This document shows, piece by piece, positions 1 through 64,000 of a stretch of DNA of 64,000 nucleotides (position 1 is its first letter; each line of letters starts with the position of its first letter). The stretch is from the NCBI GenBank assembly GCA_963727445.1, contig CAVSGI010000020.1, positions 448,001-512,000 on the forward strand, given 5' to 3'. A model generated the notes under the pieces. That model had not been told where the DNA came from. It saw only the letters and a list, made by a program, of their open reading frames with translations, and did not search any database. The position numbers and the translations under genes were made by a program. Origin of the DNA: an uncultured delta proteobacterium (lineage in GTDB: Bacteria > Myxococcota_A > Polyangia > Polyangiales > B10-G4).

Positions 1-826
1 CCACTTCCCGCCCCGACTCGGGCCGATCGGCAGGGCCCTTCGCGAGCATCCGAAACAGAAGCTCGACGATCGACGGATGCACGTCTTTGCGCACCTCGTC
101 GATGTCGGGCGGCGGCTCGTTCAGGATCGCCCGAGCCGCGGCCGCGCCATCGTCGCGCTGGTAGAGCCGATGGCTCGACAGCAGCTCGTAGAAGACGACC
201 CCCAACGCGAAGAGGTCTGCGCGCCGATCGGGCTCCTCGAAGCGGAGCTGCTCCGGCGCCATGTATCCGTATTTGCCTTTGAGCACGCCGGTGTGTGTTC
301 GGCTGATGCGCCCCCGCGCGCGCGCGACACCGAAGTCGGCCAGGCGCGCCGCACCGTCGTAGCCCAGGAGAATGTTCTGCGGCGACACGTCGCGGTGAAC
401 GACCTGCAATGGGTTTCCTTTTCCGTCGCGAAGCTCATGCACGCTGTGGAGCCCATCGGCGATCTGCCGGACGATGCGCGCGCAGAGCTGGACGGGCAGG
501 AGCTCGCCCTGCTGATGCGCCCACTTCAGCAGCGTGGAAACAGAGAGACCGCGAACGAAGTCCATCACGAGATAGGGCCCGCTCTCGTCCACCCCGACGT
601 CGAGCACGCTCACGACGTGCGGATGGTGGACCAGGCCGGCGATCCGGGCCTCGTCGAGAAACATCTGGCGTACCGCCTCGTCGTCGACGAAAGCCTCGCG
701 CAGGCGCTTTATCGCGTAAATGCGCCGGAAGTGCCCCTCTTCGCGGATCGCGAGCTCGACCCGCCCCATGCCTCCGCGCGCGAGCTCGCGGACGAAGTGA
801 TACTTGGTCCCGCTGCCGGTGCCCAC
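1..826 (-). CDS. Hanks-type Ser/Thr protein kinase (3' end runs off the window)
   Basis: Not in the ORF track. Manual translation from GTG 826 gives KYHFVRELARGGMGRV..YAIKRL..MFLDEARIAGLVHHPHVV..VHRDVSPQNILLGYDGAARLADFGVAR (Gly loop, catalytic loop, DFG). Confidence 0.93.
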   Translation of the reverse strand, partial: MGTGSGTKYHFVRELARGGMGRVELAIREEGHFRRIYAIKRLREAFVDDEAVRQMFLDEARIAGLVHHPHVVSVLDVGVDESGPYLVMDFVRGLSVSTLLKWAHQQGELLPVQLCARIVRQIADGLHSVHELRDGKGNPLQVVHRDVSPQNILLGYDGAARLADFGVARARGRISRTHTGVLKGKYGYMAPEQLRFEEPDRRADLFALGVVFYELLSSHRLYQRDDGAAAARAILNEPPPDIDEVRKDVHPSIVELLFRMLAKGPADRPESGREV

Positions 827-839
827 GGCGCATAGGGTA

Positions 840-2270
840 TCACCCTGCGAGGATCTCGCTGATCTGTCCCTCCGGCAACGTGGCGAGCTCGGCTGACTCG
901 TACTCGCCCTCTCCGGTCCCAGGAACGCCGAAGTTCGTGACGGGACCCCCGTCGGCCTCGCGAACGCCCACCGCGTTGAGGATCGTGGTCAGGAGGCGAT
1001 TGTGCGTGTCGGTCACGCGGATGTACTCGCCCTGTCGGAAGTAGCCACCGCAGCTGCCAGCGAGGACGTAGGGCATGTCCCAGACCTCGTGGCCGTTCGC
1101 CATTTCGTTGGTGTAGACGGCGACCGTGTTGTCGAGGAGCGTGTCGCCTGCCGGGCCGGGCTCGGGGTAGCTCGAGAGCTTCTCGAGCAGATAGGCGAAC
1201 TGCTCCGTGTGCCACACGTCGATGTCCCAGATCTGCTCCTGCCAGTCGGGGATGTCGTTGGCGTAGCCATGGGAGATGCCGTGATGCCCCTCGGTCTGCC
1301 CCAGCCATCGATAGGTGGAGGAGTCGCTGCCGCGTCCGAAGAGGAGCATGCCCACCCGCGACACGTCGGCGGCGAGGGCCATGGCGAGGATGTCCATGTG
1401 CATCCGGTGAATGATGGGGCGGTCGCCGCTGCCCGTGCTGGTGCCGATCTCCTCCATATGGGCTTCCACTTCGGGCGGGAGCGGCTCGATCAGGTTCATC
1501 TCCATCGCGCTCGTCTCGAGCTGGCGGATGCTCGTCAGATGCTGATCGACCACGACGCGGTCACCTGCGCTCAGGGGACCGCGCGGGCTCTGGAGCGCGG
1601 TGAGCTCTTCGCGGACGAGGTCGATGACGCTCTGGCGGCGGTTGATGATGCGGGCGCGCGTCTCGGCGTCGGCGGTGCTGAGCCCGACGAGCTCCTGATA
1701 GGCGTCCCATGGGTTCGACTCCATCGTCGCGGGCCGACCCTCGCCGAGCCAGGAGATGGTCTGGTAGGTGACCGTCGACGTCGGGAACCTCGTCCGGAGC
1801 AGGAGCGGCTCGCGCTCGGGATGCAGCGCAGCCGCCATCACCTGGTCGACGCTCGGCCCCACCGGCAACTGCCGGTTGTATTCGTTGGTGCCGAAGTCGT
1901 CGCCGTACATCAGCTGGGACGCGGTCCATCGCTTCACGTTGCCGTGAACGTGACCGGCGACGTTTCTGAACGACGGCCGGGTGTCCAGCCCTTCGAGGAA
2001 GAGCAGCTTGTCGCGAAACGCCCCCAGCGTGTGGGTCGTGCGGTTGGGATCGGCGAAGTGCGCGTCGCTCAGCCTGCCAGGCTCCGCGTTGGGCCAGAAC
2101 CGTCCCATCCGCACGCCGTTCGAATACTGGTACCCGATGAAACGCCGCGGCGGCACCGGCGTCTGAGACCTCGCGCTCGTAGGGACGAGGCCCTCGAGGA
2201 AGGGAAGCGAGAGCACGACGCCTCCCATGCCTTTGAGGAATCGTCGTCGACTCGAACTGCTCTTGCTCAT
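840..2270 (-). CDS. DUF1552-family protein with Tat-like signal
   Basis: ATG 2270 overlaps the upstream stop (ATGA). MSKSSSSRRRFLKGMGGVVLSLPFLE; SVDQVMAA, HHGISH, TLLDNT, PYVLAG motifs typical of DUF1552; lies downstream of a DUF1592 gene. Confidence 0.85.
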   Translation of the reverse strand: MSKSSSSRRRFLKGMGGVVLSLPFLEGLVPTSARSQTPVPPRRFIGYQYSNGVRMGRFWPNAEPGRLSDAHFADPNRTTHTLGAFRDKLLFLEGLDTRPSFRNVAGHVHGNVKRWTASQLMYGDDFGTNEYNRQLPVGPSVDQVMAAALHPEREPLLLRTRFPTSTVTYQTISWLGEGRPATMESNPWDAYQELVGLSTADAETRARIINRRQSVIDLVREELTALQSPRGPLSAGDRVVVDQHLTSIRQLETSAMEMNLIEPLPPEVEAHMEEIGTSTGSGDRPIIHRMHMDILAMALAADVSRVGMLLFGRGSDSSTYRWLGQTEGHHGISHGYANDIPDWQEQIWDIDVWHTEQFAYLLEKLSSYPEPGPAGDTLLDNTVAVYTNEMANGHEVWDMPYVLAGSCGGYFRQGEYIRVTDTHNRLLTTILNAVGVREADGGPVTNFGVPGTGEGEYESAELATLPEGQISEILAG

Positions 2271-3928
2271 GGTCCCTCCCATCCGGTGGTGCTGCGGTAC
2301 CGCATGACGTCGCTGAGGGCGGCGGCTCTGAGGACGGCCGGTGCCGGTCGATCCCCTCCTTCGAGCGCGCGCTCGAGCGGATCCACCAGACACGGATCGG
2401 GATCCGAGTCTGCGTAGACGAAGCGCGCCCAATGATCCGCGTAGCAAGCGACGAGCGCATCGCTGTCCGCGATGTCCCCTGCGAGCTCGTTCGCATCCGC
2501 GAAGGACACGGTCCGTCCGTCGATCTGCATCTCGCCGCTCGCATCCACCGGCACGCCGTTGTCCATCGCGCGGAATCGACCGAGGCTGTCGAAATGCTCG
2601 AGGGCGTAGCCCGGTGGATTGATGATCGAGTGACAGGTGTGGCACGGCTCCATCTGAAATCCGGCCTCGATACGCTGGCGCCGCGTCGTTCCCGGCTCGT
2701 CCATCCCGTCTTCGATGATCGCCTCGTTGTCGGCGGTCAGAGGCGGTGGCGTCCCGAGGCTCGTACAGAGGAGCGTCCGGTGGACGAAGAGGCCGCGATG
2801 GACCGGGTTGGTGTTGACCGCGACCGCGAAGGGCTGCGTCAGGATCCCCGAACGCTCACCCGGCATGTCGAAGGGGGCGGTCTCCCCCATCACCCCGTCG
2901 CCCATCCCATAGAGGTCGGTGAGCGTCGGGTCCAGGAAGATCCGTGGTGAGGTGAGGAGGGTGTCGAGGCTGCCGTCTTCCTCGAAGAGAGCGTAGGAGA
3001 GGAACGCGCGCAGGCTGGCGCGCAGGGGCTCGGTCACGTCCTGCCCGCTCTCCTGATCGATCACCGCGCGCGTCTCGCCGGCGAGCCCCAGCCACCGCTC
3101 GTGGAACCGGAGGATCGTCTCTTTCGCCCGGTCGTCGGCCAGCATCCGGCCGACCTGGGCGTCGATCTGATCGTCGGTGTGGAGCGCCGCCGCCGCGGCC
3201 GCCGCGAAGAGCTCGTCGTCGGGCATCGTGTTCCAGAGCAGGTAGGACAGGCGAGAAGCCATCTCGAAGTCCGTCGGGATGATGCGGTCCGCGTCCGCGA
3301 GCTCCTCGCTCAGCTCCACACGGTGCAGGAAGTGCGGGGATTGGAGGATCGCCGTCACGAGCAGCTCGATGCCGCTCTCGAAGCTGTCGTCCTCGGAGAG
3401 CTCGGCCCTCCTCTGGTAGAGCGCCTCGTAGCGCGCCTGTTCGTCCGCCGTGAGCGGGCGGCGATAGGCGCGCAAGCCGAACTCCTCGATGAAGCGCCGG
3501 GCACAAGCGTCCCCCTCGCTCGGATCACAGTCGACGAGGCGCGACAGCGCCGTCGAATCGCCCGCGATGATCGATGCGTTCTCCTCGGCCGAGCGCCGGT
3601 AGTCGCGGGCGAGGTTGTCGTCGATGAGCCCGTCGACCGTCGGAGTGAGCTCCACCTCGGAGATCTCCGCCGTCCGCAAGAGATCGCGGATCGTGTTGGC
3701 GTACTGCTCATGGGTGAGTCGGGGCACTCGGGTCGTCGGCGGAATCGCGCCGACCTCGCAAGTCGCCGGTTCCGCACAGGTGCCGTCCGAGCAAACTCGT
3801 CTCGGCTCGTCTGCGCCGGCCCCCCCGGCGTCGCTGATGTATCCCTGGCAGGCGTTGAGGGTCAGCGCCAGAGTCACCAGCGCCAGGCCCACGCACCATC
3901 CGCTCTTCGATCTCCAGTGTCCCGCCAT
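2267..3928 (-). CDS. DUF1592/DUF1595/DUF1588/DUF1585 multi-domain lipoprotein with a CxxCH heme motif
   Basis: Lipobox LNAC; RLTHEQYANTIRDLL, AYRRPL, LQSPHFL, ASRLSYLLWNTMPD, PVHRG, CHTCH..INPPGYALEHFD..GRFR. Confidence 0.88.
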   Translation of the reverse strand: MAGHWRSKSGWCVGLALVTLALTLNACQGYISDAGGAGADEPRRVCSDGTCAEPATCEVGAIPPTTRVPRLTHEQYANTIRDLLRTAEISEVELTPTVDGLIDDNLARDYRRSAEENASIIAGDSTALSRLVDCDPSEGDACARRFIEEFGLRAYRRPLTADEQARYEALYQRRAELSEDDSFESGIELLVTAILQSPHFLHRVELSEELADADRIIPTDFEMASRLSYLLWNTMPDDELFAAAAAAALHTDDQIDAQVGRMLADDRAKETILRFHERWLGLAGETRAVIDQESGQDVTEPLRASLRAFLSYALFEEDGSLDTLLTSPRIFLDPTLTDLYGMGDGVMGETAPFDMPGERSGILTQPFAVAVNTNPVHRGLFVHRTLLCTSLGTPPPLTADNEAIIEDGMDEPGTTRRQRIEAGFQMEPCHTCHSIINPPGYALEHFDSLGRFRAMDNGVPVDASGEMQIDGRTVSFADANELAGDIADSDALVACYADHWARFVYADSDPDPCLVDPLERALEGGDRPAPAVLRAAALSDVMRYRSTTGWEGP

Positions 3929-4143
3929 CCGTGATGCCCTCGTCCACAGAACCTAGGGGAGCGGCACGCAGCCGGCGATTACGGCGCAAGCGCGAAACGG
4001 GAACGAGCCTTGAAACGCAAGGCCAAACGGGCCCTCCCGCCACATCGAGCGCGGTACCGGAGGAAGAGCCGCGAAGAGCTCGTCGACGAGCGCGCTTCCA
4101 ATGATGGCGCAGGTATGATCCTTCGTACCGGTAGGAGGATCTC

Positions 4144-5115
4144 ATGACGAAGCTCTGGCCCCTCGGGGTGTTCGCGGCGGCGACGCTCGCGATGGCGTGT
4201 GGCGACAGCCACGAGACGACGGACGGCGCGGTCGACAGCGGCACGGTCGATGGGGCGAGCGATGGCGGAACGACCGACAGCGGGACGACCGACGGCACCG
4301 TCGACAGCGGCGGCGGGGGCGGCCCGTGTCCGGCCGTGCTGCCCGAGCCGAGCGCGACCTGTTCGCCCGAGGGGCTCGTCTGCGAGTACGGGATGCGCTC
4401 ATGCCTGGCGACGGCCGAATGCAGCGGAGGGACGTGGACCGTGACCACCCCGCGCTGTCCTCCACCCCCCGCGGGCGGCTGCCCGGCCACGCGCGAGGAC
4501 GCCCAGGGCACCGCGTGCGCGGGCGACGAGGGCGCCACCTGCGAGTACGACTCCCTCCTCTGTCATTGCACCACCTGCCCAGACCCCTATCCGCTCTGCA
4601 TGACGGTCGATCCGCCCGTCTGGGCCTGCGAGGCGCCGAACCCCGACACCTCCTGTCCCGCGGCGCAGCCGCTCCTCGGCACGACGTGCGCGATGGAAGG
4701 GCAGACCTGCGATTACGGTTGCGAGGCGGGGCAGCAGCGAGTGTGCATGGGCGGGATCTGGACGGCGGCCTCCTCACCCGGCGGCTGCCCCATCTCGACC
4801 CGGCGGGTCAAGCGCGACATCGACTACCTCGAAGCGACCGAGGTCGACGCGATCGCCCGCGAGGTCCTCGGCACGCGCCTCGCGACCTACGAGTACAAGG
4901 ACCCCGCGCTCGCACCCGGCCGGCATCTCGGCTTCATCATCGAGGACCAGCCCCATTCGTACTCCGTCGATCCCGAGAGGAGCCAGGTCGACCTCTATGG
5001 CTACACCAGCATGCTGGTCGCCGCGACCCAGGCGCAGAACCGCCGCATCGAGGAGCTCGAGCGCACCGTCACAGCTCTTCAACGTCAGGTCCAAGCACGC
5101 CAGTGCGCCCCATGA
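4144..5115 (+). CDS. Cys-rich lipoprotein with C-terminal Peptidase_S74-like intramolecular chaperone domain
   Basis: RBS GGAGG; lipobox AMAC; DSG/DG linker; three CP..P..G..C..EG..CxY modules; then STRRVKRDI..YEYK..HLGFIIED..VDLYG..LVAATQ and a coiled coil. Confidence 0.8.
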   Translation: MTKLWPLGVFAAATLAMACGDSHETTDGAVDSGTVDGASDGGTTDSGTTDGTVDSGGGGGPCPAVLPEPSATCSPEGLVCEYGMRSCLATAECSGGTWTVTTPRCPPPPAGGCPATREDAQGTACAGDEGATCEYDSLLCHCTTCPDPYPLCMTVDPPVWACEAPNPDTSCPAAQPLLGTTCAMEGQTCDYGCEAGQQRVCMGGIWTAASSPGGCPISTRRVKRDIDYLEATEVDAIAREVLGTRLATYEYKDPALAPGRHLGFIIEDQPHSYSVDPERSQVDLYGYTSMLVAATQAQNRRIEELERTVTALQRQVQARQCAP

Positions 5116-5200
5116 CCCGGAGGCGCGACGTCGGGCGGCAAGTCGACGCTAATTATGCGTTAGATTACAAAGCCTTTTATCCGTTGTGCATTTGTGGGAC

Positions 5201-5233
5201 TCACCCGCCTTCGATAGCATCGAGGGTGGGTGA
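5201..5233 (+). promoter_or_regulatory. 15-bp RNA stem-loop covering the SD-like sequence and GTG start of the giant repeat protein
   Basis: TCACCCGCCTTCGAT (5201-5215), loop AGC, ATCGAGGGTGGGTGA (5219-5233): 13 Watson-Crick and 2 G-U pairs; GTG at 5230-5232. Confidence 0.5.
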
Positions 5234-8200
5234 AAGCGTCGTCTCGAGGGGCTCGGCTGGGCACGCTGCTCTTGGCACTCCCCGCGTTGGTGAGCTGTGC
5301 AACGAAGGAGTGTCCGCCGGGCGGGGCCGGCATCTTCTGTCTCGACCCGGGTCCGGTCTCCGATAGCGGCGGCACCGACACCCCGTCCTGCGTCGCGGGC
5401 GAGACATGCGACACCGGCAACTCTTGCGAAGTGGGCGCGGTCGAGTGCGTCGGCGCCGTTGCGCAGTGCGTGAGCACTGGCCTGCTACCACCGGGCACCG
5501 AATGCGGGGTTGGGCTGTCTTGCGACGATGCCGGCGACTGCTCGATCTGCACTCCGGATGTCACCTGCGACACGGGCAACCCGTGTGAGGAGGGTCGGAT
5601 CGACTGCGGTTCCGGTGGGCCTGTCTGCATTCCACGCCAGGGCCTGCCATCGGGTACGCCTTGCGGCACCTCGGGCGTTTGCTCGGGCATGGGCGTCTGC
5701 AGCGAGTGTGTCGAGGGAACGACGTGCGACACGGGTGACCCATGCACGCGTGGCGTCTTCGACTGCTCCGGTGGCGATCCCGGCGTTTGCGTCGAGTCGA
5801 CAGACCTGCCGTCCGGCACCACGTGCGGTCCGGGGCTCGCCTGCGCCACAGGCGGCACCTGCAGCTCGTGCGTCGACGGGACGACGTGCGACACGGGCAA
5901 CCCGTGTGAGAACGGGGAGACGGACTGCGACGGGGATGCGCCCGTCTGCATCACGGCGGCGGACGTCCCACCGGGGACGCCTTGTGGGACGGCGGGGAGC
6001 TGCTCGGGCGCAGGCACCTGCAGCGAGTGCATACCCGGAACGACGTGCGACACGGGCAATGCGTGCACACGCGGAATGACCGATTGCAGCGCCGGCGGTG
6101 CGGGCGTGTGCATGGAGGTCGAGGACTTCCCCGCGGGGACGCGATGCGGCGCTGGGCTCGCTTGCGATGGGACCGGCGGGTGCACCCTCTGCGTCGATGG
6201 CGACGCGTGCACGACCGGCGCCTGCGAGACGGGCACGACCCGTTGCGTGAGCGGCTCGCCGGTCTGCGAGGTGACGGGCTCTGCGGGGGTCGGTGCGATC
6301 TGCCGGCCGTCCGCCGGCGCTTGTGATCTCGCGGAGGTTTGCGACGGGTCGATGACTTGCCCCGCGGACGGATTCGCGCCCGCCGGGACCCCCTGCCCCT
6401 CTGGCGAGTGCGATGGCGCCGGGACGTGCACCTCGACCTGTACGGACGGCGCGCCGTGCTCGACGGGCAGCCCCTGTGAAGTGGGCCGTGTCGACTGTAC
6501 GAGCGGCTCGGCCGTCTGCGTCGCCGCCGGACCGGCGACGGCGGGCACCGTGTGCCGCGCGGCGGTGGACGCATGTGACGTCGAGGAGACTTGCGACGAA
6601 GTGGCGACGGCGTGTCCGCTGGACGGGTTCTCGCCGGCCGGGGCGACGTGTCCGGGCGGGTATTGCGACGGGCTCGGCGGCTGCGGTGCGTGCAGCGCCG
6701 GAGCGCCGTGCTCGACGGGAAACCCCTGCGAGCTCGGCACGACGGATTGCGGCACCGGGGCTCCGGTGTGCGTGAGCGCGGGCGCCGCACCTGCGGGAAC
6801 CAGCTGCCGTCCCAGCGCCGGAGCCTGCGACGCCGAGGAGACCTGCGATGGCGCCGGCACCGTCTGCCCGCCCGACGCGCTGCTGGCTGCTGGTACGGCC
6901 TGCCGTCCGAGCGCAGGCGTCTGTGACGCCACCGAGGTCTGCGACGGGTCGAGCCCCGCGTGCCCGGCCGATGCCCCGGCCGGCGCGGGCACCATCTGCC
7001 GCGCCGTGGTGAGCCCATGTGACGTCGCGGAGGCATGCGACGGCGTGAGCACGACGTGTCCAGGTGATGCTGTCGCGCCGATGGGTACGAGCTGCCGGGC
7101 ATCGAGCGGACCGTGCGACGCCGCCGAGACCTGCGATGGCTCGGCGCCGACGTGTCCAGCAGACGCGTTCGATCCTGCGGGCACCGTGTGCCGCCCGTCC
7201 AGCGGGAGCTGCGACCCGGCCGAGAGCTGCGATGGCGGGTCGCCGACCTGTCCGGCCGACGCGCTCGACCCCGCCGGGTTCGTCTGCCGCCCGGCGGCGG
7301 GGGAATGCGACGCGGATGAGACGTGCGACGGTGCGAGCGTGCTCTGCCCGGCCGATGCGTTTCTCGCCGCGGGCACGATGTGCTCCCTCGGGAGCTGCGA
7401 CGGGGCGGGGATGTGCACGACGTGCACGCCGGGTGCGCCGTGCTCCACAGGCAACCCCTGCGAGCTCGGCGTCACGGATTGCACGGGCGGCGTGACTACC
7501 TGCGTAGCATCGGGTCCGGCGCCCGCGGGGACATCCTGCCGGGCTGCCGCGGACCTCTGCGACGCAGAAGAGCTCTGTGACGGGGTGAGCACCGTCTGCC
7601 CGCCGAACGGTGTCGCGGCCGCCGGCACCTCGTGTCGCGCGAGCGTGAGCGCGTGTGATGCGGAGGAGGTCTGCGACGGTGTCGGCTCCGCGTGTCCGGG
7701 CGACGCCGTGAGCCCGGCTGGCACCGTCTGCCGCGCCAGCGCCGGCGCCTGCGACAGCGCGGAGGTCTGCGACGGCGTCGGCGCCGCGTGCCCGGGCGAC
7801 GCCGTGAGCCCCGCCGGGAGCGTGTGTCGCGTGAGCGCCGGGGCGTGCGACGCCGCGGAGAGCTGTGACGGGACGAGTGGCCTCTGCCCCGCGGACGTCG
7901 TGAGCCCGGCCGGCACTTCGTGTCGCGCGAGCACGGGAGCGTGCAATCCCGCGGAGACCTGTGACGGCACGAGCGGCGCTTGTCCTGCGGACTCACTGGC
8001 CGCAGCGGGGACGACCTGTCGGGCGGCTTCGGGTGAATGCGACGTGGCCGAGACCTGCGATGGCGCGAGCACGTCGTGTCCGGTGGATGGCTATCAACCG
8101 GTGGGGACGGCGTGCTCGATCGGTGTCTGCGACGGTCTCAACATGTGCATCACCTGCACCGCGGGCGCGCCGTGCTCGACGGGCAACGCCTGCGAGCTGG

Positions 8201-11200
8201 GACAGATCGACTGCTCTGGCGGCATGCCCGTGTGCGTGGCGGCGGGCTTCGTGGCGGCGGGGACGGAATGCCGGGCGTCGACAGGCCCCTGCGACGCGGC
8301 GGAGGCCTGCACGGGATCGAGCGCGACATGTCCTGCGGATGCGCTGGCGCCGGCGGGGACGACGTGCCGCGCCGCAGCGGGCAGTTGCGACGTAGCCGAG
8401 GTGTGCGACGGAGCGAGCGCGATGTGCCCGGGGGATTCGATGGCGGCGGCGGGGACGACCTGTCGGGCGAGCGCGGGCGTGTGCGATTCGGCGGAGGTCT
8501 GCGACGGGCTGAGCTCCACGTGTCCGGCGGACGTCGTCGCGTCGGCGGGGACACTGTGCCGAGCGAGCGCGGGAACCTGTGATACGGCGGAGGTCTGCAA
8601 CGGGTCGAGCGGCACCTGTCCGGCGGATGGCTTCGTGGCGGCGGGCACGTCCTGCAGGGCCAGCACCGGTATCTGCGACGTCGCCGAGACCTGCACTGGA
8701 AGTAGCGCCACGTGCCCTCCGGATGCCCTCACCGCCGCCGGGACCATCTGTCGCGCCCAGAGTGGAGAGTGCGATGCGGCGGAGACGTGTGACGGAGCGA
8801 GCGCCGCGTGCCCTGCCGACGGCTACCAGGCCGTCGGCACGGTGTGCTCGGGTGGCGTGTGCGACGGAATGAACATGTGCATCGCCTGCAGCTCGGGAGC
8901 GCCCTGCTCGACGGGCAACGCCTGCGAGATCGGCCAGATCGACTGCTCCGGCGGAGCGCCGGTTTGCGTCTCGGCCGGCCTGCGCCCGGCAGGCACCGTC
9001 TGCCGTGCGTCGACGGGCGCCTGCGATGCCGCGGAGACCTGCACGGGATCGAGCCCGGTCTGTCCCGCGGACTCCCTCTCTCCCGCGGGCACCGTCTGTC
9101 GTGCGAGCGCCGGGGCATGTGACGTAGCGGAGACGTGCAGCGGCTCGAGCGCGACCTGTCCCGCGGATTCGCTCGCCGCGGGGGGAACGGTATGCCGCGC
9201 GAGCGCCGGGGCCTGCGACGTGGCGGAGACGTGCAGCGGTTCGAGCGCGACCTGCCCCGCCGATGTCGTCTCGTCCGCTGGTACGGTGTGCCGCGCGAGC
9301 GCAGGCGTCTGCGACGTCGCCGAGACGTGCAATGGGGTGAGCGGCGCGTGTCCGGCGAACGGCTTGGTCTCGTCGGGCACGGTGTGCCGACCATTGGCGG
9401 CCGGTGGCTGCGACGTGGCGGAGACGTGCACGGGCTCGAGCGCCTCGTGCCCCGCCGACGGTTTTGCTTCGTCGGGCACGGTGTGCCGGGCGAGCGCGGG
9501 GGCGTGCGACGTGGCGGAGACGTGCGAGCGGCTCGAGCGCGACGTGTCCGGCGAACGGCTTCGTCGCGGTCGGGACGGAGTGCGGGCGAGCGCGGGGGCG
9601 TGCGACGTGGCGGAGACGTGCAACGGGTTGAGCGCGGCGTGCCCGGCCGACGCTTTTGCTTCGTCGAGGACGGAGTGCCGAGCGAGCGCGGGGGCTGTGC
9701 GACGTGGCGGAGACGTGCACCGGGTCGAGCGCGGCATGTCCCGCGAACGGCTTCGTCTCCGGTGGGACGGAGTGCCGAGCGAGCGGCGGGGTCTGCGACA
9801 TCGCGGAGACGTGCACGGGCTCGAGCGCGGCGTGTCCGGCGAACAGCTTCGTCTCGTCGGGCACGGAGTGCCGCGCTCTCGCGGCCGGCGGGTGCGACGT
9901 GGCGGAGACGTGCAACGGTTCGAGCGCGGCGTGCCCAGCGGATGCATTTGCCTCGTCTGGGACAGTGTGCCGAGCGAGCGCGGGGGCGTGCGACGTTGCG
10001 GAGACGTGCAGCGGCTCGAGCGCGACCTGTCCCGCAAACGCCTACGCATCGTCGGGCACGGTCTGCCGCGCGGCTGCGGGCAGTTGCGACGTAGCGGAGA
10101 CCTGTACGGGCTCGGCGGCCACCTGCCCCGCCAACGCCCTCGTGTCCGGCGGGACTCAGTGTCGAGCGAGCGCCGGCGTCTGCGACGTAGCGGAGTCGTG
10201 CACGGGGTCGAGCGCGCTCTGCCCCGCCAACGGCTTCGTGTCCGGCGGGACTCAGTGTCGAGCGAGCGCTGGCGTCTGCGACGTGGCGGAGTCGTGCACG
10301 GGTTCGAGCGCGGCCTGTCCCTCGAACGGATTCGTGTCTGCGGGTACCGAGTGTCGAGCGAGCGCGGGCGTCTGCGACACGGCGGAGCAGTGCACGGGCT
10401 CGAGCGCATCGTGTCCGGCGAACGCCCTGACGCCGGCGGGCACGGAGTGTCGGGCGAGCACGGGCCCTTGCGACGTCGCAGAGACTTGCACGGGCTCGAG
10501 CACGTCGTGTCCGGCGAACGGGTACGTGGCAGCGGGGACCGAGTGCCGGGCGAGCGCGGGTGTCTGTGACGTGGCGGAGACGTGCAGTGGTTCGAGCGCG
10601 ACCTGTCCCGCGAACGGGTATGTGTCAGCGGGGACCGAGTGCCGGGCGAGCGCCGGCGTCTGCGACGTGGCGGAGCAATGCACGGGCTCGAGCGCATCCT
10701 GCCCCTTCAACCGATACCTGTCCTCGGCGACGGTCTGTCGCCCCACTGGCGCGGGTACCTGCGACGTCGCCGAAACGTGCACGGGCTCGAGCGCGTCCTG
10801 CCCACCCGATGGTTGCCTGACCTCGCAGTCCTGCTCGGAGTGCGGATACTCCGGCACGCAGACCTGTGACGGCACGTGCAACTGGGCCAATTGCGGCAAC
10901 TTCAGCTTCAGCCGCTACTACGACAACGTCGAGGTTCCCTTCACCCACTCCTGCGGCTACAACTGCGGCGACGGGCTCGGCGACTGGTGCATCCTCGGGG
11001 CGCCCGGCGGCGGCTGCGATCTCATCAGCGGCGGCCCCAGCCCGAGCATCACCGCGCCCCCCGGTCGCTACCGGGCCGACTTCTACTGGGGCGACGTCGG
11101 AACCCACGACTTCTACGCCTACGTCAACGGGGTCCTCGCGGGCTCGGCGACCTACACGAACAGCTCGTCGTCCAGCTTCCCCCACGTCTACGTGAACTTC

Positions 11201-11305
11201 ACGATCGCGGCCGGGACCTGCGGCACGATCACCCTGCGCATCCGCTCTAGAGCGGGTGCGCGCATCCGTCTCTACTCCATCCGCATCGACCGCACCGGCA
11301 ATTAG
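5230..11305 (+). CDS. Giant (~2,020 aa) Cys-rich surface lipoprotein/adhesin with disintegrin-like repeats; frame broken by three indels (~9526, ~9584, ~9696)
   Basis: Lipobox LVSC. ORFs 5230..10569 and 9656..11305 carry the same repeat; comparing neighbouring units shows +1, -1 and +1 indels. Ends in a non-repetitive beta-rich domain. Confidence 0.85.
6290..10815 (+). repeat. Array of ~39 imperfect 96-bp coding repeats (GTxCRxxxGxCDxAExCxGxSxxCPxD/N) interrupted by ~50-aa Cys-rich spacer modules
   Basis: Counted by hand from the translations; block sizes 1,1,6,6,6,19; boundaries approximate. Confidence 0.9.
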
Positions 11306-11324
11306 TCGCCGGTGTAGCGCGAGC

Positions 11325-12581
11325 TCAACCGAAGGACTGACGCCGAGGCTTGCGTGAGATGCGGACCAGCGCCTCGGGCGCGGCGCGCTCGGGCTCGGGC
11401 GCGTCGTCGGCTTCCACCACGATCTCGAAGAGCCCGCAGTCGAAGGGCGTGCCGTCAGCCGGGTCGGCAGGCACCAGGCGCTCGCGCAGTCCGCGGCGCG
11501 CGTGCTCGAGGGCGCGGAAGTGACAGTAGGGGTTGTTCCCCGGTCGCCCGAAGAACGCGTGGGAGGTGAAGGAGCAGCCGCCGAGGCAGGTGTCACCGTA
11601 GACGCACTCGGCGCAGAAGCCGTGCAGGTCGTCGCGTGTTCGCGCGCGGGCGAAGCCGAGCTCGGGGGTCTCGTCCCAGATGCTGGCGATCGAACGGTCG
11701 CGCGCGTGGCCGCCCACGTAGGTCGTGGTCTGAAGCGAAGGGCAGCCCTTGATCGCGCCGTCCGACTCGATCCCCATCACGTACTTGCCCGCCTGGCATC
11801 CGGCCCAGTGGTCACCGTGCTCGGGGCGAAGTGAGCGCAGGAGCCCCTCTTCGGGGCCGAAGTAACCGAGGTTGTTGCCGGGCATCAGGAGCAGCCCTTC
11901 CTCGAGGCCGCGCTTCTTCACCGCCGCGATGCGCGGCATCAAGTCGAGCAGGTCGTAGGGTTGAAGGAGCATCTCCGGCCGATCCGCCGCGCGGCCCAGG
12001 GGCGCCGTGAGCTGTACCTGCCACGCGCGCACCCCCGCGTCGCGCAGCACCGCGTAGAGCCCTTCGAGGTCGCCCATGTTCAGGCGATTGAAGTTCGTGT
12101 TCGCACCGGCGGCCATCCCGGCCTCGCGCGCGTTCGCGAGCGCCGCGACCCCATCCCGAAACGAGCCGCGCCGGGCGCGCATCCGGTCGTGGTTGTCTTC
12201 GAGGCCGTCGAGGCTCACCGACACGCGCGTGACCCCCGCTTCCTTCATCGCGCGCGCCATCTCCTTCGTGATGCCGCGACCGCCGGTGGTGACGAGCACC
12301 CGCACGTCCGCTTCGTGAAAGGCGCGCGCCACCTCGAGGAAGCCTTCGTGCAGGTACGCCTCGCCGCCGATCAGCACCACCTCCCGCGTGCCCATCGCCA
12401 CCAGCTGGCGCACGACGTCCAGCGCCTCCGCCGCGCCGAGCTCGCTCTCACGCGCGACCCCGGCCCGAGACCCGCAGTGGGTGCAGGCGTGGTCGCAGGC
12501 GAGGGTCAGCTCCCAGACGACGTAGCGCGGGTGGTGATCGGTACCGACGACGTCGAGGCGACGGCGTGAAGGCTCGTTCAC
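11325..12581 (-). CDS. Radical SAM/SPASM peptide maturase, splicease-like (PlpX / GDL-motif-associated clade)
   Basis: VVWELTLACDHACTHCGSRAG (CxxxCxxC), LIGGEAYL, WQVQLT, GNNLGYFGP, GCQAG..GIESDGAIKGCPSL, CAECVYGDTCLGGC, NPYCHFRA. GTG 12581 lies 1 nt after the upstream stop. Confidence 0.9.
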   Translation of the reverse strand: MNEPSRRRLDVVGTDHHPRYVVWELTLACDHACTHCGSRAGVARESELGAAEALDVVRQLVAMGTREVVLIGGEAYLHEGFLEVARAFHEADVRVLVTTGGRGITKEMARAMKEAGVTRVSVSLDGLEDNHDRMRARRGSFRDGVAALANAREAGMAAGANTNFNRLNMGDLEGLYAVLRDAGVRAWQVQLTAPLGRAADRPEMLLQPYDLLDLMPRIAAVKKRGLEEGLLLMPGNNLGYFGPEEGLLRSLRPEHGDHWAGCQAGKYVMGIESDGAIKGCPSLQTTTYVGGHARDRSIASIWDETPELGFARARTRDDLHGFCAECVYGDTCLGGCSFTSHAFFGRPGNNPYCHFRALEHARRGLRERLVPADPADGTPFDCGLFEIVVEADDAPEPERAAPEALVRISRKPRRQSFG

Positions 12582-12582
12582 C

Positions 12583-12969
12583 TCAGGCGTCGGGGGCCGC
12601 GTCCGCGGCGGCGTCCCCGCTCGCTGCGTCGCCCGACGCGTCTCCGCTCGCATCGGAGGCCGCATCGGAGGCCGCATCGGCCGCGCCCGTATCCGCGGTG
12701 CCGGTGTCCGTGGTGCCCGTGTCCGCGGTGCCCGTGTCGGTTCCCATGTCCGCTCCCGAGTCGACGGGGCCAGTGTCCGGCGGCACGTAGTCGTCGGCGG
12801 CGCCGTAACAAGCGGAGAGGGTCATCGCCAGGATCCCTCCGCCCAGGGTGGCGAGGGGTCCGACCAGGCGCTTTGTAACCACCGAGGCTGACGCGCCGCA
12901 ATGCGGACAGGTCGACAGCTTGGAGGGAAGGAAGGAATCACACTGCGAACAAGAGCTGAGCTTGGCCAT
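12583..12969 (-). CDS. 128-aa putative rSAM substrate: N-terminal CxxC-x10-CxxC, hydrophobic stretch, LSAC-YG, acidic low-complexity tail
   Basis: MAKLSSCSQCDSFLPSKLSTCPHCG..LVGPLATLGGGILAMTLSACYGAADDYVPPDTG..(DTGTA/DAASD)n; abuts the rSAM gene. Confidence 0.75.
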   Translation of the reverse strand: MAKLSSCSQCDSFLPSKLSTCPHCGASASVVTKRLVGPLATLGGGILAMTLSACYGAADDYVPPDTGPVDSGADMGTDTGTADTGTTDTGTADTGAADAASDAASDASGDASGDAASGDAAADAAPDA

Positions 12970-13012
12970 CGACGGCGACCTTATCACCAACCCCGCCGCG
13001 GGCCGAAGAACC

Positions 13013-14029
13013 TCATCGCGCGGCAGCGCCACCGATTCGGAGCCCGAGGTCTCGCAGGTGCTCCCCCTCGCCGGTGAAGGGATCGATGCGGATCAGGGCC
13101 CCGTGGCAGGTGAACCCGTAGAGGAGGTCCCCAAAAGCGGCTACACCCCAGATGCACGGAAAGCCGGTATAGCCGAGGAGCCGCGCGCCGCCCCCCTCGA
13201 GGTCGACCTCGGCCAGCTGGTTGTCGCGGGTCTCGGAAGAGGCCTCGTCGGTGACGGTGACGAGCATCCGCCCATCGACGAAGGCGATGTCCCCAGAGGC
13301 GACCCAGCCCGCCGGGAGTCGCGCCACCTGCTCCCAGGCCCCGCTCATGGGGTCCATCGCGACGATGCGATCGTCCTGACCCGCCCCGAAGAGGCGTCCG
13401 CCGGGCCCTTCTTCGAGCGCCACCAGCTCGCCCGGGGAGGGGAACAGGGGGCGAACGCCCCCCAGGATGTCGTCCACCTCGAAGACCGAGTCGAAGTTCA
13501 CCCCATAGAGACGGCGGTCCGAGGCCAGCGCGATGTCGGTGAAGCGGGCGGCGAGGCGGGTGAGGCGGGTGAAATCGCCGGCGGGGAGGTCCACCTGGTA
13601 GAGGGCGTCGTTGTCGTGGATGAGAGCCTGGGCCACACATCCCCGAACGGGGTCACAGCGGTGGCTGATCGGGCAGGCCAGGTCGTCGGGCTCGAAGGCG
13701 CAACCCGTGGGCTCGACGCATGAATTGGTGGTGCAGTCGACGCCGTCGTCGCAGGCGAGGGGGCTCGTGACGCAGCCCGACATCGAGTCGCAGCGGCCGA
13801 TCTCGCAGGTGAGCCCGGTTTCACAGGCGTCGGCGAGGATCTGCTGGTGGCATCGGCCGGCCTCGCAGCGGTCCTCGGTGCAGCCCACGCCGTCTTCGCA
13901 GTCCACGTCGGCGGTGCACTCCGGCACCTCCCCGTCGGGCAGGCCGAGGGGGGCGGGGTCGACGCCGAGCCCCGACTTGCTGCCACATGCCACCCCCAAA
14001 AGGGCCAGCGCCAGGACCGTGCGTCTCAT
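13013..14029 (-). CDS. Lipoprotein with Cys-rich repeats and probable beta-propeller C-terminal domain
   Basis: MRRTVLALALLGVAC; CEDGVGCTEDRC/CDDGVDCTTNSC repeats; repeated TDIAL..LYG, GDIAF, LYGFT blades. Confidence 0.75.
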   Translation of the reverse strand: MRRTVLALALLGVACGSKSGLGVDPAPLGLPDGEVPECTADVDCEDGVGCTEDRCEAGRCHQQILADACETGLTCEIGRCDSMSGCVTSPLACDDGVDCTTNSCVEPTGCAFEPDDLACPISHRCDPVRGCVAQALIHDNDALYQVDLPAGDFTRLTRLAARFTDIALASDRRLYGVNFDSVFEVDDILGGVRPLFPSPGELVALEEGPGGRLFGAGQDDRIVAMDPMSGAWEQVARLPAGWVASGDIAFVDGRMLVTVTDEASSETRDNQLAEVDLEGGGARLLGYTGFPCIWGVAAFGDLLYGFTCHGALIRIDPFTGEGEHLRDLGLRIGGAAAR

Positions 14030-14131
14030 CGGGCACCGAGCCTACCTCCCGAGGGGCAGCCGCGCCGCTCGCATCCGAAGCAAGAAGCAGTGGAATTTGA
14101 CGTGCCTGCTTCAGCTGCCCAATTTGTAGGC

Positions 14132-15499
14132 GTGCCCCGACGTTCCACGGCCCGCTCGCTGCTCACCTTCGCGGGGGTGGCCGGGGCGGCCGTCTTCCTC
14201 TGGACCTGTGCGGGCGCCCCTCCTCGTGGGACGGATCGCCCCGCGCCCGGCCCCAGCGCCGCCTCGGACGATCCGTCCCCCTCGCCGATCGCCGCCGCCG
14301 AGGAGCCGGCCGAGCTGGCCGCCGGCCCCGCCTTCGCGCCCATCGACGACGGAGTGCCAGGCCTGAGGATCCCGATTCACGATCCCTCGGGGGTCGCCCT
14401 CGCGCACTTCTACGAAGCGCTCCGCCGCGCCGAAGCAGGCGAAGGACAAGCGAAGCTCGCGTTCTATGGCGCGAGTCACGTCGCCTCCGATCTCTTCACC
14501 GGCTACTTGCGCGATGCGCTTCAGCGACGCTTCGGCGACGCCGGTCCCGGCTTCGTGATCCCGGCGCATCCCTGGCGCTTCTATCGCAATCAGCGCTTCG
14601 ACATCGAGTCGAGCCGTCGCCTCTGGGACGGACACAAGGTGCGAGCGACGGATCCGGAGGTCCACTACTACGGCCTCGCCGGAGCCTTCGTCGAGACCTC
14701 CAGGCGCGGCGCTTTCGGTGCCATCACCACGCGCGAGCACGACGGTCTCGGCGGCAAGGTCTCCCGCTACGACCTCTATTACATGCAGCAGCCCGGCGGC
14801 GGCTCCTTCGAGGTGAAGATCGACGGCGAAGTCGTGGGCCGCGTCGACACCGACAGTGAGGACAAGGGCGCCGGCTACGCGACCTACGAAGTGGAAGACG
14901 GGGCGCATCGCTTCGAGGTGCGCACCCTCTCCGATCGTCCGGTGCGCATCTTCGGTGTCGCCGCCGACCGCGAGACGCCCGGGGTGATCCTCGACACCCT
15001 CGGCATCAACGGCGCCCGCGCTCGGTACCACCTGCAGTGGGAAGACGGGATGTACCGCGAGCATCTCGCGCGTCGGCATCCGGACCTGGTGGTGCTCGCC
15101 TACGGCACGAACGAGTCCGGCGACGACGAGGTTCCGATCACGACCTACGAGGAACGTTTGCGCCGCGTGCTGACGCGGGTCAAGGAGGTCGTGCCCGAAG
15201 CGTCCTGCCTGCTCATCGGTCCGTCGGACCGTCCTTTTCGCGAGGACGGCGACGCACTCGACCGGCCGCGCACCAGTGAGCTCGTCGATGCACAACGTCG
15301 CGTGAGCGAAGAGATGGGGTGCGGCTTCTTCGACCTCGTCGCGTTCATGGGCGGACCGCTCTCGATGGTCGATTGGGTGGAGCACGATCCGCGTTACGGC
15401 GCGCCCGATCACATCCACTACACGCGCAGAGGCTACGAAAGACTGGGCGAAGCGCTGCGCTATGCCCTCCTCTACGACTTCGAGGCGCCCAGCGAATAG
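14132..15499 (+). CDS. SGNH/GDSL hydrolase-family protein (PatB/Ape1-like), probable lipoprotein
   Basis: FYGASH (block I variant), GINGA, LAYGTNE, PDHIHY; FGDAGPGF motif; GTG start at 14132 inferred. Confidence 0.82.
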   Translation: MPRRSTARSLLTFAGVAGAAVFLWTCAGAPPRGTDRPAPGPSAASDDPSPSPIAAAEEPAELAAGPAFAPIDDGVPGLRIPIHDPSGVALAHFYEALRRAEAGEGQAKLAFYGASHVASDLFTGYLRDALQRRFGDAGPGFVIPAHPWRFYRNQRFDIESSRRLWDGHKVRATDPEVHYYGLAGAFVETSRRGAFGAITTREHDGLGGKVSRYDLYYMQQPGGGSFEVKIDGEVVGRVDTDSEDKGAGYATYEVEDGAHRFEVRTLSDRPVRIFGVAADRETPGVILDTLGINGARARYHLQWEDGMYREHLARRHPDLVVLAYGTNESGDDEVPITTYEERLRRVLTRVKEVVPEASCLLIGPSDRPFREDGDALDRPRTSELVDAQRRVSEEMGCGFFDLVAFMGGPLSMVDWVEHDPRYGAPDHIHYTRRGYERLGEALRYALLYDFEAPSE

Positions 15500-15570
15500 C
15501 GCCTGATTTCGGCCCTTTGGGGGCCGGGTGGCGTCGGGCTTTCGAGACGAGTAGAACCGGCCGCCGGCCG

Positions 15571-16992
15571 ATGCTGTTCAACAGCCCCGACTACGTTCTT
15601 CTGCTCATCCTCGCGGTCGCGGGCTACTGGCTTCTCGCGCATCACCGCGCGTCGCGCCTGCTCTTCATCTTCCTCGCGTCGTGTGCGTTCTACATGGCGT
15701 GGCATCCGTACTACATCGTCTTGATCCTCGGATCGACGCTGCTCGACTTCACCGCGGGTCATCAGATCCATGCAGCGACGTCTGCGCGCAAGAAGCGCGC
15801 GTGGCTCCTGGTGAGCGTCGTCGGCAACCTCGGTCTGCTCGGCACCTTCAAGTACTTCAACTTCTTCGGACGCGCGACGGCCGACGTCGTGTCGCTCTTC
15901 GGCTACGAGCTCCATCCGCCGTTCTTGGACGTGCTGCTCCCGGTGGGGATCAGCTTCTACACGTTCCAGACGATGAGCTACACCATCGACATCTACCGCG
16001 GGCGGCTCGCGCCCACGAAGAGCCTCCTCGAGTTCGCGTTCTTCGTGACCTACTTCCCGCAGCTCGTCGCCGGGCCGATCGTGCGCGCGTCCGAGTTCCT
16101 CCCTCAGCTGAAGCACACGCCCGAGCTCAGACGCGACGAGGTGGGGCGCGGCCTCTTCCTGATCGCGACCGGCATGATCAAGAAGGTCGCCATCGCAGAC
16201 TTCCTCTCGGTGAACCTCGTCGACCGCGTCTTCGAGAATCCCGAGCTCTACACCGCACCCGAAGTCGTCTTCGCCCTGTACGGCTTTACCGTCCAGATCT
16301 ATTGCGATTTCTCCGGATACACCGACGTCGCGAGGGGCTCGGCGATGCTCATGGGCCTGCGCCTCCCGCGCAACTTCGATCGCCCTTATCAGTCCGCGAG
16401 CCCCGCCGAGTTCTGGCGCACCTGGCACATGACGTTGTCGACGTGGTTGCGCGACTACCTCTACTTCCCACTCGGCGGCTCACGCGTCTCTCCACCGCGC
16501 GCGTACTTCAACTTGTTCGTCACGATGTTCTTGATCGGCATCTGGCATGGCGCGTCGTGGACGTTCGTTCTCTACGCGCTCTTGCAAGCCGGCGCGATGA
16601 TCGTGCACCGCTTCTTCCATCGTCGATCGGGTCGCGCGCGGGACGCCGTCGACCCCTGGCCGATGCGCGCTGTCAAGGTGTTCGCCTGTCTTCAGTTCGT
16701 CGTCTTCAGCCGCATACTTTTCAGGGCAACCAACATCGATAACGCTTGGGACGTGACAAGTCGCCTCTTCAGCGGTACGACATCCATGGCGCAGGTTTCG
16801 ACGACGGTGTTCATCGTCCTCGTCCTGTCGCTCGGGGCTCACTACACACCGAGGCGTTGGTTCGAAGAGATGGAACGACGCTTCATCAAGTTGCCGGCGC
16901 TCGCTCAGGGGGCTCTCCTCGGGGTGGTCGCGGGTTTCCTGGGCCTCGTCGCCACCACCGAAGTCGTCCCGTACATCTACTTTCAGTTCTGA
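15571..16992 (+). CDS. MBOAT O-acyltransferase (AlgI/PatA-like)
   Basis: MLFNS start, FKYFNFF, LPVGISFYTFQ, FPQLVAGPI, QIYCDFSGYTD, FWRTWHMTLS, GIWHGASW, C-terminal YIYFQF. Confidence 0.95.
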   Translation: MLFNSPDYVLLLILAVAGYWLLAHHRASRLLFIFLASCAFYMAWHPYYIVLILGSTLLDFTAGHQIHAATSARKKRAWLLVSVVGNLGLLGTFKYFNFFGRATADVVSLFGYELHPPFLDVLLPVGISFYTFQTMSYTIDIYRGRLAPTKSLLEFAFFVTYFPQLVAGPIVRASEFLPQLKHTPELRRDEVGRGLFLIATGMIKKVAIADFLSVNLVDRVFENPELYTAPEVVFALYGFTVQIYCDFSGYTDVARGSAMLMGLRLPRNFDRPYQSASPAEFWRTWHMTLSTWLRDYLYFPLGGSRVSPPRAYFNLFVTMFLIGIWHGASWTFVLYALLQAGAMIVHRFFHRRSGRARDAVDPWPMRAVKVFACLQFVVFSRILFRATNIDNAWDVTSRLFSGTTSMAQVSTTVFIVLVLSLGAHYTPRRWFEEMERRFIKLPALAQGALLGVVAGFLGLVATTEVVPYIYFQF

Positions 16993-16997
16993 GCGCA

Positions 16998-18509
16998 ATG
17001 AGCCCCGAGACCCGCGCGTCACTCATCAACCTCGCCACGGCCACGACCATCTTCCTCGCGTTCGGGGTGGCCTCGTATTTCATCCCCGAGGGCACGGTCC
17101 TCGCGGGCGTGAAGCTCGACCGCCTCAAGCCCTATACAGCCGACGACCCGCCCCCGCTCGCGGAGCTGTGGGACTATGGAAACAAGGAATTACCAGCCTT
17201 TGCGGGCGCTGGCGGCTCCTACGTCTCCCCCGAGCAGCGCTCGGCGCGGATGACCGAGAGCGTCGGCAGCGCCGTCGCCCACAACCTCGGAGAGGTGGAG
17301 GCGCCGCCCCTCGCCGAGGACGCCGAGCAGTCGCCCGCGGTGCGCATCGACCCAGCCGAGTATGCGGACCTCGCGGTCGAGATCGAGAACCCCGAAGCGC
17401 TCTCCACCTTCTTCGAAGCCCTCGAGGCGACGGCGCGTCGCGAGCCCGACGCCATCACCCGCGTCGGCCACTACGGTGACTCTTCCATCGCGACGGATCT
17501 GATCACCAGCACCGCGCGGCGGAACTTCCAGCGTCGTTTCGGGGATGCAGGCCATGGCTTCCATCTGATCTCGCGCGGGACGATGCCTTACCGTCACCGC
17601 AACGTCTTCCATCGCGCCTCGGGCGAGTGGGGGCTGCGCATGATCACCATGGGCACCGACCGTGAAGGTCAGTACGGCTACGGGGGTGTCGCGTACACGC
17701 CCCGGAGCGGCGCGCGGGCGCTCTTCGGCACCGCCGACGAGGGGAACATCGGTCTTCGGGTTTCGCACTTCGACATCTACTACCGTCAGGAGCCTCGCGG
17801 CGGCCGGCTCCGCTACCGCGTCGACGATGGGGAGTACGAGACCCTCGACACCGACGGGCAGAGCGGTGATCAGGTGCAGCGCATCGACGTGCCCGACGGG
17901 CCGCACCGCCTCGAGCTGCGCGCCGCGGGCGGCGGCCGGGTGAAGGTGTACGGGGTCGCCATGGAGCGGGAGGGGCCGGGGGTGGTCTACGACTCCCTCG
18001 GCCTGGTGGGCGCCCGCGCCCGCCGGCTCCTCAACTACGACGAGGAGCACATCGGGGCCCAGATGGCCGAGCGCGACCTCGACCTGGTGGTCCTGGGCTT
18101 CGGCGGCAACGAGGCGGACGACCCCCTCGGCCCCATCGAGAACCACTACGAGCCCGAATTCGCTGCGGTTATTCGCCGGATGCGCGGCGGACGGCGCGAC
18201 CTGGCCTGCCTGGTCTTCGGGCCGCTCGACCAGGCCTCCCGGGACGAGCACGGGCGGATCACCACCATGGAGACCATCCCCGTGATCGTCGCTGCCCAGC
18301 GCGCGGCGGCCCGGCGGGAAGGCTGTGCGTTCTTCGATACCTACCAGGCCATGGGCGGCGAGGGCGCGATGGCCGCATGGGTGCGCGCCAATCCCCGATT
18401 GGCGATGAGCGACTACCGCCACGCGACCCCCGACGGCTACCAGGTGATCGGCAACCTCTACTACAAGGCCCTGCTCAAGGCCTTCGCCGACCACCTTCGC
18501 AATCAGTAG
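16998..18509 (+). CDS. Second SGNH/GDSL protein (PatB-like), N-terminal membrane anchor
   Basis: HYGDSS, FGDAGHGF, GLVGA, GFGGNE, SDYRHA; 5 nt after the MBOAT stop. Confidence 0.85.
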   Translation: MSPETRASLINLATATTIFLAFGVASYFIPEGTVLAGVKLDRLKPYTADDPPPLAELWDYGNKELPAFAGAGGSYVSPEQRSARMTESVGSAVAHNLGEVEAPPLAEDAEQSPAVRIDPAEYADLAVEIENPEALSTFFEALEATARREPDAITRVGHYGDSSIATDLITSTARRNFQRRFGDAGHGFHLISRGTMPYRHRNVFHRASGEWGLRMITMGTDREGQYGYGGVAYTPRSGARALFGTADEGNIGLRVSHFDIYYRQEPRGGRLRYRVDDGEYETLDTDGQSGDQVQRIDVPDGPHRLELRAAGGGRVKVYGVAMEREGPGVVYDSLGLVGARARRLLNYDEEHIGAQMAERDLDLVVLGFGGNEADDPLGPIENHYEPEFAAVIRRMRGGRRDLACLVFGPLDQASRDEHGRITTMETIPVIVAAQRAAARREGCAFFDTYQAMGGEGAMAAWVRANPRLAMSDYRHATPDGYQVIGNLYYKALLKAFADHLRNQ

Positions 18510-18519
18510 CGCGTGACCT

Positions 18520-18735
18520 GTTGGAGGGCGGCTTCGACCGAGCCGACGTAGCCCCTGCCGAAGAGGTTCACGTGCACCCGCCACCAGCGACGGGGTGCTC
18601 GGTGCGGACCGCTCAGGCCCCGTTGGCCCTGGCTGGTCGGAGGGCGGCTGAACGTACGCGCTGAGTCAGACGACTCGTTGGAGGGCGGCTTCGACCGAGC
18701 CGACGTAGCCCCTGCCGAAGAGGTTCACGTGCACC
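18520..18735. repeat. Perfect 59-bp direct repeat (18520-18578 and 18677-18735)
   Basis: GTTGGAGGGCGGCTTCGACCGAGCCGACGTAGCCCCTGCCGAAGAGGTTCACGTGCACC occurs twice; copy 2 is in the fructosamine kinase 3' end, copy 1 is intergenic. Confidence 0.95.
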
Positions 18736-19553
18736 ATGAGGGGGTAGAGCTGGTAGAGGGGGATGCGATCTTTCCAGTCGGGGGCGAGGGGGTAGGCCTC
18801 TTGGTACGCGTCGAAGACCCTGGGGGAGAAGCCGCCGAAGAGGCGCATCATGGCGAGGTCCATCTCGCGGTGGCCGCCGTAGACGGCGGGGTCGATGAGG
18901 CAGGGCTCACCCGCTTCGTCGACGTGCAGGTTTCCGCCCCAGAGGTCGCCGTGGAGGCGCGCCGGGGGCTCGGCGGGGCCGACGCGCTCCGGTAGGCAGC
19001 CGAAGAGCGCGTCGAATCCGTGGCGCATCGCGTTCGAGGCGAGGCCGGAGGCGCTGGCGCGCTCGAGCTGGGGCCAGAGGCGCTCGCCTTCGTAGAATTC
19101 CGCCCAGGTCGCGGCGGGCGTGTTGCTCTGGGGGAGCCGGCCGATGAAGTTGTCGTGGTCGAGGCCGAAGCGGGGGGCGCCCGCGCGGTGCAGAGCGGCG
19201 AGGCCGCGGCCGAGGCGCTCGTCGAAGTCCCGGACGCGGGGCCCGGGCGTCAGCAGCTCGAGCGCCAAGAAGTGAGGGCTCGCGGCGAGGACCTCGGGGA
19301 TCCGCAGCGCGCCGGCCTCGGCCAGCCAGGCGAGGCCTCGGGCCTCGGCGGGAAACATCTCGGGATCGGCGGCCCAATTGTGGGGGCCTCGGGCCGGCCC
19401 CCTCTCGCCCCCTGGCCCACTGGTCTTCACGAAGACCCGCCGCCCGTCTTCGAGGGTCACGGCGTGGGCGACGTTGATGTCACCGCCGCCGAGGCCGCTC
19501 CTGTCCGCGACCGCGCTCCCCAGCGCCTCACCGACCTCGCGCCAGACCTTCAC
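18666..19553 (-). CDS. Fructosamine kinase family protein
   Basis: GGGDIN, FVK, EARGL, LHGDLWGGN, IDPAVYGGHREMDLAM..LFGGF, LYQLYPLMVHVNLFG; GTG 19553 overlaps the upstream TGA. Confidence 0.92.
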   Translation of the reverse strand: MKVWREVGEALGSAVADRSGLGGGDINVAHAVTLEDGRRVFVKTSGPGGERGPARGPHNWAADPEMFPAEARGLAWLAEAGALRIPEVLAASPHFLALELLTPGPRVRDFDERLGRGLAALHRAGAPRFGLDHDNFIGRLPQSNTPAATWAEFYEGERLWPQLERASASGLASNAMRHGFDALFGCLPERVGPAEPPARLHGDLWGGNLHVDEAGEPCLIDPAVYGGHREMDLAMMRLFGGFSPRVFDAYQEAYPLAPDWKDRIPLYQLYPLMVHVNLFGRGYVGSVEAALQRVV

Positions 19554-20035
19554 AGGCCGCGGGTTTCGCGCAGGTGTGCGAGGAGCCCTTCCGAAGCGGC
19601 CTGGCAGATGTCGAAGACCCGCTCGAAGCCGCCGTCGCCGCCGTAGTAGGGGTCCGGCACCTCGGAGCCCTTGGGCGACGCCGGGTCGAAATCGCGGAAC
19701 ATCGCGACCTTCTTCCGAGCGGCGGGGCTCGGGCAGATCTTCATCAGGTTCTCGTAGTTCGAGGCGTCCATCGCCAGGATGTAGTCGAAGCGGTCGAAGT
19801 CGCGCTTGTCGACCTTGCGGGCCGAGCCTTCGAGCACGATGCCGCGGCGCTTGGCCGTGGCGGTGGCGCGCCAATCGGGAGGCTCGCCCACGTGCCACGC
19901 TCCGGTTCCGGCGCTGTCGACCGTCACCTTCTTCGCGAGGCCCTGCTCTTCGAGGAGGTGCCGGAACACGCCCTCCGCCGTCGGTGAACGGCAGATGTTG
20001 CCCAAACAGACGAAGAGAACTCGAATATCGCTCAT
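19550..20035 (-). CDS. Low-molecular-weight protein tyrosine phosphatase
   Basis: VLFVCLGNICRS P-loop, DSAGT, DPYYGG. Confidence 0.96.
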   Translation of the reverse strand: MSDIRVLFVCLGNICRSPTAEGVFRHLLEEQGLAKKVTVDSAGTGAWHVGEPPDWRATATAKRRGIVLEGSARKVDKRDFDRFDYILAMDASNYENLMKICPSPAARKKVAMFRDFDPASPKGSEVPDPYYGGDGGFERVFDICQAASEGLLAHLRETRGL

Positions 20036-20129
20036 CTTTGTCGCTCACAGACTGCCCCGCCCCGGCGAAGGCGGGCGAAGCCTAGCGGAAGCCGGCGAGG
20101 GCGCCACGTGGTGCTATACCGCTCCCACT

Positions 20130-21455
20130 GTGAGCGGAAACCACCGGCGGGGGTGGATGGGTGGACTGGTCGTCCTCGTCGCCCTGGGCGCGAACCTCTC
20201 CGCCCGCGCCCAGGACGGAGAGGCGCTTCCTTCTGGGACGGCGAGCACGAACGAGGCGCCTCCGCCCGCCCACACCTCTTCCGAGAGCGAATGGCCGACC
20301 AAGCTCGGACCCCTCGAGATCCGGGGCGATGTCGGCCACCTCCGCTTCGGCCTCGCCACCCAGTTTCGCGTCGGACTCGAGTCGCGGGAGGGCGCCATGG
20401 GCCGCGCGGACGAGGTGAGCGTCTCGGTCCGCCGCCTCAGAACCACGCTCCGCGGCGGCTTCTTCGACGATCGCCTCACCTACGCCTTTCAGCTCAACGT
20501 GGTGCCCGGGGCCTTCGAGCTGATCGATGCCTGGCTGGACGGCGAGATCGTCGAGGGCCTGCACCTGCGCGTCGGTCAGATGAAGGTGCCCTTCACGCGC
20601 TACCGGCTCCAATCCTTCACCCGGCTCCTTCTCGCGGACTGGGCCGAGTCCACCCGCTACTTGGGCGGGGAGCGCCAGCTCGGCCTCCTCGTCAGCGGCG
20701 ACCCCGCGCATGCTTCGCTCTATTACTCCGTCGGCGTCTTCACCGGGCAGAACCGTCGTGCGGGCCACGGGGTCGGCCAGCCGATCCTCTATGGCGAGCC
20801 GGTGCTGAACCCGAGCGACGCCGGCGATGGCTTCGGCGGCGTGAACAGCGTCCATCCCGAAGTGGTGGGGCTCCTCAGTCACGGCTCCGAGGGGATGGAC
20901 ACGAACCACCTGACGGACGAAACCCGCGGGCCCTTGCGTTACCTCCTCACCTTCAGCGCGGCCGTCGACCTCGATCCCATCGTGGCTCTCGACCATCTCG
21001 CCCGCTTCGCCCCGGAGGCGTGGTTGAAGATCGGGGGGCTGACGCTGGTCGGGGTCGGCTATCTCGGTCTCTCCCTCGCGAGCGTGGACCAGCGGGTCCT
21101 CGTCTCGACCTACGGATTCGATCTGGAGGCGGCCTACCGTTTCGACCGGACCTTCGAGATCGCCGCGCGGGACGCCTGGACCCGCGTCGGCGGCGATCTT
21201 TCGGCCGATGCACGGAGCCGCGCCGACGGCCTCATCGCGATGGCGGCCGACCCGATGGAGATGGCCACCCTCACCGCGCAGTACCAGAACGTGGGACTGC
21301 TCGTGGCGTCGAACGAGCTCACCTTCGGCCTGAACGTCTACCTGATCGGCGACAGCCTGAAGTGGCAGACCGATGGGACCTGGTACCACCGGACCCGTCG
21401 GGACGGCGACCGGGAGGACTTTCGCGCGCGGACGCAGATCCAGCTGGCCTTCTGA
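20130..21455 (+). CDS. Outer-membrane porin (OprO/OprP-like)
   Basis: Signal peptide, RRLR..LIDAW..LRVGQMKVPF, amphipathic strands, terminal QIQLAF; start 20130 or 20157. Confidence 0.75.
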   Translation: MSGNHRRGWMGGLVVLVALGANLSARAQDGEALPSGTASTNEAPPPAHTSSESEWPTKLGPLEIRGDVGHLRFGLATQFRVGLESREGAMGRADEVSVSVRRLRTTLRGGFFDDRLTYAFQLNVVPGAFELIDAWLDGEIVEGLHLRVGQMKVPFTRYRLQSFTRLLLADWAESTRYLGGERQLGLLVSGDPAHASLYYSVGVFTGQNRRAGHGVGQPILYGEPVLNPSDAGDGFGGVNSVHPEVVGLLSHGSEGMDTNHLTDETRGPLRYLLTFSAAVDLDPIVALDHLARFAPEAWLKIGGLTLVGVGYLGLSLASVDQRVLVSTYGFDLEAAYRFDRTFEIAARDAWTRVGGDLSADARSRADGLIAMAADPMEMATLTAQYQNVGLLVASNELTFGLNVYLIGDSLKWQTDGTWYHRTRRDGDREDFRARTQIQLAF

Positions 21456-21462
21456 TCGGGGC

Positions 21463-22480
21463 TCAGCTCTCGGGCGCGAGATCGGTGAAGGCGTGCCGGC
21501 CGAGCCAGTGGCGGAAGTCGCGCGGCACGCGCCCGCGGGCGCGGGTGATCCGGAGGCCGTCGTCGATCATCTCGACGTCGAGCGCGAAATTGGTGGTCAC
21601 TCGGGAGCGGCTCCGGGTCCAGTCGGGGTCGAGGTAGCGGGTGGTCACGTCGCGGCGGCGCGTCGGGATCGCCTGGGTGCAGAAGGAGGGCTCGCAGACC
21701 ACGAGCTGCTCCTCTTTCACGTCGTAGCCCTCGGGCTCGGTGCAGGAGTGGCCGCCGGCGGTGATCGCCACCTCCACCAAGTGGCGCCCGCCCTCCATTG
21801 CCTCGAAGCGGGTCACCTCGATCTCCTCGTCCCAGTTCACCCCATCCGAGATCTGCGTCGTCACCAACACCTCGACGGGCTCCGCCGCCGGGCGGCGGAC
21901 GAGGAGGAGCTGGCCGAGGAAGAACTCCTGCGTGAAGACAAGGGAGGCGTCCTCGTCTTGCGCGAGGACCTCGCAGACGAAGGGCCCGGGCCCGTTCTGC
22001 GCCAGCCACGTGGCGCAGATCGCCCGAATCGTCGGTGCCGGCGGGGAAGGTGGCGTGACCCGCGTCGAAGGTGATGCCCGGGATGGGGGAGGGGGCGGAG
22101 TCGGCGTCGGGGGCCGGGGCGGTGTCGGCCGCGGCGACGGTGTCGGTGCCGGGGGCGGTATCGGCGACGGCGACCGAGTCGGCGACGGCCACGGAGTCGG
22201 CGACGGCGACGGAGTCGGTCGCGGCGACGGAGTCAGCGACGGCGACGGAGTCGGTCGCGGCGACGGAGTCGGAGTCGGACGCGACCTTGGCGACGGTCGC
22301 CGCTGCCGTGCCGGCTTCGGTCGCGGTCATCGCTGCCTCGCCATCCTCGCGACCGTCCCGGCCGCCGTCCTCGACCCGCGCGTCCTCGGCCCCGCCATCA
22401 TCGAAGGTCGCGTCGAGGGTGAGCCCCGCGGGGACGGTGCAGGCGCCGAGGGTCAGAAGGAGGATCACGAGTCGCTTCAT
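21463..22480 (-). CDS. Hypothetical lipoprotein with DSVAVA repeats; +1 frameshift near 22028
   Basis: MKRLVILLLTLGAC. Removing one base at GAATC 22026-22030 joins ..PAGTDD to RAICATWLAQNG..LAPES* (ORF 21463..21870) with normal GC3 usage. Confidence 0.7.
22163..22270 (-). repeat. Six tandem 18-bp coding repeats (DSVAVA/DSVAAT)
   Basis: Units like GGCGACGGCGACGGAGTC / GGTCGCGGCGACGGAGTC. Confidence 0.9.
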
Positions 22481-22577
22481 GCCCCGGACAAGAGCAGCGG
22501 TCGTGCCAGGACCGAATCCCTTGGGATTCTGGTGATTCGCGCCTCTGCGACCGTGGCCCCCGAGCCGCGAAAGCGCG

Positions 22578-24071
22578 TCAATCCGTGACCAGGACGTGGC
22601 TCGCGCGGAAGGTGTCGTGCTCGGTGGTCACCCCCAGCCAGCCCTCGGGCACCCGCGGCCACAGGGCGTCGAAGACCCGGTGGGCGTCGCGCGGGGACAG
22701 GTTCACGCAGCCGTGGCTCCGCGTCAGTCCGAAGCGGTCGTGCCAGAAGGCGCCGTGCAGGGCCAGGGAGCCGGAGAAGTACTGAGTCCACGGCACATCC
22801 TCGATGCTGTACTGCGCATCGTTGCCGTCGCCGATGTTCGCCATGGTGTCGGCGATGTACTTGCGGCGGATCTGGAAGAGCCCGGTCTCGGTCTCGAAGC
22901 CCGGTTGCCCCGAGGAGACGAGGGTCGCGAAGACCGGCCGATCGCCCTCGTAGAGCACCAGCGTCTGCTGGCCGAGATCCACGTGGACCCAGGGCTCCTC
23001 TTCGCCGACGCCGGCGGGGCGCTCGGTCGACTCCGCCACCGCGAGAAACCAATCGCGGACGTAGCGATCCCGGCCGAGGCGATGCATCACCTCGCCGCCC
23101 TCGTTGATCCGTTCTTCCCAGTCCTCGACGACCTCGTGGCGCTCGAGCGGGGGCGACTCGAGGTCGCGCACGAAGACCACCTCGCCGTCGTAGCGCTCCC
23201 GCCGCTCGCGCAGCTCGGTCTCGCGCACCACCCAGGCGATGGGCAGGCTGTGCTCTTCGTCGAGCTCGATCCCCGCGAACTCCGAACCGGTGCGAGGCAG
23301 AAGCTGCGCCTCCCGCAGATAGCGTCCGCGCACGGTGCGGACGAAGCGGCGCGAGGCGCGCGTCTCGACGCCGAGGCCCGCCACGAAGAAGCCGCGCTCG
23401 AGGAAACGGTAGACGGCCGCCGGCTTCTGCGGCTCGTTCGGGAGCTCGCCGGCGAGGACGCGCGCAGCGAGACGATCCTGCTCGTGGCGCCGCAGCTCGA
23501 GGACGCGCTCGCTGAGCTCGGCGGCGGCGCGCTGCGCTTCGCGCGAAGGTGCCTGGTGAAACTCCGGAACCAGTTCGTCCTTGACGAAGTAGTAGTCGTA
23601 GGGGAGGGCGACGTCGCGGGCGGGTGGCGCGGCGGCGAGATCGCCCTCGGGGGGCGTTTCGCCGATCTCGATCCCCTGCCCCGCGCAGGCGAAGCCCTGG
23701 GGGTAGAGCTCGTACCAGCCGCTGTTGCAGGTCGAGGTGCGCGTCGACTCGCGCCTCACCCGGATGCGATTGCCGATGCGTAGCCAGCCGACGGGATCCG
23801 CTTCCGGGTCGGCGGCGTGGCGAACCGGGAGCTGCAGCCCCGTCACCAGTCCGTGCAGGGGGTAGTCGCGATCGAGCATCGCTTCGTGTGCATCACGCTC
23901 GGCGCCCTCTTCGGGGACGAGCGCGTCCGTTCCATCCGCGGCGCCTTCTTCACTCGCCCCGCCACCAAGGTTGGTGACGCCCTCCGGCTCCTGGCGATCG
24001 CTCTCGGACGCAGCGTCGTCGCCACACGCGCCAAAAAGAACGAGGAGGAGGATCGTTGAGATTTTCCTCAC
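22578..24071 (-). CDS. L,D-transpeptidase (YkuD) lipoprotein
   Basis: Lipobox FGAC; VDLGQQTL..VSSG..ALHGAFWH..SHGCVNLSP. Confidence 0.92.
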   Translation of the reverse strand: MRKISTILLLVLFGACGDDAASESDRQEPEGVTNLGGGASEEGAADGTDALVPEEGAERDAHEAMLDRDYPLHGLVTGLQLPVRHAADPEADPVGWLRIGNRIRVRRESTRTSTCNSGWYELYPQGFACAGQGIEIGETPPEGDLAAAPPARDVALPYDYYFVKDELVPEFHQAPSREAQRAAAELSERVLELRRHEQDRLAARVLAGELPNEPQKPAAVYRFLERGFFVAGLGVETRASRRFVRTVRGRYLREAQLLPRTGSEFAGIELDEEHSLPIAWVVRETELRERRERYDGEVVFVRDLESPPLERHEVVEDWEERINEGGEVMHRLGRDRYVRDWFLAVAESTERPAGVGEEEPWVHVDLGQQTLVLYEGDRPVFATLVSSGQPGFETETGLFQIRRKYIADTMANIGDGNDAQYSIEDVPWTQYFSGSLALHGAFWHDRFGLTRSHGCVNLSPRDAHRVFDALWPRVPEGWLGVTTEHDTFRASHVLVTD

Positions 24072-24190
24072 GATGGCCGTCTATTAGCCCGCATCCACCG
24101 AGACGGCCACCTCCGGAGGGGTGGCACAACTTCGTAACAAACCGGCCATGCTGCTTTCTCTCCAATTGGTGGGGTGATAAGTGACGGGCC

Positions 24191-25696
24191 GTGGAGCCGG
24201 CTCCCGAGGTCCAGACCGGAGACACCGTCGCGTCGGTGGACCTCGGCTCGAACAGCTTTCACATGCTGGTCGCCCGGGTGGTCGGCGACGAGATCCACGT
24301 GGTCGATCGCCTTCGCTCTCGCGTCGGACTCGCCGAGGGGCTCGGCCCCGACAAGCGGCTGAGCCCGGCGGTGCAGGCGCGCGCGCTCGAGGCGCTCTCC
24401 ATCTTTGGCCAGCGCTTGCTCCACATGCCGCCGGGGAGCGTGCGTGCGGTGGGCACCAACACCCTGCGCCAGGCGAAGGACGGGCGCGCGTTCCTCGACG
24501 AGGCCGAAGCCGTGCTGGGCCATCCGATCGAGGTGGTCAGCGGACGCGAGGAAGCGCGACTCGTGTACCTGGGCGTCGCCCACAGCGTCGAAGACGATGG
24601 GCGACGGCGCTTGGTCGTCGACATCGGCGGCGGGAGCACCGAGGTGATCATCGGCGAAGCCTTCGAGCCCCTCGAAGCCGACTCTCTCTACATGGGATGC
24701 GTGACCTTCGCCCGCTTCTTTCCGAAGGGCCGCATCACGGCTCGCAACATGGACGAAGCGATCGTGTCGGCGATGCTCGAGCTCACGCCGATCGAGCGGC
24801 GCTACGACGCGCTCGGCTGGTCGCAGGTGGTGGGCTCGAGCGGCACCATCACCAGCGTCGAGGCCATCCTGCGCGCGAACGGGTGGGCCCAGAACGGCAT
24901 CACGGAGAAGGGCCTCAAGCGACTGCGCAAGGCGTTGATCGCCGCTGGCTCGGTGGACGCGATCGACCTGGCGGGCATGCCCGCGGACCGTGCGCCGGTA
25001 CTGCCCTCGGGGGTCGCGATCCTGAGTGCCCTCTTCTCGCGTCTGCACATCGAACGGATGGAAGCGTCCGAGGGCGCGCTGAAGGAAGGCCTGGTCTACG
25101 ATCTGCTCGGCCGCATCCGCAAAGAGGACGTGCGCGATCAGACGATCCGCTCGTACAGCGAGCGCTATCACGTCGATCAGGAGCAGGCGCGTCGCGTCGC
25201 CGTCACCGCCCGGCAGCTCCTCGAGCAGGTGGCGCACAACTGGGACCTGCCCATGCCCGATGCCGAGCGCCTCCTCGACTGGTCGGCGCGGTTGCACGAG
25301 GTCGGCAAGGCCATCAGCTACAGCGGCTATCACAAGCACGGCGGCTACATCGTGGCGAACTCCGAGATGCCCGGCTTTTCACGGAGCGACCAAGCGGTGC
25401 TCGCGGCTCTCGTCGCCGGCCACCGCGGGCGCATCCGGCCTGCGCGCTTCGAGGACCTGCCGGTCGAGCGCGGAGAGCGGGCGCTGCGCCTCGGGTTCAT
25501 CCTGCGGATGGCGGTGCTGCTGAACCGGAGCCGCACCCGGCGGGCGGTGCCCAAGCTGCGCTTCCGCGCCCGCAAGCGGGCCATCCATCTCGGCTTCCCC
25601 GAGAAGTGGCTGGAGGACAACCCGCTGACGCGCGCCGATCTCGAGAACGAGGCCCTTCGCCTCAAGAAGGTCGGCTACTCGCTCACCATCGAGTGA
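24191..25696 (+). CDS. ppx: Exopolyphosphatase Ppx/GppA
   Basis: DLGSNSFH, VGTNTLR, SGREEARL, DIGGGSTE, GALKEG, LHEVG..YHKHG. Confidence 0.95.
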   Translation: MEPAPEVQTGDTVASVDLGSNSFHMLVARVVGDEIHVVDRLRSRVGLAEGLGPDKRLSPAVQARALEALSIFGQRLLHMPPGSVRAVGTNTLRQAKDGRAFLDEAEAVLGHPIEVVSGREEARLVYLGVAHSVEDDGRRRLVVDIGGGSTEVIIGEAFEPLEADSLYMGCVTFARFFPKGRITARNMDEAIVSAMLELTPIERRYDALGWSQVVGSSGTITSVEAILRANGWAQNGITEKGLKRLRKALIAAGSVDAIDLAGMPADRAPVLPSGVAILSALFSRLHIERMEASEGALKEGLVYDLLGRIRKEDVRDQTIRSYSERYHVDQEQARRVAVTARQLLEQVAHNWDLPMPDAERLLDWSARLHEVGKAISYSGYHKHGGYIVANSEMPGFSRSDQAVLAALVAGHRGRIRPARFEDLPVERGERALRLGFILRMAVLLNRSRTRRAVPKLRFRARKRAIHLGFPEKWLEDNPLTRADLENEALRLKKVGYSLTIE

Positions 25697-25699
25697 TCG

Positions 25700-26584
25700 T
25701 CACTCGGGCCGCGCTTCAGCGATGTTCGCGCGCCCGGCGAAGGTGAGCTTCGCCTCGTTCTGGCCGCGGGCCTCGGGAGCGAAGCTGATCGATCGGATCG
25801 CTCGCTGAATGCAAGTGAAAGCGCGATCGTCCTCGACGGTGGAGTTGATCAGGCGCGTGCGCGCGGCGCCCCGCCGCGGCACGGCCAGGACGAAGCGGAT
25901 GTCGCCGGCGGGATCCATGTCGCGGCGGCCAGCGCGGCGGCGGCAGTCGAGCAGACCCGCGATCCCGCTCCGAAGCCCGCGATAGACGGCGGCGACGCGC
26001 CCCTCGCTGTCGCTGCTGACGCGATAGCGCACCTCGTCGGTCCCACCGACGGCGAAGTAGCGGCCGTCGCTTCCGCGCTGCACGTCGACCTCCGCCTCCT
26101 GCGCGCTCCGCTGGCGGGTCTGATCGATCCCCTCGGCGGCGGTATTGGTGAAGGTGAGGTTCACCTTCACGTTGGCGGGCCGCGCGACGTCTCCGTAGTT
26201 CGCTCGGCTCAAGAGGCGTTGCACGCAGCGCGTGAGCTGCCGGTCTTCGGCGGTGTTCCGCTCGAAGCGGAGCTCGGGCCGGCCGTTGCCGCGCGCCAGA
26301 AGCACCCGGACACTCATCTCTCCCTGGACCGTCGGGCGCTCCTCGGTCACCGATCCGTAGCACTGGCGGATGTTGCCGAGCGTCGAGGTGATCGCCGCCA
26401 CCATGTCCTGGAGCTTGTTGCCGCTCGTCCCAGGGCCACTCTCGACCCCCATGCGGACGTCGGAGCGCGCCGTGACGTGCGCTTCGCCCTGACCCATGGG
26501 CTCCTGCGCGCTCGCGCTGGTGGAAGCGGAGAGGATGACCAGCACCCCCGTGAGAAAACCTGGTCGAAACATGGCTCGAAGCAT
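25700..26584 (-). CDS. Secreted protein with two AgmX/PglI (TonB-C-like) domains
   Basis: Signal peptide; IRQCY..VQGEM..LTRCV and LLDC..GDIRF..AFTCIQRAI paired-Cys modules. Confidence 0.6.
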   Translation of the reverse strand: MLRAMFRPGFLTGVLVILSASTSASAQEPMGQGEAHVTARSDVRMGVESGPGTSGNKLQDMVAAITSTLGNIRQCYGSVTEERPTVQGEMSVRVLLARGNGRPELRFERNTAEDRQLTRCVQRLLSRANYGDVARPANVKVNLTFTNTAAEGIDQTRQRSAQEAEVDVQRGSDGRYFAVGGTDEVRYRVSSDSEGRVAAVYRGLRSGIAGLLDCRRRAGRRDMDPAGDIRFVLAVPRRGAARTRLINSTVEDDRAFTCIQRAIRSISFAPEARGQNEAKLTFAGRANIAEARPE

Positions 26585-26675
26585 GACTGAAAGCGCCTCT
26601 CTGAGATACCCCGTGAGCTGTCGCTCGCTTCGAGGGTTGTACGAAAGCCGGCGTCGTCCTATTCACCCACTGGCG

Positions 26676-27221
26676 ATGGTCGGGACTCGCAGCGTTTTCT
26701 TCGGCGTGGTGGCGACTTGCCTCGTTTCGACGCTCGCCGGCTGTGGGGGCGGGGTCGCGGGCGCGCTCGAGACCGCCCACACCGAAGGCAGCCCCCCCGC
26801 CGGGCTCCGGGTGATCTACGACGACTACCGCGAGGACCAGGGGGGCGATCGCATCGAGCTCCGAGGCGACGGTCACCTCCGTGGGGATCGCTGGCGGCCG
26901 GGCGAGGGCCAGCGCGAGGGACGCTACTGGGAAGGCCAGGTGCCCGAGCGAACCGTGAAGGCGCTGGTCGATCTGCTGGTCGACATTCACGGCTGGGAAC
27001 AGAAGGCCGAGGAAGAGCCCAGCCGTCTGGAGGATCGTCGCGCGACCCTCACCATCGAGATCGGCGGCGAACGTTCCACCATCTGGGAGTACGTGAGCGA
27101 CCTGGAGTCGCGAAACCGCATCCACCGCGTGAAGAGTCACCTCGAAGCGCTCTCCTTCGAGGTGCGGCATCCGATGGCGGACGGCGCGAGCGGCGCGTTC
27201 GGCGGCGACAGTGAGGACTGA
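26676..27221 (+). CDS. Hypothetical lipoprotein
   Basis: MVGTRSVFFGVVATCLVSTLAGC lipobox; overlaps the MATE start. Confidence 0.7.
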   Translation: MVGTRSVFFGVVATCLVSTLAGCGGGVAGALETAHTEGSPPAGLRVIYDDYREDQGGDRIELRGDGHLRGDRWRPGEGQREGRYWEGQVPERTVKALVDLLVDIHGWEQKAEEEPSRLEDRRATLTIEIGGERSTIWEYVSDLESRNRIHRVKSHLEALSFEVRHPMADGASGAFGGDSED

Positions 27222-28680
27222 TTCCGTCGCACCAGCCACAAGCGCGACCGACCCGGTGATCGAGGCGGTGGCGATCGCCTCGCCTGGCGAGCGACGCAAA
27301 CGCATCCTGAAGCTCGCGCTCCCGATCATCGGCGGCATGGCGTCGCAGAACATCCTCAACCTCGTCGACACCGCCATGGTCGGCGTGATCGGCGACTCGG
27401 CGCTGGCGGCGGTGGGCCTCGCGTCGATGGTGAACTTCCTGGTCACGGCGTTCATCCTCGGCCTGGGCGCCGGCGTGCAGGCGATGGCCGCCCGCAGAGT
27501 GGGACAGGGTCTCGTCGACCAGACCGCCGTGCCCCTCAACGGCGGCCTGACGGTCGCCGTGAGCGCGGCGATCCCGTGGTCCATCGCCATCTGGTTCCTC
27601 GCGCCGCTCTTCTTCCCCTACCTCATCGACGACTCGGCCGTGGTGGCCCAGGGCAGCGATTATCTGCGGATGCGGCTCATCGCGATGACCGCGATGGGCA
27701 TGAACTTCTGCTTCCGCGGGTTCTGGAACGCGACCGATCGATCGCATCTGTACATGAGCACGCTGATCGTGATGCACGTCACGAACATCCTGCTCAACAG
27801 CCTCTTCATCTACGGAACGGGCCCCTACCCGGTGCCGACCTTCTTCGGGATGGAGATCGACCTCTTCTCGCCGTGGTGCCTGCCCATCGCCGAAGCCTTC
27901 GACATTCCGCGCATGGGCGCCTCGGGCGCCGGGCTCGCGTCGGCCTGCGCGACCTGGGTCGGCACGGCGACCTATTTCATGCTCGGGCTCAAGCACGCGC
28001 GCCCCGGCGGGTTCCTCCGCGGTCTTCCGGACGCGGAGACCTTGCGCGGCATGCTCCGCCTCTCGGTGCCGAACGGCGTGCAGACGATCTTCTACTCCTC
28101 GGGGATGGTCGCCTTTCACGTGCTCACCGGCATGGTCGGCACGCGCGAGCTCGCCGCCTCGAACGTGATCGTGAACCTGCTGCTCGTGGGCATGCTGCCG
28201 GGGCTCGGGTTCGGACTCGCGGGGATGAGCCTGGTGGGGCAGGCGCTCGGGCGAAAGGACCCCGAGGACGCGCGCCGTTGGGGCTACGAGGTGGCGCGGA
28301 TCGCGATGGCGGTCGTGTTCGTGATCGGCTTGCCGGGCGTGTTGGTGCCCGACGCAATTCTGCGCGTCTTCCTGCATGACGCCGCGACCCTCGAGGTCGC
28401 CGCGACCCCCTTGCGCCTCGTGTCCGGCTTCTTGTGCATCGACGCCGCCGGCATGGTCTTCATGAACTGTCTCCTCGGCGCCGGAGCCAACCGCCGGGTG
28501 ATGCTGGTCGCGGTGACCCTGCAGTGGCTCCTCTTCCTGCCGATGGTCGCGGTCGTGGGACCGATCCTGATGTGGGGTCTCATCGCCATCTACGCGGCCA
28601 ACGCCGTGTACCGAATCATCCAGGCGGGTGTGTTCTGGAGCTTCTGGCGCGGCGATTCCTGGACGGGAATCGAAGTCTGA
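27211..28680 (+). CDS. MATE family efflux transporter
   Basis: LALPII..VDTAMVG..LAAVG; about 12 TM segments; VGQALG. Confidence 0.95.
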   Translation: MRTDSVAPATSATDPVIEAVAIASPGERRKRILKLALPIIGGMASQNILNLVDTAMVGVIGDSALAAVGLASMVNFLVTAFILGLGAGVQAMAARRVGQGLVDQTAVPLNGGLTVAVSAAIPWSIAIWFLAPLFFPYLIDDSAVVAQGSDYLRMRLIAMTAMGMNFCFRGFWNATDRSHLYMSTLIVMHVTNILLNSLFIYGTGPYPVPTFFGMEIDLFSPWCLPIAEAFDIPRMGASGAGLASACATWVGTATYFMLGLKHARPGGFLRGLPDAETLRGMLRLSVPNGVQTIFYSSGMVAFHVLTGMVGTRELAASNVIVNLLLVGMLPGLGFGLAGMSLVGQALGRKDPEDARRWGYEVARIAMAVVFVIGLPGVLVPDAILRVFLHDAATLEVAATPLRLVSGFLCIDAAGMVFMNCLLGAGANRRVMLVAVTLQWLLFLPMVAVVGPILMWGLIAIYAANAVYRIIQAGVFWSFWRGDSWTGIEV

Positions 28681-28686
28681 AGCGTC

Positions 28687-29455
28687 TCAGAGCGCGACGT
28701 CGACCGCGACCTCCTCGTCGCCCACGTGGAGCGTGCCCCCGATCCGCGTGGCGTCCGCGTGCACGCGTCCCAACCAGTAGCCGGGCAGCATCTCGACCGT
28801 CTCGACGCCCTCACTCGCGAGGTGAACCGGCGCGGAGGCTTCGGTGTAGACCGCGAGCCGGCGCTCACCCTCGTCCTCGAAGAGGACGAGCTCGGCCGCG
28901 GGCGCGTCGAAGGTGTGAAGGAGCCGCCCTTCGTCCGGGCGTTCCATGGCCACCGCGCTCGCCGCGGCGACACGCAGCGGCGAGGCCGCGGCCTGCTCCG
29001 CCATGCGCAGCACCGAAAGACGCCGCGTGCATTCACGACAGCGTGTGAGGTGAAGCGCGGCGCTCGCCAGGGAGAAGCCGTCGAGCTCGCCCCGCGTCGC
29101 AGCGCCGAGGCGTCCATCGGGAGGATGAAGTGGATTCGGAGGGTCCGGTCAGCGCCTCCACGTCGGCGCCGTCGAGGGCCGCGAGCCCCGCCTTGGCGAG
29201 CGCCGCCGCCCAGGCGAGGTCCTCGGCTTCCTCTTCGTCGCCCGAGCCAGGCCCGGCGCTCAGGATCGTCCGGCGGCCCTTTCGGATCAGGCCCTTCCGT
29301 TCACTCACGGGGACCTCCGACAGCCCGGTGAAGACGGCGAGGCCGGCGGCGTGGGCGAGGGCCTCGAGGACCAGCTCGGGGGTGGCGTCGCCGCGGGTGG
29401 CCCGGGCGTGAAGCCGGTGGAATTGCTCCGCCAATCGGGGGAAGGGTGTGCTCAT
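28687..29455 (-). CDS. Putative soluble ZAS (zf-HC2) anti-sigma factor, ~255 aa; +1 frameshift near 29135
   Basis: Repair joins ORF 29033..29455 to ORF 28687..29013 and reveals HPPDGRLGAATRGELDGFSLASAALHLTRCREC (H-x24-HxxxCxxC) followed by LRVAAAS; ATGA overlap with the sigma gene. Confidence 0.7.
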
Positions 29456-30225
29456 TTCTTCGTTCTCCCTTCCTTGGACGGTCCCCGGCTGCCCCGACTG
29501 ACAGCGCGCCGGCTGGGGCGGGGCTTGCCCGCATCCGCCCGTCGCGCGCCCTTCAGGAGCTGCGTGAGCACGCTCGCCACCGGGTGATCCCAGCCCTCCA
29601 TCGCCGGCAGGATCACCCGCTCACGGCCGCGCTCGATCCACTTGTAGATGGCGGCCTTGGTCGGCGGTGGCTGGACGCCCAGCGCCAGGACTATCTCGTC
29701 GTAGCCCTGGCCGCGCACGTTCGCGAGGAGCGCCACCTGTGCGCGGCGAAGATCGCCTTGTCGTTTGACCGGGCTCTTCACGTTGTCGGCGATCCACGAC
29801 GCGCAGCGCTCGAGCACCGCGGCGAGGGCTGCCTCGAGAGCCGCCTCCTCGTCCACCTCCGGCGCTTCTTCGGCGGGCGCCGCGGGACCGACGCGATCCA
29901 CCCATTCGGCATCGGCATCCTTCGGCGTGGTGTCGAGGGCGCGATCCATCATGCGGCCGCTCTTCGTTCGGTGGTGATCGATCCTCGCCGTCTTGTGAAC
30001 CTTGCGCAGCCAGGCCTCGGCGCGCCCGGCCGTGTTCGCATCCATTCGCGAAACGGCCCCGAGCACCTTGAGCAGCGTTCGCTGCCGCACGTCGTCGTGC
30101 TCGCGCGGCGGGAGGCGATAGCGCCGGTCGATGTGCTCCGACAGGGCACGCCACGCCCACGAGAGCGCGGGCGCCGCCGGGTCCTCGGCGTCCTTGAGCG
30201 CCGTGAGTGTGTCGAGGAGCGCCAT
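29452..30225 (-). CDS. Divergent ECF-type sigma-70 factor
   Basis: Region 2-like DDVRQRTLLKV..EAWLRKVHKTARIDHHR; region 4-like GQGYDEIVLALG..AIYKWIERGRERV; basic C-terminal tail; ATG overlaps the prsW TGA. Confidence 0.72.
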   Translation of the reverse strand: MALLDTLTALKDAEDPAAPALSWAWRALSEHIDRRYRLPPREHDDVRQRTLLKVLGAVSRMDANTAGRAEAWLRKVHKTARIDHHRTKSGRMMDRALDTTPKDADAEWVDRVGPAAPAEEAPEVDEEAALEAALAAVLERCASWIADNVKSPVKRQGDLRRAQVALLANVRGQGYDEIVLALGVQPPPTKAAIYKWIERGRERVILPAMEGWDHPVASVLTQLLKGARRADAGKPRPSRRAVSRGSRGPSKEGRTKK

Positions 30226-31337
30226 CAGCCGAGCTGGTTTCGGAGCTCGACGATGTGCTTTCGCAGCGGAACGATGAACTCCATGCTGATGGTGCTGTTC
30301 TTGGTGTCCATGGCGCGGGCCGTGTGCCACTTGGAGAGCGCGAGGCGCGCCGTCGCCCGCACGAACTCCGCGCCGATCTTCCCGTGCTTCATCCGGGCCT
30401 TCAGCGTGCCGAAGGCCGAGCAGACCAGCTCGAGCTCGCCCCGGTCGATGGTGCCGAGGGCGACCTCGTCGAGGAGGTTTTCGCGGATGATCTTGCCGCG
30501 GCGCCGCACCAGGAAGCCAATCATGATCAGGAAGCCGACGACGAAGATGAGCCAGAGCGGGAAGAGGAGCAGGAAGGGGATCCCCTGACCGAAGGTCGCC
30601 GAGGCGTTCCAGATCATGTGGAGCATCACCGCGCCCATGTAGCCGAAGAAGGGCGCCATGTACTTCACGGCCGGCGAGCGCGTCTCGCGGGAGATGCCCA
30701 TCGCGATGCCGAACATGCTGGTGTAGACGGGGTGGGCCCAGGGGCCGAGGACGCCGCGCAAGAAGACGGTCATCGCGAGGATGTCCGCGCCCTGCTGCAT
30801 CGCCTCGGAGTAGTAGATGACGTTCTCCACCGCCGCGAAGCCGATGGCGGTGAAGACCGCGTAGATGATGCCGTCCACGACCCCATCGAACTCGCGCTTC
30901 AAGAAGAAGGCGACGCCCCAGATGCCGAGGCACTTGAAGCCCTCTTCGACGAAGGGCGCGCTGATCACGGCGCCGAGCACCTCGCCGAGCTGCGGGTCGA
31001 TGAGCTGCGCGAAGCCCATGACCGCCGAATTGATCACCGCGGAGAAGCCGCAGGCCACGATACCCCCCCACGCCAGGCTGCCGAGGAGCGCGTACCAGGG
31101 CTCGGGGTCGTAGCGATCGAGGAGCCGCGGCACGGTCAGGTACATGAGCATCGCGGGGAAGGCGAGGATGGCGCCGAGGAACATCGCACCGTAGTTGCCG
31201 ATGGGGTCGCCCATGAAGAGCGGCGGCACCAAGAAGACCGCGAAGAGGAGCACCAGGCCCGCGAGGAGCGCTGCGACGAAGAGGCCGAGGCCGATCTGTC
31301 GCCGCTTCTTGTCCGGGTCGGGCAGGCTCTCGCGCAT
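30225..31337 (-). CDS. prsW: PrsW-family intramembrane protease
   Basis: DRYDPEP, APFVEEGFK, DGIIYA..GFAAVEN, AHPVYT, LHMIWN; multiple TM segments. Confidence 0.93.
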   Translation of the reverse strand: MRESLPDPDKKRRQIGLGLFVAALLAGLVLLFAVFLVPPLFMGDPIGNYGAMFLGAILAFPAMLMYLTVPRLLDRYDPEPWYALLGSLAWGGIVACGFSAVINSAVMGFAQLIDPQLGEVLGAVISAPFVEEGFKCLGIWGVAFFLKREFDGVVDGIIYAVFTAIGFAAVENVIYYSEAMQQGADILAMTVFLRGVLGPWAHPVYTSMFGIAMGISRETRSPAVKYMAPFFGYMGAVMLHMIWNASATFGQGIPFLLLFPLWLIFVVGFLIMIGFLVRRRGKIIRENLLDEVALGTIDRGELELVCSAFGTLKARMKHGKIGAEFVRATARLALSKWHTARAMDTKNSTISMEFIVPLRKHIVELRNQLG

Positions 31338-31359
31338 GGCCGGTCGCGAGGATACCCGA

Positions 31360-33214
31360 TCAGGTCAGGCGGAGCGCCCGATTCAGGAGCGCGCCCAGGG
31401 CGCGGTGCACCTGGGGTGCATCGCCGAAGGAAAGCGCGCGCTCCGCCCGGCGCTCGGCAGCGGCGAGGAAGGTCGGGACCTCGCCGTAGCGCGGCAGGTG
31501 CGACAGCGCGGTGAACGCGCGGGCGATGGCGTCGGCGCCGAGGGCGTCGCGCTTCGCGCGGAGCTGCGCTTCGACGAGGACGTTGAGCTGCGAGAGAAAG
31601 CGCACGTGCGGCAGAAGCCCCCGGCCGTGAGCGACGGGCGAGGCGGCGAGGAGCTCCCAGCCGGCTTCGGGATGCTTCTTCTGCGAGCCGAGGGCGGTGC
31701 CGAGGAGCCGGCGCGCGACCAGGCCCGGAAGCGGCATCTCCTCGATCGCGGACAGGACCGTCTCGTGCCGGAGCACGCGAAGCGCCTCGCGCAGCGCATC
31801 CGTCTCGACGAGCGCGCCCGCCCAGGCGACGCGCAGCCACGTTTCCCGCGACGCGCGCCGTCCATCCGGAAGCGCGTCGAGCATCGCGTTCGCTTCTCCG
31901 TAGACCGAGCGCGCTTCGTCGAGACGTCCCGCGCGACCGAGCGCGTCGATCAGGTAGCCCGCGGTCCGCGTGGTGCCGCTCGGTCGATGCGCGCGCACGA
32001 TGGTGAGGGCGCTCTTCTGGTGTTTTACCGCGGCCGCAGCGCGCCCCCGCGCCAGGGCCACCAGCCCCGCGCAGCCGTGGGCCTTCAAGAGCTCGCCGCG
32101 CAGCCGCCCGCGCTTCGCCGCCGCGATCGACGCCTCCGCGGCCTCGGTCGCTTCGGGGAAGCGGCAGAGTTTGGCGAAGGTGAGCGCCTCGTGCTGGGCG
32201 AGGAGCGAGCGCTGCTCGTCGGGCACGGCCTCCTCGCCGGCCGGGCTCCGGGCGAGGGCGCGCGCCTGCGAGAGGATCGTCGCGCTCTCGTCGGGCGCGC
32301 CCAGATGACGGCTCACCGCGCCCATCATCGTCAGCACCTCGACGCGAAGGTCCGGTCGGTAGTCGGGGAGCTCCGAGAGCAGGCGCTCGAGCGGCTCGCG
32401 CTGGGTCGGCCAGCGGTAGCCGTCCCAGCCGCTTCGAAAGGTCCGTCGCGCGTCGGCGACCGCGGATTCGGGATCGCGCCGGGTCGTGGGCTGTGCGGCG
32501 AGGGCCGCGTCGAGGAGCGCCGCGGTAGTGGCGACGCCCACCACCTCGACCTCCGTACCGCCCGCCGCCGTGCGCACCGAGGCGAGATTGCGGCTCGGCA
32601 CGATCGCGCGCGACAGAATCCGCGCGCGAGGCGAGGGATCCTTCGAGCTTGCTCGAGAGCCCGCCGACCGAACCGATCTTGTCGCCGAGGAGCTCGCCGC
32701 TCACCAGCGTCGTCGATCGGACGCGCCGCCCGCTGAAGAGCGCCACCGCCGACACGAAGGTCGCGGCGCCGAGAGAGCGACCCGACACGTCGAGGCGCGG
32801 CGCCACCGCCGGTTGTGCGAAGGCGAGGCCGTAACGGTCGAGGGGCAGGCGCGGCTCGGCGTGCTCCGCCGCCGCTCGGAGCGCGTCCTCGACTCCCTCG
32901 CCCTGGAGGCTCGAGCGCGTCGACACGAAGACCAGGCGAGCGAAGCCGACGCCGGTCTCGGTCACGAACGGAAGGAGCACGGCGTGCGGCGGTACGGGCG
33001 CCGACTGACCCTCGAGGAGGGCGCGCCCGATCCCGAGCGCACGCAGCCGTTCCGCCATCGCCTCCGACACCGCGCCCGGGTCCGAGAGAAGCAGGGCACG
33101 TTCGATGGCGTCGAGGAGGAAGCGCCGCTCGCCGATCCGCTTCGCCGCCGCGTGGCGCGCCACGAGCAGATCCAGCCGACCCGCGATCACCAGCGCTTCG
33201 ATGGGGGTATCCAC
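31360..33214 (-). CDS. Lon-type (S16) Ser-Lys protease domain fused to TPR-like helical region, ~617 aa; +1 frameshift near 32617
   Basis: DVSGRSLGAATFVSAVALFSGRRVRSTTLVSGELLGDKIGSVGGLSSKL, then after repair AIVPSRN..VEVVGVATTAALLDAAL; parallels Lon DGPSAG..TGE..IGGLKEK..IP..N; no Walker A seen. Confidence 0.75.
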
Positions 33215-33266
33215 TGAGCCCCGAAGAGTAGGGCCTGTGGGCCCGAGCGAGTAAGATCATCGGCCG

Positions 33267-34772
33267 ATGCACCCCCTCACCACCATCCATGCGGCCTTCC
33301 ACGAGCCGCAGACGCGGATCTACAAGGTGGTGAACGTCACGGTCTGGGTGCTGATCGTCCTGTCGGTCGTCCTCCTCGTGGTCGAGCCCTTCCTGGTCGA
33401 GCAGCCGTCTCACGCGCTCAGGTGGTTGGTGGCGATCGACGAGACACTCCTGGCCATCTTCGCGGTGGAGGTGTCCCTGAGGCTCCTCTCCTACCGACCA
33501 CCCGACCTGGACGTCTTTCGGCGGCCGCCGCTCGGCGCGCTCAGGACGCACCTCTGGTCGCGGTTGGCCTTCGCCTGTCAGCCCATGAACGTCGTGGACA
33601 TCATCACGGTGATGTCCTTCGTGCCGGCGCTGCGGAGCCTCCGCGCGCTGCGACTGTTGCGACTGCTCCGGACGATGAAGGTGTTCCGGTACGCCAACCC
33701 CTTCGAGGGTGTGATCCTCGCCATCGAGCGCGACCGGCTGCTCTTCACGCTGGCCTTCGGGTTGCTCCTGGTGGAGGTGGTCCTGGGCGGGGTCAGTATC
33801 TACCTCGTCGAGCGCGTTCAGAACCCGGGCATCAACAGCATCGGCGACGGCGTGTGGTGGGCGCTGGTGACGATCACCACCGTCGGCTTCGGCGACATCA
33901 CGGCGGTCACACCCCTCGGGCGGGTGGTGGCGGGCGTCCTGATGGTCGGCGGCATGTTCATGTTGGCCTTCTTCGCAGGTATCGTCGGCCACAGCCTGCT
34001 CAACACCGTGCTCAGCGTGAGGGAGGAACAGTTCCGGATGTCCGGCTACGTCAATCACATCGTCGTCTGCGGCTTCACCGACGACTCGTCGCTCCTGCTC
34101 GGAGGCCTGTCGGACGAGCTGGACCTCGACAAGACCAAGGTGCTGCTCTTCGCGAACCGGCCGCGGCCCAACTCTCTGCCGCCGCAGTTCATGTGGGTCG
34201 AGGGGGACCCCTCGAAGGAGAGCGAGCTCGACAAGGGGCGGCTCACCCACGCACGCGCCGTGATCCTCGTCGCCGATCACAACGAGCACGGCTCGCAGGC
34301 CGACGCGATGACCATCCTGACGGCGTTCACCATCCGCAGTTACATGGCGAAAAAGCAGAGCTCGGGCGACCGAAAGAACGAGCTCTACGTCATCGCGGAG
34401 ATCCTCGACCCCGAGAACATCGACCACGCGCGCACCGCGGGCATCGACGAGGTCGTGCAGACCCAGCGGGTGGGGATGGACCTCATCACCCACGCGGTGA
34501 CCAACCCCGGAACCGGCGGCCTGATCGCGCAGATCGCGCTCCACACCGAGGCCAGCATCTACGTCGGCCAGGTTCCGGACGCCCTCGAGCTGCCGACGAG
34601 CTATGCCGATGTCGCGGCGCACGTTCGCAAGACGACTGGGGCGCTGGTCATCGGATATCGGCCTTCGATGTCGGACCCTTCGCGGATCAACCCACCCGAC
34701 GACACCCGCATCCAAGCCGGCGGCCTGCTCGTGTATCTGGCCGAAGGGCCGGTGCTCGCCGCCGCGACCTGA
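33267..34772 (+). CDS. Voltage-gated-type potassium channel with RCK domain
   Basis: S4-like LRSLRALRLLRLLR, filter TTVGFGD, NHIVVCG Rossmann-like RCK. Confidence 0.93.
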   Translation: MHPLTTIHAAFHEPQTRIYKVVNVTVWVLIVLSVVLLVVEPFLVEQPSHALRWLVAIDETLLAIFAVEVSLRLLSYRPPDLDVFRRPPLGALRTHLWSRLAFACQPMNVVDIITVMSFVPALRSLRALRLLRLLRTMKVFRYANPFEGVILAIERDRLLFTLAFGLLLVEVVLGGVSIYLVERVQNPGINSIGDGVWWALVTITTVGFGDITAVTPLGRVVAGVLMVGGMFMLAFFAGIVGHSLLNTVLSVREEQFRMSGYVNHIVVCGFTDDSSLLLGGLSDELDLDKTKVLLFANRPRPNSLPPQFMWVEGDPSKESELDKGRLTHARAVILVADHNEHGSQADAMTILTAFTIRSYMAKKQSSGDRKNELYVIAEILDPENIDHARTAGIDEVVQTQRVGMDLITHAVTNPGTGGLIAQIALHTEASIYVGQVPDALELPTSYADVAAHVRKTTGALVIGYRPSMSDPSRINPPDDTRIQAGGLLVYLAEGPVLAAAT

Positions 34773-34779
34773 CGAGGCG

Positions 34780-37026
34780 ATGCGCGTCTCGATAGCAGCA
34801 GTGCTCGTCGCCCTCCTGAGCCTCTCGTGCGGCGACGACGACGAAGCGGCGAGCGGTGATCCGGCGGCGGGTGGCGGAGCCACCGGGTCGGCGCGCGCGG
34901 AGCCCGCGACCGAGGAAGAGACCGGCTTCACCGTACGCTACGACCTGGCCTCGCACCTCATGCGCGCCGAGATGCGTGAAGGCGAGTCGCTGGTGGTGGA
35001 TCTCGGCGCGCCGCGGGGACACCAGCACACCCTCGGCGGCTGGCAGACGCAGCTCGGGGGGGATCATCGCCTCGGCGGGACGAGCGTGCTGATCATCCCG
35101 CGCACGGTCGGTCGGCTCCTGTTGCCGCGGATGGGGCAGGGGACTTTCGAGGTGGCGATTCGGGCTCGCGCCTTCGCGGATGGGCGCACCACCGTCTACC
35201 TGGACGAGCAGACCATCGCCCACGCCACGCTGCCCACCGACGGCGACTACGCGATCATCCGTGCGACGCTCCCCGAGGATGCGCTGGCCGAAGGTGAGCG
35301 CTTCCTACAGCTGCGCGTCGCGAGCGCCGGGAGCGCGCCGGGGGTCGGCAGCGCTGGGCTCGCCCTCGACTGGATGCGGATCGGTCCCGCGGGCACGACC
35401 TTCCGCGAGACCCCGCCGCCGACGGCCGAGGCGATGGTCGACGACGCGGGGCGGCTCACGATCCCCGAGGGGACGAGCGTCGCTTGGAGCTTCGAGGTGC
35501 TGCCTGGCGCGCGCCTGCGCGCGGTGCCGAGCGGCGAAGGGAGCGTCGTCGCGCGGGTGAGCACCGATGAAGGCGTGCCGCGAAGCACCACGCTCGACGC
35601 AGGGGAGGATGGAGCTCTGCTTCTCGACCTCGGGGCCCACGCCGGCGAAGTGGTGCGCGTCGACCTGAGCACCGAAGGCGAGGTGGCCCTCGCCGAGCCC
35701 GCGATCGTGACGCCCGGCGAGGCTCGCCCGGCATCGCGGCCGCCGGCGCCCACGAACGTCGTGGTCTACCTGGTGGACACCCTGCGCGCCGACAAGCTTC
35801 GCATCTACGCGCCCGAGACGCGGGTGCGCACGCCGGGGCTCTCGGCGTGGGCCGAGGCGGGGGCGGCGATCTTCGATCGCGGCCACAGCCAGGAGAACTG
35901 GACCAAGCCCTCGGTGGCGACGCTCCTGTCGGGCTTGATGCCCTGGGAGCACAACGCGACCGCGGACGACGCGGTGCTGCCGGGGAGCGTGGCGCTGTTG
36001 TCGGAGATCCTGAAGGACGCGGGCTTTCACACCGGCGCTTTCATCGCCAACGGCTACGTCTCGGACAAGTTCGGCTTCCGCCAGGGCTTCGACTCGTTTC
36101 GCAACTACATCCGGGAGGGGCGCCGCACCCAGGCACGCTTCGTCGCGGCGGACGTACTCGGATGGCTCGACGATCGTCCGGAGGATCAGCCCTTCTTCCT
36201 CTACATCCACACCATCGACCCCCACGTCCCCTACATGCCTCCGGAGGACGTGCTCAGGACCTATGATCCCGACCCCTACGAGGGGCCCGTCGACTTCGCG
36301 CGCGACCGGGAGACCCTCGAGAAGATCAAGAGCGGCGCGCTCCACGTGAACGACCGTGACAAGGCGCGCCTCGAGGCGCTCTACGACGGGGAGATCACCT
36401 ACCACGACGTCCACTTCGCTTCGATCGTCGAGGGGCTTTCGCGCCGCGGCCTCGCGGGCGACACGCTGGTGGTCTTCACCGCCGACCACGGCGAGGAATT
36501 CTTCGACCACGGCTCGGTGGGCCATGGGCACTCCGTCTACGAGGAGCTCCTGAATGTTCCCCTGGTGATCCGCATCCCGGGCCTCGACGGGGCTGGCGCA
36601 CACGTCGAGGAGGCGGCCGGCCTCGTCGACGTCGCGCCCACCATCCTCGACGCGCTCCATCGTCCGATCCCGGAAGAGATGTCCGGCCGCTCACTCCTGC
36701 CGCTGCTCTCGGGGGAGCCGGAGCGCGCACCGAGGCCGACGGTCAGCGGGTTCATGAACGGTTGGCGCACGATCGTGGTCGGCCGTTACAAGCTCATTCA
36801 GCGCACGGCCTCCCGCATGATGCTCTACGACCTCGAGGCCGACCCGGACGAGATGCACGACCTCGCCGAGGCGCGCCCGCTGACGCTTCGCTATCTCCGC
36901 GGTCTGCTCGGCCTGGTGCTCGCCGGCGCGCACGAGTCCCACGCCGCCGAGCACACGGAGATCGACGCCGAGACCGAGGCGCAGCTCCGCGCGCTCGGCT
37001 ACGTGGGCACCTCGAGGCCCGAGTAG
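34780..37026 (+). CDS. Sulfatase/alkaline-phosphatase superfamily lipoprotein
   Basis: Lipobox SLSC; NVVVYLVDTLRAD, WTKPSVATLLSG, DPHVPY, YDGEI, ADHGEEF..HG, QLRALGY. Confidence 0.9.
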   Translation: MRVSIAAVLVALLSLSCGDDDEAASGDPAAGGGATGSARAEPATEEETGFTVRYDLASHLMRAEMREGESLVVDLGAPRGHQHTLGGWQTQLGGDHRLGGTSVLIIPRTVGRLLLPRMGQGTFEVAIRARAFADGRTTVYLDEQTIAHATLPTDGDYAIIRATLPEDALAEGERFLQLRVASAGSAPGVGSAGLALDWMRIGPAGTTFRETPPPTAEAMVDDAGRLTIPEGTSVAWSFEVLPGARLRAVPSGEGSVVARVSTDEGVPRSTTLDAGEDGALLLDLGAHAGEVVRVDLSTEGEVALAEPAIVTPGEARPASRPPAPTNVVVYLVDTLRADKLRIYAPETRVRTPGLSAWAEAGAAIFDRGHSQENWTKPSVATLLSGLMPWEHNATADDAVLPGSVALLSEILKDAGFHTGAFIANGYVSDKFGFRQGFDSFRNYIREGRRTQARFVAADVLGWLDDRPEDQPFFLYIHTIDPHVPYMPPEDVLRTYDPDPYEGPVDFARDRETLEKIKSGALHVNDRDKARLEALYDGEITYHDVHFASIVEGLSRRGLAGDTLVVFTADHGEEFFDHGSVGHGHSVYEELLNVPLVIRIPGLDGAGAHVEEAAGLVDVAPTILDALHRPIPEEMSGRSLLPLLSGEPERAPRPTVSGFMNGWRTIVVGRYKLIQRTASRMMLYDLEADPDEMHDLAEARPLTLRYLRGLLGLVLAGAHESHAAEHTEIDAETEAQLRALGYVGTSRPE

Positions 37027-37034
37027 GCTGGTGC

Positions 37035-37592
37035 CTAGAAGTTCAGACCTATCTGGAAGCCGAAGGGGTAGCTGACCCGAAAGAGCAGGGCGAGGCGCGG
37101 GGGTGCGAAATGCCAGCGCGCGCCGAAGCTCACCAGCGGCGATGGGCTCGCGCACACCCCTCGGACGCCCATCCCTTTGTCGCAATCGTAGATCCCCACC
37201 GTGAGCCCCAGCTCGGGAAAGAGCGACCACTTGTCGTTCACGTAGAAGTTCCACTGGGCCGCGACCTCGGGCCAGATGCTCCAGTCCCCCCAGCATCCAT
37301 AGCGGTTGCAGCGCCGGGCGCCGTTCCATCCGTCCCAGTTCACGAACATCGCTTCGCCGCCGAAGGTGATGGCGAACTCGTCCTCTACGCGGCCGTTGAT
37401 GAAGCCGTCGGGCACGATGGGGATGTCGACCCGGAAGCCCGCGCCGAAGGCCCACCACCAGCCCAGGTCACCATGGACGTCGAAGCGCACCCCGTCGATC
37501 TTGTTGTTTCGCTGCGCTTCGACGGTCGAGGCCGAGGCGAGGCTCGTCGCGACCGCTGCGAAGGCTACGGCTAGAATCGTCGTTCGTTTCAT
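37035..37592 (-). CDS. Small outer-membrane beta-barrel-like protein
   Basis: Signal peptide, aromatic-rich amphipathic strands, terminal FQIGLNF. Confidence 0.7.
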   Translation of the reverse strand: MKRTTILAVAFAAVATSLASASTVEAQRNNKIDGVRFDVHGDLGWWWAFGAGFRVDIPIVPDGFINGRVEDEFAITFGGEAMFVNWDGWNGARRCNRYGCWGDWSIWPEVAAQWNFYVNDKWSLFPELGLTVGIYDCDKGMGVRGVCASPSPLVSFGARWHFAPPRLALLFRVSYPFGFQIGLNF

Positions 37593-38287
37593 CGGTGTCC
37601 CCTCATGCCGTGATGCCGGTGATGCCGGTGTCCGAAGCCGCGCGGGCGTGGGCCATGATGCCCCATATGCCGTCCGTGGTGGTGGTCGTCTTCGTACTCG
37701 AAGACGACCACGCCGGGCGGTGCGGGGACGCCGAGCTGGACGTCGATGCGCGCCCTCGGGACGGGTGCGTCGACGACGACCTGGGCGCTCGGCGCCACCG
37801 GCTGCTGCACCACCACCTGCGCCCGCGGCCGGCGGTGCCGGTGGCCGCGCACCACGACCAGGGTGTCGAGGGAGCCGCGATAGGCCCGATCGTCGACGAC
37901 ATACACCACCTGGGTCGGCCCGGGCACGATCGTCGGTCCCCGAAGCACACCGTAATAGCGGCCATCATCCCAGGCGAGCATCACCGGGCGTGGGCCCTGG
38001 GCGGTCTGCACCGTGACCGTGAGCTGCGCGCCCGGGGCGGGTGGGACGTCGTTGACGACGTAGGCCTCGATCACGCCGTCGGCGTGCGGCACCACCTCGA
38101 CGGGATGCGGTCCCGCCGTGACCACGGTTCCGCCATGGCTCGCCTGAAGCTGCACCGGGGGCGGTGTCGCCTCCACGGTGACGGACGCCGGGGCGTTCAT
38201 CAGGGGCGGGGGTTCGGGCTCGTCCTGGCAGCCGCCAGCCGTGAGGAGGGCGGATAGCAGGAGCATGCGGAGGATGTTTCCATGCAT
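37589..38287 (-). CDS. Lipoprotein with His-rich C-terminus
   Basis: Lipobox AGGC; SHGGTVV..HPVEVV; tail DDHHHGRHMGHHG..HRHHRHHG; ATGA overlap with the barrel gene. Confidence 0.7.
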   Translation of the reverse strand: MHGNILRMLLLSALLTAGGCQDEPEPPPLMNAPASVTVEATPPPVQLQASHGGTVVTAGPHPVEVVPHADGVIEAYVVNDVPPAPGAQLTVTVQTAQGPRPVMLAWDDGRYYGVLRGPTIVPGPTQVVYVVDDRAYRGSLDTLVVVRGHRHRRPRAQVVVQQPVAPSAQVVVDAPVPRARIDVQLGVPAPPGVVVFEYEDDHHHGRHMGHHGPRPRGFGHRHHRHHGMRGHR

Positions 38288-38393
38288 GCCGAGATGTATA
38301 GCATCGTATCTACAATCGATGCCAGGGGATGGTTTTTGGGCGGAATTTTGTGTTTTGACGGGATGGCGCCATGTGCTATATAGAAAAAGTCGT

Positions 38394-38846
38394 ATGCAAG
38401 ATGGTGGTCAGGTGGGGGCGCGGATCCGCGAGGCTCGGCAGCAGCGTGGGCTGAACAAGAATCAGCTCGCCCGTGCCCTGGGGACGTCCTGGCAGCACCT
38501 CGACAACTGGGAGAAGGGGAAGGTGGAACCGAGCCTCGGCTCCATCCGCAAGCTCTCCGAGGTGCTGGGGGTGAGCGCGGATTACCTCCTCGGTCTCGGC
38601 GACGCCGCGGCGCCGCGCCGCTCCGCGATCGACGAGTTCTTCGCGACCCTCGCACCCCCCGATCTCACGCCCGAGGAAGAGCACTGGCTGCGCAACGCTC
38701 CGGTGGACCATCAGCATCTCGATCCCGCGGACTACGCGCAGCTCCTCGACGGCGTCCGCCAGCCGGCGAGCCGCACGGCGGCCAAGTCGGGGGCGCGGCC
38801 GAGGATCGATCGCGGCGCGCTCGTGAAGAAGATCGCCGGCGAGTGA
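38394..38846 (+). CDS. XRE-family HTH transcriptional regulator
   Basis: IREARQQRGLNKNQLARALG..NWEKGKVEPS..LGVSADYLLG. Confidence 0.92.
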   Translation: MQDGGQVGARIREARQQRGLNKNQLARALGTSWQHLDNWEKGKVEPSLGSIRKLSEVLGVSADYLLGLGDAAAPRRSAIDEFFATLAPPDLTPEEEHWLRNAPVDHQHLDPADYAQLLDGVRQPASRTAAKSGARPRIDRGALVKKIAGE

Positions 38847-39860
38847 TCAAGCGAGCGGCGTGACCTCCACCCGCTCCGTCCTTCCGCCGCGGCGCATGAA
38901 GTACTCGAAGCCCGGTTTCAGAGCGGCGGCGCCGACGCTTCCATCACGACCGATCGCCAGGTAAGCGACTTGCGCTTCAGCGAGCGCACCTCCCCGGCGC
39001 CGGACGAGGCGCCGGAGGACGCCCTCGATCGCCTGCTGCGGCGCGACGCCGTTGCGCATCGCTTCGACGATGGCGAAGCTGCCGCAGGTGCGGATCACCT
39101 CTTCGCCCACCCCCGTCGCGCAGGCGGCGCCGACCTCTGCGTCGGCGTAGCCCCCCGCGCCCACGAGCGGCGAGTCGCCCACGCGCCCGGGCAGCTTGAA
39201 GGCCAGCCCCGAGGTGCTCACGCCCGCCACCACCTCGCCAGACGCATCGACGCCGAGGGCGCCGACGGTGTCGTGATTCTCCTCGGCGTCCAGGCGCATC
39301 GGGCTGCGGCCACCCGTCTCCTCCACCCACTCTCGGTAGCGGGCCTGCGCCGCCTCACCGCGAATGTCGTGGCGCTCGAAGCCCTCCTCGACGGCGAAGG
39401 CCTGGGCGCCAGCGCCGACGAGGAGGATGTGGCGCGTGTGTTCCATGACCTTTCGCGCGACCGCTATCGGGTTTTCGATCTCCTCGAGCGCGCCCACCGC
39501 GCCGGCCTCGAGGGTCGAGCCCTTCATCATCATGGCGTCGAGCTGCACCACGCCGGCTTCGTTCGGGTAGCCGCCGGCGCCGACCGTCAGGACTTCGGGG
39601 TCGCTCTCCACCGCCATCACGCCTGCCTGGATCGCGTCGAGGAGCGAGCCGGTCTCGCGAAATTTCTCGGCGCCGCGATCGCAGACCGTCTCGCCCCAGC
39701 TCCAGGTGGAGACGAGGACGAGGTGATCCTCGGAGTGGCCGTTCGCCTGCGCCGGGGGCGTCGGGTCGTGTCGCGTTTGGCGTCCGCCGCAGTCGCAAGA
39801 GGCGAGGGGCAGGCCGGTGGCAGCGATGGCGGAGTCACGGAGAAATCGTCGGCGTCGCAT
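38847..39860 (-). CDS. Glycosylasparaginase/isoaspartyl peptidase (Ntn hydrolase), Tat-exported
   Basis: MRRRRFLR signal; VGAGGYP..VQLDA, NHD/TVG autoproteolysis site, STSGL..GRVGDSP, ATGVGE. Confidence 0.92.
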   Translation of the reverse strand: MRRRRFLRDSAIAATGLPLASCDCGGRQTRHDPTPPAQANGHSEDHLVLVSTWSWGETVCDRGAEKFRETGSLLDAIQAGVMAVESDPEVLTVGAGGYPNEAGVVQLDAMMMKGSTLEAGAVGALEEIENPIAVARKVMEHTRHILLVGAGAQAFAVEEGFERHDIRGEAAQARYREWVEETGGRSPMRLDAEENHDTVGALGVDASGEVVAGVSTSGLAFKLPGRVGDSPLVGAGGYADAEVGAACATGVGEEVIRTCGSFAIVEAMRNGVAPQQAIEGVLRRLVRRRGGALAEAQVAYLAIGRDGSVGAAALKPGFEYFMRRGGRTERVEVTPLA

Positions 39861-39911
39861 GGGCGCTACTCTACTCCCGCTCGCGTCTGGTATGACGTTG
39901 GCGTGGGGAGC

Positions 39912-41042
39912 ATGCTGCGCGCGGTCGCGATCCTGGCCGTCAGCCTCGTGGCGTCGGCCTGCGGCTCCAAGACGGGGATCCTCTCGGTCGACACCGAGAT
40001 GGACTCGGCGGTGGTCGATGCGGTGCCGCCCGACGTCTTCGACACCTTCCCCTGCCGGTGGAGCTACGGGCAGCCGATCCTCCTCGGCACGCTGGGGGGT
40101 GACGAGGGCACGTGGACGAATCTCGACGGGGCCGTCCAGGGTGGCGCGGACACGGTGTGGGTCCATGCGAACGCGAGCAGTGGCCCGCGGCGCGTCGATC
40201 AACGTCTCTCGCTCAGCGATCCCCCGCGCATGCTCGACCCGCCCCCCGCCGACGTGCGCCACCCACACCTGCACGGGCTCGCCGACGGATGGGCGTCGCT
40301 CGCGGACGACTGCTCGGTGGGTTTCTTCGACGCGGATGGGCGCGCCCGACGGCTCGTGCTCCCGGCGAGCTTCGACCCTCCGTGTGTGTTGTCGAACCTG
40401 AGCGCCGACTTCATCGACGTGACCTTCGGCGGCGCGACCACGACGGTGGAGAGACACGACGGCGGCGGGGGTTTGGTCTTCTCCGAGAGCATCGGCTCCC
40501 TCGGTTTGCCCAGCCCCTCCGTCGTGTCGTCCGATGGTCGCTTCCTCATCGCCTTCGGCAGCGTGCCCGATGGCAACTTTCTCCATCTGGTGTCGTTCGA
40601 TACCCGGACCCGGCGTCAGACTGAGGCCGAGGTGATGACCAGTGTCGATGCACCCCGGGCCTCGACCGCGCTGGACCGACTCCGCGCCGCCGCCCTCTTC
40701 CTCATAGAAGATGGAGCGGGCGCCAATCTGTTTCGGGTTGGCTTCGATCCCGCTGACTTCTCCCCCGAGGTCTTCGCCAGAGCGTCGGCACCGCCGATCG
40801 GCATGACTGGCGCGCTGGTCACGAACGAAACCGAGGCGCTGATGGCCCTCGAAGGCGGCGTGATCGCCATTCAGCCCCTGAGCGGATCGGCCATGCGCTC
40901 CCTCGATCCACCCGCTCCGGGGATCACCGACATGCGCATCCTGCTCTCCCCCGGCGAGAGCCGCGGCGGCGTGCTCTACAGCTACGTCGACCCGGACGCC
41001 GCGACGGCCCTCGAGTTCCGCATGCTCGTTTGCAATCGGTAG
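39912..41042 (+). CDS. Hypothetical lipoprotein
   Basis: MLRAVAILAVSLVASACGSKTGI; beta-rich body. Confidence 0.75.
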   Translation: MLRAVAILAVSLVASACGSKTGILSVDTEMDSAVVDAVPPDVFDTFPCRWSYGQPILLGTLGGDEGTWTNLDGAVQGGADTVWVHANASSGPRRVDQRLSLSDPPRMLDPPPADVRHPHLHGLADGWASLADDCSVGFFDADGRARRLVLPASFDPPCVLSNLSADFIDVTFGGATTTVERHDGGGGLVFSESIGSLGLPSPSVVSSDGRFLIAFGSVPDGNFLHLVSFDTRTRRQTEAEVMTSVDAPRASTALDRLRAAALFLIEDGAGANLFRVGFDPADFSPEVFARASAPPIGMTGALVTNETEALMALEGGVIAIQPLSGSAMRSLDPPAPGITDMRILLSPGESRGGVLYSYVDPDAATALEFRMLVCNR

Positions 41043-41086
41043 GTGTGCCCCCGCGCCCTCGACCCAACACCTTTTCTGTTTGATCA

Positions 41087-41115
41087 TCAATAATGAATGA
41101 GGTATTCATTATTGA
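41087..41115. promoter_or_regulatory. Palindromic operator, probably bound by the adjacent TetR
   Basis: TCAATAATGAAT-gaggt-ATTCATTATTGA: perfect 12-bp arms, AT-rich, 4 nt before the tetR start. Confidence 0.85.
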
Positions 41116-41119
41116 CGAC

Positions 41120-41737
41120 GTGCCTCAAGTGCTCAAAGAAGAGGTCCAGGAGCGGATCGAGGAGGCCGCGGAGCGGGTCTTCGCGCGCCATGGGTATCGG
41201 GGGGCGAAGATGTCCGAGATCGCCGCCGAGGCGGGGCTCTCCACTGGGAACCTCTATCGGTATTTTGGCAGCAAGGAGGCGCTCTTCGAAACGGTGATCG
41301 ACGAGGGGTTCGTCGAGACCTTCGAGCGACTCCTGGACGAACGCGTTCGGGCGCTGGCGTCCACCGAGCTGACGGCTCCGGGATCGGAGGCCCGCGATGC
41401 GGCCGAGACGATGTTGCGGTTTTGGATGGCACACCGACTGCGGGTGGTGATCCTCCTCGATCGCGCGGAGGGCTCCGCTCACGCGGACTTCGGTGACGCA
41501 TTCGTCGAGCGACTGGTCGGGCAGACCACGAAGGAGCTCCGACGGGAGCTGGGGAAACGGCGCCTGCCTCTCGTCGTGCACTCCACGCTCGAAGACGTCT
41601 TTCAGAGCTCGCGGCGCGCGGTGGTGTCGATCCTGGAGACCTACGAGCGGGAGACCGAGATCCGCACGGCCTTCGCAGCCTTCTGGGCATTTCAGCTCGC
41701 TGGCTTGGAAGGCTTCAGGCGATGGGTGACGAGATGA
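41120..41737 (+). CDS. TetR/AcrR family regulator
   Basis: AAERVFARHGY..SEIAAEAGLSTGNLYRYFGSKEALF; GTG 41120 preferred over ATG 41093, which lies inside the operator. Confidence 0.93.
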   Translation: MPQVLKEEVQERIEEAAERVFARHGYRGAKMSEIAAEAGLSTGNLYRYFGSKEALFETVIDEGFVETFERLLDERVRALASTELTAPGSEARDAAETMLRFWMAHRLRVVILLDRAEGSAHADFGDAFVERLVGQTTKELRRELGKRRLPLVVHSTLEDVFQSSRRAVVSILETYERETEIRTAFAAFWAFQLAGLEGFRRWVTR

Positions 41738-43125
41738 AAGACGACCTCTGGAAGCTGGATGGAGTCGCGCAGGCGGAGCTGGTGGCGAACGGCGAGGTCC
41801 GCCCGCGCGAGCTGGTCGAGATGGCGCTCACGCGGATCGACGCCCTGAACCATGAGCTCGGGGCGGTCGTCGGTCTCGATCGCGAGCTGGCCCTCGCCCG
41901 CGCCGAGGGAGACCTCGAGGGCCCATTCGCGGGGGTGCCCTTCCTGGTGAAGGACGTGCTCCCCTATCCCGGGTTTCGCTGCGCCTTCGGGTCGCGTCTC
42001 TTCGCCCAGAACGTGGCGCGGGACCACACGCCTTACACCGCGGCGATCGAAGCGGCGGGACTGGTGCCCATCGGGAAGTCGGCCACTTCCGAGTTCGGCC
42101 TCCTCGGCAGCACGGAGACGGCGCTCGAGGGCGTGACCCACAATCCCCACCGGCTCACCCATTCCGCTGGCGGTTCCTCCGGGGGCGCCGCAGCCGCGGT
42201 CGCAGCCGGTCTCGTCCCCTTTGCTCACGCCAACGACGCGGGAGGCTCGATCCGACTGCCAGCGGCCCTGTGTGGCCTCTTTGGATTCAAGCCGAGCGCC
42301 GGACGCACCCTCCCCGGGGTGGCGGTGAAGAACGATTTCGTCGACCTGACCAACGATCACTGCATCAGTCGCTCGGTGAGGGACAGCGCCCGCTTCCTCG
42401 CGGCGACGGAGGATCCGGCAGCCAGGGAGTGCGTTGGGTTCGTATCCGAACCGCTTACCCGCTCCCTCCGCGTCGGGGTCTACACCACCTCGTTGCTCGG
42501 AGCCGCGGCGCCAAAGAGCGGGGCCGCGGCCGTCGAGCGCGCCGCGGGGCTGTGTTCGGAGCTCGGACACGTGGTTCGCACCGTCGATCCACCGCCGGTG
42601 GATGGAGAAGCGCTTTCGAAGGCATTCTTCACGGTCGCGGGCTCGGCCATCGCGAGCGTCCTCGACATGGTCAGCGGGATGACGGGACAGCCGTTACCCG
42701 ACGGCGCAGTCGAGCCGTTCACCTCCGAGCTCGTCGCCTGGTATCGACAGCTCCCGGCGGGCGCGGTGGCCGAGGCGCGAAAGACCTTCGAAGAGGCCGC
42801 GTCCACGATGCGCACGTTCCTCTCGGAGCACGACGCGGTCCTCTGTCCCACCCTCGGAGTCGAGCCGCCGGAGATCGGCTTCCTCTCCCCGAACCTGCCG
42901 CGCCAGGAGCTTCTTCGACGCACCGAACGGCTCGCTGGCTACACCCCCATCCACAACATCGCCGGAGCGCCGGCCATGTCCGTCCCGCTTCACGTGACGG
43001 AAGACGGACTACCGGTCGGCGCCCACTTCGCCGCGCGCCCGGGGCAGGACGCGCTCCTCCTCGCGCTCGCGTACCAGCTCGAGGAAGCAGCACCCTGGCG
43101 CGACCGTTGGCCCGTGGGTGCGTGA
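41734..43125 (+). CDS. Amidase signature family enzyme
   Basis: GVPFLVKD, GGSSGGAAAAVAAG, NDAGGSIRLPA, GLFGFKPS; ATGA overlap with tetR. Confidence 0.95.
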   Translation: MKDDLWKLDGVAQAELVANGEVRPRELVEMALTRIDALNHELGAVVGLDRELALARAEGDLEGPFAGVPFLVKDVLPYPGFRCAFGSRLFAQNVARDHTPYTAAIEAAGLVPIGKSATSEFGLLGSTETALEGVTHNPHRLTHSAGGSSGGAAAAVAAGLVPFAHANDAGGSIRLPAALCGLFGFKPSAGRTLPGVAVKNDFVDLTNDHCISRSVRDSARFLAATEDPAARECVGFVSEPLTRSLRVGVYTTSLLGAAAPKSGAAAVERAAGLCSELGHVVRTVDPPPVDGEALSKAFFTVAGSAIASVLDMVSGMTGQPLPDGAVEPFTSELVAWYRQLPAGAVAEARKTFEEAASTMRTFLSEHDAVLCPTLGVEPPEIGFLSPNLPRQELLRRTERLAGYTPIHNIAGAPAMSVPLHVTEDGLPVGAHFAARPGQDALLLALAYQLEEAAPWRDRWPVGA

Positions 43126-43255
43126 AAGCTCGGAGCTCGCCCGCCGCATCGTCCAGTTGGCGACGACGAAGGTGACATCCACGGCGAGCTCTGTCGTAGG
43201 CGGCGCCATCGCTCTTGACCCTGCGGCGGGCTGATAGGATCGTCGCCGCCGCAAG

Positions 43256-44968
43256 ATGGTCTCTCCCGCCGAGCTCAATCTCATCGAAGTCTTCAGAGGC
43301 GTCACGCCGACCAATTGCGAACGGTTCTGCCGCAAGGTTGCCGACATCTCGGTTCAGCCGGGGGAGTACGTCGTTCGCGAGGGCGAGCCGCGTGCCCTGT
43401 ACGGGATCCTCGAGGGTGCCTTCGAGGTCGTGAAGGTCGTCGAAGGGTCCGAGCGCGTCTTCGGTCGAAGGAGCGCGGGCCAGCTCTTCGGCGAGCTGAC
43501 GGTGGTCTTCGGTATGCCGCAGGCCGCTGACCTGCGGGCGGTCGAGCCTTCCCGCATCGTTCGTATCGAGCCTCATGACTACTACGCGCTCGCCGCGGAC
43601 GTCCCCGAGCTCGCTGAGCGCGTCGGCAAGCGGGCCGCCTACCGCATGGGCGGCCCCGGTGGAGTACAGGCGCTCTTGTCGCGCATGGATCCGGTGCGGG
43701 CGGTGGTGCTCGGTGGACGCCATGATGCGGCGTGCGCGGAGCTGCGCCGCTTCCTCGACCGTAACGAGATCCGCTTCGAGTGGCTCGACCCCGAAGTGCC
43801 CGCTGACCTGGCGAAGTGGTCGGGCACGCCGTCCATGTCGGAGGACTACCCTGTGCTGCGCGTCGTCGATGGAAAGACCGTCGCGCGCCCCACGCTGCGA
43901 CGCGCCGCGGAGCTGCTGGGGCTCTCCACGGAGCCCGCCGCCGCCGAGTACGACACCGTGGTCATCGGGGCGGGCCCGGCGGGGCTGGCAGCCGCGGTGT
44001 ACGGGGCTTCGGAGGGCCTCTCCACACTCGTCATCGAGCGCGAAGCACCCGGGGGGCAGGCGGGCACCTCGTCGCGCATCGAAAACTACCTCGGCTTCCC
44101 ATCGGGCGTGTCGGGTGGCGAGCTGTCGAGCCGGGCGCTTCGTCAGGCCCACCGCCTGGGCGCAGAGATCCTCGTGACCCGGGCGGTCGATCGCATCCGT
44201 GCCGACGGATTCTACGTGTACCTCGACGGCGGCGACGTGCTGCGCACGCGCAGCATCATTCTCGCCTGCGGCGTCAGCTGGCGACACCTCGCGATCGAAG
44301 GCTTCGACCGCCTCATCGGCAAGGGCATCTTCTATGGCGCCGCGCGCAGCGAGGCCTCGAACACGCACGGGCTGGACATCCACATCATCGGCGCCGGCAA
44401 CTCCGCCGGACAGGCCGCGATGTTCTTCTCCACCTACGCGCAGAGCGTCACGATCCTCTGCCGCGGCGACTCGCTCGGCAAGAGCATGTCGCAATACCTC
44501 GTCGACCAGCTCGCGACGCGCCCCAACATCCACGTCCTCTTCCGCACCCAGGCGACGGCCGCCCATGGCGGGAGCGCGCTCGAGGCGCTCGACATCCGCA
44601 ACGACGAGACCGGTGAGACCACCCGCGAGGCCTGCGGAGGCCTCTTCATCTTCATCGGCGCCGACGCGGAGACCGGGTGGCTGCCGCCGGAGATCGCGCT
44701 CGACGCGAAGGGCTACGTGCTGACGGGACACGATGTCCGGAATGCGGGCCATTGGTCACAATCGCGCGATCCCTACCTGCTCGAGACCAGCGTGCCCGGC
44801 ATCTTTGCCTGCGGCGACGTCCGCTGCTCGCCCGTCAAGCGCGTCGCCGCCGCTGTCGGCGAGGGCAGCATGGCGATCGCCTTCGTGCACCAGTATCTGA
44901 GCGAGCAGGCGGGGAGATCGGGAGATCCGAACCAGGTCGACCGGGCGGGGAGATCCGAACCAGGTTGA
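43256..44968 (+). CDS. cNMP-binding domain plus thioredoxin-reductase-like flavoprotein (no CxxC)
   Basis: N-terminal cNMP (GQLFGEL); IGAGPAGL, IENYLGFP, GAGNSAGQ, TSVPGIFACGDVR, AVGEG; GIFYGAA occupies the CxxC position. Confidence 0.92.
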   Translation: MVSPAELNLIEVFRGVTPTNCERFCRKVADISVQPGEYVVREGEPRALYGILEGAFEVVKVVEGSERVFGRRSAGQLFGELTVVFGMPQAADLRAVEPSRIVRIEPHDYYALAADVPELAERVGKRAAYRMGGPGGVQALLSRMDPVRAVVLGGRHDAACAELRRFLDRNEIRFEWLDPEVPADLAKWSGTPSMSEDYPVLRVVDGKTVARPTLRRAAELLGLSTEPAAAEYDTVVIGAGPAGLAAAVYGASEGLSTLVIEREAPGGQAGTSSRIENYLGFPSGVSGGELSSRALRQAHRLGAEILVTRAVDRIRADGFYVYLDGGDVLRTRSIILACGVSWRHLAIEGFDRLIGKGIFYGAARSEASNTHGLDIHIIGAGNSAGQAAMFFSTYAQSVTILCRGDSLGKSMSQYLVDQLATRPNIHVLFRTQATAAHGGSALEALDIRNDETGETTREACGGLFIFIGADAETGWLPPEIALDAKGYVLTGHDVRNAGHWSQSRDPYLLETSVPGIFACGDVRCSPVKRVAAAVGEGSMAIAFVHQYLSEQAGRSGDPNQVDRAGRSEPG

Positions 44969-44978
44969 CTGGCGGGGA
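44908..44978. repeat. Short imperfect tandem repeat (~28 bp x2 plus partial copies) across the stop codon
   Basis: GGGAGATCCGAACCAGGTCGACCGGGCG (44920-44947) and GGGAGATCCGAACCAGGTTGACTGGCG (44948-44974). Confidence 0.8.
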
Positions 44979-45124
44979 CGGTGTAGGCGACCCGTCGACG
45001 ATCGGGTCCATGCGCACGAGCTCGACCGCCGAACACTCCGGCGTGAGCAGAAAGTGGCGTTGTGTACCGCCCCTGGCGCTCCGCAACATGGGCCGGCTCA
45101 GCGCAGCGTGATACGATCTCCGCG

Positions 45125-45781
45125 GTGCGCAGCGTGATCTTGCTGTTCATGGTCGTCAGTCTGCTCGTTGGATGCGGCAGGCTCGGCTTCGACGACGCTG
45201 CCCTCGCCGCGGGCGACTCCAGCGTTCCAGGCGACAGCGGTTCGGACACCGGCCGAGACACCGGGGTGATGGCGGATGCGTCGGGCGGCCCGGACACCAG
45301 CATGCCGGACGGGAGCTCCACGCCGGACGCGGACGCATCCGCCGATGCCTCGGAGATGACCGACACAGGCCCCGTGGACAGTGGCGCTACGGCGAGCCGG
45401 GCTGCGTGCTGCACGGCTTGGTGTCAGGACGCCGATCGTTTCGGTGGAAGCACCGTGGCGAGCGAGGCGTACACCGCGTCAAGGACGGGTTGCACGTCGT
45501 CCACCGGCTGCACTTGCGCCGTGTCGGCCGCGATCGCCACCACCTGGACCGTCATCACGGGTGACATCTGCGATGCCCACGACTTCGCGATGAGCTGCCC
45601 GGGCACTTGCGACGGGTCACAGTGCAACGAGGTGGAGATCTCCGGGCGATTCGTCTCCTCCTCGGAGGAGTGCGTCTGCGTGGGACGCGACATCGTCTCC
45701 GGGCTCACCCAGGACGTGTGGAGCTCCCAATGCGTCGAGAACAGCAGCGCAACCCCGTTCGAGAGCGCCTGTCCGCCTTGA
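45125..45781 (+). CDS. Cys-rich lipoprotein
   Basis: GTG start; ILLFMVVSLLVGCGRLGFD; D/S/G linker; Cys-rich C-terminal domain. Confidence 0.75.
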   Translation: MRSVILLFMVVSLLVGCGRLGFDDAALAAGDSSVPGDSGSDTGRDTGVMADASGGPDTSMPDGSSTPDADASADASEMTDTGPVDSGATASRAACCTAWCQDADRFGGSTVASEAYTASRTGCTSSTGCTCAVSAAIATTWTVITGDICDAHDFAMSCPGTCDGSQCNEVEISGRFVSSSEECVCVGRDIVSGLTQDVWSSQCVENSSATPFESACPP

Positions 45782-45872
45782 CTGACGACTCTCTGACTGA
45801 GGAACCGGATGACAGCCCGTCAGCGCGTCGACCTCGGACACGCGCGCTCGGCGATCGCGCTAGAATGTCGAT

Positions 45873-47189
45873 ATGTCCGCCGTCCGATGGCTTTGCGTCT
45901 CGACCTTGCTCCTACCGGGATGCGGCCTCCTCCTGGACCCCGACTTCGCGTCTCCCGATGCGGCGATGCCGACCCGTGACGCGAGCATGTCGGACGGCAT
46001 CGTCGTCGTAGACGCGGACGTCGACGCAAACGTCGACGCGAACGTCGATGCTGGGCCGGTGGATTGCCCGGTGGACCCCGTCGCCATCGTCCCCAGCAAC
46101 GTGTCGGGTCTCGTCATCGACGAGGGCACCATCGACCTCGCGCTCGGCCCGGGGACATACACGGCGACTCTCACGGGGGAGGGCATCACCATCGAGGCCG
46201 AAGCGGGCGAGGTCGTCACCTTCGACGCGAGCACGGACATCACGGCCGCCTACGCCGTCGTTCCGCTTCATTCCCTTCAGCTCGCGGCTGGCGCGACGCT
46301 CCGCTTCAAGGAGGATCGGCCCGTCGTGTTGTTGGTCGCGACCACGGCGAACATCGACGGGACGATCCCGGTGGCGGCGACGGCGGATCAGCCCGGTCCG
46401 GGCGGTTTCGCCGGGGCCTTCGCCGGCGTGCTCCCACCACCCGGCATGGGCCCAGGCGGGGGAGGCTCCTCTGAGACCGAGGAGGCGGGGACCGACGGTG
46501 GCGGCGGAGGTGGTGGCTCCGGCAGCCAAGGTTGCGCCGGCGGCGGGGGAGCCTCGGCCGGCGGCGGTGGGCTCGGCTACACGACTCCCGAGCTCGTCCC
46601 GCTCATCGGTGGCGCGGGTGGAGGCGCGGGAGGTCTACCGGGCGGCGACGGTGGACAGGGCGGTGGTGCACTACAGATCACGGCCGGTGCGTGCATCCGT
46701 GTGGGGGGAACGATCGACGCGAGCGGCAGTGGAGGCCTCGGCGGCAGGACGAGCAACCCCAACTCGGGGGGTGGCGGCGGAGGCGGCGGCGCAGGAGGCG
46801 CGATCCTTCTGGAAGCAGCGCGCGTCGTCATCGCCGCGGGCGCCTGCGTCGGGGCAAACGGCGGCGCCGGCGGCCAGGGCTCGCCCGACGCATTCACCGA
46901 AGGGGTCGACGGCGAGGCGGGATCCGCCTGCATGGCCCCGGTCCACGGTCCGGTGGCGGACCTTCAGGGTGGAGCCGGCGGCGATGGATCCGATGCCAGC
47001 GGCGCCTGCAGCGCGGGCGGCGTCGGCGCCCCGATCGATATGACCCTGCCGTACATCGAAGGGGGCGGCGGGGGTGGCGGCGCCGGCCGCATCCGGATCA
47101 ACACGCTAAGCGGGACGGAGCCTTTCGACGGAGTGCTCCCCGCGTTTTCATCGGACCTCGCGACCGTCGGCTCGATAGCCGTGAGATAG
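45873..47189 (+). CDS. Glycine-rich surface lipoprotein
   Basis: Lipobox LPGC; GGGGGALQI, GGGGGAGGAILLEA, GGGGGAGRIRI motifs. Confidence 0.8.
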   Translation: MSAVRWLCVSTLLLPGCGLLLDPDFASPDAAMPTRDASMSDGIVVVDADVDANVDANVDAGPVDCPVDPVAIVPSNVSGLVIDEGTIDLALGPGTYTATLTGEGITIEAEAGEVVTFDASTDITAAYAVVPLHSLQLAAGATLRFKEDRPVVLLVATTANIDGTIPVAATADQPGPGGFAGAFAGVLPPPGMGPGGGGSSETEEAGTDGGGGGGGSGSQGCAGGGGASAGGGGLGYTTPELVPLIGGAGGGAGGLPGGDGGQGGGALQITAGACIRVGGTIDASGSGGLGGRTSNPNSGGGGGGGGAGGAILLEAARVVIAAGACVGANGGAGGQGSPDAFTEGVDGEAGSACMAPVHGPVADLQGGAGGDGSDASGACSAGGVGAPIDMTLPYIEGGGGGGGAGRIRINTLSGTEPFDGVLPAFSSDLATVGSIAVR

Positions 47190-47201
47190 TGGCCTGAGCG
47201 C

Positions 47202-49502
47202 ATGCGGCTATCGGTCATCGTCAGCAGCGTCCTCCTGGTGACACTCCCGGTTTCCTGCGGGGGGGACGACGGCGACAAGGACGGTGGCCTCGAGGACGCC
47301 ACTGCGCGAGACTCCGAAGTCGTCGCCGACGGGGCGCCTGACGGAGGGCTCGATGGCTCGGTCGACGCCGGCCCGCCAGACGAGCGCTGGGGCGTGGTGA
47401 TCGCCGGCGCGGGCAGTGGGGGGATCGCGGCCGCGATACAGGCCGCGAGGATGGGCGTCCGCGTTCTGCTGCTCGAGCGGACGGACTACGTCGGTGGGCA
47501 GATGACGGCGGCGGGGGTGACCAGCATGGACGGTGGGAGGCGTCCGCCGGGCGGGACGGGTCTCTACCAGGAGCTCGAGGATCGCATCGGCGCGTACTAC
47601 GGCGACACGACGCGATTTCCGCCGTCGGGAAAGGCGATCGACACCTGCTACGGCGGCCCCGACGCGGTCTGCTTCGAGCCGCACGTCGGGCGGCAGATCC
47701 TCGAGGCCATGCTCGACGAGGCAGGCGTGACGCTTCGACTTCGCGCGCAGGTCGTGACCGTCACCCGTGCGGGCAATCGGGTGACCGGCGTCGTCACGGA
47801 CGATGGCACCGTCATCGAGAGTCACGTTTTGGTGGACGCCACCGAGCACGGCGACGTGATCCCCCTCGCGGGCGCCGCCTATCGCGTCGGCCGCTCGACG
47901 AGCGACGCGGTCGATGGCGCCGCATGTATCCAGGACATCACCTACCTCGCGGTGATCCGCGAGTATCCGGGCGCGGTGCCGCCGGAGCTGCGCATCGACA
48001 CGCCACCACCGGGCTACGACGACGCGCGCCGCGACGAGTTCGCTTCTCTGGTGGTAGACGAGCCCGGCGTCGTGCGCCTGCGCCCCGAGCCATCGACGTG
48101 GCTCTGGCATTCGACCTACCGCGGCATGCCCGATTCCACCAATCCCGTGAGCTACACGAACGCGCAGGCCGAGCTCATCACGCGCACCGGCGTGAACTAC
48201 GCGAACGACTATCCGGGCTACTACGTCGACACCAGCGGTGCCATGCCCCGGCCCACCTGGCGAGACACGCTGACCGTGGCCTACCTCGAGGACCCGGCGG
48301 AGCGCGCTCGCATCGACTGCGACGCGAAGCTGCGCACGATCCAGCTCCTGTACTACTTCCAGAACGAGCTCGGGAAGACGCAGTGGTCGGTCGCGAACGA
48401 CGAGGGTTACGACAGCGCCTGGAACGTCGAGGAGAACGACTGCGCGACGATCCCGGCGAGCCTCGACGCGATCGAGCGTCTGCTGCCGCCGATCCCGTAC
48501 GTGCGGGAGAGTCGGCGGATCGTGGCGATGCGGACGCTCACCGCGGCAGATCTGCGCCGGGCGGGCGGAGGCGCGCCGGCGGAGAGCGGCTTTTCGACGT
48601 CCATCGCCGTCGGCGACTACCCCTCCGACCTGCACAACTGCGGCAGCGTCGCGGACCTCGACCCGCGGCTCGGCGAAACCACCGAAGACACCGAGCTGGC
48701 AACGCACGGCGGCCCCTTCGAGGTTCCCTTCGAGACCCTCGTCCCCGAAACGGTGGACGGGCTCCTGGCCGCTGAGAAGAACATCGGCGTCTCGCGGCGC
48801 GCCAACGGTGCCATTCGCCTTCAACCGATCACCATGAACACCGGTCAAGCGGTTGGAGTCATCGCCGCGCTCGCGGTGGGCGGCTCCATCCAGCCGCGCG
48901 ACGTCGAGCCGGTCGCCGTGCAGGAGGTGCTGATCCGAGCGGGCGCCGCCATCTCGCGCCGACACTTCGATGACGTCCCGCTCGAGGACCCGCGCTGGGC
49001 GGACGTCCAGATGGCGTCGGCGCACGACGTGCTCATCGGCACCGGGCCATCGACCTTCGCGCCCGCGTCCACGCTGACCCGTGCGCAAGCGGCGATCTTG
49101 GTCGTCCGGCTCACCGCCATCCCGCTCGATCCCGTGCCGGCGGTGGCGACCTTCGACGACGTCCCCGTCGGGCATTTCGCGTTTGCATACGTCGAGGCGA
49201 TCGCTCGCGAAGGCATCACCAGCGGCTGCGGGGCGAGCCCACCGCTCTTCTGCCCGGATGCGCCGCTGACCCGCGCACACCTCGCGGTGTTCCTCGCCCG
49301 GGCGCTGAGCCTCGACCTGTCCTCCCCCCCGGCGACACCCACCTTCTCCGACGTCCCGGTGGACGCTTCGGGCTACGCCGCCATCGAGGCCATGGCCACG
49401 GCCGGGTTCATGCCGGGCTGCGCGCCCGCTGCCTTCTGCCCGGACGCTCCGGTCACGCGTGGCGAAGCGGCTGGTGTGATTCACGCCGTGCTTCTGCGCT
49501 GA
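47202..49502 (+). CDS. FAD-dependent oxidoreductase lipoprotein with three C-terminal SLH domains
   Basis: Lipobox PVSC; GAGSGGIAAAIQAAR, VDATEHGD, PYVRESRRI, RLQPITMNTGQA; FDDVP..TRAQAA / FDDVP..TRAHLA / FSDVP..TRGEAA. Confidence 0.88.
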   Translation: MRLSVIVSSVLLVTLPVSCGGDDGDKDGGLEDATARDSEVVADGAPDGGLDGSVDAGPPDERWGVVIAGAGSGGIAAAIQAARMGVRVLLLERTDYVGGQMTAAGVTSMDGGRRPPGGTGLYQELEDRIGAYYGDTTRFPPSGKAIDTCYGGPDAVCFEPHVGRQILEAMLDEAGVTLRLRAQVVTVTRAGNRVTGVVTDDGTVIESHVLVDATEHGDVIPLAGAAYRVGRSTSDAVDGAACIQDITYLAVIREYPGAVPPELRIDTPPPGYDDARRDEFASLVVDEPGVVRLRPEPSTWLWHSTYRGMPDSTNPVSYTNAQAELITRTGVNYANDYPGYYVDTSGAMPRPTWRDTLTVAYLEDPAERARIDCDAKLRTIQLLYYFQNELGKTQWSVANDEGYDSAWNVEENDCATIPASLDAIERLLPPIPYVRESRRIVAMRTLTAADLRRAGGGAPAESGFSTSIAVGDYPSDLHNCGSVADLDPRLGETTEDTELATHGGPFEVPFETLVPETVDGLLAAEKNIGVSRRANGAIRLQPITMNTGQAVGVIAALAVGGSIQPRDVEPVAVQEVLIRAGAAISRRHFDDVPLEDPRWADVQMASAHDVLIGTGPSTFAPASTLTRAQAAILVVRLTAIPLDPVPAVATFDDVPVGHFAFAYVEAIAREGITSGCGASPPLFCPDAPLTRAHLAVFLARALSLDLSSPPATPTFSDVPVDASGYAAIEAMATAGFMPGCAPAAFCPDAPVTRGEAAGVIHAVLLR

Positions 49503-49648
49503 GCTCTACGCGAACGATGCTCCTGTCGTTTTCGCATTTCCGCCCCGAGGCAAAGCGCCCCGGTCGGTACGAAGTCGCCACATGTGCCGTCGAAAAGCCG
49601 GGCTGTTTCGGGGCACACATCGTGCTCCTCGGGACCGGAGGAGGTGAC

Positions 49649-50581
49649 ATGGAGGCGACACGCCCAATCCCACTGGTCCGACGACGCGCGCCGAAGCATC
49701 CCCCCTACGCCCTGCCGCCGGGAACCGTCGTCGCCGACCGCTACGTCGTCGAAGGACACATCGGCCTCGGCGGAACGAGCGTCGTCTATCGCGCCCATCA
49801 CCGCATCCTCGACTATCCCGTCGCCCTGAAGGTCGGGCTGAACCTGGAAGAGGAGGCCTTCGACCGCTTCGCGCGGGAGTCACGCGCGCTCAGCCGGATC
49901 GACGATCCCCACGTGGTGCGGGTGACGGACCTCGGTGAGCTCCCCAATGGCTTTCCCTTCTGCGTGATGCAGCTGCTCTTTGGGGAGAGCCTCGAGCACA
50001 ATCTCACCACCCACGGGCAGCTGCCCATCGGGCGGGCCGTCGCCCTCACCCGTCAGCTCTGCGAAGGCCTGCGGGCGGTCCACCGGACCGGCGTGATCCA
50101 TCGCGACGTCAAGCCTGCGAACCTCGTTCTCACGCGCGGCGACGACGACGAGACGGTGCTCGTGTTGGTCGACTTCGGGATCGCCATGCCGCTCCTCGCC
50201 CCACGCATCACGCTTCCCGGGCTGGTCCTCGGCACGCCGCATTACATGGCGCCGGAACAGGCGGTGCTCGGTCGCATCGACACACGGGTGGACGTGTACG
50301 GGGCCGGCGCCGTCCTCTACGAGATGCTCGCCGGCCGCCCACCCCACGAAGCCGCGACCATCGCCGAGCTCATCGGCCTGGCCAGAAACGGGCGGCCAGA
50401 GCCGGTCGAGCTCTTCCGCCCCGACTGCCCGGCCGTGGTGGCGCAGATCGCGATGCGCGCGCTCGCGCGCGATCCGAATGAGCGCTTCGCGACCGTGCGC
50501 CTCATGAGTGAAGCCCTCGCCGCCGCGGAGTCCGAGCTCCGCACCACTGATGACGAGATGTCGATTCGTCTCTGCGCGTGA
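49649..50581 (+). CDS. Hanks-type Ser/Thr protein kinase (kinase domain only)
   Basis: RBS GGAGGAGG; IGLGGTSVVY, VALK, HRDVKPAN, DFG, GTPHYMAPE. Confidence 0.94.
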   Translation: MEATRPIPLVRRRAPKHPPYALPPGTVVADRYVVEGHIGLGGTSVVYRAHHRILDYPVALKVGLNLEEEAFDRFARESRALSRIDDPHVVRVTDLGELPNGFPFCVMQLLFGESLEHNLTTHGQLPIGRAVALTRQLCEGLRAVHRTGVIHRDVKPANLVLTRGDDDETVLVLVDFGIAMPLLAPRITLPGLVLGTPHYMAPEQAVLGRIDTRVDVYGAGAVLYEMLAGRPPHEAATIAELIGLARNGRPEPVELFRPDCPAVVAQIAMRALARDPNERFATVRLMSEALAAAESELRTTDDEMSIRLCA

Positions 50582-50617
50582 CGTCTAGCGGATCGCGAGG
50601 GCTGCCCTACAGGCACA

Positions 50618-51541
50618 TCACAACCGCGAGCCGCCGCGGCGGACGCGACTGATTCGCACGTGGTCGATGGCGGCCCCGCGGACAGGATCCACGATGGGCT
50701 CCGCGCTGCCGCTGTTGCTGTTCGTCGTCGACGCACCCACCACGAGAGGGTTGCTCGAACCCGCGATGTCGACCGTGGACGACCCGCCGCACACCAGCCC
50801 GAGCGCGAAGGAACCGAAGTGGAGGGTGACAGTGTCGGTCGACGTGGCGCGTCGGCCGTCGACGAAGAGTCGGGCCTCGGGGGCGCCGAAGTCGACGTCG
50901 ACGTGGACCCACCCTCCATCGGTCGCGTCGACGTCGCTGCAGAGGACCGTGGAGGTCCCCGGGTCTTGCAAACGCGCGACGATCCGTCCATCGCTCGTTG
51001 CGAAGATCGTGAAGTGCCCGTCCAGGTCTCCCGTCGCGTCGCGGGAGACCAGCCCGTAGTTGGTCGACGGGCGCTCGTCGATCCTCACCCAGAAGTCGAT
51101 GCTCCCCGAGCTCAGCTCGAAGTCGTCGGAGTCCGGGACCTCCATCCACACCGGGGCGGCCGGGTCGAAGTGGAGCGCGCGCCCGCATCCGGCGGGTCCG
51201 TCGTCCCAATCCGGGGGCGCGCCCGACGAGCCGTCGTGCAGACCCGTGGCATCCGACAGGGTCTCGTCATCGAACGTGTAGAGAGCCACCGTGTCACCGT
51301 CCACGGCGGGGCACGGTCCCGCTGGCGAGGCGTCCATCCGCGGTTCGGTGTCCCCGGCGGCGTCTCTCGATGCATCGGGCGGCGCACCGTCTCGAAGCGC
51401 CGAGTCGGCTGAGTCGGCGTGCGCGTCGGGCACGCTCGAGTCCGACTCCCCAGCGTCCGACGGAGCGATCGCGTCCGACGTCACGGAGCACGCGCCGGTG
51501 GCGACCCACGACGCAAGTACGAGAAGTCGCCACGCGTGCAC
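50618..51541 (-). CDS. LamG/concanavalin-like jellyroll lipoprotein
   Basis: Lipobox TGAC; VALYTFDD, SIDFWV, WVHV, LFVDG, IDHVRIS. Confidence 0.85.
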   Translation of the reverse strand: MHAWRLLVLASWVATGACSVTSDAIAPSDAGESDSSVPDAHADSADSALRDGAPPDASRDAAGDTEPRMDASPAGPCPAVDGDTVALYTFDDETLSDATGLHDGSSGAPPDWDDGPAGCGRALHFDPAAPVWMEVPDSDDFELSSGSIDFWVRIDERPSTNYGLVSRDATGDLDGHFTIFATSDGRIVARLQDPGTSTVLCSDVDATDGGWVHVDVDFGAPEARLFVDGRRATSTDTVTLHFGSFALGLVCGGSSTVDIAGSSNPLVVGASTTNSNSGSAEPIVDPVRGAAIDHVRISRVRRGGSRL

Positions 51542-51686
51542 CCGACCATCTTAGCGCAGGTGCGGACGCGAGGTCGTCCTTCGACAGGTCTGCGGCGACG
51601 ACGATGACCTCGTCGTCAAGAATGCGGCGGATGTCCTCGCGTACGACGGCCGGACCGATCGCCGACACCGGTGCAGGTGAGGCCCG

Positions 51687-52397
51687 ATGCGCCCGAGGGA
51701 ACGGCCTGATAGCCTCGACGCGATGGGCGTTCGCTTCGGCTACCCCGGCGTCGAGGTCGAGCACGACGGCCAGCGTTACAGAGTCTGGGCGCACGAGGGC
51801 CACTCCGCGGACTACCTTCAGATCGATCGCCTCGAGGGCGACGACGCGAAGGGCGTCATGAGCATCGAGCTCTTTGACGCCCACGCCTCGAGCTACGAGA
51901 TCTACGTCGGGTCGGGAGAGGGCCCGCGGCGGGGTCGGGAGATCTCGAGAGAGCTCTTCGATGCGCTGCGATCCGCGATCGAGTCGATCCTGCGTGCGAG
52001 GGCGTTGCCGACGACGTTCGCATCGGCAACCCGCGAGCCGCTCGTCGCTCCGTCACGTGACGAAACCGGCCTCGCCGATGTGATGAAGATCGAAGCACTC
52101 GAGCCGTACCTCGCGAAGCCGCGGGCCGAGGCCCCGGCGATCGAGCGCGGGTTCGAGCTCGATCCCGCAGAGATGGTTGCTTTCCTCGTCAAGCGCGCGC
52201 GACGCCACATCGCGCATCTCTACTGGCTGGACGGAACGGACGGTGAACCCGACGCGGCGGAGGTCTTCGGCGCCCTGACGCGGACTGTTCGGGCGAAGGA
52301 GGTGCTCCGCGCGTGTCTGGATCGTTTCGACGCCGCCGAGGTCCGCCGCTGGGAGACCGCCGCCCTCGCGGCGATCGGGCTCAGCGAGGACGATTGA
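51687..52397 (+). CDS. Hypothetical protein
   Basis: 236-aa ORF with typical codon usage filling the gap; no recognised motif. Confidence 0.6.
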   Translation: MRPRERPDSLDAMGVRFGYPGVEVEHDGQRYRVWAHEGHSADYLQIDRLEGDDAKGVMSIELFDAHASSYEIYVGSGEGPRRGREISRELFDALRSAIESILRARALPTTFASATREPLVAPSRDETGLADVMKIEALEPYLAKPRAEAPAIERGFELDPAEMVAFLVKRARRHIAHLYWLDGTDGEPDAAEVFGALTRTVRAKEVLRACLDRFDAAEVRRWETAALAAIGLSEDD

Positions 52398-52505
52398 TCA
52401 GCCCCGGCCGCGAGTTGACTGATCAGTTCGAGCGGGTGAACTTCCGACGCGAGCTGCATCTCGTCGGTCGCGACGCGAAGCCGTTCCGTCGGATAGACTC
52501 TCCCG

Positions 52506-54180
52506 GTGCGACCCGCTTGCAAGCGAGTGCTCCTGGTCGTCGGCCTGCTGGCCTGCGGCTGCGAAGATGACGGCAGTCGACTCCTCGTCGACCTGAAGAC
52601 CGACTACGTTCCCGGTGAGGAGTTCGCACGCGTCCGAACGACCCTCTATGCGGCGCTCCCACGCCCAGAGGATGCGCCGCTCGCGTCACAGGAGCAGATC
52701 GTCTCGAACGGGGACAGGTTCATCGTGGGAGAGCGCATCGCGGACGTTCACCCTCGTCGCCGAGAAAGGAACGACCGCTCTGAGGACGGAGCTCCTCGAA
52801 GCCGATGGAACGGTGCTCGCCACGCGCAACACCCGGGTGTACCTCTCCCCGCCCAACACCGGTGTCACCGTGCTGGTGAGTCGCGATTGCGTCGGCGTCA
52901 CGTGCCCCTCGACCGGCGACAGCGAATGCTACGGCGGCGTCTGCGTCTCCCCGGATTGCGTGGAGGAGAGGCCCACTGCGTGTGGGCCCGCGGTCTGCAC
53001 CGATGACGTCGAATGCATGGCGACCGTCGCGTGCGCCGCTGGACGCTGCGTGGCGGGGGCGTGTCTTTCAGAGGGCGATGACGCACTGTGTGGGCCCGCC
53101 GAGTACTGCAACCCCGAGACCGGTTGCGAGGCGAGCATGTCGATGGTGGACGGTGGTGGCCCAGACGGAGGCACCGATGGCGGCGTCATGGTGACCACCC
53201 GCCCCGCGAAGACGGTGTCTGCATCGGCCGAGTTCACCTGCGTGGTCCAGCCCTCCGGTCGCGTCTACTGCTTCGGGCTGGGCGACAGCAGCCAACGGGG
53301 CGACGGGATGGGCGGCTACACCTTCACGCCGAGCGAGGTGATTGGCGTCACCAATGCGGTAGACGTCTCCATCGGCGACGTGCACGGGTGCGCCACTCTC
53401 GACACCGGCGAGGTGGCGTGTTGGGGCCAGAACACGTCCGGCGCGCTCGGCGATGGGACCACGACGACGAGCAACAGGGCGGTGATCGTCGTCGGGCTGC
53501 CCGCATCCGAAGAGGTCTCCGTGAGTGGCGATCACTCCTGCGCCCGGACGCGGGTGGGCGAGGTCTACTGCTGGGGTGCGGGCACCGACGGGCAGCTCGG
53601 CACAGGGTCGGCGACCTCCTCTCCGAACGCCGTGCTGGTTCCGTCCATCACCGATGCCGTCGGCGTGGATGCCGCGGGCGGGCGCACCTGCATTCGTCGC
53701 GGCGCGACGGGAGCGACGGAGTGCTCGGGGGATGGTGTCTTGTCGCCCGCGTCCACGGGACTCGAGGGGGTGGTCATGAACGACGGAGACTGGGGGGACA
53801 TCTGCGCGCTCCTCCTGGATGGCTCGGTGCGCTGCGGCGTCGCGCTGACAGGCGCCGCGCAGGTGGCAGGGCTGGACCAGGCCTCTTCGATCGGGGTGGG
53901 CTTTGGCCATGCCTGCGCCGTGCGTCAAGACGGCAGCGTCTGGTGTTGGGGTGACAACGGCGAAGGACAGCTCGGTGATGGTACGACCGTTTCCCGAATG
54001 GCGCCCGCACCGGCGCTGATCTCGGACGCCGTGGAGGTCTCCTCGGGAATCAACCATTCCTGCGCACGCCTTCGAAGCGGTGAAGTGTACTGCTGGGGAC
54101 TGAACACCTACGGTCAGCTCGGGAACGGCAGCTACGACCCTTCGCCGACGCCGGGGCCGGTGGTCGGGCTTCCTCCTTGA
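52506..54180 (+). CDS. RCC1-repeat beta-propeller lipoprotein; +1 frameshift near 52746
   Basis: LLACGC lipobox and VDLKTDYVPGEEF in ORF 52506; CWGxNxxGQLGDG repeats in ORF 52615; removing one base gives ERIADFTLVAEKG. Confidence 0.85.
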
Positions 54181-54298
54181 ATCCCCTCCCGCGCGATCGA
54201 CTGGAGCGACGTCGCGCAGCTCAGCTTCCTGGTGAGAGCTCAGAACGTCTTAGGGACTAATTGTGTCCAACCCCCGCCACTTCGGCCAGGTTCTGACG

Positions 54299-55258
54299 AT
54301 GATGACTCCGCGAACGACGCTTCTTCTATTCGCAACCGGTCTGCAGCTCACGGCGTGCTCTCCATCCCCGGATGACGGCGCCGACGCCAGCGCCACCCGC
54401 GACGCGGGTCAGATGGCCGACGCCGAGGCCACCCTGCACGACGCCCGAGTGGCGACCGAAGACGGCGGCGCGACGGACGGCAGCGCATCGCCCGACGACG
54501 GCGGAGACGCCGAGACGCCTTTGGACGACGGCGGCGCGAGCCCCGCGGACCTCGTCTTCGCCGATGACTTCGACTACACGGACCCGTTCAGCGCGCACGG
54601 TTGGAGCGGCGGAACGAGTGCGAACTTCTTCCACGAACGCACGGGCTGTCACTCGAACGGATGCGTTCGGATCCTCTACGACCAAGCCGGAACGGCGCCG
54701 TATTGGTTCGGCGTACCCATCGAGTCGGAGCATCTTCGAGACTTCACCGTTCACTTCTACTTCCGCGTCGACAACACGCCCGCGCTCGGAGGCGCGAAGT
54801 TCTTCAAGGTATTCGGCGCGAGCTCGGACAGCGGCTATGCCAACTCCACGATCGCGCTCGACTACACGAGCGGGCAGCTCTCTCGGATCTCGTACGGCAC
54901 GGGCGCAGTGACGGTCAACGATACCCAAGCCATCATTCGCTTCGACGGAGTCGCGACCGACGGAGAGGTCGACACCGTCACGGCCACCGGCCCGTTCGCT
55001 CCACCGGAGGCCGAGTGGCACGAGCTCCGCGTCTACATGCGCTACAACAGCGACGGCATGCGTGACGGCGAGTACCGCGTATGGATCGACGGCGAGCTCC
55101 GCGTGCAGGCAGAGAACGTGAAGAACCGCCACGACACGAACCTCGCCTATCCGCGCTCCATCGACCTCGCGAACTACGCGAGCGCCTCCAGTCGCACGCA
55201 CGACTACAACCTCTGGTACGACGACATCGCCATATATCGCGGCCTCGTCTCCCCGTGA
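54299..55258 (+). CDS. Lipoprotein with jellyroll (polysaccharide lyase/LamG-like) domain
   Basis: Lipobox LTAC; FADDFD, WHELRVY, VWIDG, WYDDIAI. Confidence 0.65.
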   Translation: MMTPRTTLLLFATGLQLTACSPSPDDGADASATRDAGQMADAEATLHDARVATEDGGATDGSASPDDGGDAETPLDDGGASPADLVFADDFDYTDPFSAHGWSGGTSANFFHERTGCHSNGCVRILYDQAGTAPYWFGVPIESEHLRDFTVHFYFRVDNTPALGGAKFFKVFGASSDSGYANSTIALDYTSGQLSRISYGTGAVTVNDTQAIIRFDGVATDGEVDTVTATGPFAPPEAEWHELRVYMRYNSDGMRDGEYRVWIDGELRVQAENVKNRHDTNLAYPRSIDLANYASASSRTHDYNLWYDDIAIYRGLVSP

Positions 55259-55281
55259 GGATCCGAACCGGAGCCCGTCGG

Positions 55282-55737
55282 TCACGCGGGAGCTGTGCTG
55301 TCGGCCCGTGGCGGTTGCTCGTGCGGGAGCACGAGACCGTACTGCGCCATGACGGCGAGGAGCTTCGCGCGGTCGGGCGGTCCTCCGGCGTTCACCACGG
55401 CGGCCACGTCGTGGAAGTACTGCGCGCCGATGTCGGGGGTGAGGATCACGAGCACGCGAGCCGGCGGCCTTCCCGCGTTCATGAAGTGATGCACCGCGCC
55501 GCGCGGTGTCGACATGAAGTCACCCGGGCCGAGGTCGCGCGTGACGTCGTCGACGCGGTAGCGCAGCACGCCCTCGAGCACATAGACACACTCCTCGTTG
55601 TGGGTGTGGCTGTGGGGCGGCGGGACGTGGGCGTTCGGTGGGACCACCATCTCGAACACCCCGAGCGTGCCCTCCTCGGCGCCGTTCACGAGGTACCGGA
55701 TCTCGAGCTGCCCGACATGAATCGATGACGTTTTCAT
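55282..55737 (-). CDS. Cupin domain protein
   Basis: PPPHSHTHNEECVYVLEG..PGD..PRGAVHHF; RBS AAGGAG. Confidence 0.92.
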   Translation of the reverse strand: MKTSSIHVGQLEIRYLVNGAEEGTLGVFEMVVPPNAHVPPPHSHTHNEECVYVLEGVLRYRVDDVTRDLGPGDFMSTPRGAVHHFMNAGRPPARVLVILTPDIGAQYFHDVAAVVNAGGPPDRAKLLAVMAQYGLVLPHEQPPRADSTAPA

Positions 55738-55851
55738 GGGGATTCTCCTTCTTGTCTTCGCCCTGTGGGTGACCATGAGGAGAACCTACGGCCGTTCCTC
55801 ATTCTGGGTTAGATAGGATTTTTACAATCCATTGTTGCAAGATTGAGCTTA

Positions 55852-56763
55852 ATGAAGGATCCGCTCCCCGCGATGCGCGTCTTTGCTCAGGTCGTCGACT
55901 CGAAGAGCTTCACGGCCGCAGCGCAGAAGCTCGGGCTGTCGAAATCGCTGGTGAGCCGGCAGGTCACGGCCCTCGAGGAGGCGTTTGCCGTCAAGCTGCT
56001 CAACCGCTCCACGCGCAGGCTGAGCCTCACCGAAGCCGGCAGCGTGCTCTACGAGCACTGCGTGCGCATCGTGCAAGAGGTCGAGCTCGCCGAGCGGCGC
56101 GTGGCGCACACACAGGCCGAGCCCGCGGGCCTCGTGCGCCTCACCTCCGCGCCCGCTGTCGCAGTGCGTCACGTGGTCCCAGCGCTCGCCGACTTCCACC
56201 GCGAGTACCCGAAGATCCGCGTCATGCTCTCCTGCAGCAACCGCACACTCGAGCTCGGCGAGTCCGGCGTCGACCTCGGCATCCGCATCCAGTCCAAACC
56301 GTCATCGCATCTGGTGGCGCGCAAGCTCGCGACGAACACCGCAGTGCTCTGCGCGTCGCCTGGCTATCTCGAGCGCCACGGTACGCCGCAGCGCGTGGAG
56401 GACCTGGCCGAGCACGCGTGTGTGCGCTTCCCCCCCACGGCGCCGAAGGGGACGTGGACGCTGCGGCGCAACGGGCGCTCACACACGGTTCGGATCGATG
56501 GTCCGCTCGAGACCGATGACATGGAGGCAGTGCAGGCTGCCGTCGTCGCAGGCCTCGGTATCGGCATCCTGCCCACCTACATCGCCGGTCGCGCGCTCGA
56601 GCGAGGTGAGCTCGTGCCCGTCCTGCGCACGCACCGGGTCGGAGTCGAGAACGCGATCTACCTCGTCTACCTGCCGAACCGCACGGTGCCCTCACGCGTC
56701 CGTGTGCTCATCGATTTCCTCGTCGCGCGCTTCTCGCCGCAAGCGCCGTGGAACCGCACGTAG
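55852..56763 (+). CDS. LysR family regulator, divergent from the cupin
   Basis: SFTAAAQKLGLSKSLVSRQV..LLNRSTRRLSLTEAG; RVRVLIDFL. Confidence 0.96.
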   Translation: MKDPLPAMRVFAQVVDSKSFTAAAQKLGLSKSLVSRQVTALEEAFAVKLLNRSTRRLSLTEAGSVLYEHCVRIVQEVELAERRVAHTQAEPAGLVRLTSAPAVAVRHVVPALADFHREYPKIRVMLSCSNRTLELGESGVDLGIRIQSKPSSHLVARKLATNTAVLCASPGYLERHGTPQRVEDLAEHACVRFPPTAPKGTWTLRRNGRSHTVRIDGPLETDDMEAVQAAVVAGLGIGILPTYIAGRALERGELVPVLRTHRVGVENAIYLVYLPNRTVPSRVRVLIDFLVARFSPQAPWNRT

Positions 56764-56774
56764 TTGTCGCGAGC

Positions 56775-59156
56775 TCAGAGCTCGCCGATCGGGTCCGGTG
56801 TCGGAAGCGACGTCGAGTCGAGATTCGTGCCGTTGTCGCGATAGGAGACGTCCTGTGACAACCGGTCCAGGTCGTAGCCGTCCACCTGGACGCACGCCCC
56901 GATGTCGGCGCCCTCCACCACGCCCGATTCGGTGTCGAAGGAGATCGTGAACGGGGGCTCATCCGCCAGGAAGAGTCCGCACGTCGCGGCGTCGACCACC
57001 GAAAAGCGAGTCAAACGAACCGCCGCGCCGAGCGCAGCCACGCCGTATCCGTAGCCCCGGTCCGGACAGTCGCAAGCCGAGCGCCCAACGTCTGCGATGG
57101 TCACGTCGCGCGCGTCGATCATGGCATCGCCGATGGCCACGAGTCCCAATTCGCTCGCGTGCTCGATGGCCAGGCGCTCGGCGGACACGGTCGCGTTCCA
57201 CTCGACCAACAGGGCGTACCCGAAGGCGAGGGAGCTCGTATCCGGCGCCGTGTCGCGAATCGTCGTATCGACGAGCGTCGCGGAGGCTTCGGAGTCGAGG
57301 ACCAAGAGACCGACCTCCTGCGCTCGGGCCACGAGGAGCCGCGTCGCCGAACATGTGGCAGACTGCTGAATCTCGACACCGTGCGACGTGACGTCCTGGA
57401 CGACGCCATCGGTGATCTCGAGCGAGGCATCGAGCGCGGCGACACCGACGCCATCGATGCGCTCGACGAGGAGGCCCGTGGCGCTGACGCGCGCGCCGGT
57501 CTGGGCGGTGACGCCCGTGATGACGTCGTCGCCCGACAACGGCGCCGACATGTCCCGAACGACCACCGATGAAAGGTCGGCGGTGGAATCCGCTCCGTTG
57601 GCGAGCACCCCGATGTCGTGGTTGCCGGTAGCAACGAGACGCGTCGCAGTGAGGCTCGCCCCTTCCTCGACCTCGATGCCTCGCCCCATGGGGAACGCGT
57701 CGTCTCTGGGAGTCGTCTCTCGAACCAGGACGTCCGTCAGCAAGAGCGACGTTCCGGCGCCGGTCGCGAAGACACCTACGTCGTGGTTGTTCGTCACCAC
57801 GAGCCGAGTCGCCTCGAATCCCCCGCCAGTTGCAGCTGTCACGCCCCTGCCTCCCGCGCTCGCGTAGACCCCCGGGACCGACTCGCGTACGACGGCGTCG
57901 GTGAGGCTCGCCAACGAGCCTTCTCCCGCGACGGTTACACCCGAGTCGGTGTTCCGCGTCGCCAACAGCCGCGTGGCTTCGAAGCGGGCGCCATCGTAGA
58001 CGCCGACGCCGTGGCCGAAGCGTGATCCCGCGGTTCGGGGCGCCGTGTCGCGCACGATGGCGTCCGTCAACGACATCGTCGTCGTGGCCCCCAAGACGCT
58101 CGCGCCGTGGTCGTGGTTGCCCTCGATGAGGACGCGACTGGCCTCGATGACGGGTCCGTCCTCGCCGCGAATCCCGAACCCACCCCCGCCGTCGAGGTCC
58201 TGCGATACGGTGTCGCGAATCACGACGTCGGACAGGTGCACCACCAATCCCTCACCGATCGCGAGGACGCCTGCATGACGGTTGCCGGATACAATCAATC
58301 CAGCGGCATCGAGCTGCCCTGCGCTCTCGACGTCGAGGCCACGACCCACACGCCCCGCCAGCGCACGCGTGTCGGTGACGACAAGTGACGCTGCGTCCAC
58401 CCGTCCGCTCGTCTGCACGACGATTCCGGCGCCCGTCGCCTCCGCGACGAGCACTCCGTCGAGCGAGAGCGCACTCCCGCCCTCGACGCGCAGACCCATC
58501 TGGGGAGCATCCACGATAGCGATGTTCTCGAGCACCGCCGGCTCTCCCCGTCCCATCGCCGCGACCACTCCCGCGGCGGGTCCACCGCCGTGGAGGATCG
58601 TCTCGGCGACACACGCCCCGACCAGGCGAACCCCCGAGCGGAGCGCAAACGTGCCGTCGTACTCGCCCTTCGCGAGCGCGACGGTCGTGCCGGCCCCGAG
58701 GCTTAAGAACGGAACCTCGCCGATGGACGAAAATGGCGCCCCGATGGACCCGTCGCCGCCCAGCGCAGCGCTGGCGTTCACGTAGACGATCGAGCCGCTC
58801 GCAGGCAGCCCGGCCGCGTAGTCCCCGGCGGGGCAGGGTTGCCCGATCGGCCTGCAGTCGGGTTCGCCGGGGAAATGCGCTTCGCCGAATGGGCATTCGC
58901 GCGCACCACCTTCGGGATACGGGTCACAGGTCGTGGCTTCATCCGTATCCGTGATCGTGCGCCATCCCATCGGGCACGGTGCGATGGCAATCGGCGGCAC
59001 GCCCCCCTCGAGCCATGGAATGTCCGGGGCCGCTGGTGTCGCGACGCCGCCGTCGCCGGCATCGGCCCCCACGTCGGCGTCGGGCAACGCTTCGGGCCCA
59101 TCGCCGCACGACGCGAGCCCTAGCGCCAGCAGGCCTGCCGCAGCCCATCGCCTCAC
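56775..59156 (-). CDS. Right-handed parallel beta-helix repeat lipoprotein
   Basis: Lipobox LASC; VYVN; repeated (G)NHDxGV..L.D.VVRDT..GRG units. Confidence 0.8.
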   Translation of the reverse strand: MRRWAAAGLLALGLASCGDGPEALPDADVGADAGDGGVATPAAPDIPWLEGGVPPIAIAPCPMGWRTITDTDEATTCDPYPEGGARECPFGEAHFPGEPDCRPIGQPCPAGDYAAGLPASGSIVYVNASAALGGDGSIGAPFSSIGEVPFLSLGAGTTVALAKGEYDGTFALRSGVRLVGACVAETILHGGGPAAGVVAAMGRGEPAVLENIAIVDAPQMGLRVEGGSALSLDGVLVAEATGAGIVVQTSGRVDAASLVVTDTRALAGRVGRGLDVESAGQLDAAGLIVSGNRHAGVLAIGEGLVVHLSDVVIRDTVSQDLDGGGGFGIRGEDGPVIEASRVLIEGNHDHGASVLGATTTMSLTDAIVRDTAPRTAGSRFGHGVGVYDGARFEATRLLATRNTDSGVTVAGEGSLASLTDAVVRESVPGVYASAGGRGVTAATGGGFEATRLVVTNNHDVGVFATGAGTSLLLTDVLVRETTPRDDAFPMGRGIEVEEGASLTATRLVATGNHDIGVLANGADSTADLSSVVVRDMSAPLSGDDVITGVTAQTGARVSATGLLVERIDGVGVAALDASLEITDGVVQDVTSHGVEIQQSATCSATRLLVARAQEVGLLVLDSEASATLVDTTIRDTAPDTSSLAFGYALLVEWNATVSAERLAIEHASELGLVAIGDAMIDARDVTIADVGRSACDCPDRGYGYGVAALGAAVRLTRFSVVDAATCGLFLADEPPFTISFDTESGVVEGADIGACVQVDGYDLDRLSQDVSYRDNGTNLDSTSLPTPDPIGEL

Positions 59157-59180
59157 GAGCAGATCCTAACATCCCGCCGC

Positions 59181-60020
59181 TCACTCGGGCGAAGCGCCTG
59201 GATGCGCGTCGCGAACCGAGATGGGGCCGTTCGTGACGACCTCGACGCGCGTTCCACCCCCGCCCACGTCGAGGTCGAAGGTGCCCGATCCATCGGACGT
59301 GAAAGCGACGCCACCGACGTCGACGTCGGCGTTCACGGCGGTCGTCAACGAGAGGGTGTAGGTGCCGGGGGCCAGCGAGAGATCCACGAAGCCCTCTGCA
59401 ATGATCGACAAGGGGCCGTCTCCGCCTTCATACGTGAGTTGGACGTTTTGCCCGGAGTCGATCCGGACGTCGCCCGAGCACCTCACCCCGATCATCGCGT
59501 CACTCCGGAGGTCGACCACGCCGTGGGCCGTTCCGAGGATCTGCCCACCGGCATCGATGAGTAGACTGCCCGTCGGGCCCTCGAGATCGACACGACCGGT
59601 GGTGCGAAGATCGATGCTTCCGAGGTCTGCGAGAGTCACCGCGTCGGCTCGAACGTCCGCGCGCAAGAGTCGGTCGCGCGGCATGGCCACCTGAAGGTCC
59701 TCGAATACCAACCCCTCGTCCGAGCCAGCCCAGTCCAGCGCGAGGGTGTCCCCCACGCGATCGAAGGCCAATGACGGTGGAAGTGCCGGCGGCGATCCCG
59801 ACCCTACCCAGCGCGTGGTCGACATGGTCGCGGAGAAGTCCCCGGTGCTCGGCGACACGGTGAGAGACGGAGGTGCCCCGCCGATGTCGAGGGTCGTGAC
59901 TCCGTCGCCGGCACGAGTCGCGTGCCACTCGTTCGACTCAGCGCTCACGCCAAGACCGAAGCCGCACGCAGAGAGCGTGACGCAGAGCACGGAGACCGTC
60001 AGGAAGATTCGTGCGCTCAT
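59181..60020 (-). CDS. Lipoprotein, adhesin-like (DUF4097-like) beta-solenoid
   Basis: MSARIFLTVSVLCVTLSAC; short GxVDL/IDS repeats; TNGPISV ending; ATGA overlap. Confidence 0.6.
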   Translation of the reverse strand: MSARIFLTVSVLCVTLSACGFGLGVSAESNEWHATRAGDGVTTLDIGGAPPSLTVSPSTGDFSATMSTTRWVGSGSPPALPPSLAFDRVGDTLALDWAGSDEGLVFEDLQVAMPRDRLLRADVRADAVTLADLGSIDLRTTGRVDLEGPTGSLLIDAGGQILGTAHGVVDLRSDAMIGVRCSGDVRIDSGQNVQLTYEGGDGPLSIIAEGFVDLSLAPGTYTLSLTTAVNADVDVGGVAFTSDGSGTFDLDVGGGGTRVEVVTNGPISVRDAHPGASPE

Positions 60021-60595
60021 AGCGCAAACCCCACCGTGAACGACACTGGCAGGCTCAGAATCACGCTGCCCGCTGGCATCAGACCTGGCGTCATCGCGTA
60101 GTCCGAAAAGTGATACTGCACACGCAGCGCGATACCGATACCGATACACATCCCGGGCAGCTCTTTCGTGGAGCAGATGAATCCGCGCGTGCCGAGGTCG
60201 ACGGCACCGGCCACGCCGAGCTCATCGCCGAGGTTCGCGCCCCAGCGATCTTGGAGCTCGACCTGCATCGCTACGAAGGGCTGCACGAAGGCGTCGGTGT
60301 CACCGTAGGTCAGGTGAGCCTCCGCCCGCGGAACGATCGAGAGCGCCGCTCGCTCACCGCCGAGGGTGGAGAAGCCCCCGCCGCTGACCCCGAGGGAGGC
60401 GGCGAAGTAGTCTCCGGAGTAGCCGAGTTGGAGCGTCGGCTCGAAGACGACGCGCCCATCGACTAGCGCCGGGTTCGCGGTGAGCTCGGCGAAGCCCATG
60501 GGGACGGTGGTCGGTGCGTCTTGCGCCTGACCGCGCGAGATCGGTCCCGCGAACACCGCGAGCAGGGTCACTACGAAAAGGACGTGGAGCTTCAT
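60017..60595 (-). CDS. Secreted / outer-membrane beta-strand protein
   Basis: Signal peptide and amphipathic strands. Confidence 0.6.
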   Translation of the reverse strand: MKLHVLFVVTLLAVFAGPISRGQAQDAPTTVPMGFAELTANPALVDGRVVFEPTLQLGYSGDYFAASLGVSGGGFSTLGGERAALSIVPRAEAHLTYGDTDAFVQPFVAMQVELQDRWGANLGDELGVAGAVDLGTRGFICSTKELPGMCIGIGIALRVQYHFSDYAMTPGLMPAGSVILSLPVSFTVGFAL

Positions 60596-60799
60596 CACTG
60601 AGTAGCCGGCCAAGCATCAGATGTGCCTCGCGGAAACTGGCGTGGTTTCGCAATCCGGTCGAACGAGAAGTGGCCAGAGCGGCACAGGTGTCCGAGAACC
60701 TCGCTTCACGCGCGCTCGACTGGACCGATGAAGTGCGAGGGCGTGCATTTTTTTTCTAAAGAGCCCGGCTCAGATCGCGTAGCCTGGCGGAAGTTCAGG

Positions 60800-61249
60800 A
60801 TGAAGCCCTTGATGAATTCCGTCACGATCCGCCGCAGCGTGGAGGACGTCTTCGACTACGTCAGTGACTTGGGGAACGAGCGGTTCTGGAATCCACATTT
60901 GCTTTCGGTGGAAGCGCTCAGCGTCGGGCCGATCGTCGAGGGGACCCGGTTCCGCTGCCACTGGCAGGGCGGTCCTCCGGTCGAGTGCGCATACACGCTC
61001 GTCGACAGACCGCACCGCTGGGAGATCTACGGCACCGCAAAGGGGATGGACATCGCGTTCGCCGGCGACGTGGAGCCGACGGAAGGCGGAACGCGTCTGA
61101 CCATCACGATGACGCTCTTGCCGAAAGGGCTCTTTCGCCTCTTCGGGCCGATGATCCGAAGAGGGTTCCAGAAGAAAGAGGAGAAGAACCTCGCGAGCAT
61201 TCGCGCCGCTCTCGAAACAGCGCCGAGTGCGGTGCGCATGGAGCCCTGA
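60800..61249 (+). CDS. SRPBCC family protein
   Basis: SVTIRRSVEDVFDYVSD..WNP, GTRF, EPTEGGTRLT, NLASIRAALE. Confidence 0.9.
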   Translation: MKPLMNSVTIRRSVEDVFDYVSDLGNERFWNPHLLSVEALSVGPIVEGTRFRCHWQGGPPVECAYTLVDRPHRWEIYGTAKGMDIAFAGDVEPTEGGTRLTITMTLLPKGLFRLFGPMIRRGFQKKEEKNLASIRAALETAPSAVRMEP

Positions 61250-61302
61250 GCTCCACGCGCCACCCTGACGTCGAGATCCGACCGGACACGAAAGGGGTCC
61301 CT

Positions 61303-62299
61303 TCAGTCGGGGCGCCAGCTTCCGATGATCTGAATGTAGTTCGACCGCTCGAAGGCCCGGGGGTCGGGGCATCGTTCGATGTTCATGCTTCCATGCGCCT
61401 GGGCGAGGGAGTCGTATTCGTTTTCCTCGAGCCACTGCGCGAGCCCTTCGCGCATGACCCGGAGGTGCTCCGGTCCGTTCTTCAACACGGCCGAGACCGT
61501 CTGGACGACGTGAGCGCCGCTCATCACGGCCTTGAGGGCGCCGATGCTGTCGTGCACGCCCCCGGACGCGACCAGTGAACCCGAGAAGGTCCCAGACACG
61601 ATCGCCAACCAACGAAGGCGCAAGAGAAGCTCCGACGGATCGCTCAAGTGCAAGATCGGAGCGACCTCCAGCGCTTCGACGTCGATGTCCGGCTCGTAGA
61701 AGCGGTTGAAGAAGACGAGCGCGTCCGCTCCGGCCTCGTCGAGGCGTTTGGCGAAGTGCACCAGCGAGGTGAAGAAGGGCGAGAGCTTCACGGCGACCGG
61801 GATGCCGAATCTTGTCCTTCACCGAGCGGGTCATGGCCGCGATGCGCGCTTCGCGAGCCTCGGCGCTCTCGAGTGGGTCCGTCGAGAGCTGATAGACGTT
61901 CAGCTCGATTCCGCTCGCCCCTGCCTCTTCCATCAAGCGCGCGAACTCCAGCCACCCGCCCAGCGACGTCCCGTTCAGTGACGCGAAGACCGGCACGTCG
62001 ACGGCCTCGCGGATACGGCGGAGCTGCTCGAGGTATGCCTCGGGGCCGAGCGTCAGCCCGTGCGGCGCGGCCACGAAGGACGTCGCCTCGGCGGAGACGT
62101 CGGCGTGCCCCTCGATGGCGCGGTGCGCCGCGAGTTGCTCTTCCTCGAGCTGCTCCTCGAAGAGCGAGCGCATGACGATCGCAGGCGCCCCGGCGTCTTC
62201 GAGGCGCTTGACCGTGTCGAGGTCATCAGCCATCGGCCCTGCCCCTGGCATGAGGGGATTCGAAAGCGGGATGCCCATGTACTTGGTGGCGAGGTCCAT
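61303..62299 (-). CDS. Dihydroorotate dehydrogenase-like flavoprotein; +1 frameshift near 61808
   Basis: MDLATKYMG..SLFEEQ..SLNG..IELN; repair gives KIGIPVAVKLSPFF, then FNRFYEPDID, SGGVH, FERSNY. Confidence 0.9.
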
Positions 62300-62308
62300 C
62301 TTCGTTCC

Positions 62309-64000
62309 CTATTCCGAGTCCGTGTCGTTGCCTCGGGGGGCGCCGAGGTCCGCGATTGTCGAGAGCTGCTGGTAAACCGAGAGCCGTCGCTCGGCGTGCT
62401 TCTGCGATTGCTTCACGAAGCGCTGGAACCGCGCCGGGTCGAGCCTCTCGACCATCCGGAAGCGTGATTCGAAGCGCATGTACTCCTCGACCCGGGTCGT
62501 CGGCGGGCCCGAGTCGAGCTGCAGCGGCGCCTCTCCCCCGCCCGAGCGCCGTGGGTCGAAGCGGTAGAGCGGCCACACTCCGGAGGTCACCGCGCGGCGC
62601 TGTTGGTCGAGGCCGAAGGCCAGATCGTAACCGTGGGCGATGCAGTGGCTGTAGGCGATGATCAGCGAGGTGCCCGGGAAGGCATCAGCTTCCCGAAAGA
62701 CCTTCACCAGCTGCTTGTTGTCCGCGCCGAACGCGACGTTCGCCACGTAGGCGTTGCCGTAGCTGATGGCCTCGAGGCCCAGGTCCTTCTTGGGGATTTC
62801 CTTGCCCGCCGCGGCGAACTTCGCCGATGCGCCGAGGGGCGTGGCCTTCGACTGCTGGCCGCCCGTGTTCGAGTAGACCTCGGTGTCGAGGACCAGGATG
62901 TTCACGTTTCGCCCCATCGCGACGACGTGGTCGAGGCCGCCGTACCCGATATCGTAGGCCCAGCCGTCGCCGCCGACGAGCCATACGCTCTTCGTGACGA
63001 GGTAGTCGACGAGGGCCCGGAGGTGTTCCGCAGCGGCGCCGCTCATCGTCCCGAGCTCGGACCTGAGGGACGCGACGCGCTGGCGCTGGGCGGCGATGCC
63101 GGCCTCGTCGGATTGGTCCGCTTCGAGGATCTCCGTGACCAGCGCGTCGCCGAGCTCACTCGAGAGCTCGCGCAAGAGCCGGCGTGCGTTGCCCGTGTGC
63201 TCGTCGACCGCGAGACGGAAACCGAAGCCGAACTCCGCGTTGTCCTCGAAGAGCGAGTTGGACCACGCGGGTCCGCGGCCATCGGCGTTGGTCGTGTAGG
63301 GCGTGGTCGGGAGGTTTCCGCCGTAGATGGAGGAGCAGCCGGTCGCGTTGGCGATGAGGGCGCGGTCCCCGAAGAGCTGTGTGAGCAGCTTGATGTACGG
63401 CGTCTCGCCGCAGCCGGCGCACGCCCCGGACGACTCGAAGAGTGGCATGAGGAACTGAGAGTGCTTCACGTCGAGGCGCTCCATCGTCGTCCGGTCCACG
63501 TCGGGGATGTCGAGAAAGAAGGCGTAGTTCTCGCGCTCCTGGGCCACGAGGGGCGCCTGCTCCGCCATGTCGATCGCCTTGTGGCGCGGGTTGGACTTGT
63601 CCTTCGCGGGGCAGACCTGGACGCAGAGCGTGCACCCCGTGCAGTCCTCGGGCGCGACCTGAAGGCTGTACTGAAGACCGCGGAAGTCCTTCGCTCTATA
63701 AGGGGTCGAGCGGAAGGTGTCCGGAGCGCCGGGGTTCGTCTCGGCGCTCCAGACCTTCGCGCGAATCGCCGCGTGGGGACAGACGAGGGTGCAGTGGTTG
63801 CACTGGATACAGATGGCCGGATCCCAGACGGGGATCTCCCGGGCGATGTTGCGCTTCTCCCACTTGCTGGTGCCGAGGGGCCACGTGCCGTCGACGGGGA
63901 AGGCGCTGACCGGCAAGAGATCGCCCTTGTTGGCGAGCATCACCGCGGTCACCCGCTGGACGAAGTCGGGGGCGGCATCGCTGACGATGGGCGGCCGGCT
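62309..64000 (-). CDS. nifJ: Pyruvate:ferredoxin (flavodoxin) oxidoreductase, C-terminal part (5' end off the window)
   Basis: CIQCNHCTLVCPH, CTGCTLCVQVCP, GACAGCGETPY, NATGCSSIYG, GGDGWAYDIG, YSNTGGQ. Confidence 0.97.
   Translation of the reverse strand, partial: SRPPIVSDAAPDFVQRVTAVMLANKGDLLPVSAFPVDGTWPLGTSKWEKRNIAREIPVWDPAICIQCNHCTLVCPHAAIRAKVWSAETNPGAPDTFRSTPYRAKDFRGLQYSLQVAPEDCTGCTLCVQVCPAKDKSNPRHKAIDMAEQAPLVAQERENYAFFLDIPDVDRTTMERLDVKHSQFLMPLFESSGACAGCGETPYIKLLTQLFGDRALIANATGCSSIYGGNLPTTPYTTNADGRGPAWSNSLFEDNAEFGFGFRLAVDEHTGNARRLLRELSSELGDALVTEILEADQSDEAGIAAQRQRVASLRSELGTMSGAAAEHLRALVDYLVTKSVWLVGGDGWAYDIGYGGLDHVVAMGRNVNILVLDTEVYSNTGGQQSKATPLGASAKFAAAGKEIPKKDLGLEAISYGNAYVANVAFGADNKQLVKVFREADAFPGTSLIIAYSHCIAHGYDLAFGLDQQRRAVTSGVWPLYRFDPRRSGGGEAPLQLDSGPPTTRVEEYMRFESRFRMVERLDPARFQRFVKQSQKHAERRLSVYQQLSTIADLGAPRGNDTDSE

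Follow-up and report, generated by a model that had tools for sequence, protein, structure and literature searches.

A three-gene unit encoding a Lon-TPR protease, a divergent ECF sigma factor and an apparently soluble anti-sigma-like protein is conserved in one branch of the myxobacteria, where it probably induces DNA-repair genes by cleavage of the inhibitor. On balance, we favor a reading in which the unit forms a three-part cytoplasmic proteolytic switch, similar to CalpL/T/S, which controls a DNA-repair regulon in parallel with LexA. The unit was encountered in a window of 64,000 nt (the whole stretch of DNA that was analyzed, from genome G000) within a block of four genes (Table 1).

Table 1. 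Coordinates of the genes, motifs and indels in the window
Feature	Position	Strand	Remarks
Four-gene block	28687..33214	-	Genes 1-4 all on minus strand
Gene 1, Lon-TPR protease	31360..33214	-	About 615 aa
Catalytic Ser codon (GxS motif)	32774..32776	-	Invariant 42/42
Catalytic Lys codon	32648..32650	-	42 residues past Ser; invariant 42/42
Extra base in gene 1	32617..32618	-	Pairwise DNA alignment to G001; GAATC/GATTC context
Gene 2, PrsW family	30225..31337	-	PF13367 E 8.7e-49
Gene 3, divergent ECF-type sigma factor	29452..30225	-	
-35 box TGTCAGT of predicted gene 4 promoter	29497..29503	-	Inside 3' end of the sigma gene
-10 box CGTCC of predicted gene 4 promoter	29476..29480	-	16 nt past -35 box
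Gene 4, soluble anti-sigma-like protein	28687..29455	-	About 255 aa
Extra base in gene 4	29135..29136	-	Pairwise DNA alignment to G001; GAATC/GATTC context
H-x24-HxxxCxxC zinc (ZAS-type) motif	29029..29127	-	H at 29127, HxxxCxxC at 29052-29029; zf-HC2 E 0.086
LRVAAA linker	28960..28977	-	Predicted to be cleaved and to contain a cryptic C-terminal Ala-Ala degron; pLDDT <50
C-terminal beta-sandwich of gene 4	28690..28953	-	Predicted protease docking site, complex model of G001 orthologues

Conserved gene content

A survey of gene neighborhoods, proposed in the initial annotation, covered 250 genomes (the unpublished G122 was left out). A protease orthologue was found in 45 of them and a sigma orthologue in 46, with both present in 45. 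Protease and sigma genes are neighbors in 26 of the 46 genomes; in the remaining 20 no protease gene was detected next to sigma, some of these cases being contig breaks. Gene 4 lies immediately downstream of sigma in 44/50 loci. Within its myxobacterial lineage, the module occurs nearly universally and in a single copy, and the gene 1 protease also occurs in a cultured species, Sandaracinus amylolyticus (P0016). In the window, the coordinates confirm the described junctions of genes 1 to 4 (a 22-nt gap, a TGATG overlap and an ATGA overlap), and a Pfam scan identified a MATE transporter and a K+ channel as neighbors of the module.

The sigma factor and its candidate promoters

By its sequence, gene 3 is a divergent ECF (group 4) sigma factor with sigma2 and a sigma4 helix-turn-helix, as had been proposed. 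Sigma2 (PF04542) scores above cut-off in the gene of the window, and Sigma70_r2 was matched in 72/85 homologues at E 0.01 or better. Sigma4 is divergent (Pfam r4_2 matches 2/85 only), and the family profile aligns with the ECF factor SigE across sigma2 to sigma4 (E 6e-13). The tail of the protein carries a conserved RRADAG.

The motif YGTCAGT-N16-CGTC occurs upstream of gene 4 in 38/45 loci, above all 100 shuffles, at a distance and in a frame that vary among loci. Genome-wide, 20 strict sites were counted at spacer 16 vs. 0-7 at other spacers. A bipartite motif with a CGT-type -10 box and a spacer of about 16 nt, lying close to the sigma factor's own operon, has the pattern of ECF promoters (PMC3426412), and we infer that the gene 3 sigma reads it.

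In the studied genome, 9/24 strict sites are located upstream of named repair or restart genes, and the predicted targets comprise recA, recN, radA, ssb, priA, dnaB, and sbcD-like, addB-like and imuA-like genes. When repair genes were scanned with a matrix trained on gene 4 promoters alone, radA, ssb, sbcD-like and recN genes had a site in 30/48 cases in module-bearing genomes vs. 1/48 in genomes lacking the module (controls: in-gene 0/96, reverse strand 1/96), a contrast that amounts to roughly one event, as the module-bearing genomes are close kin. Sites precede recA in G000, G001, G014, G044 and G052, and four of the 15 module-bearing genomes (G010, G055, G059, G115) had no site upstream of any scored repair gene. 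Raw motif density was 1.2-3.5 per Mb in module-bearing genomes vs. 0-2.2 in those without the module, with overlapping ranges. The probable promoter and the predicted DNA-repair regulon make DNA damage a likelier trigger than envelope stress.

The motif might instead be read by another ECF sigma factor or regulator of the lineage, with gene 4 as one target among others and a different output for the module itself, which we consider unlikely. ECF41 uses a promoter close to the motif, TGTCACA-n16-CGTC (PMC3426412), the same presence/absence contrast would arise in a single kin group from any regulator confined to the lineage, and the 300 nt preceding the sigma gene of the main operon contain no site (sites occur at only 2/49 sigma genes, both orphan paralogues). 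Against this stand the recurrence of the site before gene 4 at variable distance and frame, its presence before both of these orphan paralogues, in G000 and G001, and before 2/29 protease genes, and the fact that the neighboring COE genes are the only reported targets of ECF41 (PMC3426412).

The protease and the anti-sigma-like protein

Gene 1 is predicted to encode an ATP-independent Lon-type protease, not a canonical ATP-dependent Lon. Its homologues (613-653 aa) match PF05362 (Lon_C) and TPRs in Pfam, the family profile matches Lon proteolytic domains (E 1e-11), and the Ser-Lys dyad is invariant among the 42 full-length homologues. The model (616 aa, pLDDT 91) consists of an N-terminal helical docking domain, the Lon proteolytic domain and a TPR superhelix, with Foldseek matches to Lon domains and to the TPRs of MalT-III, NprR, Rap and LGN, which bears out the Lon-type Ser-Lys domain and helical repeats first read from the gene. 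An AAA+ module is absent, as there is no Pfam match and the model is too small for one, and so is a SAVED sensor, as Pfam, model and Foldseek identify the C-terminal part as a TPR superhelix. The conserved TPR residues are skewed toward basic ones (11 R/K vs. 2 D/E), a weak signal which is also seen in other domains.

Gene 4 appears to encode a soluble anti-sigma-like protein, composed of a helical N-domain, a three-helix anti-sigma-like domain, an Ala-Ala linker and an Ig-like beta-sandwich. In the model of the G001 orthologue (pLDDT 87), residues 1-162 are all-helical and no membrane helix separates the domains; likewise, 41/44 gene 4 proteins have no membrane-anchor signal in the form of a 19-residue window with a hydropathy of 2.0 or more. 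The homologues are without a Pfam match, a profile search identified no solved structure similar by sequence, and in the top Atlas cluster (score 0.90), 54% of the members contain zf-HC2. Gene 4 had initially been labeled a ZAS anti-sigma. The H-x24-HxxxCxxC motif is indeed present in the window copy, where the zf-HC2 match falls below cut-off, and the label suits a minority of the family, as the motif is kept in 13/49 homologues while 36/49 lack the zinc ligands. By comparison, the Ala-Ala of the linker is invariant (49/49, consensus L-x-[LV]-A-A) and lies at a fixed distance from an invariant Pro in 47/49. The linker is a predicted cleavage site and degron of the CalpT type; CalpT is described as being cut within LQLAAA, after LQLAA, exposing a degron (10.1101/2024.05.08.593097).

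Modeling of the protease and anti-sigma complex, also suggested in the initial annotation, gave 0.65 for the G001 pair vs. 0.08 for the best control (the mark used is attained by 116/157 solved complexes and 2/215 mismatched pairs). The runs had at least 47% of contacts in common, with a partner pLDDT of at least 77. In the model, the N-terminal helices of the protease dock on the C-terminal beta-sandwich of gene 4, and the closest contacts pair residues which are invariant in both families (P182, Y212, G234 and Y235 on the gene 4 side).

The scored interface is that with the C-terminal domain, rather than one in which the active site holds the linker, and the window copy of gene 4 retains its zinc motif, as might be expected if the protease binds gene 4 while sigma is freed otherwise (zinc loss, partner switching or direct ClpXP attack) or if its main substrates differ. 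We regard this as a rather slim possibility, given that the 36 homologues without zinc ligands still keep the Ala-Ala, that the Ser-Lys dyad is invariant, and that CalpL, too, is described as using its N-domain to dock on the C-terminal fragment of CalpT and as cutting in trans (10.1101/2024.05.08.593097).

Proposed trigger and output

In the favored proteolytic switch, gene 4 would keep the ECF sigma inactive, and the TPR domain of the bound protease would read a damage signal, by analogy most plausibly ssDNA or a repair intermediate, by which the Ser-Lys dyad would become active. Cutting of the linker would expose the Ala-Ala degron, and ClpXP would clear the anti-sigma fragment, both steps being modeled on CalpT; clpX is found in the genome. 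The freed sigma would transcribe from YGTCAGT-N16-CG(T/A)C promoters a regulon that may include recA, recN, radA, ssb, priA, dnaB, sbcD-like, addB/recC, recJ, recQ and imuA-like genes, together with some genes of defense systems and mobile elements and, for feedback, gene 4 itself. The switch would work alongside LexA and not as its replacement; lexA is present in G000 and scored above cut-off in 57/61 genomes.

It is improbable that phage infection is the trigger and defense the main output, with repair genes induced within that response, although the nearest known systems are antiviral and sites precede a CBASS-type cyclase (G022), a dCTP-deaminase-like gene (G162), DISARM-like SNF2 helicases, an AbiEi-type regulator and an integrase gene. 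Each defense target was seen in one or few genomes, whereas housekeeping repair genes make up the targets that genomes share. The near universality of the single-copy module is also unlike the patchy occurrence of defense systems, and no PADLOC match was better than E 0.019. Cas10 (Cmr2 model) was not found in any of five genomes searched, which, along with gene co-occurrence, the invariant dyad, the complex model and the Ala-rich linker, supports the earlier proposal of a CRISPR-independent CalpL/T/S-like module.

The PrsW gene

Gene 2 encodes a PrsW-family intramembrane metalloprotease, which is a lineage-specific neighbor or passenger outside the three-gene core. It adjoins sigma in 6/46 genomes and is encoded elsewhere in 35, and PrsW is also present in 8/44 module-negative genomes; the suggestion that it is a fourth working part was not borne out. 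A four-gene cascade, in which PrsW senses envelope stress and yields a product that acts either by switching on the TPR protease or by attacking the anti-sigma, is very improbable. In its favor, prsW is translationally coupled to sigma in the window, occupies the same position in G001, G005 and G024, and stays beside sigma in G023 and G010, where the protease gene has moved. The linkage is, however, explained by two changes on a quick sigma tree, and an unrelated 475-aa gene takes the PrsW slot in other lineages. In addition, RsiW of Bacillus subtilis is described as being cut by PrsW at site 1 and then by RasP in an intramembrane cascade (PMC3498285), whereas the gene 4 family mostly lacks a hydrophobic window. 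The likeness to PrsW-RsiW-SigW thus lies in the family of gene 2, and the differences in an apparently soluble gene 4 and a prsW linkage to this sigma pair that is not conserved.

Frame breaks

The single-base frameshifts reported for genes 1 and 4 were confirmed as one extra base each relative to the intact orthologues of G001, a genome of the same genus, and are probably assembly errors. Although neither indel is covered by reads of the one sequencing run found, real indels in a decaying locus are hardly credible, as 12/114 same-genus orthologues have frame changes in this assembly and its recA is likewise split, dN/dS is the same upstream and downstream of the indels and in the intact sigma, and both indels share their GAATC/GATTC context with 3/17 other frame breaks of the assembly (2.4% background).

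Relation to known systems

CalpL-CalpT-CalpS of type III CRISPR, as described in 10.1101/2024.05.08.593097 and 10.1101/2024.05.08.593092, resembles the module in its ATP-independent Lon Ser-Lys protease, a soluble anti-sigma whose sigma-side part and C-terminal domain are separated by an Ala-rich site, the placement of the protease N-domain on that C-terminal domain (here by model), and an Ala-Ala degron for ClpXP (here predicted). It differs in that CalpL has SAVED in place of the TPR superhelix and CalpT a MazF-like N-domain and DUF2080 C-domain in place of helices and a beta-sandwich; a comparison of the two C-domains gave an ambiguous result as to their homology. No CRISPR link was found for the module among its window neighbors or by a search for Cmr2-type Cas10 in five genomes, and it is predicted to control a repair regulon on the chromosome.

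Two further systems combine TPRs with proteolysis. In Csx29-Csx30-CASP-sigma (type III-E CRISPR), a TPR-containing protease is described as cutting a sigma inhibitor for a transcriptional response (PMC10028731); Csx29 is a CHAT cysteine protease under Cas7-11 and target RNA, whereas gene 1 encodes a Lon-type protease for which no Cas partner was found. DdvA-DdvS of Myxococcus xanthus also pairs a myxobacterial ECF sigma with an anti-sigma of the CHCC zinc type and has a TPR-protease architecture (PMC11506125), and the gene 4 profile matches the DdvA zinc domain weakly and non-significantly (E 0.9). DdvA is described as a transmembrane protein whose single chain includes a periplasmic TPR-CHAT, and as controlling a defense island (PMC11506125), whereas the parts of the module all appear cytoplasmic and its protease is a separate gene.

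Known LexA-independent damage responses are described as using WYL activators, a repressor-cutting metalloprotease, Ada and XRE regulators (PMC12288472). In PprI (IrrE)/DdrO of Deinococcus, a dedicated protease, activated by ssDNA, cuts a negative regulator and induces DNA-damage genes independently of LexA (PMC12288472). PprI is a metalloprotease acting on an XRE repressor, whereas the module would employ a serine protease of the Lon type to cut an anti-sigma and have a new sigma-promoter pair as its output. The WYL activators PafBC, SiwR and DriD, and DdiA of M. xanthus, likewise control repair genes alongside RecA/LexA (PMC12288472), as DNA-binding activators or XRE regulators. The regulators listed in that source include no ECF sigma released by proteolysis, and we found no LexA-independent damage response run by such a sigma factor in the literature looked up.

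The module could, tentatively, represent a new class of DNA-damage response, independent of LexA, in which a TPR-gated Lon-type protease sensing ssDNA or repair intermediates cuts an anti-sigma and frees a dedicated ECF sigma for recA, recN, radA, ssb, priA, dnaB and nuclease genes, while resident defense islands and mobile elements use the same promoter, some with their own sigma copy. As candidate protease, catalytic residues, substrate, cut site, sigma, promoter and targets are all named, each step is directly testable, and the module could provide an orthogonal damage-inducible expression switch. If true, this would show a role of CalpL/T/S logic outside CRISPR, and a more general chromosomal switch would have been recruited by CRISPR in the form of CalpL/T/S.

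Locus structure and probable assembly errors

All four genes lie on the minus strand with the junctions first described, and the single-base frameshifts claimed for two of them were confirmed by DNA alignment with G001, a genome of the same genus which has this gene set in identical order, every gene in a single frame. The extra bases, one in gene 1 (Lon-TPR protease) and one in gene 4 (anti-sigma-like protein), probably represent assembly errors. One sequencing run of DNA was found (word share 0.07), and neither indel is spanned by its contigs. Divergence past these indels is about the same as before them, with gene 1 dN/dS values of 0.31/0.90 and 0.31/0.95. When 167 G001 genes were used as queries (orthologues defined by 55% identity and 70% cover), 12 of 114 orthologues in the assembly of the window's genome (G000) showed a frame change, of which a few may be repeat artefacts; recA is also split in this assembly. 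A GAATC/GATTC context was found at both indels and at 3/17 other breaks (5/19 in total) versus 2.4% of random windows, which suggests a systematic error at GATC sites and means that other apparent pseudogenes in G000 deserve caution. The flanking K+ channel and MATE transporter genes showed no sign of belonging to the module (protease, sigma and gene 4).

Coordinates of the module features and of related features in other loci
Feature	Position	Strand	Remark
Extra base in gene 1	32617-32618 (window)		indel, DNA alignment vs G001
Extra base in gene 4	29135-29136 (window)		indel, DNA alignment vs G001
-35 and -10 boxes of predicted gene 4 promoter	29503-29497 and 29480-29476	-	motif
K+ channel with RCK/TrkA domain and MATE transporter	33267-34772 and 27211-28680	+	genes flanking module
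TerB-family gene	L027:5435-5761		example
~475-aa slot gene	L040:5908-7332, L043:1218-2633, L048:5694-7121		
Orphan sigma paralogue, L031	G000:C13:474000-496000		island-like DNA
Two recA genes of G000	C20:252124 and C21:187061		
Single-genome defence/mobile targets	L263:1557-2504, L134:1538-2104, L275:278-1699, L269:16-1365		

A three-gene core

Co-occurrence was assessed in 250 genomes of the order, a sample that left out the unpublished G122, with orthologue cut-offs (protease E 1e-24, sigma 1e-20) chosen where a gap separated the orthologues from canonical Lon and from other sigmas, respectively. Protease orthologues were present in 45 genomes and sigma orthologues in 46, and 45 genomes had both, so the homologues do co-occur, as the initial annotation required; the one sigma-only genome is 82% complete. 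As the module-bearing genomes are kin, this amounts to about one event rather than 45. Named records belong to Sandaracinaceae, Polyangia and Myxococcota, and gene 4 was found in 3/301 genomes of a phylum-wide sample, all three from the same taxonomic order. Gene 4 follows the sigma in 44/50 loci, the exceptions being two at a contig edge and four orphan paralogues. The three genes (protease, sigma and gene 4) stand side by side in 14/46 genomes, are co-oriented with one insert in nine and are rearranged neighbours in three; in the other 20, no protease gene was found next to sigma and gene 4.

Gene 2 encodes PrsW, and its proposed role as a fourth working part was not supported: PrsW adjoins the sigma in 6/46 genomes and lies elsewhere in 35, a full-length copy occurs in 8/44 genomes without the module, and its linkage to the sigma needs two changes on a quick sigma tree. 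Gene order and co-occurrence, together with this sporadic PrsW linkage, argue for a core of three genes.

The protease-sigma slot that PrsW has in the window is occupied in some loci by a ~475-aa gene with an N-terminal coiled coil. In 15 loci (L026-L029, L038, L040, L042, L045-L048, L070, L072, L076, L077) the protease is immediately preceded by a TerB-family gene of 108 aa, as is the sigma in three more, and this gene is possibly an accessory part in Sandaracinaceae; the G000 copy lies away from the module, and the promoter motif described below was found upstream of none of 18 TerB genes. Orphan sigma paralogues on island-like DNA (L031, L025, L062, L067) adjoin genes for sigma-54 activators, DUF932 or AbiEi, and the G000 island carries five strict motif sites. 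Mobile elements may use or copy the sigma switch.

Protein features

Homologues of gene 1 (613-653 aa) have Lon_C and TPR matches and an invariant Ser and Lys dyad (42/42), in agreement with the Lon-type domain and helical repeats proposed for it. Its model (pLDDT 91) comprises a helical N-terminal domain, a Lon proteolytic domain and a TPR superhelix resembling those of MalT-III, NprR and Rap, with neither an ATPase nor a SAVED domain. By sequence, gene 3 belongs to the ECF sigmas as a divergent member. Both regions set as a check on it were recovered, sigma2 being matched in 72/85 homologues and the family profile aligning with SigE through sigma4 (E 6e-13); a single-protein pattern scan for the sigma gave no match.

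The gene 4 model runs from a helical N-domain through a three-helix segment and a low-confidence linker (residues 165-176) to a beta-sandwich. The zinc motif behind its designation as a ZAS anti-sigma was located in the three-helix segment, but the ligands are kept in only 13/49 homologues, so that the designation suits a minority of the family. Two linker alanines are invariant in 49/49 homologues despite a mean column identity of 23%, and their spacing to an invariant proline is constant in 47/49, which argues against an alignment artefact. Fold searches with gene 4 gave no clear relative: Foldseek had no match at E 0.001, the best VIA Z was 7.2, and the similarities were to generic helical bundles and Ig-like sandwiches. 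CalpT, the anti-sigma of the CRISPR-linked CalpL/T/S system, was not among the fold matches listed, and gene 4 may still be related to it.

Predicted docking of the protease on gene 4

The complex of the intact G001 protease with gene 4, modelled with alignments, scored 0.65 compared with 0.08 for the best of three controls, a mark attained by 116/157 solved complexes and 2/215 mismatched pairs. At least 47% of contacts were common across runs, and partner pLDDT was at least 77. The model supports binding of gene 4 by the protease. Sequence comparison with solved chains gave nothing similar to gene 4, which makes it less likely that the score reflects a memorised structure. In the modelled interface, protease residues 26-36 (including invariant Arg31) and the TPR tail face the gene 4 beta-sandwich, where the closest contacts are the invariant Pro182, Tyr212, Gly234 and Tyr235; mean conservation across the whole interface is only modestly raised (0.55 vs 0.46).

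The CalpL N-domain is described as holding the C-terminal CalpT fragment, with the cut in LAA|A exposing a degron needed to free the sigma CalpS (10.1101/2024.05.08.593097). In gene 4 the corresponding place is taken by L-x-[LV]-A-A. The protease would dock on gene 4, which would otherwise inhibit gene 3, and cut it at the linker, and ClpXP may clear the fragment; clpX is present.

A putative promoter motif before gene 4

A motif, YGTCAGT-N16-CG(T/A)C, lies between the sigma end and gene 4; its distance to the start ranges over 41-301 nt and its frame varies. With a matrix seeded from 10 sites initially chosen by pattern, 38/45 loci beat all 100 shuffles under leave-one-out scoring. Such a bipartite motif has the architecture of ECF promoters (PMC3426412). 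Across G000 the strict motif occurs 20 times at spacer 16, and any other spacer length between 10 and 24 yields 0-7 occurrences. Lineages differ in the motif, and the differences are concordant among targets: in one genome (G024) the last -35 position is A at all four sites, and in genus g42 (L050, L052, L054, L056) CGAC precedes gene 4. At many sites (L154, L158, L243, L262, L265 and others, counted without a control), the start codon lies 8-9 nt past the -10 box, a spacing suggestive of leaderless transcription.

Gene 3 is the presumed reader of the motif, and the site upstream of gene 4 would then provide negative feedback. The main alternative is that another sigma reads it; the ECF41 promoter resembles the motif.

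Predicted regulon

Nine of the 24 sites in G000 precede recA, recN, radA, ssb, priA, dnaB and sbcD/Mre11-like, addB-like and imuA-like genes, and two precede gene 4 and a paralogous sigma. Others precede an AbiEi-type regulator, a nucleotidyltransferase-like gene, an FHA protein, an APH-family gene, unknowns, and a pair of paralogous proteins whose end may be HNH-like by eye, with no family match; at least two fall inside unrelated genes. No site was found at recJ, recQ, parA or the second recA of G000. The motif-bearing recA is the C20 copy, which is frameshifted in the assembly.

In an independent test, four repair genes were scored for sites in the preceding 300 nt in 15 genomes with the module and 15 without it (first copies only; three rows dropped for missing upstream DNA), using a matrix trained only on gene-4 promoters and a threshold of 12 of 24.7 bits. 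Sites preceded recN in 10/15 module-bearing versus 0/13 other genomes, ssb in 8/14 versus 0/14, radA in 7/14 versus 0/12 and the sbcD-like gene in 5/5 versus 1/9, with 0/96 in-gene and 1/96 reverse-strand control hits. In four of the 15 module-bearing genomes none of the four genes had a site.

In the partly annotated target lists of other genomes, sites precede recA (G001, G014, G044, G052), recJ (G022, G035), recQ (G113), recC (G014), sbcD (G014, G052) and dnaB (G162), as well as SNF2 helicases, Vsr, a CBASS-type cyclase, an integrase and many unknown or unrelated genes. The cyclase, a dCTP-deaminase-like gene, a DISARM-like helicase and the integrase are single-genome targets, a hint that the regulon takes in defence islands. 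The only PADLOC match was weak and unrelated. Replacement of LexA by the module was rejected, since lexA is present, and the predicted regulon would therefore run beside SOS.

The activating signal is a guess, for which ssDNA was considered. RecA, PprI and WYL activators are all described as responding to ssDNA (PMC12288472). Conserved TPR positions comprise 11 Arg/Lys versus 2 Asp/Glu, and this basic skew hints weakly at such a signal.

Relation to known systems

The three-gene core, dyad, linker, motif and its targets can be read directly from the sequences; that cleavage of gene 4 frees gene 3 to act on a repair regulon is, as a whole chain, a reading we moderately favour. The module would work in the manner of CalpL/T/S, but it lacks SAVED, no CRISPR link was found for it, and the anti-sigma fold differs. 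PprI/DdrO and PafBC are parallel as damage responses, with different parts. Related Lon-TPR clusters in other phyla are leads only. The gene combination, thought undescribed at the outset, appeared in no account in the literature searched, mostly open papers; the main text of the ECF reclassification has no whole-word 'Lon' or 'PrsW', and its supplements, where the individual ECF groups are described, could hold this sigma group. The module would be a variant of a known switch type whose output had not been described before and, if confirmed, a new class of DNA-damage response.
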